Positions 1 to 64,000 of a stretch of DNA of 64,000 nt are shown piece by piece. Made by a program: the position numbers and the translations under genes. Below the pieces are notes generated by a model. It saw only the letters and a program-made list of their open reading frames with translations, ran no database searches and was not told the origin of the DNA. Within the stretch, counting starts at the first letter, position 1. The number at the start of each line of letters is the position of its first letter. This DNA comes from Piromyces finnis finn (lineage: Eukaryota; Fungi; Neocallimastigomycota), in assembly GCA_002104945.1 (NCBI GenBank), contig MCFH01000038.1, positions 372,001-436,000 on the forward strand, written 5' to 3'.

Positions 1-240
1 TTATATTTAATAAGGTTAATTTATAATTTAATTCCAAATAATTATTATAAATTATTATATTTAAAAAAAAAAAAAAAAAAAAAAAAACATTAGAATTTTA
101 ATTATATTTAAATATTAAAAGAAGTAGGTATTATAAAAAAGAATGAGAGATAAATTAGTTTAATAATGAATGATTTTTTAGTTTTAAAACAAAAGAACTT
201 ATTATATTTATTTATTCTATGTCTATTCTATATATATTCT

Positions 241-617
241 TCATTTATTATTCTTTTTTCCTATAGTTTTTTTTAACATAACATACCCGACTTTTCTTTT
301 ACCAGCACTTGAAGGTGCCTTTTGTTTACTAGTATCTGAATCATTTCCTATATAAATTTAAAACGCTATTAACAAAAACTATATAATTATATAATATATT
401 TGTATATATTATTTAAAGTACCTGCTCGTTTTTGTCTATTTTTACCAGATGAAATCACTGTAAATTTCATTTTTTCTGGTATTTGTTCTAATAAAGGAGA
501 GTATGTTGTAGGACTATCATCTTCACCTTTTAAAGAAAAAAAATATCATATTAATATATTTTATAAAAAAAAAAAAAGAAACACAATAAAATATTAATAT
601 TATATTAATGATAAACA

Positions 618-648
<31 letters not shown>

Positions 649-1542
649 CAAAAAATATTATTAAACCTAATTACCTTCAATAATTTTTACTAAAATATAG
701 GCTCGACGTTCTAATAAAAAATATGAATTGTATTTTAGATATAATATATATTTTTATTATTACTAATTTAATCTTATTTTTCAATGAGTAGTTTACTATT
801 TTATGCACTAAATTTTATATAGATATATGTTATTCTTTTGATAAGTTAATATAAAAAAAAATAAAAAATAGTTGTACGAAATAATAAAATAATTGTGTTA
901 TAAAAGTTTATATCAATTGATATCTTCTATATTTGATATATGATATAGAATAGAATAAAGAATATATGCATGACCTATTCTCTTTTATATATATTATAAC
1001 AATCTCTAGTATCACTATAGATTTTTTTTTTTTTTTTTTTTATTCATATTTTATAATATTGTATGGATGACACTGTCCCCATTTTTATTAATTTATTTAT
1101 TCTACAATTCTTCTCAGTTAATTTTTTTAATATAATTTACTTCTAATTATAATATTATTACTATCACACACGAACCATCTAAATATTTTTTTGCATATTC
1201 TTTTCCATGGTTGGCTAAGTCAATAACTTCACCAGATTCCGTGGCTAAATCGACCTGATATTTTTCTTCATCAAATCCACAACTTATTTTTATAAATGAT
1301 AATAGTACCGATGCTACACAATTTGGATTAAATATTTTCTCACTATTATTTCCATATTTTACTAATATAAAAGTTTTTAAATGATAAAATATCACAATAA
1401 TAATAGTAATAATAAAGTTATAATAAAAGATAATATAATTCATTTTAAAAGTTTATTGAATTAAAATATATAATACATTCAAAATATAAAAAGTATATAA
1501 TATCATAATAATATTATAAATTGTACCTGTTATAAATGACAT
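241..1542 (-). CDS. Small spliced protein of the C22orf15/CXorf65-like family (4-5 exons)
   Basis: Manual splicing: exon 1527-1542 (ATG TCA TTT ATA ACA G|gtacaa), exon ~1176-1365, exon ~671-709, exon ~418-520, last exon ~241-347. The product reads MSFITVKYGNNSEKIFNPNCVASVLLSFIKISCGFDEEKYQVDLATESGEVIDLANHGKEYAKKYLDERRAYILVKIIEGEDDSPTTYSPLLEQ. The FITVKYG..FNPNC..LL..IK..CG and IDLA.E.GEV pattern matches my recollection of this family. Confidence 0.65.
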
Positions 1543-4302
1543 ATTTTATTAATAGGTTAGTTATTTTTTAATAAAATAAAAAAAAGATAGTAATAATTTT
1601 TTATATATAATGATGATAAAAAAAAAAAAAGAAACACAAAACAAATATAATAAAATATATTATTTAAATTTTAAAAAGAATAAATATACATAATGATTTA
1701 TAAATAATTATTTTATTTTTAAATGATATAGAATCATAGTCAATTTATGATTAGTATAAGAATACTATGACTCTAATTGAAAATTATAATAAAAAAGAAT
1801 AAAGCAAAATTCAATTTATTATATAATACTACGTCACTATTAATGAAGTAATTTTAAAAGATTTAATAAAAACTACATTGAATTAAAAAAAAAGTTTATA
1901 TTTAATTATTACTACTATATAAAAAAAAAAAAGTTTTTTTTTTTATTAATATCTATCTTTATTTTATTTTAATGGAATATCTATAATTATCACTTTTATT
2001 ATTTCTAATAAAATATAAATTTTATTTCATTTCATACTTTAATCTATAATTAAAATTAAAGTTTTTTGACTAAATAGCATGTTTAAAAAAAAGGAATTTT
2101 ATTACTTTTACTTTAAAAAATATATATAAATATATTATAAAAAAAATTATTAATAAATATAAAAAAAAACTAATTTTATACAGGTTTGTCTTATGCATAC
2201 TTTTTTTTTTAAAAAAAAAAAAAAAAAATTTAGTTTATAGACTACTTTTTATATATATATATATGTATATTTTTTAGAAAATTGTAATAGTAATGAAGAT
2301 AATATATATATATTTAAAATAACAACAACAATAACATAACAATAAATAATAGAGATCGCATTTTAACTTTACACACACACCTATCCAATTTTCCAAATAT
2401 TTTAATTTTTTATACTTTGGTAATTTTCAAGAGAATCTTTAATTGCTTAAAAAACAGCAACATCAAATTTAACAATATTATAAAATGTATGACAGTGATA
2501 TTCTTTTAACAATATTTATATTAATTATAATTTATGATATAAAGTAGCTTTTTTTAAAATATTCCTAATAAATATTGTTTAAAATAATATAACCCTTATT
2601 AAACAATTCTTTAACCCATGAAATTTTAAAAAATATAAAATATTTAAGAAATTACATTTATGTATATTTAATGAAATAAAATAAAAAATAAAATATTTTT
2701 TTTAGTTGTCTATTAAAGTTTCTAATTAAACAATAATTATATTTATATATATATGTATAACAAAAGTATTCATTAAAATTAATGTCAACTTTTTTTTGTT
2801 TTTCAAAGTACACAGCTGATACATTTTCAGTAATACATTAAATATCAATGTAATGTATTTTGTTTTTAGTAGCCAATAATATTCATGCATTCTATATCTA
2901 TTAAGTATTAATAAATAAATTATAAATTAGTTGTCAAATAATGTATGAGCAGCAATTACATTAAACTTATTGTACAAAAAATTGTCTTTTATTACATTAT
3001 CTATTATTATACTATCAAATATTCTTCAGGAAGGTTATCATCTTTATGAAAAGGACCAATAATAAAACATAGAAAACATAGAGTTTAACATACTATTTTG
3101 ATATTCTAATCAACAATACTTTTTTTTACAAAGAACTAGTCATGTGTTAGTGTCATTATCTATTTATTTTTAAAAAGTATTCTTTTTTTTTTATTTTTAT
3201 TAATAATAAAGTTTCTTTTTATAATGCATGTCTATTTGCATATTTCATTTAAATCTATTGAATACAATTTTTAGACAGATTGTTGTCTATTTTATGTCTT
3301 ACATTTATTCTATTGTTATGTAGGATGACAATGTAGGACGATGTAATCTATTATAAAAGTTGCGTTCTTGTAGATTCTGTATTTTTTTTCTTTTCTTTAT
3401 ATATATCAATGGATATCAAGATAACTTTTTATGTAAAATTATAAATAGTAATTATAGAGTTATCAAAAGTATTATATGAGATCATTAACAGATGATCTTT
3501 TTTTAATTATTAAATTGTGTGTCATTTGTGAGTTTTAATTATTAATTAAATAAAAGTTTAAATTTGTATAATATAGATATTATATCATCAATTAAAATAA
3601 TAATTAATTTGGATATATATATTAATATATAATTAGGTTTAAAAACTTAAATATCAGAAATTATATATAAAGCTGTCAAAAATACCTATAAATTGTATTA
3701 TTCTTTTTTCTTGAAGGTATCAAATTTTATCAAATTTTATATGATACTATTAATAATAAAACATACATTTTTAAAAATAAAATTATTAAATAATCTTTCA
3801 TAATAAAGAAAAAATTAAGTCATAATAATAGTAGTAAAAGATTAGTAGAGAAATAATAATAAAAATAATAATAATAACAACAACATGTTTTATACCAAAC
3901 TAAGATACAATAAAAACATATTTAAAAAGAATAGATAATAAATACACTCTTATTATTATTATAGTAATAAAGGACTTTTTTTCTTATTTATTAAAAAATA
4001 AATAATTTAGAAAATGAATAATTAAATTAAAAGTCAAGGGAATTAAACCAAAATCTTTAATACATATAATATAATTATCATTTTATGATAGATTAAAAGG
4101 ATAGAGAGGATGTAATTGCATAATAGATTATTGTTTTTTATTCAAACAATACTCAAAAATACAAATTCACAATAACAAACACCATAATATCTATACTTTT
4201 TTTTTTTTTTAAATAAAAAGCAAATATTTTAAAGAAAGAGAATTATAGAATGGAATATTAAAGTAATATTAAATCCACCTTCTTTCTCAAAAAAAAAGTG
4301 AA

Positions 4303-4539
4303 TTATCAAAAACGTTTTAATTAATTTATTAATTAATCCACTTTCCAAAAAAGGAAGTTATCTACAGATAAAACTAATCAAAATATGATAATTATAACTT
4401 TAAAAATTTTAAAAACTTTATTTTTTTTAAAAAAATTAAAATCATAAAAATTTTTGATAAGTTAAATTCTTTTTTGATAACCACTAATCACCAATGATCA
4501 TTGGTCAAAAATATATAGATAAGAAACTTTTACTGATAA
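4303..4539. promoter_or_regulatory. Cluster of GATAA/TTATC sites, candidate nitrogen-responsive GATA-factor element upstream of the ammonium transporter
   Basis: Eight GATAA/TTATC pentamers in ~240 bp (4303, 4358, 4367, 4387, 4456, 4476, 4518, 4535), 2.6 kb upstream of the Amt start. Function is inferred only. Confidence 0.3.
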
Positions 4540-4684
4540 CAACTATTTATAAAAAAGATATAGATAGCGATAGAATGATTACTAGTAATAATGAATATAT
4601 ATTCATTATTTTTTATAATTATATACTATTTAAATGCAAAGACTTAATTATTATGTTACTAGTTGTTTTATAATAGAGCTATTA

Positions 4685-4810
<126 letters not shown>

Positions 4811-7130
4811 TTTTTTTAGACATCAACAAAAGTGCTTAACAATTTTCTTTTTTATTGAATATAATATCCAGATAATTAATAATCCAAATGTCAAAAAATA
4901 AATATTAATTAAATTTTATATTCATTGTTACATAAAATAAATAAATTAAAATTTTATCATAAATTAAAACAAACCCTAATAAATAAAATTAAAGACATTA
5001 GTTATGTAATACATAATAATACATTAATAATTGATACATAATAGTCTTAATACTATATAATACATCATTGATACATTAATACATCATATTCATAATATAA
5101 TTTATAAAGTTTATGTTATCATCATTAAAAGTTGACAAAATATATATTAAAAAATTTAATTAAAAAAAAATGACAACTCAATAATAGGAGATAAATTTTA
5201 TCAAAAAATAAAAAAAAGATAAGCATCACAAATATATTAAATTATTCCTATCAATTTATGAAAGTTGAAGGTAGAAAGAATAGTAAAAATAAAAAATAAG
5301 AATTTTATAAAAGATATGCCATTACAAACACATACAACTTTTAAAAGTGTGGGAAAGACTTTTTTGCATTTCTTTTTATTATAGGAACATGAAGAATCAT
5401 AGAATGCGATCAAAGACGACTACCTTTTACCTATTCTAATTAATTTGTAAATTGAAACTCATTTTTGTTACTATAACTATTTTATTTTATAGTTTTTTTT
5501 TTTGTAAATTGTATTTTTTTATTTAAAATCATTAATATTAATGCCTTTGAATTGTATAAAGTTACCTTTTTTTTAATCATAAAATTGCTTTAAGTATAGT
5601 TGTTACTTTTTCATCTCTTTTTTTATACAGAAAATGAAGTTATCACCAAAATAAACTTTTGTAATATTTGGTTATAAATGGAAAGATGATATATTGAAAT
5701 ATATTATTATTATATAGAAGAAATACATTTAATTAAAATAAAGCTTTTTATAATAATTAATCCTTTACAAATGATCTTTTTATTATTTTATTAATAGTAT
5801 TCATAATTCTATTCATTCTATATTACGGTTCTATTCATTTTATTTTGTAGTAACCACATAATTCTATTCATTATCATAGTATTATCATCTTTTTATCATT
5901 AGACTTGTTATTCATTAGTACTTGTTATTGTCACAACATAAAAAAAAGAAATCTTTTTCATAAAATCATATCAATGATTAGTGTAGTTCAATATATGTTG
6001 ATCATATATTATAATAAATAAATACTATTTAAATACATTTAAAAAATGGTGAGAGGAAATAAAAAAGATCTATGAATAATAGGTTCATGGGCGTCGTCAT
6101 CCCCACCATTTTTAATAATGAATAGAGTTTTTCATCGATGACACCTTTTACCCTAACCTAATCCTTTAAACTCTTGTTTTGATAAACAATTTTTTAAAGT
6201 TTTTATCATTATCTTTTTCCTATAGACACAAATTTTAAAATCCAAATATGTCTATTGATAAAGTGGGATTAATTATATAAAATTATATATAATAAATCAA
6301 TAGAAATAATATATTAGATCTATTTAATTTATTGTATTAGAGGATTGGATAAGGAACCAACCACACACAATTGAAATTGATAAAAAACAATTGAAACCTT
6401 TAATATATTAAATGTAATAGAATATATAATATGAATATATTAGATTAAGTTTTGTGTAATGATAATGTTTAAAATTAAAAATTAAAAAATTAAAAATTTA
6501 TTAATAAAATAAATTATAATATATATAAAAAATAAATTAATCATATATTAATTTTAAATTGTAAAAAAAAAAAAGGAAAATAATTCATTTAAAATTAATC
6601 AACAAAAAAAAAAAAGTAAATCTTTTTTTGTGAAAGTATAAAAGGAATATCATTTTACCTTTATTTTTTATTATTCATTAATTCATTATTTACCCCCTTT
6701 TAACATTATAGATAAAATAAATAGGAAAAAAGAAAAAAGTTTTTTTTTCTTTTAAATTATTTAAAGAGATAAATAAGTTTTTTTTTTTTCTTTCTTACTC
6801 CTTCTTGTGTACAAATAGTTAGAGAAGAAGAAGAAGAAAAATAGTAGTAAATAGATAATAGAAAAAATAATAATAATAAAAAAAGAATATATATAAATTA
6901 ATATTTTTTTTTCATAATAAAATAATTAGAATATATAAATAATACGCAATTTTATTTTATAATAAAGAAAATTCTTTAAAGAAAATTAGAAAAATAATAA
7001 AATTAATATTACATCTTTTTTAAGTAACAATAAAACACATTTTTTTTAGAATTAATAAAATTTATAGAATATAATACAAGTATAAACATTTTTTTTTTTA
7101 AAAAAAAAAAAAAAAAACTAAAAAGAAAAA

Positions 7131-8684
7131 ATGGAATCTCTTTTTGAAAGTTTAAGCAAGTTGGCTGTTTTAACCAACCAAACTGAACAAATTCTTCAAA
7201 CTCAAGTTAAAGCTCTTCAAAATGCTACTGAAATTGTTGTTGATACAGTTGACAAAACCTCTACTCTCAATGGAGGTGATATTGCCTGGGTTTTAATTGC
7301 TACATGCTTAGTATTTATTATGACTCCAGGTTTAGGTCTTTTCTATGCTGGTTTAGCTCGTACAAAGAATGCCCTTTCTTTAATGTTTGTTTGTATGGTT
7401 TCTATTGCCGTAGTTTCATTCCAATGGGTATTCTGGGGTTATTCTCTTGCTTTCTCTAACACTTCTACCAATGGTTTCATTGGTAATTTAGATAACATTG
7501 TTTTACATAATGTTGGTCTTAAGCCAGGAGCTAACTCTGATACTATCCCAGAAAGTTTATTCATGATTTTCCAATGTATGTTCGCTGTTATTACTCCAGC
7601 TCTTGCTTTCGGTGCTACTGCTGAAAGAATGCGTATTTTACCAGCTATCGTTTTCTTATTCTTCTGGTCTACTCTTGTTTACAGTATCATTTGTTACTGG
7701 ACTTGGGGTGCTAACGGTTGGTTAGCTAAATGGGGTGTTATGGATTACGCCGGTGGTTTACCAGTTCACTGTGGTAGTGGTGCTGCTGCTGTTGCTTACT
7801 GTTATTTAATTGGTAAGAGAAAGGATTACAAGAAGCACTTTGACCCACACAATGTTACCTTTGTCTTCATCGGTACTTTCCTTTTATGGTTCGGATGGTT
7901 AGGTTTCAATGGTGGTTCTTCTCTTGGTGCTAACGCTCGTGGTGCTAATGCTATGGTTTGTAGTCATATTTCTGCTTCTATTGCAGGTTGTATTTGGGTT
8001 GCTATTGATTACTGGCGTACTAAGAAACTTTCTATGATTGGTTTCTGTACTGGTGCTGTTGCTGGTTTAGCTACTGTTACTCCAGGATGTGGTTTCGTTA
8101 CTCCATGTGCTTCTGCTCTTTACGGTTTATTAGGTGCTGTCTGTTGTAACACTGCTGTTACCTACAAGCGTAAATTCAAGTTTGATGATACTCTTGATGT
8201 ATTTGCTGTTCACTACGTTGGTGGTGCTATTGGTTTAATTCTTACTGGTTTCTTAGCCACTGAAAGTGTTACTAGTTTAGATGGTGGTAGTGGTAAGGGT
8301 GCTATTGATGGTAACTGGAAGCAAGTTTACATCCAAATTGTTGGTACTATTACTGTTACTCTTTGGTCATTAATTATGACTTTCATTTTATTAAAGATTC
8401 TTAACTGGATTCCAGGATTAAAGCTTCGTATTTCTGAAGAAGAAGAATTAAACGGTGTTGATACTTCTGAAATGGGTGAAGTTGCTTACGGTTTCATGTA
8501 CAGTGCTGATGGTAACTCAATGACTCTTAACCAAGATGCTAAGTCTCTTGTTATCAGTGAAATGTTACAAAGTGTTTCATTCGCTGGTCAATCATTATCT
8601 TTAGCCAATGATGCTATTGAATTACCACAAGGTACCAATGAAAAAATGAACAAGAACCCAAGCAACGATACTATTAAGGTTTAA
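7131..8684 (+). CDS. Ammonium transporter (Amt/Mep/Rh family), intronless
   Basis: 517-aa ORF with many TM segments. Motifs: MTPGLGLFYAGL, FQCMFAVITPAL, DYAGGLPVH (His1), WFGWLGFNGGS, GAVAGLATVTPGCG, DDTLDVFAVH (His2). Codon usage is C-ending, as in highly expressed genes. Confidence 0.97.
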   Translation: MESLFESLSKLAVLTNQTEQILQTQVKALQNATEIVVDTVDKTSTLNGGDIAWVLIATCLVFIMTPGLGLFYAGLARTKNALSLMFVCMVSIAVVSFQWVFWGYSLAFSNTSTNGFIGNLDNIVLHNVGLKPGANSDTIPESLFMIFQCMFAVITPALAFGATAERMRILPAIVFLFFWSTLVYSIICYWTWGANGWLAKWGVMDYAGGLPVHCGSGAAAVAYCYLIGKRKDYKKHFDPHNVTFVFIGTFLLWFGWLGFNGGSSLGANARGANAMVCSHISASIAGCIWVAIDYWRTKKLSMIGFCTGAVAGLATVTPGCGFVTPCASALYGLLGAVCCNTAVTYKRKFKFDDTLDVFAVHYVGGAIGLILTGFLATESVTSLDGGSGKGAIDGNWKQVYIQIVGTITVTLWSLIMTFILLKILNWIPGLKLRISEEEELNGVDTSEMGEVAYGFMYSADGNSMTLNQDAKSLVISEMLQSVSFAGQSLSLANDAIELPQGTNEKMNKNPSNDTIKV

Positions 8685-9551
8685 GAAAAGAAGAAATTGA
8701 GAAATTTTCGATAAACACAATTAGTATATTCTTATTTTATAGATTTGTAAAAAAAAATATAAAAAAAAATTCATTTAAATTTATAAAAACAGTACCAGAT
8801 TTCAATTTGTTTACAATGCACTTTTAACATATAAAACAAATTTTATTTATTATCAGTTTTTGTTTAAAATTTCTTTAATAATGTTGAAAAGAAAAAGAAA
8901 GAAACGAAAAATAATTTAACTAAGAACATTATGATACCATAGTTTCTCTATTATAAGAAAACAGAAAAGAAAATTTTTTTCAAAATCACGTTGATATATA
9001 ACACTATTTAAAATTAGAACAAAACAAAAATAAGAATAAAAAATTTTATTTATTTTTATAAATTTTTTTTAGAGAATTTAATAATATATATTCAAAAGAG
9101 AAAAGGAAAAAAAAAAAAAAATACTTATCGATACTTATATATATTATCAATTCATGCATCATTAATTTATTTTATAGCTTTAAAAAACACAGAAAAAAAA
9201 GAAAAACAAGAAAACTATTAAAATATTATAAAAAATAATATTTATATTTAAAATATTTTCCTAAAATAAATTAGAAGAAAATATTACTTTTTTTTTTTTT
9301 TTTATTAATTATTTAAATTATTTTTTTTTTAAGATTATTTATTTAAGAATTTTTTATACCAAACATTTTTTTTTGTATTTAGTAAAAAAGAAAAAAAAAA
9401 AAAAAAAAAAAAGAAAAAAAAAAGTAACACAAATAATACAAATAAAAGATTTATATTTTTTTTTAAAAAGAAAAAAGTGTCCTTGTGTTTTAATAATTTT
9501 AAAGAAAAGATAAAAAATTAAGATGATTTTAAAAAAGGAAATGGGTAGTAG

Positions 9552-12500
9552 AGAACAATATCAATTCCGATTCAAGGATGAATTAGTATATATCCTAGGT
9601 TTTGGAAGGATTTATCCAGAAATTCTAGCCAGAAGAAATTTAACCTCTGGCTAAAATTCAGGGAATGGAAAGAACTTTACAAGTGTCAGATTCAATCGGG
9701 CACTAACGAAGGAACACCATTCTTGACAGTAACCGCGGAACTTCTAACCAAAATCATGCCTTTTGCTATTGGCCAGCATTGGTCAATGTTCAAAAGGTTT
9801 GAAGCAACATCCAAGAGCGTCAATGCTGAAGAAACAGTAAGACAGGCCAGGAGGGCCAGCGCAACCAATGGAGATCATAATTTTGTTCCATGACAAAATT
9901 TTGATCTTTGGCTCGGTGTCCCATTGGAAGTCAAATACAATTATTATACTTTAGTATGATAGTGGCTTTCTTACTTTAATTAAAATTACTAGAATACATT
10001 ATACCCAATTTTTATTCATTTGTGTTTATTTAAACATATTTTTTTTATTTTTATTTTTATTTTAATTTTTAATTTCTTTATTACATGTATTATAATTTTA
10101 ATTAAATTAATAATAAAGTTTAAAATATTTGATGCCGTTAAAAAAAAAAAAAAAAAAAAAATCTTACTTTAATTAAAATTACTAGAATACATTATACCCA
10201 ATTTTTATTCATTTGTGTTTATTTAAACATATTTTTTTTATTTTTATTTTTATTTTTTATTACATGTATTATAATTTTAATTAAATTAATAATAAAGTTT
10301 AAAATATTTGATGCCGTTAAAAAAAAAAAAAAAAAAAAAATCTAACCAAAATCATGCCTTTTGCTATTGGCCAGCATTGGTCAATGTTCAAAAGGTTTGA
10401 AGCAACAACCAAGAACGTCAATGCTGAAACAAGTGCAACCAATGGAAATCATAATTTTGTCCCATGACAAAGTTTTTGATCTTTGGCTTGGTGTTCCATT
10501 GAAAGTCAACTACAATTATATAATACTTTAGTAGAATAGTGGCTTTCTTACTTTAATGACTTGAATACATTACACCCAATTTTTATTCATTTGTGTTTAT
10601 TTAAACCTATTATTTTTTATTTTTTTTTTTATTTTTATTTTTATTTTTAATTTTTTATATTACATGTATTATAATTTTGTCCGATGATAAGATTTTTGAT
10701 CTTTGACTCGGTGTTCTATTGGAAGTCAATTACAATTATTATACTTTAATAGAATAGTGGCTTTCTTACTAAAGGAGTCCGTCAAGGTTGTCCACTTTCA
10801 CCTTTTCACTTTAATCTCTTTATTAATGCTATATTTAAAGAGTGCGAAGATCTCGGAGTCAGTTTAGGTGACACTTGATGCTGTGGTGAACTTTTTGCAG
10901 ATAATATAGTTATTTTTGCTCCTTCAAGAGGATGCTTAAAAAAGATGCCATAGAAGAGTTAATGAATGGGCATTGTATAATGAAATGAAATTTGGTATTC
11001 AGAAATGTTCAACGATGGTGATTCGTCCTGAATCAATAGAAAATCAGAACAAGAAAGATCCAACATTTTACTTGGCAGGACAACCCATTCCAACTACTGA
11101 CTGCTACACTTATCTTGGTGTTCCATTTTTATAAGAATCTGTCCCTTAAACCAGTTATTAAAACTCTTAATAACAAGGTTTTGAAAGGACTCTTTTCAGT
11201 CAGTAAATTCTTAAGAAATCCTAATATTCCTATTCCCTTCAAAAAGCTAGTACTTAACTCACAAGTAATCAGTAGAGTTTCATACTTTGCACCATTACTT
11301 GGATCCAACAAAGCTAGGTCTAGAATTGCTCAGAATCATGTTAACAAAGGAATACGATGGATTGCCGGAGTTCATAAAGCTGTATCGTTTATATCTTTAT
11401 ATTCTATCTCAAAAGATTTGAATATTCCTCCATTGTCAGCCAAATGTGCATTAGCTCAGGTTAGATGTTTTAACAAATGGAAAAAACTCAAATTGTATTA
11501 TCTCACACCTTGTCAATTACATTCCTAAATTTAGAAAATACACGTGGTGTAAATCAAGTAGGGCACTTGATAAAAAATTAAAGAAGCATGGAGATGTTAA
11601 AGCAGTTAAAAACTTTTATTGGAAAGATTTCAAAAAGGGAATTCAATAAAAGCGCAATATTATGATGATACTAAATTTATTGAAACTAAAGATTTTATCA
11701 AATTATGTTATGAATACCCAGAGTTTGCCTATGGCTTCTACTGGCTATTGAAAGCAAAAAGCAGATACAAATTGGATACTAGAGTTGCAAAAGCTGCTAA
11801 ATTTGTTGATCCAGTTTGGCCAAACTACTGTCCATGTTGCAAGAGTGGTGTTCAAAGTATTAAGCATAGGTTATTAGATTGTCCAACATTTAGAGATATC
11901 CGTATTAAACGTTACAATTGCATAGTCCAGCTATTAAATTTTTTTCAGTCAACGTAATTCCAACAGTCCTATCAATAATAATGAAGATGTTAATAACAGT
12001 AGAGATAGTAATAATAGTAATAGTAATAATAACAATAGTAGTAGTAGTAGAAACAGTAATAATAATAATAGTAATAACATTAGATGTAATGATAGCAATA
12101 GGGAAGATAATAATTCTATAATTTAGATAGCAATTTAGTTAATGATAGTAATAGTTCTAATAATCCGGTGAATATTAATGTGTATGATTATTCTAGTGTG
12201 TACAATAAAATATTTAAATTCCTTCTTGAGGGAAGAAGTTTTAACAATATTAATTACAATTCAAGGGAATGGAAAGAATTTTGCAAGTGTCAGATTCAAT
12301 CGGGCACTAACGAAGGAACACCATTCTTGACGGTAACAACGGAACTTCTAACCAAAATCATGCCTTTTACTATTGGCCAGCAATGGTTAATGTTTAAAAG
12401 GTTTGAAGCAACAGCCAAGAGCGTCAATGCTGAAGAAACAGTAAGACAGGCCAGGAGGGCCAGCGCAACCAATGGAGATCATAATTTTGACCCATGATAA

Positions 12501-12725
12501 AATTTTGATCTTTGGCTCGGTGTTCCATTGAAAGTCAACCACAATTATATTATACTTTAGTAGAATAGTGGCTTTCTTACTTTAATGACTCGAATACATT
12601 ATACCCAATTTTTATTCATTTTGTGTTGATTTAAACCTATTTTTTTTTCATTTTTAATTTTTTTATAACATGTATTATAATTTTAATTAATAAAGTTTAA
12701 AAATATATGATGCCTTTATAAAAAA
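9552..12725 (+). mobile_element. Composite, degenerate non-LTR (LINE) retrotransposon insertion: four stacked 3'-end pieces plus a 5'-truncated RT copy
   Basis: From 10771 the frame reads KGVRQGCPLSP...LFADNIV...KFGIQKC...YTYLG (RT motifs, with a TGA stop and frameshifts), then the zinc-knuckle CPCCKSGVQSIKHRLLDC. Repeated 3' UTRs end in GATGCCGTT-poly(A) at ~10140 and ~10319. The direct repeat GAAATGGGTAGTAG flanks the block at 9538-9551 and 12726-12739. Confidence 0.9.
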
Positions 12726-15251
12726 GAAATGGGTAGTAGTAGACGTTATGGTGTATGGGTCTTTTTTTTTTTTTAATTTTATTTATTTATTCTAAAAAAG
12801 TTTGAATAGATTAGTTTAAATTGAAAATATTTCTTTATTATTAGCCTCATAGGCATTCACTCAAGTCAGAAGAATGATTACCCAACCAATGGAAAAAAAT
12901 AAAAAAACCAATATCTCTAAAATATTAAAAGCATTTTTTAATAAAAATAAATTAAAAATCAAATTATTGGTGTTTTTTTTTTTATATTATTTTTAAACCT
13001 TCTCATCAAAACTTTTTCATCAAAACTTTAAATATTATAAGAAAACTAAAACAAAAAGTAATATTTAATTCTTATTATTTTATTATTTCTAATACTTTTC
13101 TTGGTTTAATATTTTTTTATTTTTTTCTTTTTTAATTTTTAGTTTTAATGGATTGAAATACATTAAAAAAATTTTTTTTTTTTGCGGTTAATATTTTAAG
13201 ATTGTGACTAAGAATTAAAAAAAAACAACGTAAAATCTAATAAAAAATTATTATTATTCTTTCATTATACATTAGTATTAAGTATATTAAGAATAGTATT
13301 GTTATATTGTTATTCTTTCCATTTCAATAGTTTAATATTACAAATAATTCTATCCATTTAGAAAAAAAAAAAAAAAAAAAAAAAAAAAACAAATTAATTA
13401 TTACCATGCCATGCCGTTTTCTTTCTTTTTTTCAAAGTATAAAAAGTGAAAAAGTATAAAGTGAATATGTCATACGTTAGAAAGATATTCATTTTCATTT
13501 TATAATTATCTACAATTAACTAAATTAAAAAAAAAAAGGTATTCTATTTTAAAACTTTTTTTTAAATAATTATGGCGTTGTTTAGAATTTAAAATTCTAC
13601 AAACCCTACCACTACCACATTCATTCTTTTTTTTCTTTTTTTTTTTTTTTCTTATTATGAAAAAAAAAAAAAAAATTAATTAATCTTTAAAGGTAAAAAT
13701 TAAAATTTAATTTGAAATGAGTCAAACTTAAGTCATTTTTTTTGTATATTAAATTTTTACTTTAAATAAATTAAATTAATAAAAAATAAATTTTGGTTGT
13801 TCATCTTTTTTAGTCAAAAAAGTTTACGATGCTTTTTTTCTATTTTATAATTTTATTTATTTATAATCGAATGTTAAATTATTATCTATTTATTTTTATT
13901 TTTTTATAATAGTATTTTTTATTTTATTTTATTTTATTTTATTTTTAATCATAGTATTTTTTATTTTATTTTATTTTATTTTTTTAATTTTATTTTTTTT
14001 TGAAATAGGTAGTACAATGGGTATTCATGTACAATCTACAGTTTATAAATTAATAAACTACACAATAAATAGGATCTTCACCAATTGTAATTGTTTTTTA
14101 ATACAAAAATTTATATACATGTAGACCTTAATACAATTAACTTTTTTATATTTCTTTTTTTTTTTTTCTTTTCAAATAAAATAAAATAATTCATGATTTG
14201 TTTATTTACTTTTTTTTTTCCTCTTCTTTCTTTCTTTTAGTGCTCTTTTTTTTTTTTTTTTTTTTACTATTTCTATCTTTATATTCCCATGAAAAAGAGA
14301 AAAATTTAATTTAAATTGAATGAATTTTAAATTTTGTTACACAAATTAGATTTAGATTTTAAACTTTATTTTTAATTATTTTAAAGGGAACTTTGCCATG
14401 AAAAGTACAGTTGAATTAAAAGAAAAAAAAAAAAAAAGCTATAAAAAAGAATATATTCCCTTTTCCATTGCCAATTTTTTTTTTTTTTCACAAAAATATA
14501 AATTTTCTTAGAATTTAAAAAAAAAGTAATATTAAAGAAATAAATAAGAAAAGAAAAAGTAAATAAAAAAGGTAATGAATAAACCATTATTAAAGTATAT
14601 ATAATAATAATAATATTGATAAATGCTTTATTGGTATTTAAAATAAAAATGATTCAATCCTACTTAACTAATTAATATTAATTTATCTTTCTTCTTCTTC
14701 TTTTTCCTTATTAATAATATAATAAATAACCTATAAACTACAAAACAATAATAATGTGAAAAAAAAAAGTTTCAATTGAAATTAAATTGAAAAAAGTTTT
14801 AAAGGTTTTTTTTTTTTTTAAAGTACAATATTTTTTTGTAAAAAAAGAAAAAAGGAAATTAATTTATTAAAATAATAATAATAATAAAAAAAAGTATACT
14901 TAAATAATAGATAGATATCAATATATACTTTTTTTTTTTTTTTTAAAAAAGTACTCATAAAAGTTTTATGTTTAATAACGATAAAATTTAGTACAATTAA
15001 AATAAATTAATACCAAACAATAAAATAAAATCTTTTAAACTTTGGAATAAACTATCAAAGAAAGAAAAAAACACATATACCTACGCAAATTAAAAACTAA
15101 ACAAAACAATATAAAATAAAAAAGTGAACAAAGTTAAAAAAAAATTAATAAAAACAAACAAACGAAAAAAAAAAAATACACATACACACACACACATATA
15201 CACATATACATCTATCCATCCTATTTTTTATTTATTTAGTAAACGACAAAA

Positions 15252-17039
15252 ATGAATGGTTATCAATTTGTTGTCACCCTTGCTGCTTCTTGTGGCGGTC
15301 TTCTTTATGGATATGAAATTGGTGTAATGAATGTTGTTCTTGTAATGGACGCATTTCGTACTTTTTTTGACTTTTCTCAATGGAAAGGTGTGATGGAAAA
15401 TGAAATGAAGGATGATATTAAAAATACATTTGTCACGGATAAATCTACTGTTTATCGTCAATTAGAGGAAAAGGGTAAAAAACCTTTCTTGGAAGGTTTT
15501 ATTACTTCAAGTTTTCTTTTTGGAGCTATTTTTGGAGCTCTCATTTCTTCCTACCTTTCCAATACATCAAGTAGTCAAAAAATCATCATGGTGACTGGTT
15601 TAATTTTTTCTTTGGGTAGTCTTATTCAAAGTGCTACTTTTTATTCTTTTATATTACTTTCGTTGGGTCGTTTCATTTCTGGTATGGCTATTGGTGGAAT
15701 AAGTGTCCTTTGCCCTACTTATATTGCTGAAGTTGCTCCAGCAAGAATTAGAAATACGGTGATTTCTTGTTATCAATTCATGGTTGCTCTTGGTATTGTG
15801 GTGGCTACTGCTATTAATGGTCTTATTTGGTATCATACTAATGTTAATCCAACAGCAACAGCATCAACAACAACCCAAAGTTCAGCTAATCAAACCACCA
15901 CTATAAATAATATGGAATGGAGATTGGCCTTAGGCCTACAAATTGTTCCGGGATTACTTCTTACTCTTTTTACGTATTTCCTTCCAACCTCTCCAAGATA
16001 CCTTTGTAGTCAAAATAAAGATAAAGAGGCTATTCGTGTATTAGCCAAACTTAATTCAACTTCCTCAAATGATTTGTTGGTTCAAGAAGAGTACAAAGCA
16101 ACTATTGCTAGTGTTACTGGTATGGAAGCATTAGGTAAATCTACCTATAAAGAACTTTTTAATCGTAGAAATGGTCGTCGTTCTTTTACCGCCTTCTTTA
16201 TTCAATTTTTCCAACAATGCACCGGTATAAATGCTATTCTTTACTATCAAACTCAATTATATCAAGGTGTTGGTTTTAGTAAAATCATGTCTACTGTAAT
16301 TCTTCCCATCCTAAATAATTGTGTTTATTTCGTTTCTTCCTTTATTGGTATGTTCCATGTTCAAAGAATGGGTCGTAAACAATTATTGATTATTGGTGGT
16401 GTTCTTCTTTTATTAATAAATATTTCAATAAGTTCCACCGCAAATCATACCCTTGATCATTTCAAATTTCGTTTAAATGAAGAAATAGATTGTACCAGGG
16501 ATAAACATGATATGGCGTATTTTTCTAAAGAATTACAATATACTTTTTATGGTAATGATTGTCATGAAACATTAGTGACATGTTCAGATCAACGTAATGT
16601 TATTTCTTATGATCCAACAACAACAACAACAACCGTTCCTTTCACCTCAGATCAACTATATACAGTATGTCATGAAATGGATGCCTTGAGATATGCAAAG
16701 GGTAATTTTAGACGTTATCTTTTTGCTGGTAGTTTATTTGCTTTTATGTTTGTTTACGGTTGCACCTGGGATCCAGTTCCTAAAGTGTATCAAGCTGAAT
16801 TATTTCCACTTCGTATGAGGGTTAAAGGAATGACATTTAGTACGGTATCTCAATTCATTTCCAGTTGGATTATTGTTCTAGTCACTCCATTACTATTAAA
16901 AGTATGGGGTATGCATGTCTTTCTTCTTTTTTCAGCATGCTGTTATCTAGCGTTAATGTTTACCCTTTTCTTTTGTGTAGAAAGTAATGGACTTAGTATG
17001 GAAGAAATAGATGAAGAAATGATGTTTATTAAATCTTAG
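15252..17039 (+). CDS. MFS sugar porter family transporter, intronless, with atypical motifs
   Basis: 595 aa, 12-TM layout. Motifs: GGLLYGYEIG, LGRFISGMAIGG, PTYIAEVAP, PTSPRYL, QFFQQCTGINAILYY, GRKQLL, YQAELFPLRMR, ESNGLSMEEID. Confidence 0.93.
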   Translation: MNGYQFVVTLAASCGGLLYGYEIGVMNVVLVMDAFRTFFDFSQWKGVMENEMKDDIKNTFVTDKSTVYRQLEEKGKKPFLEGFITSSFLFGAIFGALISSYLSNTSSSQKIIMVTGLIFSLGSLIQSATFYSFILLSLGRFISGMAIGGISVLCPTYIAEVAPARIRNTVISCYQFMVALGIVVATAINGLIWYHTNVNPTATASTTTQSSANQTTTINNMEWRLALGLQIVPGLLLTLFTYFLPTSPRYLCSQNKDKEAIRVLAKLNSTSSNDLLVQEEYKATIASVTGMEALGKSTYKELFNRRNGRRSFTAFFIQFFQQCTGINAILYYQTQLYQGVGFSKIMSTVILPILNNCVYFVSSFIGMFHVQRMGRKQLLIIGGVLLLLINISISSTANHTLDHFKFRLNEEIDCTRDKHDMAYFSKELQYTFYGNDCHETLVTCSDQRNVISYDPTTTTTTVPFTSDQLYTVCHEMDALRYAKGNFRRYLFAGSLFAFMFVYGCTWDPVPKVYQAELFPLRMRVKGMTFSTVSQFISSWIIVLVTPLLLKVWGMHVFLLFSACCYLALMFTLFFCVESNGLSMEEIDEEMMFIKS

Positions 17040-18537
17040 TTTCCGAATGGTTTTGAAATATAGAATCATTATCACATTACTATTCTTTTTTTTTTTTTCT
17101 TTTTAAAAAAAAATAAAATGAAAATGAAAGCAAAAAACTATAAACGATGAATACCATATAATCATCAACTATTTATTATTATTTTTTTTTTTCAGAAAAG
17201 AAAAAAGAATGACACCAACAAAAAAGTTAAAAAAAAAAAATACTTTGTTCATTTATTTATTACAATAGAAGAGCGTAATATCAATGTGGAAAAAAAAAAA
17301 AAGAAAAAACAAAACAAAACAAATTAAAAGAAAGATTAATTTAAATTCTAAGAAACAAAACAATTAAAGACCTTTTTTTTTTTTATTTTCTTTTCTTTTT
17401 TTTTTTTAAAAAAAGAAAAAGCAAATTGATAAATCATAAATAATGATTTTTTAGTTCATAACTATATAGTATATATAGTATTAAAAAAAAATTAATATAC
17501 ACTATTTATATTGATTTCTTTTTTTTTTTTTTTTCAATTACAACAAAAAAGAATGAATGCCACATGAATGTATAGTCATATTTTTTTTTTTTTTTTTGTT
17601 ATCTCTTTCTTTTTTTTTATTTAATTTAAACTTTATTTTTTTTTTTAACATATTAGTTAATGAAATGTTTTATTTTTTTTTATCATATATTTTTCTTAAT
17701 GTAAAATACTTTTTTATTTTATCTTTATTATTCTATCCTTTATATAGAATGTTGTTGTTTTATATTGAAAAAAGAAAGAAATTTATAATTTAAAAAAAAA
17801 AAAAAAAAATATGAACAAATTAAATTGAAAAATGAATTTTATGAAAAAAATATATATATATATATATATATATCACCAAAAAAAATATATGTATGTATAA
17901 TAGGTATATATATATGAGATGTGATATCTTTGTAAAAATTCTAATTTTTGTATTAGAAAATATTTATTTAATATAGAAAAAAGCAAAAAAAAAAAAAAAA
18001 TTACTTTCATTATTGAGATATCAAGATGTGAAATAACCTATGTATATTTACTATATAGGTAAATTGTAAATATATAATAAATTATTTATATATATATTTA
18101 AAAAAAAAAAAAATATATATATATATATATGAATGTATATCTAATGTGAGTGTTTATGGGTGGTCTATGTACAAATTACTTTCTTTTTTTTTTTTTTTTT
18201 TTCATCGTTTTATATTTATATATATAATTATTTATCTTTTGAATTATTATTATTTTTTTTAGTAAAAATCATAATTATTTAATTATTCCAAAGTGGAATA
18301 AACACTTGATTAAAAAAAAAAAAAAAAAAAAAAGTCATGGATTAATATCTAGAGAATTTCTTTCTTTTTTTTTTTTTTATATTGTTTTTTATATTGTATT
18401 AAACTTTTTTTTTTTTTTTTTTTTTTCATTTCCTTTTTAAAAATTATAATAATAACACAATAATATTTAAACTTTTATTAAAAAACAAAACAAAACAAAA
18501 CAAAAAAACAAACCTTTCCATAAATTTTTTTACCATT

Positions 18538-18539
<2 letters not shown>

Positions 18540-18573
<34 letters not shown>

Positions 18574-20510
18574 GGCATCAAATATTTTAAACTTTATTAT
18601 TAATTTAATTAAAATTATAATACATGAAATATAAAAATTAAAATAAAATAAAAATAAAAAAAATATGTTTAAATAAACACAAATGAATAAAAATTGGGTA
18701 TAATGTATTCTAGTAATTTTAATTAAAGTAAGAAAGCCACTATCATACTAAAGTATAATAATTGTATTTGACTTCCAATGGGACACCGAGCCAAAGATCA
18801 AAATTTTGTCATGGAACAAAATTATGATCTCCATTGGTTGCGCTGGTCCTCCTGGCCTGTCTTACTGTTTCTTCAGCATTGACGCTCTTGGATGTTGCTT
18901 CAAACCTTTTGAACATTGTCCATTGCTGGCCAATAGCAAAAGGCATGATTTTGGTTAGAAGTTCCGCGGTTACCGTCAAGAATGGTGTTCCTTCGTTAGT
19001 ACCAGATTGAATCTGACGCTTACAAAGTTCTTTCCATTCCCTTGAATTGTAATTAATATTGTTAAAACTTCTTCCCCCAAGAAGGAATTTAAATATTTTA
19101 CTGCACACACTAGAATAATCATACACATTAATATTCACCGGATTATTAGAACTATTACTATCATTAACTAAATTACTATCTAAATTAGAATTATTATCAT
19201 CACTATTGCTATCATTACTAATATTATTATTTCTATTACTACTATTGTTATTATTACTATTTCTATTATTATTATTACTACTATTGTTATTATTACTATT
19301 GTTATTATTACTATTGTTACTATTACTATTACTGTTATTGCTATCTCTGCTGATACTATCAATTTCATTATTATTGATAGGACTATTGGAATTACGTTGA
19401 ATGAAAAAATTTAATAGATGGACTATAGAATCATAATGTTTAATACGGATATCTCTAAATGTTGGACAATCTAATAACCAATGTTTAATACTTTGAACAC
19501 CACACTTGCAACATGGACAGTAGTTAGGACAAACTGGATCAACAAATTTAGCAGCTTTGGCAACTCTAGCATCCAACTTGTATCCGCTTCTTGCTTTCAA
19601 TAGCCAGTAGAAGCCATAGGCAAACTCTGGGTACTCATAACATAATTTAATAAAATCTTTAGTTTCAATAAATTTATTATCATCATAATATTGCGCTTTG
19701 ATTGAATTCCCTTTGAGATCTTTCCAATAAAAGTTTTTAACTGCTTTAACATCTCCATGTTTCTTTAGTTTTTTATCAAGTGTCCTACTTGATTTGCACC
19801 ATGTATATTTTCTAAATTTAGGAATGTAATTGACAAGGTGTGAGATAATACAATTCGAGTTTTTCCATTTGTTAAAACATCTAACCTGAGCTAATGCACA
19901 TTTGGCTGACAATGGAGGAATATTCAAATCTTTTGAGATAGAGTATAAAGATATAAACGATACAGCTTTATGAACTCCGGCAATCCATCGTATTCCTTTG
20001 TTAACATGATTCTGAGCAATTCTAGACCTAGCTTTGTTGGATCCAAGTAATGGTGCAAAGTATGAAACTCTGCTAATCACTTGAGAGTTAAGTACTAGCT
20101 TTTTGAAAGGAATAGGAATATTAGGATTTCTTAAGAATTTACTGACTGAAAAAAGTCCTTTCAAAACCTTGTTATTAAGAGCTTTAATTACTGGTTTAAG
20201 GGACAAATTCTTATCAAATGGAACACCAAGATAAGTATAACAATCAGTAGTTGGAATGGGTTGTAGCATTATTAGAGTCATTACTTGATGGAATTAATGC
20301 TTTGTAAAATTCAATTGGAATACCATCTGGACCTGATGCTTTATAATTTGGAGTAGAGAGGATAGCTGACTTGACTTCATCAATACTAATATCTTGGTTG
20401 ATATCCCATTCATCAAGCATAGGGAGTGAAAAACGTTTATTCGTTGGTTCTTCATACCAATGCTCCAAGTCAAGACTTACACCACTTGGATCTGATGCAA
20501 GGTTTTCGAA
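18540..20510 (-). mobile_element. Non-LTR (LINE) retrotransposon copy, 5'-truncated and internally deleted, with poly(A) tail and TSD
   Basis: Poly(T) 18540-18570 abuts AACGGCATC. The 490-aa ORF 18809-20281 (YTYLG, CPCCKCGVQSIKHWLLDC) is joined to an upstream fragment YKASGPDGIPIEFYKAL. The 13-bp TSD TTTTTACCATTCC is at 18527-18539 and 20511-20523. Same family as the 9.5-12.7 kb insertion. Confidence 0.92.
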
Positions 20511-20645
20511 TTTTTACCATTCCATTTCTCAAAAAAAAAAAAGTTTTTTGTTATACAAAGTAAACCTCACAACCTACTACCTACTTACCACTAGTACTAC
20601 TATCTACTATTTATCTATAAATAACAACAACTAAAAACAACCACC

Positions 20646-20708
<63 letters not shown>
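20646..20708. repeat. (AAT)n microsatellite
   Basis: About 21 perfect units. Confidence 0.9.
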
Positions 20709-20709
<1 letters not shown>

Positions 20710-21745
20710 TTTATTTATCATTTAATATTACCTTTTTTTTTTTTTTTTATAAAACAAATCATTAACCATTAACAATATCATTATAAATTGTATCCGATCT
20801 ATCCTATTTATTATTTAATTCTTTCATAGTACCTATTTACAACTATAATAAATTTTAGTTTACTTCTTTTAGATTGATTTTTTTTTTTCTATTTAAATAA
20901 AATATTCTTCTTTTTCAACTTTTGTTTTATGCCTATATATATATAAAAACCATAGGTTGGTAAAGAAAGAGATGTAAATAAAGTAAAAAAAAAAAAAAAA
21001 AAAGGTAAAATGTATATAAAAAAAGTTTAAATTAATGAATTAACATCTATACTTTTTTCTCTTCCTCTCTTTTCCATAAATATTATAGTTCATTTTTTGC
21101 ATTGAAAAAAAAAAAAAAAAACGTTTTTTTTTAAAATTTGATCTATTCAAATTTTCGGGGAGAGAGGAATGAGAAGGAGGAAAAAAAAAAAAAATGGAAA
21201 ATACATCAATACTTATTTTGGAAATCCATTTTTCAATAAAAAATATATATTTCTTTTTAAACAACAGACTCACCACCACCAACAACACCTATTACTACTT
21301 ACTCGTAGTCAAAAGAAAAATTCAAAGGACTTTTTTATTTATACTTACTAAACTTATTCATCATATTTTTCATATATTTCAACGCCTTTTTTATACATTT
21401 TAATCACTGGTTTTATTTACTTTTAAACATTAAAACTCCTTCTCTTCTATTCCAAATACAAATAATACTATTTTGTTTATAAATAGTTATGTAAAATTTT
21501 ATTTAATTTGAAAATGATTATATAATTTTATTATACATGTTTTTTTTTTTTTTTTTTTTTTTTTGTTATATAAAAAATAAATATACTTTTTTAAAGATAA
21601 ATAGATAAAAGTATAAATTTTTTTTTTATTTTTTCGTTCTCGCTTAATAGTTATGTATTAATTGATAATAAAAAGATAATGTATTTCGTTATTTTTTTTT
21701 TTAAAAAAAATTCTATTTTTGGAAAGAAAAAGTAATTTATTAAAT

Positions 21746-22568
21746 TTACTTTCTGTTAACCTTTTCAAAAACAGTTTCGTATGAGGCTTCAGCTAAGTCA
21801 GTGCATTGAATTTCAACGTAGATACCATCGAGCTTCTTCTTGATGGCTTCCTTAGTAGCGGCGTAAACCATCTTCATCTTAATTCTAGCGGTATCTGGAG
21901 ACCAGGTGTAGAAAACAATCTTAGTTCTCTTACCTCCTTCATCATTGGTGTAGTTGAAATCGTAAACAGCGTAACGACATTCGTTTTCTGGAAGGTTAGC
22001 AACGAAATCGTCGTATTCACTTTCATCACCAGTCTTTTCGACGACAACTTCCTTAAGGTTGTCAGAAATCTTGTAGATGATGTACTTTAACTTACGACCA
22101 AGCTTTAAGTCTTGGAAAGCGTTGATACATTCGTCCTTAACACCAACTCCTGAAGAAGCCTATTATATTATTTTATTATTATTGAATAATTTTTTTTTTT
22201 TGAAAAATAGTATTGTTTACAATATATATTATACAGTTATAAAAATAAACAAAAATAATATTATTTAGTTTTCTTCTGACATATCTATTATATAAATATT
22301 TATTATTTAATCAAATATTTCTTTTATTGCCATTGTCAACCACAATTTTATTATTATACTTTTTCTTGATCACTTTTTTTTTTAATCTATTATTAATTTA
22401 CAGATTTTTTTTTTTTCAATCAAAATTCCGTTTAGATTTTTTTATTTATCATTAAAAATTATGCTGCTGCTATTTATTTTTAATTTTTTTTTCGATTATA
22501 ATCTTTCTCTTTCAATGGCCACATTATTATTTTTAACAATTAACAAAATAAAGGTTGATATTTACCAT
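21746..22568 (-). CDS. COF1: Cofilin / actin-depolymerizing factor
   Basis: Exon 21746-22159 encodes ASSGVGVKDECINAFQDLKLGRKLKYIIYKI...CRYAVYDF...WSPDTARIKMKMVYAATK. The probable ATG-only first exon is at 22566-22568 (ATG|gtaaat), a layout typical of ADF/cofilin genes. Confidence 0.93.
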
Positions 22569-23505
22569 TTTTTATTATTTAGTTATTTGTTTTAAAAGTT
22601 TTTATTTGTTTATATTTAATAACTTTTAGTTATATTAAAAAAAAAAAAAGATAATTTTTTTCCTTTTTATAGGATTTTCGAAAATTTCGAAATATTTTTA
22701 ATTAAAAAAGGCTTTTATTGGTTTTTGAACTAAAAATAAAAAAAATTCTAAATTTCCTTGTTAAGGAGGCCAATACCCTAAAAAAATTTGATTTTGTGGT
22801 ATCTCTTTATGCTAAAAATTTTTCTAAATCCATAATTATTAAAAAATTATAATTTATTAATTATTTATTAAAGGAATCAAAACATGAAATAATTAAAAAA
22901 GAATTGGTTCTTTTATTAATAAATACATTATTATTATATTAAACTATACAATAACAATATACTATTAATATATTATACCACATATTATTTATTAATTCCG
23001 TTTTTTATTCCAAAAAAAAAGTATAAATTTTATTCAATATCATTTAATAAAAATATAAACATTAATATATATTAACATATATTAAAATATATTGTAATAT
23101 TACATATTAATATATTTTAATATAAAATCAAAAAAAGAATAAATTGTACTACAAATATATTTATTAAATATAAATTTATAAAGTTACTTATATTAGTGAT
23201 TAAAGGGATATATGTTACATTAATATATTATAAATATATTAAATTTAATATATTATTATTAAATAAATAAAACAATAAATATATTAGCATAATGTATCAA
23301 TTTCTATTGATATATTAATAATATATTATATAATCAATAATTAATTTATATTTATCAAAGTACGTTGCTGTAAATAATAAACTATTTAATAATAATATAT
23401 AGTGACTTTTATAATTTTAATTAATTTAAATATATTGTAATATATTCATTATTGATATACTATAATAAATACAAATGTATTGCTCCAATACAGTAATGTA
23501 GTAAT

Positions 23506-23663
<158 letters not shown>

Positions 23664-25464
23664 AAATAATGTGATAATTTGCTTCATATAATTTATAATT
23701 TTATTTTTAGGTTAATAAAGTAGAAAGTTTTGATTTTGTTTTAAGTAGAAATTATATTATTTTTTTTTTTCGTTATATGGGAAAGGAATAATGTAATGAT
23801 GGAGGGTTGATTTTAATATAGACTATATTATCATCAACATCATCATCATCATTATCACCATCTTCTTAATAAGCTTCTTGGTTTATAAAACATTTTTAAA
23901 TACATTATTAATACATCAATACATTAATTACATTAATGTAGTGTAACATGATAAAAACTAGAATTCTAAAAAAATCTTATTTATTAGAGTTTAAATAAAT
24001 AAATAAATAATATTACCTAATTAAGAAACACCCTAATTAAATACAGAATTTTAGAAAAAAATCAAAAAAGAATACTAAATTAGGAAATAAAATAAATAGA
24101 ATTAAAATTAATTAAAAAAAAAAAAAAAAGCTCGATTTGATAATAAGGAAAAGGTGAAAGAATAAGCAATGAAGAAGAGAAAATGGTGAAAAAAAGTAAT
24201 GGCATTATAAAAAGAATCGTATGAAGAATACTTTTTTTTTTTTAAAAAAAATAAATTTATTATTAAAGGTTTATATTTGTATATAGAGCTAGGGGTTAGA
24301 AAAAAGCATTGTAGTGAAAATGATGATATTATCATGACATACACAACATAATAATAATAATAATAGTAATAATCTTATAATTCCTATGCCTATGTCTCAA
24401 CCAAGCTTTATTATAATTATAATTTTGTTAAGAAATAATAAAAAAAGAGATGATATTTATTCTTATGAAAAATATTAATATATCAAAATTTTGATTCTAA
24501 TATTTAATTTTAAATGTAAACTTTTTGGTTTTAATAAAAAGAAAGGGAATATTCCGTTAGAACTTTTTATTTCTTTTATTATCCTATTCATTAAATATTA
24601 TCATTTCTTTCCTTTCTTTTTTTTTTTTAAAAATTTATTTTTATTATTATAATAAAGATATTCTATAAATTTACCTTTTTTGGTTTTATAAAATCAAAGT
24701 TTATCCTTTTTTTTTTTTTTTTTTTTTAAAAAAATGTTAAATATAGTTGAAACAAATGAAAAAAAAAATAATTTAAATGATAATTAAAAGATATTAGAAA
24801 GAAACTATTGATTAGGGAATACTATTGTACATACTGTGATGATGATAGTGACAATGATAATTTATATGACTTTTTTCTTTTTTCATAATAAAAATATTTA
24901 TAATAGAAATTAAAATATAATAGTGATAATAATGATCATCGTCTACAGATTAAAAAAACTATACTAATTTTAAACAAAAAACTTTAATAATTAATATATA
25001 TATATATATACTATTTTTTCAAAAAAATTTTATTTATATATGGTATGAAAAACGTTAAAACCGTGTAAATAATAAATAGACCCAATAATACTTGTTTAAA
25101 ATTATATATAAATAGGCCATTAAAAATGTGAAAATAAGGATTGATATATAGATATATTTTATCTAATTTAATTTATTTTTAAATATCTATTATATATATA
25201 TTTTGTATTTACATATTATTCTATAGGTACTATTTATTTTATTATTCCTTATAATGACTAGATTAGGTAATATTTATTTATTGTGATATTAACATCTCGG
25301 ATTTTAATACATATATTCATTATTATTCATCAAATATCGATATCAATATTTCATGATTCATAATAACTTCATATTTATTATATATATATTTTGTATTTAC
25401 ATATTATTCTATAGATACAATCTATTTTATTATTCCTTATAATGATTAGATTAGCAAAAGTAAT

Positions 25465-27263
25465 TTATAGATTTATATGTTTTGTGCCTTTTATTCCTAA
25501 ATTATTGTCTATTTTCTCTAGTATATGTCCTTTTGTTTCTATACTATACCTTATTGGGACAAAAACAGATATAATATTATTAAGGATAAGAAGAATAATT
25601 ATTTTAGAACCTCATAGTTTGATAAAGTATGGCATTATAGAAATCACTAATCCATAATTAAAAAATTGAGTATTAGAACCTAAGGCTGAACTTTTGATTC
25701 TTAATCTCATGGGAAAAACTTCAGCTTTATAGATCCAGGGAATTACTATCCAAGACGTGATAAAAAAAAAGGGTCACACAAAGAATAAAAAATTAATAGT
25801 GATGTGATACTATTAGAGAATAAGGATTGCATTGTGTCACATAGATTATTCATTTGACTTGTATAGTTAGAATGAAATGAAAACGAAGGATTGTCCCATG
25901 AAATGGCATTAACACTATAACTACTATAATAATGAACATTACAATGGCAACTATTCTTGAAAAAATCAATATTAAGGTGGTCGTCATGATATTTTAAATT
26001 TTCAATATTTTCCTGATGACATTTGTCATACGTTTCAAATATTGAATCAGTTGTGAAAAAAAAGTTGGATTTAACGGATTTAAAAGATTGTGATGACTAA
26101 CAAAATAAACTAAAAATATTGAAAATGAATATAAAAAATGAGGTCAATAAAAATATATATTTACAACCTTATTTTTCTGTATAGTATGAAAATTGAAACA
26201 CACCAGATAATAAAAATAGTCCCGTAGAAAAATAAAAAAAAGAAAAAGTGACTATCTTAAAATATCTGGGCATATCACCAAAAGATCTAATAAAAAATAT
26301 TTGACATTGTAAAAGTGTGATACAAGTCCATTGTTGGAAAATATGAGGGTATATTGTACTATAGGTACGACGACGAATATCTGGTTAAAAAAGATTAGAA
26401 AATGAAGATTGTCCAATAGATCGATTAAAATTAATATTTTTTTTAAGAATATTGTAATTTTCTTGTAAACTGGAATTATCCTTGTTTGGTGGTTTTTCCA
26501 TTTTAGTTAAAATTGTTACGGCTTCATGATCAAATTGTTTATAAGATAAAACCATCTTGGTGTTTTAGGAATAAAATATAGAAATATATAGAAAATAATA
26601 CTGAAAATACATTGAAGAGAAAAAGATATTCCCCAATACAAATTCCATGTTGACACGTAATTTGAAATAGCATCAAATTGATTGCCCTTTCCTTGTACTT
26701 TATTTGACATTGTTAAGATAAATGAATATTTATTATGGTAGATACATAAATTATCATGAAGTAATATCCAGAAGTTATACATCGTTCATTTTCTGGTACA
26801 ATTTCTGCTATATATACAGATCATATAGTTGTAATGTAACTGATGCCTATTCTAATCACTAGCCGTCCTATAATTAACATTATTATATTAGAAGAGAGGG
26901 TACTTATCCTATATCCAAAAAATAAAATTAGAAATGAAAAGCGTAATGTATTTTTTCTACTTTTTTTATCAGTAATATAAGAAGATATTAATGAGCCAAT
27001 AATAGCATCTACTACATAACCCCCATGAAACAAAAAATTTAATAATATCTCCTTTATCATTTTCTGTTAAGTTTTGATAGTTAGGTAGGTCCTCTGGGTT
27101 TAGTCCAGATAGAACAGTACCATATTCATTACGATAACTACCATTCCAAGTACTTAATTTAAAATAGAGTCTTAAAGGATCCATTAGCTGAACTGTTTCA
27201 TTAAAGCTATATCACAACCATTGATAAAACCTAAACTACTGGAAGCTAATATTACCAATTCAT
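25465..27263 (-). pseudogene. Sugar porter (MFS) pseudogene, paralogous to 15252-17039
   Basis: Fragments in different frames: VILASSSLGFINGCDIALM, LMDPLRLYFKLSTW, IIGSLISSYITDKKSRK, IIGRLVIRIG, FIPKTPRWF, and IPWIYKAEVFPMRLRIKSS...PYFIKL*GSK (TGA where the paralog has W). Several frameshifts and stops. Confidence 0.85.
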
Positions 27264-27829
27264 TTTATATTATTTTATTGAAAAAAGAAAAAAAGTATAC
27301 TTTTTTTCTTTTTTAATTTATAGTTTATAAAATTACTTTTAAATTGATATATTGTTATTGTTTATTAATTTTTAGATAATTATTCGGATGACTTGACTTT
27401 ATTATAATTATTATTTATTAATATGTTATTTATTATTATTGCTATGGGAATGTTTATTGATGTACTAATCTTTAATTATTTACATGTAAAATTGAAATTT
27501 CAAAAATACAATTTAATATTTTAATTATTATTATTTTATACTCTTCCTTTTACTTACTTTTATGAAATTGTTTTTATAATGTCTTAATTATACCATTAAT
27601 AGATTAATTTTTTTTTTTATTTTTTTTTTTTATTTTTATTATTACTTATTTTAAATTGTCCATTTCTATTCAACTTTTTTTTTTTTGGTTGCCTTCTTAA
27701 TTTCATAAATAATAAAAATTATGACCATGTTTCACAATCTATATTAGATCATATGATCCATTATATGATTCAGGTTAAATTTTTATGTTGAAATGATATA
27801 AAATTTTATTAATAACTAATCCATATCTA

Positions 27830-27905
27830 GTCGGAACCTTTGGTTTTTAATTTCATGAGGAAAAAAAACAGCTTTATAGAACCAAGGTATCATTATCCAA
27901 GAAGT
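27830..27905 (-). pseudogene. Second short remnant of a sugar-porter gene (TM10-11 region)
   Basis: DNA similarity to 25675-25755; translates as WIMIPWFYKAVFFLMKLKTKGS versus IPWIYKAEVFPMRLRIKSS. Confidence 0.6.
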
Positions 27906-27939
27906 AATTACAATAAATAAAATATTTATTGAAAATATA

Positions 27940-29490
27940 ATAATTTTCTCGGGAAGTTAGGATTGTGTTATGGTATCGATAATACTATCACTATCATATC
28001 ATTATCTGAAGTGATATTACCAGAAGAATTATTATCTGTAGCATTATTAGAATTATCGCTTGAAGAAATTAATGCTTTGTAAAATTCAGTCGGAATACCA
28101 TCTGGACCAGATACTTTATAATTAGGAGTAGAGAGGATAGCCGACTTGACTTCATCAATATTAATATCTTGGTTGATATCCCATTCGTCAAGCATAGGGA
28201 GTAAAAAAACGTTTATTCGTTGGTTCTTCATACCAACCCTTCAAATCAAGACTTAACATCACTTGGATCATATGCAAGATTTTCGAGATGATCATGCTAC
28301 ACCTCTAGTTGTTCTTCTGTAACAACAACTAAGGCTCCACTTTTATTTTTAATTGGTTGAGCAATAAAGAAAGTATCTTTTCCAATTTTTGCAGTTTTCT
28401 TGGTCCATTTCCAGGCCTTCTTAGGATTATGACTCTTCATATACTCACAACCTGTTTTAATCCAATGAAGACATTCTTGTTTCCTGTGCTCATTACATCT
28501 TTTGTGGATATAATCGATGAGCTTACGGTAGATTTTAATCCTTTTCATGGTTTCATCTATATCATAAATTCTTTCTTTTTTAAATCTCCTTTACAAGGAG
28601 ACTCTGTATTCGATCCAGAACCATTACCAGTTTCTTGGAAACACAAAAATAATGGTTTGAAAATAGCTGTGGAAATAACTAATACTATCTTTTTTTTCGT
28701 GATTCCACCCATTAGTGTTCCAACTAAGATAAAAAGAAAAGTTATCAGGCTTGTTGAACGAGGAAGGATCGTTGCTATTACTATTATAGTCATCATTATT
28801 AATGGACGATGCGTCAGAGACGTTAGTTGAACTATTATTAGATGGCTGTGTAACTGAAGAACTATCGACTATTGAACTGTTATCAGAGTTGATAGAACTA
28901 TTAGAATTAATTGTTGAATGTTGAGGTTGTAATTGTGTTTGTTATAGATCTGGAATATTTTTAATGTTGAAGATCTTGTTGAAGTTGAATTTGATGAGAT
29001 TGTTGAATTGATTGTTGATATTTATTGGAAACTAAAAAATAAATCCATGCTTGAGTGAAGGAAAAGTGTATTTGTGATTCCTTTTACTACGAGCTGAAAA
29101 GGAAATTGAAGCAACGGAAAGTTTCTTCTTTAAGGTGTGTAAGATTTTATTTCAGTCTTTCATTGAACCATAAACCTTGACTAAGAAAAAGTGATCATTG
29201 AAATTCTTAAAATATTAAACAATAATAACACTGAATTAAATTTATTCTTCAGAATAATCTCGAGTTTTTTTTTTTTTCATAGCTTATAATTGACCATGAT
29301 CGAATACTACGGCGGATAAAGAAGGAGCAAATGTTTTTAAATTTTAGGATTAATTTAATTAAAATTAGAATACTTGTTACATAAAAAATAAAATTAAAAA
29401 TAAAAACAAAAGTAAAATAAAAAAAAAAAAAAATAGGTGTAAATAAACACAAATGAATATAAAAATACAATGAAAATGCTAAAGTTGACT
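27940..29490 (-). mobile_element. Degenerate 5'/middle fragment of the same LINE family (APE endonuclease N-terminus, linker, start of RT) preceded by a 3'-UTR-like segment
   Basis: APE-like LVGTLMGGITKKK...FLCFQET (~28620-28735), linker KAWKWTKKTAK...QPIKNKSG, and YKVSGPDGIPTEFYKAL. The segment 28060-28290 is highly similar to 20290-20510. The segment 29330-29460 resembles the family 3' UTR. Confidence 0.8.
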
Positions 29491-29976
29491 ACATTGGATT
29501 CTTACAAAAGAAGAGTTGTACTACATATATAAAAGAAAAAATTCAGCAACAAAATGTATTACTCTTCTAATTAAATACTATACAAACTTACCTGAATACC
29601 ACCATTCAACCTATTCCCCCAAAAAAATATCAAATATTATTACACTCAAATCTACTTTTATAAACAAAATATTATATTTAAAATATCTATTAATTTTATT
29701 ATGCCATTATAATTATTTAATGGTTTTTTTTTAATAAAATCTTTTAATAATAATTAAATGATAATTTACAATTTTCTAATTTATATTTTTATAAAGTAAA
29801 TAAATAATTTGAAAAAAAAAAAAGTAAACTGGTTCTAAAATAATAATATATATACTTTTCAAAAATTATATACATAATTTAATTCATTCAAAATCTATGA
29901 TTCTCTTTTTTTAAAAAAAAATGATCTTATTGTCTATAGACATTAGATGAATATTATTATTAATGATAATATTCAC

Positions 29977-31317
29977 TTAGTACCAATGCCATGCGCCTTG
30001 GTTCCATTGGTTGTTACCCCATTGATTGTTTCCTTGATCCCATGGGTTACCACCTTGGTTACCGCCTTGGTTCCATTGATTGTTACCCCATTGGTTTCCA
30101 CCTTGGTTCCATTGATTGTTTCCTTGATCCCATGGATTACCACCTTGGTTCCATTGGTTGTTACCCCATTGATTTCCACCTTGATTCCATTGGTTATTTC
30201 CTTGATCCCATGGGTTACCACCTTGGTTCCATTGGTTGTTACCCCATTGATTGTTACCTTGATCCCATGGATTACCACCTTGGTTACCACCTTGGTTCCA
30301 TTGGTTGTTACCCTGATCCCATGGGTTACCACCTTGGTTACCGCCTTGGTTCCATTGATTGTTACCTTGATCCCATGGATTACCACCTTGGTTACCGCCT
30401 TGGTTCCATTGATTGTTACCTTGATCCCATGGATTACCACCTTGGTTACCACCTTGGTCGAAATTAGCACCTTGGTTATTATCAGATTGGGCTGGAGCTT
30501 GTTCAGTTGGGGCTTGTTCAGTTGGAGCTTGTTGAGTTGGGGCTTGTTGAGTTGGAGCACCACCAGCAGCACCACCACCATTACCTTGACCAATATAAAC
30601 CTTAGCATATGGGAAATCTGCGGTACCACTAGTACCAGCACCGTTACTACCAGCTTCACCTAAAATTTTAGCTTCGTGCATTTTACCCATAGTCATACCA
30701 AGCTTTTCCCATTGGGCAAAGTGAGCTGAAATATCAATTGTACCACATTCACGTGGAGTTTGACGAATACTGAAATATTGCTTGAAAGTGGTATCTCCAT
30801 CAATACTTGGACCAGTACGAGTGTTTTCGAAAACAGTATATTGAGCACCATCAATAGTGAAATCACCGTGTTTCTTGTTACCAACCCAATCACCTGGACG
30901 AGATGGACTAAGCCAGTTATCAACAATATAGTATTCTACAAGTGGACTTCTGGTCCAACCGTAAATACCAACATAAGAATAATCAACATTAGCAATGTTT
31001 TGCTTGACAAGTTTGAAGTCAGCATACATATGACCAATTTGAGAGTGAGATTGAGTACTGTCGAAGGAAAGACCGGAACGACATAAATAATCCTTAGCAT
31101 TAGAGAAAGAACAAGAGAAAGAACCATCAGAATAGAAAGTAGCACTGTTGTTACCACTATCAGCCCACATTTCATAACCAACACCACCAATGGAACCAAC
31201 CTTATTTCCGGTTTCCTTAACACTTTGACCAGAGTGAGAAGCACCACTACAGAAACTTTGAGCTAAAGTAGAAGTAGCTAAAGATAAAACAACTGGAATG
31301 AACTGAGAAAATTTCAT
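29977..31317 (-). CDS. Secreted endo-1,4-beta-xylanase, glycoside hydrolase family 11, with Q/N/G/W repeat tail
   Basis: Signal peptide MKFSQFIPVVLSLATSTLA. GH11 motifs YVGIYGWTRSPLVEYYIVDNW, GPSIDGDTTFKQYFSIR, HFAQWEKLGM and GEAG (both catalytic Glu present). It closely resembles, from memory, the Neocallimastix XynCDBFV-type domain. Intronless. Confidence 0.96.
   Translation of the reverse strand: MKFSQFIPVVLSLATSTLAQSFCSGASHSGQSVKETGNKVGSIGGVGYEMWADSGNNSATFYSDGSFSCSFSNAKDYLCRSGLSFDSTQSHSQIGHMYADFKLVKQNIANVDYSYVGIYGWTRSPLVEYYIVDNWLSPSRPGDWVGNKKHGDFTIDGAQYTVFENTRTGPSIDGDTTFKQYFSIRQTPRECGTIDISAHFAQWEKLGMTMGKMHEAKILGEAGSNGAGTSGTADFPYAKVYIGQGNGGGAAGGAPTQQAPTQQAPTEQAPTEQAPAQSDNNQGANFDQGGNQGGNPWDQGNNQWNQGGNQGGNPWDQGNNQWNQGGNQGGNPWDQGNNQWNQGGNQGGNPWDQGNNQWGNNQWNQGGNPWDQGNNQWNQGGNQWGNNQWNQGGNPWDQGNNQWNQGGNQWGNNQWNQGGNQGGNPWDQGNNQWGNNQWNQGAWHWY
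29985..30470 (-). repeat. Coding tandem repeat (GGNQ / GGNPWDQ / GNNQWNQ modules) forming the xylanase C-terminal tail
   Basis: Reshuffled 12-21 bp modules, e.g. CAAGGTGGTAACCAAGGCGGTAACCCATGGGATCAAGGTAACAATCAATGGAAC, repeated ~9 times. Confidence 0.9.
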
Positions 31318-33860
31318 TTTATTTTTTCAATACTTTACAAATTAATATTTACAAATTTTATATAATTCAATTTACTGTACAAATAATTATAATAATAAAA
31401 GATAAATGAATTAAACAAAATTGAATAAATAATAATAAAAAAGAAAAAACTTTTCCTTTTTATATCAAAATTATTTTAAATTAATTTATTATTCTTTTCA
31501 TTGTATTCAAGCATCAGATTTAAATTAAAAAAATAAAATTTTAATATTCTAAAATATTTTTTAATATATTATTTATTTAATATAAATGACACTCAAAAGT
31601 TTAATGATTATTATGCTAAGTTTTAAATTAATTTTAATAATATTAAAGATTTTATTTTGGAGACACTCTTAGATAAATAATAAATATAATAATAAATATT
31701 GTAAGAAAATGTAAGAAATCAACTTTTATATCAATGCTTTAATATGTTTATATAAAAATGCATAAATTATATATAATTATGTTAATAAACATGCTAGTGC
31801 TATTATTGTTTATAATATAACAACAATGTTATGAGTATTTTTTTTTTAGTAGAGTATATATGTATAGTATTCTTTATACCATCCATTTATTAAATTTTAT
31901 TTAACAACGGCATGTATTCAAACAAATTAATATATCAACATGATAAAACATTTGTACTACAATCTATATAATTCTTAATATATTTAATGTTACACTGATG
32001 GTAATGAAAAATAGCCAATATTTAAAATTTAATATTTTATTTTTTATGTAAAATAAATCTAAAATCCTCCAATGATTATTCACGAATATTTTTTTATTTT
32101 TTTGTTTTTATGAGTAAATGTTGTTTTAATGAAAAGTGGTTATGAATATAAATATAATCTCTTAATTTTTAATATTAAATTCTATCAAATAGTAATAAGT
32201 TATTACTTTTTAGAAAATGAATTATTGTATATTTTAATAATTTCATTGCTTTTTTTCAAATTTTAATTAAAAACATTCTATTTATAGTATTTTATTAAAT
32301 TTTATTATACAATTTTTAATATATAATTTTAATTATTATAAAAATGAAAGTAATGTTTTGACTGTTTATTTTAAATATAAACCACCAAAATTCAAGAAAT
32401 ATATTATAAATATTAATTTTAAATTTAATTAATATATTATTATTTTGTAACAAGTAAAATATATTTTGTTTTATATTAAAAAAAAAAATAGATTAAAAAC
32501 GGCAATGTTATTTAATATACAAAATATTCATTTTAACCAATTACATCTTAGATTTTAATGAGATAATTTAAAATCAACGATAATAATAATATTTTATTAC
32601 TATAGAAATATTAAATCGTTGAAATCTTGTTTTAATCCGATTTCTTTAATATTATTAAATATTATTATTATTATTATAATATTATTATTATAGTCATTAT
32701 TTATTTGTTTCACCTTCAACCTAAAAGTTTACTTGGAACAAATTAAAGTCTATTTATACTAATAATGGAATATTCCATATATATTGGTAAAATATTACCA
32801 CTATTATTCTGTATATTTAAAATGGAAAATGGGATAAAATTTTGATAGAATTATAAGATATATATCAATCTATTATATAAAGAACATTTGAATTATAGTG
32901 GATGTTTTTTTTTTTTTTTTGCTTTTAATAACCGACTATAGTTGTATAATCAATATATATATATATTACCTTAATAAACTAAATTATATATATCTTAATT
33001 TGAATTATAAATATATTTATCAAAGGTTTTATTTTAACAACAATTTTATCATAATATTATTATATTTTATATTTTTTTATTATAAATTTGAAAATCATTT
33101 TTTTTATGGAAAGTTTTTTAATTATAAATAATAATCAAATATTATGTATAATTTAATGTTTTTAAAGTAAAGAGATCAAAAATTTATCTAGAGATTGTTA
33201 AAACTAAATAATTTTTATTTTATTTTTTTTCAATATATATATATATAATAACTTGTTCTTTTATATTTTAGTAAAATTAGGAAAAATGCTTTTTTTATTG
33301 TTTTTAATTATAAAATAAAATAATGAAAGTGAACAATTTACTTAAAATTATTACATTAAATATTAATTTAACTAATATTGTATTATTAATTAATATGGAT
33401 CTTCCATTTTTTATTTTAAGGAAATTTAAATATGAAAAAAAAATTTTTTTAATTATCATAATCATAATAACTATAATGTAATTATAATTATATATTTTTT
33501 ATAATATTTTGGATTATTTTAATCTAGAAAGTCAAAAATTTCCTATTTTATTTATTATGCTTACTTTTATTATTATATAATAAACTTTTTTTTTATTTTT
33601 TTAAAAAAAAAAGAATAAAAGAGTATTTAATATTGAATTATGTAACTTTATATCGAAATAATCTAACCATACCATAAAGCTCTAGAAATAGCAATTTTAT
33701 TATATATTTATTATCATATACTCTATACTAATTCAGTAACTGCATATATATATATATAAAAGAACATTAAATAAAGATTATTTTTTTCATGTAATATTAT
33801 ATTAATTTCATAAGAAATAACAACAACAACAACAACAACAACAAAAAAAAAAAAATATAA

Positions 33861-39086
<5,226 letters not shown>

Positions 39087-40396
39087 AATAAAAATTCATA
39101 TCTTTATCGGTATTTTTAATATAGAAATATTTAATAATTAAAGTCAATTCTATATATTATTTTAGAAAATACGTAATTATATTTTATCATTTCCACTTTT
39201 ATACTAATTAGATTTTCCATAATTCATTCTTTTTTCGATATCTATCTATTAATGAATTAATTTTTTTATTTGTTAGTCTTTTTTTTTTTTAAAAGCAAAT
39301 GCTATTTTGTATTAAAGTTAAGAGTAATATATATTTAAAATTATTGATATTTTTTACTTACTTTTTTTTATTTTGAAATTATTAAAAAAAAAAAAAAAAA
39401 AAAAAAATAAAAATAAAAATTAATAAAAATAATAAAAATAAAAATACTATCTTCATTTCTATAAGAAATTAAAAATAAAGCATACAAAATATATAGAAAT
39501 TAAAAAAAATAAAGTTTTTAAAGTTTGGGTATTTTAAAAATCTACACAAACGATTTAAAATTTATATAAAAATAAAAACACTTTATATAAATTTTTAGAG
39601 TAATTAAAGATTTCGGATAATTCACAACTACTACATATCATGTAATAAATATCCAAGAATATAATTACCGATAATGCTTTTTTTATTATATCTTTTTTTT
39701 TTTTTAAATTATACTTTGACTAAAAAGTAATATTTACTTATTTAAAAAAGGAATTATTTAATATGTCAATCTAAATGACTTTCTATATATATCAAGTTAT
39801 TTCATAAAACTTTATTATTTAAATATTCAATATCAATTCATTTAGTTAAAAAAAACTAAATAAATATGAAGTAATTAAATTCTATGATAACCAAGTTTTA
39901 TTTTTTTTTTTGTATTTAGAATATACTTATCGTAAATTTATTAATTTTGTGCTTTTATTAAAAGAAATTATATGATATTATTTATATCAAAATATAAAAT
40001 ATAAAATTTTATAGTTATTTTGGTTCAAGTAATTTTAATTCATATAACAAAAAAAAAAAAAAAAACTTTTTATAATTACTGAGAACTGAGAATGATAAAG
40101 AATATTTATGGATATTATAATTTATCAAATATATATATATATATATATATATTAGACTTTTTCGTTGACATATTTGTTTTTTAAAAACTTTAAAATTAAA
40201 ATTATATTATTATAAATAATTTTTAATGAAAGAATGACAAGAAGTATTATTCAAATCATCCATTCAACATAAAAAAAATAATAATTTATAAAAGATAAAT
40301 TTTCTTTTTACTCAATATATAAATAAATATTTTATATAGAATGTAATATTGTTGAAATAATATTCAAATAATAAAAAAAAAGTACTGTTATAATAA

Positions 40397-42017
40397 ATGT
40401 TTCTGAAAATTCAATATAAAATTATATTTTTATTATTACAAAGTATTATCTTATGGAGAATATGCATATCCATAGATGTATCTATTCCAAATGAAAAATA
40501 TAATTTTGACAATATAAATGATTTAATATCTAGTTACTCTGAAAAATATAAAACTATTAATATTTATATTAATCAAGACTATTATACTCCAGATGTTTCG
40601 TTAATAACAAAACAGTTATTAGTTCCGTCCAATACAAATATTACTTTGATTGGAAATCCTAATAACAAAAATGGAACTATGTTTGATTTTTCTAATAATA
40701 AATTTTGTTTTTATTCATTTATTTTTGAGGAATACACAGGACAACAATTCAAATTTGAAAATATCACTTTCACCAATTATATAGATGTTAATAAAAGTGA
40801 AAACTCATTGTTTCATACGAGATCACTATATAGTACTAATTTTAGTATTATATTTAAAAATTGTGTTTTTGATACTGGAAATGCTTCAATATTACTGTTA
40901 GAAATTCAAATAAATATTAAGAATAACTTAAATGAATATCAATTTTTATTTGATTCTTGTAGATTTAAGTAATAATAATATTATTAAATAAAATATGTTT
41001 TTATTTAAATACCTTATATATATATACTTTTACTATAAATGTTTTATATTATAATATTCAGTAATTTTAACGGGAACAATCTATTTGTATTAAAAAAACC
41101 AGAAAAAAGTTATTATTATGTTAACCACTATGGAATAAAGATAATAAATTCTGAATTTAATAATTGTAGTGATTTATTTTTATGCTATTTTGGCAATATA
41201 ATGATTGATAATTGTAAGTATTTAGCTTTCTTTTTTTTTTTTTTATAATTATAATTATTATAATAACTAATATAAAATTTTATCATTTTTATAAATAAAA
41301 GGTAAATTTATTGATATATCTTCAATGTCAAAAAACGCTGCATTTATTGAATTATTGTATGATTCTACGTTTGAAATAAAAAACTCAATATTTATTAATA
41401 CAAACATTGTTAATAGATCTGTTCCTTTTTTTATAGGAAATGGAAATAAGATGGAGTAATATTAAAATTTATACTATATTATATTTTTCTATAATAAAAA
41501 TAAAACGTAAATTAAAAAAATATATGCTTTTTATATTCATATAATAAAAGTTTTTACAATATAACTATGAAAAATATTCAAGATGGTATTGGTTATATAA
41601 TAAAGGACATTGGACAAAATAGTAAAATTAATGTTATCAATATAACAGATTCATATTTTGAGAGTAAAATTTAAAGAATCAATTTTATTTTTACTACAAA
41701 AAATAAAACTATTTATTAATATATTTATCTATTTAATATGGATTCCTGGATTATTATGTATATTACTTTAATACAGATATTAGTTCATTAGTTTATGGTG
41801 AAAATATAAATACATTTATATCAAATTCGGTATTTTATAACATATCGGGTAAAAGCTCGTTTCCAACAATAGCAACATCAAAATATAGAAATACAACTAT
41901 AAGTAACTGTAAATTTAAAGATATCAAGTAATAATAAACATAATAATAATAAACATAATAATAAACATAATAAACATAATAAACATAATAAACATAATAA
42001 TAATAATAATAATAAAC

Positions 42018-42090
<73 letters not shown>

Positions 42091-45000
42091 TTTATTCTTT
42101 TATTAAAATAAATATTTATAACTAAATTATTAAATAATTTTTAGATTATATGGAACATCGCTATTTGATATTGAATCCTCTCTTTATATGGATGATTCAA
42201 TTTTCGAGAATATCTCCACCTATTATAAGCCAATTTTTCAAATTAGTTATAAAGATATTTTATTTAAAAATATTGATATGAAAAATATTAATATTTATTG
42301 TGATGTAAATGAATGTAATTTATTTTCTATAGAAATGGGTGAATTTGTTTTTAACAAAAAAAAAATTATTTTTAACAACGTTAATATAACAAACATTCAA
42401 TCAAATAGTAATATCTTTCAATTTAGTGGAAATTCACTTCATATGGAATTTGATAATTTAAAAATCGAAAATTCAGTTTCATATGGTTCTCTTTTGAAGT
42501 ATATTTCCAAAAATGTAAATATATTTTTATTTTTTTTTTTTTACTCTTTTAATATGTATATATTTATGTAAATTATACTCTAACTATGCGTTATTTTTAT
42601 AATTTATTTTATAAAAAGACAAAAATATACTTTAGAAACTCGAAAATATACAATAGTAGGAATTATAATAAATTTGATAATGGTTTAGTTATTATTAAAA
42701 ACAATATCGATGTTGAAATTATTAATTCTGAATTTATTAATAATGAATCATACTCATCAGGAATCCTGTAAATAATAATAATTATATAAAAGTTTTATCA
42801 TAAAATCTGTATATTTAAAATAGTATTTATTAAAACAACGTATCTATTAGATTATTGAAGATTTCTCATATGCATTTTATTTTTTATATATATTTTATAA
42901 ATAGATTTTTTGATGAAATTGAAAATTTTAATATCATTATAAAAAATTCAAAATTTAATAAAAACCATTGTTATAACAATGGTGGGGTTATAAATTTAAT
43001 TGATAATATTAATTCACCAAAAGATTATACAAAATTAATTGATATTGACAATTCGATATTTGATAATAATAAGGCTAATTATTTTGGAGGTTTATTATAT
43101 GCAAATGTATATTATCCATTTAAACTAAATATGACAAATAGTAGAATATCAAATAACCATGCAGGAGTAGCTGGTGGATTTATATTTTTCGAACAAATTA
43201 ATAATAGAATAAAAGATATTTCACTTTTTGTAAAAGATAAAAAATATAACAATACCATTCAAAATAATACGGCAACATCACATGGAGATGAGTTTGCAAC
43301 ACACCCATCAAAATTTATTTTAAGTGATAATGACAATACTGAAATTTATTCAGGTGGATTTATTTCTTTAACTCTGGAACTCCAAGATGATTTTGGAAAT
43401 AGAGTCAATGATTCTGAGAAAATTTATTCGGATATAGGAGTTCAAACTGAATTGTACGATACTCAAAATGAAAAGGTTAAAGATTATTTTATTTCTAATA
43501 TTGATAATATTTTTTATAATGGTAATTACAGTATTATTTAATATTAATTATTGGGTTGTTTTTTTTAAAAAAAACAATTTCTATAAAGCAATTAATAATT
43601 ATACTTTAATATGGTTTTCTTTTTTTAATACCTTTTTTATTTTTTATCCTATAATTTTTTTTATTAAAATATATATATATATATATATATGATTCAGGGT
43701 TAAATAAAATTAATTCAATAAAAATATTAATAGATAAACCCGAAATCTATTATATACTTTTTAAATCTCAAATTAATTATTTTGATTTTTCAAAAACGAT
43801 ATCAACGGGTTTTAAAATAAAAATTAATGATTGTGAACCAGATAAAAGTTATAAATTATATAAAATAAGGGAATTATTCTATTGTGAAGATCCAATATGT
43901 GATAGAAAATGTGATGTAAAAAATAAATATTTCAAATGTGTTAAAGGTAATAGCAACAATAATAATACAGAAAATATTAACAATCCTCTATATAATACAT
44001 GCAGTTGTATTACTGGAAGAGCAGGTTCAGATTGTCAGCAAAAAGTTTTTTATGATACTAAGTATATATTAATTATAGCAACAATTTTTTTTTTCAATAT
44101 TAAATTAAACTATATATAATAACATTTCATTGTATAATTTTTATTTTATTAATAATAGAAATTTCGAATCAGGTGTACTAGTAACAACAATTATAATTGA
44201 AATCATTATGACGTTAATATTTATTATAACATTTGCATTTTTTAGAAATTATAAAGTTATAAAAGATTTTGGAAAATCTTCATTAATATTTATAACCATA
44301 GGATGTATTTTAAAAATTTTTAATAATTTATTTTTAATATCAGACAAGAAAATGAATTGCAGTTTAAATATGATAACATCATATATTGGATTTGCGTTAG
44401 TATATATAGCCTTTATAAAGAAAATAATAATCTCTTTAAATTTTTCTATAAAGTTTAATCTATCAATTGAAGATAATATTATCATGAGTAATGTTTTTAC
44501 ATACGAACTTTATGAAAAACTATTTAAAGAAACAAGAGAATTATCCAATTCTATTTTTAACATAGGTAAGTGTTTATAAAAATTGAAGAAAAAAATAAAG
44601 AAAAATTCAAAAAAAAAAAAAAAAGAAGAAAAAAAATTTTTTGAATTTTCATTCAAAAAATATAAATTATATTTTATTTTATTAATTAAAATATTATTTT
44701 AACATTAGGTAATACCAAAAAATATGTCAATAAATTTTATATATCAAGTAGAAATTTTGATAATCAAGTTGATGGAACTATGTCATTTCATATTTTAAAC
44801 AATAATGAACAAAATCCAATTAGAACTACTTTTAGTAGTTTGTTTAATATGCAAAGTCAAAAAAGTATAATGACTTACAAAAGAAGTAATACGTATAATG
44901 GAACTCTTTTTAAAATATATGCAAGAATTGTAATGATTTTGATGTTAATTGCTTTATTCTTAGTATTATGTATCATTTATATATTTTTCTATTCCATTAA

Positions 45001-45650
45001 TGATTTAAAAATAATCGAATTAAAAAGTGGAATGTACGCTTATAGATGTTCAAATCCAATATTTTCACTGATTATATATTTAGCTGAATTTGTATCCTTG
45101 TTATATGCTATTATAAAATATTCAAGTGTAAGAAAAACAAGATATATTTTTATTGATGTATATATAATTGGAATAATAATTCCTATATGGATTATTTTCG
45201 ACCCTACTATTAATGTAAGTTTTATTATTATTATTATTTTATTCTTTTACATTTTATAAATTAATAAGCACTGTAATAATAAAATTTCAAATTAAACCTA
45301 CTATATTTTAGATTATAGTACATAACCTTTTTAAAAATAATATTATCATTTCACACAATATTCAATTTTTATGTAATTCAGTATGTTATACCTTTATATT
45401 CATCAGTTATTATATATTGATATTTTATATTATATTAAAGAATGAAGGAAATAATAGAACATTTTATTTTATAAGCGTTCCCAAGGTAAAATGCAACGAT
45501 CATAATTCATATTCGTGTGAATGTGAAACCAAAAAAATAGTAAAATATACAGATGAAGAAATTCAAAGTATTAATGAATTTATTTTGAATTATAAAAAAT
45601 TATTTAATATGAAATATATTTTTAAAAATTATAAAAAAATATCTCAATAA
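40397..45650 (+). CDS. Class C-like GPCR with beta-helix ectodomain and EGF-like region, paralog 2 (tandem duplicate)
   Basis: Exon-by-exon similarity to 33861-39086: IDVSIPNEKY, LFDSCRFK, FENISTYYKPIFQISY, NNHAGVAGGFIFFEQIN, HGDEFATHPSKF, YCEDPICD, NYKVIKDFG, EGNNRTFYF, HNSYSCECE. Confidence 0.8.
41938..42087. repeat. Intronic compound (AATAAACAT)n/(AAT)n repeat in GPCR paralog 2
   Basis: Several AAACATAAT units grade into pure AAT units. Confidence 0.85.
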
Positions 45651-45691
45651 TAAAAGAAATGAGAATATATTTATATGGAAAATACAGAACA

Positions 45692-45723
<32 letters not shown>

Positions 45724-46553
45724 GAATTCTATTATATCATTTTTCTTTTAAAAATTAAAATTAATAATCAAAAATTTTTTTTAATTATATATGTTACATT
45801 GTTTATACATTTTAAAACTTCATGTAAAAACATAAAAGTCATAAAATAAATATTAACAAATAATTTATATATATATATTTTAAATATATTTTTCTTTATC
45901 ATTTTGTTCTATACAACTTTTTCTTTCTTTCTTTTTCTTTTAACTACAAAATAACTCTTCTATTAGAATAATCCTAATAGTAATTCTTATAAAAATATTG
46001 ACTATTAGGTGATTTGGCCCACCTAGTTTATTTTATTTTGAGTCTATAGATTTATCATTCCTTGATCAATGTATTTTAATGTAATTTATGTTTATTATTA
46101 TACACTTCTAATATAAAAACTGTATGAATTTAACCTTTTTTTTTATCAATTTGATTACATAATAATCGCTTTCTAATATTTATTTATTATGGTCAAAGAA
46201 TGATATTTTAATGTAAATGCCTTATATACCACTTTATATGTCACTTACTATATTAATTTCTTAAAAAGACCGTATCATATACATCTATACACTATACACA
46301 TTAACCATTTCTATAATATGCAATAATATTTTTATTATTATTATTACTATTATTATTATTATTTTTTTAATTAAATATTTTAAATAATTTTGTTTTTCTA
46401 TTTTTCTATTACTTATATATATAATAATTATTTGATAATATTGAATATAGTTATGTATATTTTTTATTATTATTAGCTTTCAGTTTTACAAAAGTATTTT
46501 ATCTATAAAATTTAATTTTTTTTATTATTTTTATTCTCTATTATAAGTTTATG

Positions 46554-49132
46554 TTATAGTGGGATTTTCTGAAAATCACCATTATTTGCATTTGCATTAG
46601 TATTAGTATTAATATTATTAATGTTTGTATTATTATTACTACTACTGCTACCATTATTATTAATGCTAATATTACAAACTGTTTCATTTATTACTTCATT
46701 ATAACTTGGAGGTAAATCTCTAATATTAATAACGTCATTGTTGAATGTATTAATATTATTTGACGACATTTCAATATTTATTGCATTAGTAAAACTTGAG
46801 TTAACATTATTATTTGAATATGAAGATTGTGTATTATTAGTATTAATACTATTACTTTCTGCATTATCAGACTTTAAGTTTACAGGTTGATTTGGTGCAG
46901 ATGACTGTAAAACAAATGCGTTTACTACATTATTTATCGGTATATTTTCAGATGTTCTATTTTCAAATATTATATTTTCATATGATGTATTTTCAGATGT
47001 TCTATTTTCAGTTACATTAATTATACTAGAATCGTTTAAAAATGATGTTGTTGAATTTTCTATATTCTCTTTCATTTTTACCATTTTAGTCTTTAAAAAC
47101 TTGTAATATTTCTTTAAAATTTTACGGCTACATAGTATTACAATTAAAGATACAAATAAAACAAATGAAATATATAAAAGTTTTTTTTTTAAATCATCTT
47201 GTATATTATATTTATCATTGTCAATGTCATCATCAAAATGATTGTTATTGTAATTTGTATATATACTATCATTAATTAAAATATTCAAAAATAGTTAGAT
47301 AAAAAATTTATTATTTCATTTATATATTACAATTGTTATTAATATTTTATAAAATGAAAGAAAAAAAAAAGGTACTTACAAATTTAAATTTGTTTTATTT
47401 GAAATCTCTTTAGGGATATAAGTATTAAATTCATTATTACTTACATCTCTATTTGTTAAAATATATAAAAAAATATTGAATACATTAATTTTTATGTAAA
47501 TAATCTTTAATAATACATTAATAATTTATATGAATATTTTTATATAAACAATACTTATAAATACCTCAATTCTGGTAAATTTCCAAGCTCTGAAGGAATT
47601 GTGCCACATAATTTATTTTTATTAAATGATCTATTAAAATTATTTTATTATATGAAATAGAAATTCGTAAAATATTTAATTAAACCTTATAAAATTTAGG
47701 ATAAACATTATATTTATAGAGTTACAATTCTTTTAAATTTGATAAATTTCCAAATTCTGGTGGAATTGAACCAGATAAAATGTTATTATCAAGGTATCTA
47801 TTTTTAAAATTGAATATTGTTAAAGCATTAAAAAAATTTTTTTTTAAAAAATTAAAATTAGTCTTTCTATAGAAAAAGAAAATATTTACAGTGTTTCTAG
47901 GTTTATTAAATTTCCAATTGAAGAGGGAATGGAACCTTCAAAATTATTATTTTTTAAGAGTCTTTTTTTTTTTTTTTAAATTTTTTAAATACAGTAATAA
48001 AATTAAAACATATTCTTTTAATATTGAAAATACTATATATAATATTAAAACTAAAATATGTACAATCTTTTTAATTTTGATAACTTTCCAATAGATGAAG
48101 GAATAGTTTCATTTAATTCATCTTCAATAATGTATCTATTTTTATTATTTATTTTTATATTTTTAAAAAAAGTAATAATAAAGAAAAGATTTTTTAATTT
48201 TTTAATTTTTTTTTTTAGATATAAATATATTTATAATAATAAAATTTACAATTCTTCCAAGTTTGGTAAGTTTCCAAGTTCAGGTGGAATTGAACCAGAT
48301 AAATGAAAATTACTAGAAAATTCTCTATTTGTCATTATTAATTTTATTCAGTTACAAGTAATTATTAATATTTTTGTTTTGTTTTATTTTTTTTAAATTA
48401 AGAAATAATAAAGTAAATATTTACAAAAATTTTAATTTTGAGAGATTTGCTACTGATGAGGGAATAGTACCCCTTAAGTTACAATTAACTATTGCTCTAT
48501 TATTTTTAAAATAAATGTTTTAAAATATATTTATATATTATATTTATATAAAGAATTTATTTATAATATATATATAAATCTTTACAAATGTTCCAAATTT
48601 GATAAATTTCCTATTTCGGGGGGAATCTCGGAGTCAAATAAAATATTATATATTTCTCTATTTTTTTTATTTATGTTTTTAAACATGTTAAATGGTGAAA
48701 ATAATAATAACAATATATATAATGTATAATGTATGAATATAAATATTACAAATATTTTAAATGTGATAAATCTCCAATTGTTGAAGGAATTTTATATATG
48801 TAATTCCCATAATTATTAAATTCGTTTAAAATTTTTTCCCTTATATAATAGTAATAATAATAAAATAAAACAAACAAACATATAAATAAATAAAAAAATT
48901 ATAAATATAATTTTTATATTATTATTTTATTAGATTTACTAAATATACTTTTACATACAATTTTATTGACTCAATAAAGCCATTTTTACATGTGATTCCT
49001 TTTATTAAGCAACAATCATCAAATTGAGATTTATTTAAAAGAGTATTTATTGGCTTACAATCATCAATAACTACGGAATATATTAGTTTTACAGTAGTAA
49101 CTAAATAAAAAAAATAAATTAAATTTATTCAT
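46554..49132 (-). CDS. Leucine-rich-repeat receptor-like membrane protein (plant-type LRRs, one TM, N-rich tail with PPSY motif); may carry a frameshift
   Basis: N-cap exon DDCKPINTLL..DDCC..GITC. Nine phase-2 exons, mostly 72 nt (range 69-90), each one LRR, e.g. NNILSGSIPPEFGNLSNLKEL and NNFEGSIPSSIGNLINLETL. The last exon 46554-47265 carries TM LLYISFVLFVSLIVILCS and DLPPSYNEVI. The signal peptide needs a 1-nt change in a T8 run. Confidence 0.75.
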
Positions 49133-49604
49133 TTCTTTTCTTTTTTAATAATAATTTCTTTTCATCTCTTGTTTTTATATAAAATATATAAAATAACAAG
49201 AAAATAGTAAAAAAGTAAAAAAAAAAAACAAAATTCTAAAATGTTACACAAAACTATAAATAATTTTTTTTATATTATTAAAAAGGTAGCACAAAAATTT
49301 GGTTGGATATTGATAATTAAAAAATTAAATATAAAAACAATATAAATTTAATTTTTAATTTATTTTTAAAATTTTATGAATTTATTAATTATGTGTTCTA
49401 CTTTAAAGGAAATGTATTTATTGTTTAAAAAACAATAAATAGAATAAGATAGCAACTATTAGGATTTAATTATATTTACATTTACATTATTGATAATATA
49501 TATACATTATATTTATACTAGTTTAATTAATAGTTAATAGATAAATGGCTTTTATTATGAAAATTAAAAGAAAAAAAAGCATGTATATATTCATTCATAT
49601 ATAT

Positions 49605-52600
49605 TTATTCATTACTTGATGTCATATATTCTGATAAGATAATATCCAAATCAACTGGACGAATATATTTAACACCATCAATACATTTATAAGGTAAATA
49701 CGATACAAAAGCAATATCCCCTTCAGAAAGTTCATTAACAGATTTCACAAGATTACCATTCCTAGATTGAACATGAAGTTTTATTAAATTGTATAGACTA
49801 TCCTTTAATGGATTAATGTAATAATAGAAAATACCATTCATTAGTCTTTTAGTATTTTCAATACGAACGCAGGAACCATCCTTTGTTAATGGAGTATCTA
49901 CCCAAATAAATTCGTTTGTTTTACAATCAAATATAACAGGAATAGTGGAAGTACTATTGGAATTAAGATCCAATTTTTGCTTTACTGTCTTTGGCTCAAA
50001 GAATTCATTGCTATTTAAATCACTTCTTTCCATCCATCCAAATTTACAATTTTCAAGATTTTTAAATTTTACCCCACTGTAAGAAATAACACTAACAGCT
50101 ATATACCGAGCACCACAAATAAAAACTTGTTTAGGGTCAAAATCAATAAACTCAGCAGCACCATTACCATTCACGTCTCCTCCATTTATAAAATCACCAG
50201 AATGATAAATTTTAAATCTACTATTACTTAAATTATTAAATGAAACATGCCCTAAATCTACCAAGTTTTCATTATAAATAATAATTGAAAGATCAATATC
50301 AATTATTCTTGTTTTAGTATTTGTCCACCAAATAAATAATCGAATTTTATTGAGGGTTTCCTTTTTTATGTTATTTTTATGTATTTCAATATATTCTAAA
50401 GAATTTTCAATTTTTTGATTAAACATTTCTATGTCTCTGTCTAGACTTTTAATATTTTCAGCAATACAGTATTTTTCAAATTCATTAGCAGATTCTCTAA
50501 TGCTGTTAAGTTGATCATTCCATTCTTGTTTTTTGTGGTTAATTTCATCTATTTTATTTCTATAGACCGAGATTTTGTAATTATTTTCTTCTATAATATT
50601 TTCTAATTCTTCATCTGTCAATTTCTTGTAGGAAATGTCAAAACGAGAACCCTTGATGTAAGTTTCTAATGTACTGTTGGAACTTCTTACATCAAGAGGA
50701 ATTACTTGCTTTTTTAGATCTTCACTAATATAGACATTATTCATTTTTGGCTTATTTTCAAAATGATTCATCAATGCCATATCACATATGTTACATATTT
50801 TCTCACATAATTCCAAATCTAGTTTTCCTTTTACACGGTTTTTTATATACATTTTAGGAGTGGTTCCTTTAATCAAAAATACTCTAAGTCTTAATTTTTC
50901 ACTACGTTTTTGGAAATATCCTTTCAAACTGAGTAAAACCTTAACAGAAACTTTTGATGCAATTTGTTCAAAAATTTCAAGAGTCTTTTTATGATCACCA
51001 ATTTTAACTAAAAGTTCATCAAGCTTTCTTGCAAAAATACCAGGTCTTTGAGCTAAAAGTGTTAAAGCTTGATCATACTTTTTCTTATCTAATAAATTAT
51101 TAACACGATACATATATCCTTGGAAGGGATGAGTTTCTTTATAATTTTTGATTTTTTCGTTTAATTCTGAAAGTTTTACATGGTATTCTTTTTGAATTTC
51201 ATTTAGAGAATCTATATCAAATTTATTTTTACAAAGAAGGGAATGATTGTTATAGACTAAATCTAAATTTTTATTTACTTCTTCACCAAGATCAAGTTGT
51301 TTTGCTTCTTCAATGGTTTTATTGATAGCCATATTATCATATAAACTTATAATTCTTGGACATCTTTTATAGGATATATATAAATCCTTTATAGTTCTAA
51401 TAGTATTAGATTTTTTTTGAATATCCTTTTTAACACGAACATATTTATAGGAACCAACCATATCATCTACTAGATCTGGATAAAACTTAGAAAAACTCTT
51501 TGGATGAATTCTTTCACATACCCTTTCCCACAAAATTTTATGTTTATGAAAGTCTTCTACTCTATTTTGACAATTATTTAATAAAGCCATAATCATTCTC
51601 CTTTCTTTGTTTGAAAAAGATTTAAATTTTTTCATTTTATTACAGTTGAAATTGCTTACTAATACTTCTTTCTTTTCTAAGGTAGCGCTTTTTCCCGACA
51701 TTACAGCAACTAATCTTAATACATCAGTGACTGTTTTAAAGTATGGAATAATCCTTTCTATTGGTAGGTCCTTATTATTCGTTAAAACCAAATTAATAAT
51801 TATTGCGAGATTTTCTTTATTTGGAAAACTTTCTGGTAAAGTATCCATATATTTTTCATAATATGTAAAATAATATTTTATATCCTGGATATCTTTTTGA
51901 GAAATTGATTCTGCAGCACTCATTAAATTTTTCATTATTTCATGAAGATCTTCTTCTTTTCCTATAGTAACATTTTTATAGACAACATCAATAGGTTCAT
52001 GTTTTCTTACCAAATTGACATTTTGAACATTTGTTTCTCTTAACCAGTAATATACTATATCATCAATTATATTTGTACAATACTTTACTTCAATAATATC
52101 TATTGGAAAGTTTGGGAATTTAGGTCTATAAGATTTATTATGACTTCCCACATTTTCTTTTAATGTTGGAATAATAAAATCATATAAACCTTTAACTTTT
52201 TCCTTTGATAAACAAGCAACAATATTAAACAATTTTTCATCCATATGATAGCCATAATTTTTCATTTCCTCATTCAAAGTTAATGCAAGTGTCATACGAC
52301 GTTTGATTTTCTTTGTTTCTTTTATCATAATCGTATGGAGTTTTTCGAAATCAATTGATAAATCTTTTATACTTTTATTTTTGTCTAAGAATGAGTAATC
52401 TTCTTTATTCGTAAATTCAATTAAGGTATTATCAACCTTAATTGTAACAGAAAACTTATCACATTGTTCAATTTTACAATGGTCCTTAAGTTCTTTGGTT
52501 CTGGAAATATGTTTCTCAACAGCATTTTCATAAATTTTATTGATATTAGCTTTATCATCAACATCAATAATAACCTTGTTTCTTCTCAAAAATAAAATTT

Positions 52601-52634
52601 TTTGTAATTTAGTGTGTAAGGAACTGTTGTTCAT
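49605..52634 (-). CDS. Intronless 1009-aa bacterial-like protein: large alpha-helical region plus C-terminal TerD-like domain
   Basis: Single open ORF. Motifs FKTVTDVLRL, FKSFSNKERR, ERIHP, LLAQRPGIFARKLDELL and the TerD-like IDIDLS...HSGDFINGG...AAEFIDFD...FEPKTVKQKLDL...IPVIFDC...IWVD match my recollection of a family of ~700-850-aa bacterial TerD-associated proteins. Confidence 0.8.
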   Translation of the reverse strand: MNNSSLHTKLQKILFLRRNKVIIDVDDKANINKIYENAVEKHISRTKELKDHCKIEQCDKFSVTIKVDNTLIEFTNKEDYSFLDKNKSIKDLSIDFEKLHTIMIKETKKIKRRMTLALTLNEEMKNYGYHMDEKLFNIVACLSKEKVKGLYDFIIPTLKENVGSHNKSYRPKFPNFPIDIIEVKYCTNIIDDIVYYWLRETNVQNVNLVRKHEPIDVVYKNVTIGKEEDLHEIMKNLMSAAESISQKDIQDIKYYFTYYEKYMDTLPESFPNKENLAIIINLVLTNNKDLPIERIIPYFKTVTDVLRLVAVMSGKSATLEKKEVLVSNFNCNKMKKFKSFSNKERRMIMALLNNCQNRVEDFHKHKILWERVCERIHPKSFSKFYPDLVDDMVGSYKYVRVKKDIQKKSNTIRTIKDLYISYKRCPRIISLYDNMAINKTIEEAKQLDLGEEVNKNLDLVYNNHSLLCKNKFDIDSLNEIQKEYHVKLSELNEKIKNYKETHPFQGYMYRVNNLLDKKKYDQALTLLAQRPGIFARKLDELLVKIGDHKKTLEIFEQIASKVSVKVLLSLKGYFQKRSEKLRLRVFLIKGTTPKMYIKNRVKGKLDLELCEKICNICDMALMNHFENKPKMNNVYISEDLKKQVIPLDVRSSNSTLETYIKGSRFDISYKKLTDEELENIIEENNYKISVYRNKIDEINHKKQEWNDQLNSIRESANEFEKYCIAENIKSLDRDIEMFNQKIENSLEYIEIHKNNIKKETLNKIRLFIWWTNTKTRIIDIDLSIIIYNENLVDLGHVSFNNLSNSRFKIYHSGDFINGGDVNGNGAAEFIDFDPKQVFICGARYIAVSVISYSGVKFKNLENCKFGWMERSDLNSNEFFEPKTVKQKLDLNSNSTSTIPVIFDCKTNEFIWVDTPLTKDGSCVRIENTKRLMNGIFYYYINPLKDSLYNLIKLHVQSRNGNLVKSVNELSEGDIAFVSYLPYKCIDGVKYIRPVDLDIILSEYMTSSNE

Positions 52635-53107
52635 AATGGAAAATTTATATAAAATGAAAGTAATGATAAAATATTATATAGAATAGTAAAGTTTTTTTTG
52701 GTTACTATTGATGTATAATAATAATATCAATATCAATAAAATTGAGATTGAAACTATTGATGAAATGTGCTACATAATGGTGAAGGAATATACCTTTTAT
52801 ATAAAAAAATTACTAGATAGTTCTTATAATCATTTTTTTAAGTAACTTGATTATTATAGTTTTATTTTTCATAATAAAATACTAATTTAAATTTATTCTG
52901 AACCACCATCATAGTTTAATATAATATGGTTTAGTTAAAAAATAATTTTTTTTATAATAATTAACATTATTAAGTTAATGAACCATTTAATTAATAGGTC
53001 TTTATTATAATTGTCACAATACCATCATTATCATCATCATTGTTATATTTAAGTATTTAAAACTTTTATTTATAAAATCAAAAAATTAAAAAAACAAAAA
53101 TCAAAAA

Positions 53108-53145
<38 letters not shown>

Positions 53146-53620
53146 ATTAATCAATAAATTTTAATTGTTAAATTAATTATAAAAGAAATTAATGTAAATA
53201 TTTTTAAAGATTCTTATATTATAATATTTTATTATTATCATTATTATTATTTTTGCTTTATTTTAATTATAATTTTTACTAAATGTGTATTTGTATAAAA
53301 AATAACAATAATTATTTTAAATAATTTTCTTATAAAATAAATAAAAATTACAGAATTTTATTTTTTTTTTATTTTTAATATTTTTAAATAAAATTGAATA
53401 TATTTTAAATAGATAATATTTTTTGGATTTTCTACGCTATAGATAAATGAATAATTACTATAGTACATATAGATTTGATAAATAATGACGATATCTAATA
53501 ATTAAATAGCATATTAAAGAATATCATATAATTAAATTATTAATAATTTCAAATATTTAAATATAAATAATATTATTAATTATTTTTTATATGCTTTATC
53601 CTTTTTTTTTTTTTACTTTC

Positions 53621-54695
53621 TTAAAAAGAAAATTCTTTTTTAAGTGGTAAACTTAATACAAGTTCAGATTTATCTTTTTTCCATTTTGCATTTCCTTCAT
53701 TTTCGAGTATAGGTTTTGGTAATGGTAAATTTAAAAGACTAGTATTTCAAATTAGATATAAAAAGAAAAAATTTAAAATAAAATTCAAATAATTTTGTTA
53801 TTAAGGAATGGTTCGTAAAACTTTGTAAATAATTATTAATATAATAAAAAATGTAATATACTAACTATGTTGAAGTTCTGACATCAATTTTATTTTCATA
53901 AACAGTTAAATCAATATCAGAAATCTTTTTAACACCCGGTAATTGAATTGTAATTACCATTTCATCACAATCATGAAAACCTGGAGTTTTACCACTCATA
54001 CCCAGATATATATCTTCTGTAGTTACTTTTTGTCTATAAATTATATCATATCTTTGATAATTATTTTTATTATTATTATATACAAATACATATATAATAG
54101 AGGAAAAAAAAAAAAGATATGAAAATATTTAAAATATAAATTATTATTAGGATTAGTATTTAATTAATTATAAATAAAATTAAATTACTTTTATTAAAAC
54201 GTCAGTAAACCTACTCTGGTTCTGTTCTTGGATCTTCCTCAATGTATACTTCATCTATATCTTCATCATCCCATATATCATTCTTATTCTTTTTTTTATT
54301 ATTTTGATGATGCTCATTTACAATATCTTCAACAGTAGTTGTTTTCTTTTTTTTATCACCAATTAAACCAGGAGTAAATTTTGATTCTTCTTCCTTTAAA
54401 TTTTTATTATTATCATTTATGAAAAAATTTAAATAAATATATATATATATATTTAAATATAGGTTATAAGATTATTAATATAAATAATATATTTAGTCTT
54501 TATTGATTTATATCTTCTTCATTTTTTTTTTTTTTATCAATTTTTATTATATCAACTACATTTAAAAATACATTTTAATTATATTTATTATTAAGTATAT
54601 CGTGGTATCAATATTACTTTGTATTTCTTTTCAGCTTGATTTTCACTTTCTTTTAATAAATTAGATAAAGCTAAAATTGAAGAACCTCCATTCAT
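53621..54695 (-). CDS. DNAAF6: Dynein axonemal assembly factor 6 (PIH1D3/Twister) homolog
   Basis: The spliced product includes SSILALSNLL, IWDDEDI..EEDPRTEPEYDIIYRQKVTTEDIYLGMSGKTP...MVITIQLP...DVRTSTYLLNLPLPKPI...GNAKW...LVLSLPL, the CS/PIH1 C-terminal pattern. Confidence 0.85.
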
Positions 54696-54807
54696 TTTGA
54701 AATTTTAATATTAAATATAAATTTATATATTTTATTCTTTTTTTGATATATGAATATATTATAATTCCTTCTTTATTTTATCAAAATTGAATTATATTTT
54801 ATTATTA

Positions 54808-54838
<31 letters not shown>

Positions 54839-55308
54839 CAAGTTCCTATAATATCGGAGTTACTTTGTGCAAAAGGCAAAAAAGAAAAAAAGTGATATTA
54901 ATGAATTACTATTAAATTAATTAAAAAAACATTTTTTTAATTATAGTTTAATTTAAAACACGTGCAAAATGAAACTTTATCATTTATTATGTTTTTAAAC
55001 ATATATTTATGTAATATAAATATTTTTCGAAAGAAAATAAAATTCTAATTATTATTTTTTTTTAAAAAAAAAAAAAAAACAATTCATTTCTTAACATTAA
55101 TTTTACAGTGAAATTTCAATAAAGAATTAATTTGAAATCGTGACAAAATTTAATTATTATACAAAATAATTTTATTTTATTAGAGTCCAAGATAATACTT
55201 TTTTTTTTTTTAAAAAAAATTTAATAAATAATAATGGTATAAATATAAACTACAAATCTTAATAGAAAATATTAAAAAAAAAAAAAGAGAGAGAAAATAA
55301 CAACAAAT

Positions 55309-57563
55309 ATGGCATTGACCAATGAAAATTCAAATTGGGTTTGGAGTGATGAGAAATTATCATATTATGACCAAAGTACAGGATGGTATTATAGGGAAGA
55401 TCTTGGCTATTTTTATTTTGATGAAAATAATGAATGTCATTATGTATACCCAGCTGAAACATCAGCAATAAATACGAAAACAACAGAAATAGAAGAAAAG
55501 CAACATCACCATCATAAAAAGCATAAACATAAATCTAAAGAGAATAAAGAAGATATAAATACGGTAGAAAAAGAAAAAGAAAATGTCCAGGATATGGAAA
55601 AAAAAAAAGATAGTGATGATGATATTTCTGAATTAGAAGAAGGTGAAATTTCAGAGGATGAAGAAGAAGAAGAAAATTCAAAACAAAATACTTCCCTTTT
55701 ACAACAACCAAATTATATTAATAATGCTATTTATTATAACAATACTTTTTACTCAAATATGAATAGTACAGGAATTGTAAATTCAACTACAACCACATTT
55801 CCAACAGAAATTCAATTAGCATATGGTATAGAAGCCGCTCAAGGTAATAATATAATAAATGGTTCCACAGAAATCCAACAACAAAATTATGAAGATGAAT
55901 ATATGAGGTTAGTAGTAAAAAATTCAGATTTATATGAAAAAGGTTCTATCATTTTAATTGATGCAGAAGGTCTCTCTATAGGACGAGATAAATCTTATGA
56001 AAAGCGATTAAGGTTACCAGAAATGCAAGTATCCAAATACCATGCAAAAATATATTTAGAAGCCGAGTATCAGCAAGTGATGCCTGTATCATCAGAAATT
56101 CAACAAGAATCCTATAGTAATATGATTAGTATGTCAACAATGAATTATCCAGTGGAACAACAACACTTTCATCAAAAAAAAGAAAAATCCCATCCTAAAC
56201 ATGAATATGAAGATTTAGACAATTATTCTGATAAAGAAGAAAATATTGATTACCATTATAGCATGTATGATGATGATAATAACGATTATGATAATGATAA
56301 ACATCATAGTAAGAATGTTAAGGATAAGAAACCGGTTGAAACTACTTCCAAAATTCAAACTAAAACATTAAAGGCAACCGACATTACCAAAGAAAAGCTA
56401 CCAATAGAATCCGAAAAAATAATAGAAGATGTAAATGAAAAAGAAAAGATAAAAGAAAATAGGAAGGAGAAAGAAAGTAATAAAATAGAAATAAAAGAAA
56501 ACTCTATCGATACTGTTTCAGATGATCATAAAAATGAAAAGGATACCCCAAAGGAGCAAAAGCAATCCATTGAAAAAAGGGATGATGAAAAAAATGATTC
56601 AAAAGAAGAACTAAATAATAATAATAGTAATAATAATAATAAAATAAAAGAAGAAGAAGAAGAAGAAGAAGAAGAGGGTGAAATCACAGATGATGGGGAA
56701 TACATCCCTATAGAAGATGAAGAAAAGAAAGAAGATAAAAATCATGATAAAGGTAAAAGATAAAAATTAAATATATATATATATGTATTTAAGTAATAAA
56801 TTTATTTATGTATATTTAATATAAACTATAGTAGATGAATCTTTTGATTATCAAGATAATTATGATAATACGGTAAATTTAAATTATGAACCACAACCAC
56901 AATATACCGTCACCTATCATTTTTCAATTATAGATATGGGGTAACTATTAAACCATAGTAATAATAATTAATAAATTAATAAATAATAATAAGTTAAATT
57001 AATTTTTGAAAAAAAAATTTTTTTTTTCTCTCTTACTCTATATATTTATATTATTTTCCCTTTTCATCATTATTATTTATGATAATAATAATAAAAATAA
57101 AATCCAAATCTAAAGATCAACCCATGGTACTTTTTTGAATGAAGAACGACTTTCAGAAACTAAAATATGTAGTAAACCTTTCCCATTAAAAAATGGGGAT
57201 TCTATAAAAATTGGAAGTACAATTTTAGAAGTTCATTATCATAGACCCTGGGGAGCATGTAAAGATTGTACTATTACTGAAAAACAAAAAGAAATTCCAC
57301 TTTTAGATAAAAATAGAATGATGAATCATACGGAAGGAACAGGTTATGATCCACATCCAGTATCGTTGGAAGAACAACGTAAATATGAATTGAAACGGTT
57401 AAAAAGTAAATATTTAAAACGACCATCCAAAAAAACAAAATCATCTCATTATTATAATATTGAAGAAGAAGAAGTAGGGCAAGAATCAATAGCTAATACT
57501 TATATTGATCGAGCGGCGCAACGTCGAGAACTATACAATACCAATATACCCTATTTTAAATAA
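55309..57563 (+). CDS. AGGF1-like protein with OCRE and split FHA domains (3 exons)
   Basis: OCRE-like YYDQSTGWYYREDLGYFYFD. FHA halves SIGRDK...VSKYHAKI and IIDMG|STHGTFLN...LKNGDSIKIGSTILEVH are joined across introns at ~56750-56834 and ~56941-57115. The C-terminus has YIDRAAQRRELY. Confidence 0.75.
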
Positions 57564-57695
57564 GTAATCAAATTAAAAAAAAAACTATTTTTATATATAT
57601 TTTTATAGAGTAAAAAAAAAAAAAATAGTCATTACTGATATATAAATAATAAAATTCAATTTTTTTTTAGTATAAATTTTAAATAAATAATTTAT

Positions 57696-57731
<36 letters not shown>

Positions 57732-58007
57732 TATAAATTTATTGGTATATTTAGTTGTCAAGAAGTAAACAACTAAAAAAATATATATAGAAATATATTT
57801 ACACGATATTTTAATAAAAAAGTTTTCATATTATTTTGATTAATATTGTATAATAGATATTATATAAGAAAGAAAGAAGGAAAGAAAGTAAGAAAAAAAA
57901 AAAGAAATATTATTTTAAATGAGTAGGGGGTATGAATGTTAATGAATAGTATTATTTCATTCATTAAATATATATATATAATACAATAATATTATATTAG
58001 TGAATTT

Positions 58008-61151
<3,144 letters not shown>

Positions 61152-63919
61152 TTTTTTTAAACTATTTTATTTATTATTTTATTAAAATCTAATTTCAAAT
61201 GACTCCTTTTACATATATATTTATAAACCTTTTTTTTTTTTATATGCAACTTTTATTAAAAAAAAATTTAAAGTTTTTTATTAAAAAAAAAAATATTAAA
61301 TAAAATTATATTAATTAAATAAATTTTATTTTATATTTTTTTTCTAATTTTCAATTTTTACATTTATTATTTAGTAGAAAAAAAAAAAAAAGAGTTTTGT
61401 TCAGAATCAAAAAGTTTCCTTCATCATAAGTAGGAAGAACGAAAGTTAATAATTAATTTTTTATTCATCATTTCAAACTCTTTTTTTTTTTTTTTACCTT
61501 TTCTTAATAATAAATTTCTTTTATTAAATAATTAATTTAATAAAATTTTATTATTAATTAAAAAGAATAAAATTTTATTTCTTTAAAGTTTAAATGAGAA
61601 TTTTTTTTAAAATTTTTTTTGTTCTTTTATACTTTAATAGATTTAAAATGATTGGTGGATTAATTTATTATTATTATTTTTTTTTTAAAGTATTTGACAA
61701 ATGGCTAAAGAGCAGCTTCAATAACCCTATGAAAATGATAATTATTATTATTATATGAAAATAACAAAAAGAGTTGTAAATTCACTAAAAAGACACTTGA
61801 AAATAAAAAAAAAAAAAAAGGAATATTTTTTTGTATAAATAAATTTATATCTATTTATTCATTAAAAAAAAGTTTTATTTTTCATTCTATAAATATTTGT
61901 TTTTTTTTTTTTTTTATTTTTTCTAGTGTTGTTGTTATTGTTGTTTAATAATAATTTATGAAAGGATATTAGAATAATTTTTTTTTTAAAAAGGAAAGTT
62001 TTTTTTTTTTTTTTTACTTTCCCCATTATTCTTTTTATCTTTCTTTTTTTCTATTTTTATTTTTATATTGGTAATAAATATATATGTTTTTTTTTATAAC
62101 ATTTACGAAATATAATGTTTTGTATTTTTTTTTTTTTTTTTAATTATTTTAGTATATAGTTATTTATTTATTTTTATATTAAAAAATACTGGAAAAAAAG
62201 AAAAATGAAAAAAAAAATTTAAACTTTTTCTTAAAATACAACTATAATATCTTTTTTTTTTTTTTTTACTTAATTTAAATTCTATATCAATTCTATTTTA
62301 CTTTTTTTTTTTTTGTAATGAAAAATATCTATATTCTTTTTTAAACTTTTTAAATATAAAATAAATAATAGCTTGAAACTGTTTTTTTTTTTTTAATTGC
62401 TACGATTACTTTTTCTTTTTTTTTTTTTTTTCCTTTTCTTATATATATTTTCATTTCCTTTCCCTTAATTTCTACATCTACAACTAGTATTTTATTCTTA
62501 TATTTATACATTCTATATATTATAATGAATTATATAACAAAATTTACTATAAATAAAAAAAAGTATTTTTTTTTTAAAATTTAAAATTTATCAATTATTA
62601 TACTATTACTTTCTTTCTATATATTTTTAAAATATATACTATTTAAACAAACAAAAAAAAAAGATATATATAATAATTCATTTAAATATATATTTTAGGA
62701 AAATGAAAAAAAAAAAATTGTGAATAGAAAAAAGAAATTCATAATTACTTGATAATAATATATTTGTAGTTTTAATACTATTTCAGTTTCATGTGTAATA
62801 AATTGTTTTTGCTTTTTTTCGTAGTATGAATGTAAAAGTTGATAATTTGAATATTATTTTTTCCCTTTTCTTGCTGGCTTATTGACAAAAAAGAATAAAG
62901 AAATAATACTATATTTTCTCTTTTTTATTTTTGTCAATCAATATATTCTGTAGGCGTTTACTCGTGTTAACGAAAACAATGTATATACGTGAATTTTCTA
63001 TTAAAAATTGTTGTTCACTGTGAATATATTTATATAAATAATTAAAAACTTAAATGATTTATTTTCTTTCATTAAAGTGGAAGGATAACTAAAATAAATA
63101 TATAATTTTTTTTTAAATAATACAATAAAATTCAATTTAAAAAAAAATAGTATAGTAATGAAAGAAATAAGTTTTGAATTGATTTTTTTCCCTTCTTTTT
63201 CCTTTTTTTTTTTTGGATAAATAAAAAAAATAAATAATACTAGTTAACTATTTATTTTTAATTTATTTATTTGTTTTTTTTTTATGATTATTTCTTTTCT
63301 ATTTCTTTTTTTAGAGGTTTATCAAAATTAATGACATTGAATATATTTTTTATATTTTATAATAAATATATCATTGTATAAACCTCGTCTATTTTATATA
63401 TATATATTTAATTATTGAAAGATAAGTTCTTTTAGAGTCTAAATAAATATTTTGTTTTTTTTCTTTTCTTTTTGTTTTCTTTACTATTTTATGAATATCA
63501 TTTCTTACTGGATAAAAATTAATTAATACTTTTTTTTTTTAAATTCATTTGAAATGAATTTTTTTGAAAAAAAAAAAAAAAAGAAATAATATTGATAAAA
63601 ATAAAGAATATTGGTTGTATTATTTTTTTAATATTGTTATATAATAGTGAGATAAAAAATATATATTGTATATATTGTAGTATATATTGAATTCTAAAAA
63701 ATATATTGCTATTGATAGTAATTTTTTTGATAAATGTAAATGATATTGCTTTATCATTTTCTATCATCATCATCATCAAAAATCTATTTTAATATTGCAT
63801 TATTGAATAAATTAGTTAAAAAAAAAGGGGGGAACACCTTATAATTTTTTTCTTTCTTTTTATAAAAGAAAAAGTATTAACTATGGTGTTCCATAAAGCT
63901 TTGCCTATTCTTCAATTAT

Positions 63920-64000
63920 TTAAGCTTGTTGCATAACATTTTTGTAGGAAGCTTCTTCGTTTTCATTACTAACTGGTTTAGGAGAATTTAAGGTGCTGAC
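63920..64000 (-). CDS. 3' end of an unidentified gene entering from the right edge
   Basis: GC content rises and an open frame reads VSTLNSPKPVSNENEEASYKNVMQQA* with a stop at 63920-63922. Too short to assign. Confidence 0.4.
   Translation of the reverse strand, partial: VSTLNSPKPVSNENEEASYKNVMQQA

What the first reader, a model, noticed from the sequence alone, without database searches (positions are those of the whole stretch)
49605..52634. Intronless bacterial-type TerD-associated giant protein embedded in a fungal chromosome
A 3-kb single-exon ORF lies between intron-rich eukaryotic genes. Its motif order matches, from memory, a poorly characterised bacterial family seen in Firmicutes, Bacteroidetes and Actinobacteria: ILxRR N-terminus, P.FPNFP, FKT.TDVLRL, RPG.FAR.LD.LL, then a TerD-like domain. 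TerD-domain systems are linked to stress response, metal sensing and phage-related phenotypes. This looks like a horizontally acquired, intact gene of unknown function in a eukaryote, perhaps a stress or anti-parasite factor. It is the strongest candidate for a novel system in this window.
Basis: partly seen in the sequence, partly recalled or inferred. Interest (0 to 1): 0.78.

Follow-up and report, generated by a model that had tools for sequence, protein, structure and literature searches.

The report
Bacterial Ro60-like TerD gene in fungus
An anaerobic gut fungus carries and apparently transcribes an intact gene acquired from gut Firmicutes; its protein joins a Ro60-like helical ring to a TerD domain, and in bacterial and phage relatives the gene sits beside Y-RNA-like genes, pointing to RNA quality control rather than metal stress.

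Summary
The 1009-aa single-exon ORF (49605-52634, minus strand) is real and intact. Three runs each hold one gene-sized, unspliced, transcript-like contig over it.

The gene is horizontally acquired. All anaerobic-fungal copies form one clade (support 100) nested among gut Bacillota and large-phage sequences. Their sister is a long-form gene in a Lachnospiraceae-type chromosome that already has the three "fungal" insertions. The family then duplicated in the fungi. The scan's first stage also flagged a paralog on another piece of this genome (s1-180681).

New here:
- The N-terminal core resembles Ro60/TROVE rings in three structure libraries. Sequence tests for TROVE fail.
- The prokaryotic and phage homologs are flanked, always on the same strand, by YrlA-type Y-RNA-like genes: 182 covariance-model hits, and 21 of 30 pairs covary.
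- They often sit within tRNA arrays or RNA-repair cassettes.

The best reading is a Ro60-like RNA-binding protein with TerD in place of the vWA domain. No convincing partner RNA was found in the fungal window, so the fungal function is inferred. A "TerD_like" transfer from Firmicutes into tortoise-gut fungi was published in 2024; it may be this family.

The parts
49605..52634 (-). Complete single-exon ORF, 1009 aa, including the stop codon at 49605-49607.
   Evidence: It keeps all 30 columns that are invariant across 67 family members. AlphaFold2 model: mean pLDDT 89.9, pTM 0.85.
49395..52811 (-). Probable unspliced mRNA (the longest transcript-like contig). The 5' UTR is about 177 nt and the 3' UTR about 210 nt.
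   Evidence: whole contigs of 3417 nt (X2, 49395-52811), 3254 nt (X3, 49493-52746) and 3004 nt (X4, 49696-52699) lie collinear with 0 differences and no joints. The runs come from 2 studies. That they are RNA runs is the tool's guess.
52581..52634 (-). N-terminal conserved helix (aa 1-18) with the ILFLRR motif.
   Evidence: R17 is nearly invariant. Helix 8-18 in the model.
52350..52580 (-). Insertion 1 (aa 19-95): a small alpha/beta module absent from the ~700-aa forms.
   Evidence: Alignment A1. It is shared with the long-form bacterial sisters P0125 and P0150 (A4). pLDDT 84-96.
51480..52349 (-). Helical core, first part (aa 96-385), with the PNFP, KEN and TDVLRL blocks; a Ro60/TROVE-like ring.
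   Evidence: The equivalent core of homolog P0055 matches the Ro60 rings 9l5y_B (Z 8.5, 263 aa), 2nvo_A (Z 7.9) and 1yvp_A (Z 6.2). Foldseek probabilities are 1.0, 0.97 and 0.72. The first non-family hit in BFVD is a TROVE protein.
51120..51479 (-). Insertion 2 (about aa 386-505): a helical insert.
   Evidence: It is present, and longer, in P0125 and P0150.
50619..51119 (-). Helical core, second part, plus a small beta/alpha segment (aa 506-672), with the RPGxFARxLD block.
   Evidence: This part is included in the Ro60 structural alignments of P0055 residues 148-468.
50358..50618 (-). Insertion 3 (aa 673-759): a long antiparallel helical hairpin just before the TerD domain.
   Evidence: helices 674-712 and 718-757. 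One search gives only generic coiled-coil hairpin matches. It is shared with P0125 and P0150.
49815..50357 (-). TerD-fold domain (aa 760-940) with invariant D781, H811-S812-G813-D814, G825, E828 and D831.
   Evidence: Z 14.8 and 12.7. Invariant columns.
49608..49814 (-). C-terminal alpha/beta tail (aa 941-1009).
   Evidence: Conserved Y948, L950, R958, G960, D973 and F976.

Best explanation
The ORF encodes a transcribed, intact member of a large prokaryotic and phage protein family. The family is related to NCBIfam NF041916 (but without the RING domain), corresponds to phrog_33734, and is named 'TerD family protein' by NCBI.

Origin. An ancestor of today's anaerobic gut fungi acquired the gene once from a Lachnospiraceae-type gut bacterium or one of its mobile elements. 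The donor version was a long form that already carried three insertions. The gene then duplicated within the fungi.

Architecture. A Ro60/TROVE-like helical ring is followed by a TerD beta-sandwich, in the position where Ro60 has its vWA domain.

Proposed mechanism (partly inferred). As in Ro60, the ring binds structured small RNAs. In bacteria and phages these are Y-RNA-like transcripts encoded right next to the gene. Their conserved closing helix would dock on the protein. Their tRNA-like domain would recruit tRNA-processing, repair or decay enzymes. The TerD domain would supply a divalent-cation-dependent docking or sensing surface.

In the fungus, the protein most likely serves non-coding RNA quality control or repair, with a partner RNA still to be found.

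Shown versus inferred, with my estimates:
- Shown: the ORF, homology, phylogeny, the TerD fold, adjacency of a covarying YrlA-type RNA, and transcript-like contigs.
- Inferred: homology (rather than convergence) to Ro60, RNA binding, Ca2+ binding, and any function in the fungus.
- Probabilities: HGT from Bacillota about 0.9; TerD fold about 0.97; Ro60-like RNP role for the prokaryotic family about 0.7; RNA-related role for the fungal copy about 0.5.
For: Family and origin:
- NF041916 hit at E 2.4e-86 and phrog_33734 at E 1.7e-44.
- End-to-end alignment with ~700-aa homologs.
- The family has 3378 clusters at 50% identity.
- Fungal sequences form one clade (FastTree 100; IQ-TREE SH-aLRT 100). 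The sisters P0125/P0150 (support 100) share all three insertions.
- The sister contig carries UvrC and a PurA that is 74-79% identical to those of Blautia, Lachnospiraceae and Acetatifactor.
- Paralogs occur in Piromyces, Neocallimastix and Orpinomyces on contigs of up to 2.6 Mb.
- GC3 of the ORF equals that of a neighbouring gene.

Expression: gene-sized collinear contigs in 3 runs.

Fold: TerD at Z 14.8. The three Ro60 representatives rank 1, 2 and 5 of 48,161 chains and are the only long alignments. Foldseek PDB and BFVD agree.

Partner RNA:
- The motif GGCTAT-N6-8-YTYCCTYCT has 200 copies, all on the gene's strand, and 199 lie within 1 kb of the homolog.
- An Rfam YrlA hit starts 33 nt after the stop codon in L026 (E 7e-5).
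- RNAalifold predicts 30 pairs, 21 with compensatory changes.
- Covariance model R1 gives 182 hits, all on the gene's strand. Of these, 48 are full-length (63-143 bits) in 38 loci, 21 of which were not in the seed, and they include the distant actinophage Weasels2.
- Hits of any class occur in about 25 of the 32 lineages searched (my tally).
- R1 and Rfam YrlA also hit the known Y RNA site beside the genuine Ro60 of phage Bxz1, with similar scores.

Context:
- 13 of 22 viral lineages have a tRNA within 2 kb, and tRNA density falls 4-5-fold with distance.
- A CCA-adding enzyme, Rnl1, RtcB or Thg1 lies within 10 kb in 40 of 116 loci.
- The sister contig carries an RNA-repair cassette.
- Background on Ro60, Y RNA, RtcB and PNPase biology: PMC4201824, PMC12135203, PMC7824862.
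Against: - No sequence evidence for TROVE: there is no Pfam TROVE hit, and hhalign against a TROVE profile scores 17.1, below the reversed controls at 19.9 and 21.7.
- The Ro60 structural Z-scores (6.2-8.5) fall in the range that helical repeats can reach without homology. I could not inspect the coordinates, so I did not check ring closure or where the TerD domain sits.
- The Y-like RNAs are not universal. The full-length form occurs in 9 of 33 lineages.
- No Y-like RNA was found in the long-form sister contigs, in XacN1, or convincingly in the fungal window.
- The flanking elements could instead be cis-regulatory parts of the mRNA.
- RNA-repair neighbours occur in only 9 of 33 lineages.
- The fetched loci are biased toward close relatives of the query.
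- Whether the run contigs are RNA is the tool's guess.
- Ca2+ binding by the TerD domain was judged by eye from a remembered motif.
Confidence: 0.6

Rival explanations
1. A Ter-type sensor unrelated to RNA. The TerD domain binds Ca2+ or a nucleoside-derived signal. The helical region is only a scaffold. The protein acts in a stress or conflict response, as proposed for ter operons.
For: The TerD fold is the strongest structural match. TerD domains are proposed to be ligand sensors in Ter systems (passages in PMC7824862 and PMC7159879). Actinobacterial relatives carry an N-terminal RING domain, which suggests signalling or ubiquitin-like chemistry.
Against: None of the neighbourhoods examined shows terZABCDE, TerC, TelA or PRTase partners. 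The gene-specific, strand-specific Y-RNA-like flanks and the Ro60-like core are left unexplained.
Confidence: 0.15
2. The flanking conserved elements are cis-acting parts of the gene's own transcript (leader and trailer structures, autoregulatory protein-binding sites, or processing signals), not separate Y RNAs. The protein's real targets would then be something else.
For: Every copy is on the gene's strand and within about 1 kb. One degenerate copy lies about 45 nt upstream of the ribosome-binding site. Short units without the tRNA-like domain are common.
Against: The full-length units have a complete YrlA-type tRNA-like domain. They score against Rfam YrlA as well as the genuine Bxz1 Y RNA does. 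Several units occur in tandem on both sides of the gene, which resembles small-RNA gene arrays. Even on this reading, the protein would still be an RNA-binding protein.
Confidence: 0.2
3. In the fungus the gene was domesticated as an antiviral or anti-parasite (or general stress) factor. That role would be independent of its ancestral one.
For: The family has expanded into multiple paralogs, with about 7 gene models in Piromyces sp. E2. These include forms with a tandem-duplicated N-terminal module, a pattern often seen in conflict genes. The family is phage-associated.
Against: There is no direct evidence. No defence-system neighbours occur in the window. The PADLOC library was not scanned. 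The reading is compatible with, rather than opposed to, an RNA-surveillance mechanism.
Confidence: 0.15
4. The gene is not a transfer. It is either an ancient, vertically inherited eukaryotic gene, or a bacterial or phage contaminant, or a chimeric assembly.
For: The DNA-run contigs laid on the locus were fragmentary, so no single DNA read set spanning both flanks was seen.
Against: - The contig is 539 kb with fungal genes and fungal composition.
- Codon GC3 matches that of a neighbouring gene.
- Transcript-like contigs run into the AT-rich flanks.
- Orthologs lie on Mb-scale contigs of four other anaerobic fungi.
- The fungal clade is nested inside prokaryotic diversity with full support.
- No other named eukaryote appears among the best hits.
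Confidence: 0.03

Closest known systems
Ro60 / Rsr (TROVE + vWA_Ro60), including phage Ro60 (Thermus phage phiLo, 9l5y; mycobacteriophage Bxz1 gp220)
   Same: The helical-ring core is the best and only long structural match in PDB and BFVD. A YrlA-type RNA with a permuted tRNA-like domain is encoded next to the gene on the same strand. Both occur in large phages near tRNA and RNA-repair genes.
   Different: There is no detectable sequence similarity. The vWA/MIDAS domain is replaced by a TerD beta-sandwich plus a C-terminal tail. The partner RNA's closing helix carries a different conserved motif (GGCUAU...UCCUUCU / CUUUCC). The fungal and long-form members carry three insertions and have no detected Y RNA.
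TerD proteins (Klebsiella TerD 2kxt; Streptomyces SCO6318 2qz7; Pfam PF02342)
   Same: Same fold for aa 760-939 (Z 14.8 and 12.7). An acidic/Gly-rich loop motif (HSGD...GG...G.G..E..D) resembles the TerD Ca2+-binding loop; this is by eye and from memory.
   Different: The Pfam TerD model does not hit. Here the domain is the C-terminal part of a 700-1000-aa protein, not a ~190-aa stand-alone protein. There is no ter operon context.
NCBIfam NF041916, the MXAN_6230/SCO0854 family of RING domain-containing proteins
   Same: Clear homology over the core and TerD region (E 2.4e-86; E 1e-130 for the 700-aa forms). The ESM Atlas places them as structural neighbours.
   Different: The score of 290.7 is below the 600-bit cut-off. 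There is no RING domain (no Prok-RING_4 or zf-C3HC4 hit). The fungal copy has extra insertions.
phrog_33734 (phage protein family of unknown function) and the cultured-phage homologs (Weasels2 gp266, XacN1 ORF396, Xoo-sp13, SCTP-2, LpeD 'cytoplasmic protein')
   Same: Same family. Weasels2 also has the adjacent Y-like RNA.
   Different: The fungal copy matches in three stretches because of its insertions, and it is encoded in a eukaryotic chromosome.
The 'TerD_like' HGT event (donor Firmicutes) listed for tortoise-gut anaerobic fungi, Table 1 of PMC10978972
   Same: Same label, same donor phylum and same recipient phylum.
   Different: Identity with this family could not be verified, because the supplement holds no sequences or identifiers. 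The paper scores the event as absent from mammalian-gut fungi, whereas this family is present in Piromyces, Neocallimastix and Orpinomyces.

Membership tests
TerD (Pfam PF02342) | TerD beta-sandwich fold | tested here: met
   2qz7_B Z 14.8, rmsd 2.4 A over 156 aa; 2kxt Z 12.7; Foldseek probability 1.0, TM 0.72 (normalised by target).
TerD (Pfam PF02342) | Match to the family's sequence profile above threshold | tested here: not met
   no PF02342 hit at E <= 1 or <= 0.1; no PDB TerD hit by sequence or by profile.
TerD (Pfam PF02342) | Ca2+-binding loop residues and actual Ca2+ binding | not testable with these tools
   Invariant D781, S812-G813-D814, G825, E828 and D831 resemble the TerD loop motif as I remember it. 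No residue-level structural alignment was available.
TerD (Pfam PF02342) | Ter operon context (terZABCDE, TerC, TelA) | tested here: not met
   Neighbourhoods show none.
Ro60 / TROVE (PF05731 + PF25045) | Sequence-profile match to TROVE | tested here: not met
   no hit; hhalign score 17.1 (E 0.4) against reversed controls of 19.9 and 21.7. The TROVE profile was narrow (>= 55% identity to Bxz1 gp220).
Ro60 / TROVE (PF05731 + PF25045) | HEAT-like helical ring fold | tested here: inconclusive
   Ro60 chains rank 1, 2 and 5 of 48,161 (Z 8.5, 7.9, 6.2; 245-274 aa aligned); probabilities 1.0, 0.97 and 0.72 with E 0.04-0.4. TROVE protein at E 3e-3. The result is consistent, but the Z-scores are moderate for a helical protein, and ring closure was not inspected.
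Ro60 / TROVE (PF05731 + PF25045) | C-terminal vWA domain with MIDAS | tested here: not met
   A TerD fold occupies that position. There is no vWA_Ro60 hit.
Ro60 / TROVE (PF05731 + PF25045) | Y RNA encoded adjacent to the gene | tested here: met
   Met for prokaryotic and phage members. Not met for the fungal window or the long-form sisters.
Ro60 / TROVE (PF05731 + PF25045) | Binding of Y RNA or misfolded RNA | not testable with these tools
   Needs biochemistry.
NCBIfam NF041916 RING_SCO0854 | Score at or above the curated cut-off (600 bits) | tested here: not met
   290.7 bits; 432-454 bits for the 700-aa homologs.
NCBIfam NF041916 RING_SCO0854 | N-terminal RING domain | tested here: not met
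   no RING Pfam hit. RING-bearing clusters carry Prok-RING_4, and this protein does not.
phrog_33734 | Significant profile match | tested here: met
   E 1.7e-44 for the window protein and 1e-88 to 1e-95, full length, for close homologs.
Horizontally transferred gene in Neocallimastigomycota | Recipient clade nested within donor diversity, with support | tested here: met
   (support 100 for the fungal clade and for its bacterial sister). Shared insertions.
Horizontally transferred gene in Neocallimastigomycota | Absence from other eukaryotes | tested here: inconclusive
   The only named eukaryotic hits among the best 120 and 150 are Neocallimastigomycota. Weaker hits beyond those lists were not inspected.
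Horizontally transferred gene in Neocallimastigomycota | Physical linkage to host genes, host-like composition, and expression | tested here: met
   plus transcript-like contigs. That the runs are RNA is a guess.

The most novel reading that the evidence does not exclude
This family may be an unrecognised second branch of Ro60-type ribonucleoproteins. In it, a TROVE-like ring is joined to a TerD domain instead of a vWA domain. It would have its own class of YrlA-like partner RNAs with a distinct conserved closing helix. It is abundant in large gut phages and in Firmicutes and Actinobacteria. One long-form lineage was captured by anaerobic gut fungi, then kept, transcribed and expanded, giving a eukaryote a bacterial-type RNA surveillance module.
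Probability: 0.5. Interest if true: 0.8.

Novelty: new variant of a known kind. Interest (0 to 1): 0.7.

Why it matters
Ro60 and its Y RNAs are a long-studied but still poorly understood RNA-surveillance system and a major human autoantigen. Bacterial and phage versions have been found only by searching for TROVE domains.

This family has thousands of clusters and has been annotated only as "TerD family" or hypothetical. If it is a Ro60 analogue with its own Y-like RNAs, three things follow:
- The known range of such ribonucleoproteins in gut phages and Firmicutes grows considerably.
- There is a natural experiment in swapping the metal-binding domain (TerD for vWA).
- The conserved RNA motif and the adjacent protein can be tested directly for binding.

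For anaerobic fungi, it turns an anonymous entry in an HGT list into a concrete, testable hypothesis. It also shows the event is present and expanded in mammalian-gut genera, with a Lachnospiraceae-type long-form donor lineage.

Tried and rejected
- Sequence searches for TerD or any solved relative found nothing useful: Pfam, PDB phmmer and PDB profile.
- hhalign of the N-terminal core against a TROVE profile was not significant against reversed controls. The in-register TDVLRL / THRDLLRL motifs are noted but not relied on.
- The ESM Atlas feature and shape searches returned only the family itself.
- I first read the closest relatives as phage genes. Extending the sister contig showed UvrC and a cellular PurA of Lachnospiraceae type, so I dropped 'phage donor' in favour of 'Lachnospiraceae-type bacterium or its mobile elements'.
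- I first took the GGCTAT...CTTCCTTCT element for a promoter. Covariation showed it is the 5' strand of an RNA helix.
- No strictly conserved protein partner emerged. RNA-repair genes are near the homolog in only 9 of 33 lineages. The two conserved unknown genes next to the long-form sisters have no Pfam or PHROG hits.
- Rfam at gathering thresholds found no Y RNA. Only permissive scans and a custom model did.
- The fungal window gave only weak covariance-model hits, which I do not accept.
- The supplement of PMC10978972 has no details of its TerD_like event.
- The 2012 Ter-system paper is not held in the library.
- Cluster look-ups could not name the organism of the sister contig.
- Pfam on the immediate neighbours of the ORF gave nothing.
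- The PADLOC library was not scanned.


Full report
OBSERVATION

The window holds one uninterrupted ORF at 49605-52634 on the minus strand. It is 1009 aa long with an ATG start. The genome is about 17-21% GC, and the ORF, like other coding parts of the window, is 20-27% GC. At this composition a stop codon is expected about every 12 codons, so the open frame cannot be chance (my calculation).

The window protein keeps all 30 invariant columns of A2.

The window is a genuine anaerobic-fungus chromosome piece:
- It encodes an ammonium transporter, a Sugar_tr/MFS transporter and a GH11 xylanase.
- The protein's contig is 539 kb.

However, those other genes are also single long ORFs, and the immediate neighbours have no domain hits. 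So the contrast 'intronless among intron-rich genes' is not established.

EXPRESSION

Three runs from two studies each contain exactly one contig that lies collinear on the locus with zero differences and no joints:
- 49395-52811 (3417 nt)
- 49493-52746 (3254 nt)
- 49696-52699 (3004 nt)

The tool guesses that these are RNA runs. Two of the contigs span the whole ORF and end 110-210 nt beyond it on each side; the third starts 65 nt upstream of the ATG and ends about 90 nt short of the stop. Contigs bounded in this way are what an unspliced mRNA would give, not genomic contigs. The run type remains a guess.

WHAT FAMILY IT IS

- Pfam finds nothing, and in particular no TerD.
- NCBIfam gives one strong but sub-threshold hit to NF041916, the MXAN_6230/SCO0854 RING-domain family: E 2.4e-86, 290.7 bits against a cut-off of 600. 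The RING domain is absent.
- PHROGs gives phrog_33734, of unknown function.
- The word search finds paralogs in Piromyces finnis, Piromyces sp. E2, Neocallimastix californiae and Orpinomyces. After those come hundreds of ~700-aa proteins at E about 1e-110, one of which NCBI names 'TerD family protein [Lachnospiraceae bacterium]'.
- The exhaustive representative search counts 3378 clusters at 50% identity (E <= 1e-3) and 1769 at E <= 1e-30.
- The unusually long top hits are again Piromyces paralogs.

The family is abundant in large phages. It occurs on 59 IMG/VR contigs, mostly 100-450 kb. It also occurs in cultured phages: Rhodococcus Weasels2, Xanthomonas XacN1 and Xoo-sp13, Salicola SCTP-2, Mycobacterium WXIN, Rhodobacter RcXuper and Lactobacillus LpeD. 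In GTDB species genomes the close relatives are almost all gut or rumen Lachnospiraceae and Clostridia. These include the isolates Coprococcus aceti and Ruminococcus sp. YE282.

ORIGIN OF THE FUNGAL GENE

The fungal proteins align end to end with the ~700-aa forms. They differ by three insertions: aa 19-95, about aa 386-505, and aa 673-759.

I built two trees: a FastTree tree of 239 sequences, and an IQ-TREE tree (LG+C20+F+G4) of 75 sequences. Both put all fungal sequences in one clade (support 100). That clade has two old subfamilies. Its sister is the pair of unnamed ~1146-aa proteins P0125 and P0150 (support 100). The whole group is nested among sequences from gut Bacillota and IMG/VR phages. 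P0125 and P0150 share all three insertions (A4), so the long form existed before the transfer.

Their contigs are low-GC (24-25%) with dense same-strand genes. P0125 lies in a cassette with a tRNA nucleotidyltransferase, an HD protein, a T4 Rnl1-type RNA ligase, a metallophosphoesterase and a MYG1 exonuclease. P0150 has a RusA gene upstream and the same downstream gene order up to the CCA-adding enzyme.

I first read this as a phage. Extending the P0125 contig revealed a full UvrC and a cellular PurA that is 74-79% identical to those of Blautia, Lachnospiraceae and Acetatifactor MAGs. The nearest known relative therefore sits in a Lachnospiraceae-type chromosome. The donor is best described as such a bacterium or one of its mobile elements. 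A phage donor is possible but not shown.

Codon GC3 of the fungal ORF (0.179) equals that of a neighbouring gene (0.175).

A 2024 paper lists 'TerD_like', donor Firmicutes, among 35 HGT events in tortoise-gut anaerobic fungi. It marks the event as not recorded in mammalian-gut fungi (PMC10978972). The supplement gives no identifiers. The paper's event is probably this family, in which case the transfer itself is already known. My data add that the family is present and multi-copy in mammalian-gut genera. The 2019 HGT catalogue preprint does not mention TerD.

STRUCTURE

An AlphaFold2 model of the whole protein, built from the 67-sequence alignment, is confident: pLDDT 89.9, pTM 0.85.
- Residues 760-939 are a TerD fold: 2qz7_B Z 14.8, rmsd 2.4 A over 156 residues; Klebsiella TerD Z 12.7; Foldseek E 1.8e-4, probability 1.0.
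- Residues 673-759 form a long helical hairpin that attracts generic coiled-coil matches.

To see the core, I folded residues 1-468 of the insertion-free homolog P0055 (pLDDT 87.4). Against 48,161 PDB representatives, the only long alignments are Ro60 proteins, ranked 1, 2 and 5:
- Thermus phage phiLo Ro60: Z 8.5, 263 aa aligned.
- Deinococcus Rsr: Z 7.9, 245 aa.
- Xenopus Ro: Z 6.2, 274 aa.

Foldseek on PDB also puts phiLo Ro60 first (probability 1.0, E 0.04), followed by a 'Trove domain' entry and Rsr. In BFVD the first hit outside the family is a TROVE-domain protein of a crAss-like phage (E 3e-3, probability 1.0).

The sequence-level tests fail. Pfam TROVE does not hit. hhalign against a profile of 120 TROVE proteins gathered from mycobacteriophage Bxz1 gp220 scores no better than the reversed controls.

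So the core is Ro60-like in fold. Homology is unproven, and the Z-scores are moderate for a helical protein. The TerD domain stands where Ro60 has its vWA domain.

GENOMIC CONTEXT OF THE PROKARYOTIC AND PHAGE MEMBERS

Many viral loci have the gene inside the phage's tRNA array on the same strand. After dereplication at 60% identity, 13 of 22 viral lineages have a tRNA within 2 kb. tRNA density falls from 0.56 per kb to about 0.1-0.2 per kb with distance from the gene. A CCA-adding enzyme, Rnl1, RtcB or Thg1 lies within 10 kb in 40 of 116 loci, which is 9 of 33 lineages.

The gene is flanked by long non-coding gaps, with medians of 420 nt upstream and 300 nt downstream. These gaps hold a two-block motif, GGCTAT-N6-8-YTYCCTYCT:
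- 200 copies in 72 of 111 loci.
- Every copy is on the gene's strand.
- 199 copies lie within 1 kb of the gene, and none lie elsewhere in the +-10 kb flanks.

A permissive Rfam scan then gave a full-length match to YrlA (bacterial Y RNA-like) starting 33 nt after the stop codon in L026. The score is 33.8 bits with E 7e-5. The match shows the permuted T-arm-then-D-arm layout typical of YrlA. A regex for that layout hits only the gene's strand, and 28 of 37 hits lie within 1 kb downstream of the gene. The connector hairpin differs in sequence between lineages while keeping its pairing.

A MAFFT alignment of 17 such regions (A5) gives an RNAalifold structure of 30 pairs, 21 of them with compensatory double changes. 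In this structure the 'motif' is the 5' strand of the closing helix. Its variable N7 block covaries with a 3' complement, which is followed by a conserved CUUUCC.

A covariance model built from this alignment (R1) was searched over 1.74 Mb of fetched loci and found 182 hits at E <= 0.01, all on the gene's strand:
- 48 are full-length at 63-143 bits, in 38 loci. Of these loci, 21 were not in the seed.
- They include the distant Rhodococcus phage Weasels2, whose protein is about 29% identical to the gut homolog P0055.
- A second class of 80-135 nt keeps the closing helix but lacks the tRNA-like domain.
- Ordinary tRNAs give only partial hits.

As a positive control, R1 and Rfam YrlA both hit the site 185-265 nt upstream of the genuine Ro60 gene of Bxz1. 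The Rfam score there (32.5 bits) is no better than next to this family (33.8 and 35.0 bits).

By lineage, the full-length RNAs occur in 9 of 33 lineages, including the largest. Some R1 hit occurs in about 25 of the 32 lineages searched (my tally).

No paper in the library links YrlA or Y RNA with TerD proteins. The Aravind-lab jumbo-phage review mentions canonical ROT/TROVE proteins and stand-alone TerD in phages separately, not a fusion.

WHAT THIS MEANS FOR THE FUNGAL GENE

A Ro60-like fold, a YrlA-type RNA next door, and tRNA and RNA-repair surroundings together form the signature of Rsr/Ro60 systems (PMC4201824; PMC12135203). I therefore commit to the following reading. The family is a Ro60-like RNA-binding module with TerD in place of vWA, and the fungal protein inherited that activity.

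The weak points are stated plainly:
- There is no sequence evidence for TROVE homology.
- The long-form sister contigs, XacN1 and the fungal window have no convincing R1 hit.
- With filters off, the window gives 22 bits at 28073-28153 and 18 bits at 53919-54014. The latter lacks the motif. The former has an exact CGGCUAU and a closing helix, but it lies 21 kb away and is weak.
- The fungal partner RNA, if any, is therefore unknown, and the fungal function is inferred.

The paralog expansion and the tandem duplication of the N-terminal module in one subfamily would fit a conflict role. In P0121, aa 1-400 are 35% identical to the following module (E 5e-76), which agrees with scan note s1-180681.

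VERDICT

HGT and the TerD fold hold. The 'TerD-associated stress system' framing does not.
- The transfer itself is probably already published as an unannotated list entry.
- The new parts are the Ro60-like architecture, the associated Y-RNA-like gene arrays in the donor family, the identification of a long-form Lachnospiraceae-type sister, and the evidence of expression and expansion in mammalian-gut fungi.

Noticed in passing
L019:15616-16213 and L019:14341-14407: A full-length ROOL RNA (RF03087, 301.6 bits) and a 'skipping-rope' RNA (RF02924) lie inside the phage tRNA array, a few kb downstream of the homolog on an IMG/VR contig.
   Followed up: no
L042:7311-7622 and L061:7352-7751: Phage-encoded tmRNA genes sit next to the tRNA arrays that surround the homolog. 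L061 corresponds to a >=112-kb viral region of the rumen isolate Ruminococcus sp. YE282 (L099).
   Followed up: no
L052:13223-13299; L018:9367-9443; L001:14382-14456: Unusual phage tRNAs: a CUA-anticodon tRNA called tRNA-Pyl, which may be a suppressor, and two tRNAs with four-base anticodons.
   Followed up: no
window:28073-28153 (-): The best hit of the Y-like RNA model in the fungal window scores 22 bits (E about 0.0075 for 64 kb). It has an exact CGGCUAU, a UUCCG and a closing helix, but no tRNA-like domain, and it lies 21 kb from the gene. It may be chance.
   Followed up: partly
P0121 (Piromyces sp. E2), aa 1-400 versus aa 400-800: One fungal subfamily (P0121, P0131, P0173, P0176) carries a tandem duplicate of the N-terminal ~400-aa module: 35% identity, E 5e-76. 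This matches scan note s1-180681 on another piece of this genome.
   Followed up: partly
L116:4575-6603 and L118:4481-6357: Two genes of unknown function (about 240 and about 390 aa, with no Pfam or PHROG hit) keep their order between the long-form gene and the CCA-adding enzyme on two contigs. The long-form proteins of those contigs fall in different 50%-identity clusters.
   Followed up: partly
Actinobacterial and myxobacterial members (NF041916; Atlas cluster with Prok-RING_4): These relatives fuse a RING domain to the same core. By loose analogy, eukaryotic Ro60 is found together with the RING E3 ligase Ro52/TRIM21. This is only an analogy and was not tested.
   Followed up: no
L003:5140-6183 and related loci: A reverse transcriptase (RVT_1) lies about 4 kb upstream of the homolog in 17 loci of one gut-phage lineage. 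Thg1 genes are present in 26 loci.
   Followed up: no
window:7131-8684, 15252-17039, 29977-31317: The ammonium transporter, sugar transporter and GH11 xylanase genes are each a single long ORF, so intron-poor genes are common in this window.
   Followed up: partly
L120:2268-2421 and L120:5245-6903: The genuine Ro60 gene of mycobacteriophage Bxz1 (gp220) also lies about 3 kb from tRNA genes. This mirrors the context of the TerD-bearing family.
   Followed up: no
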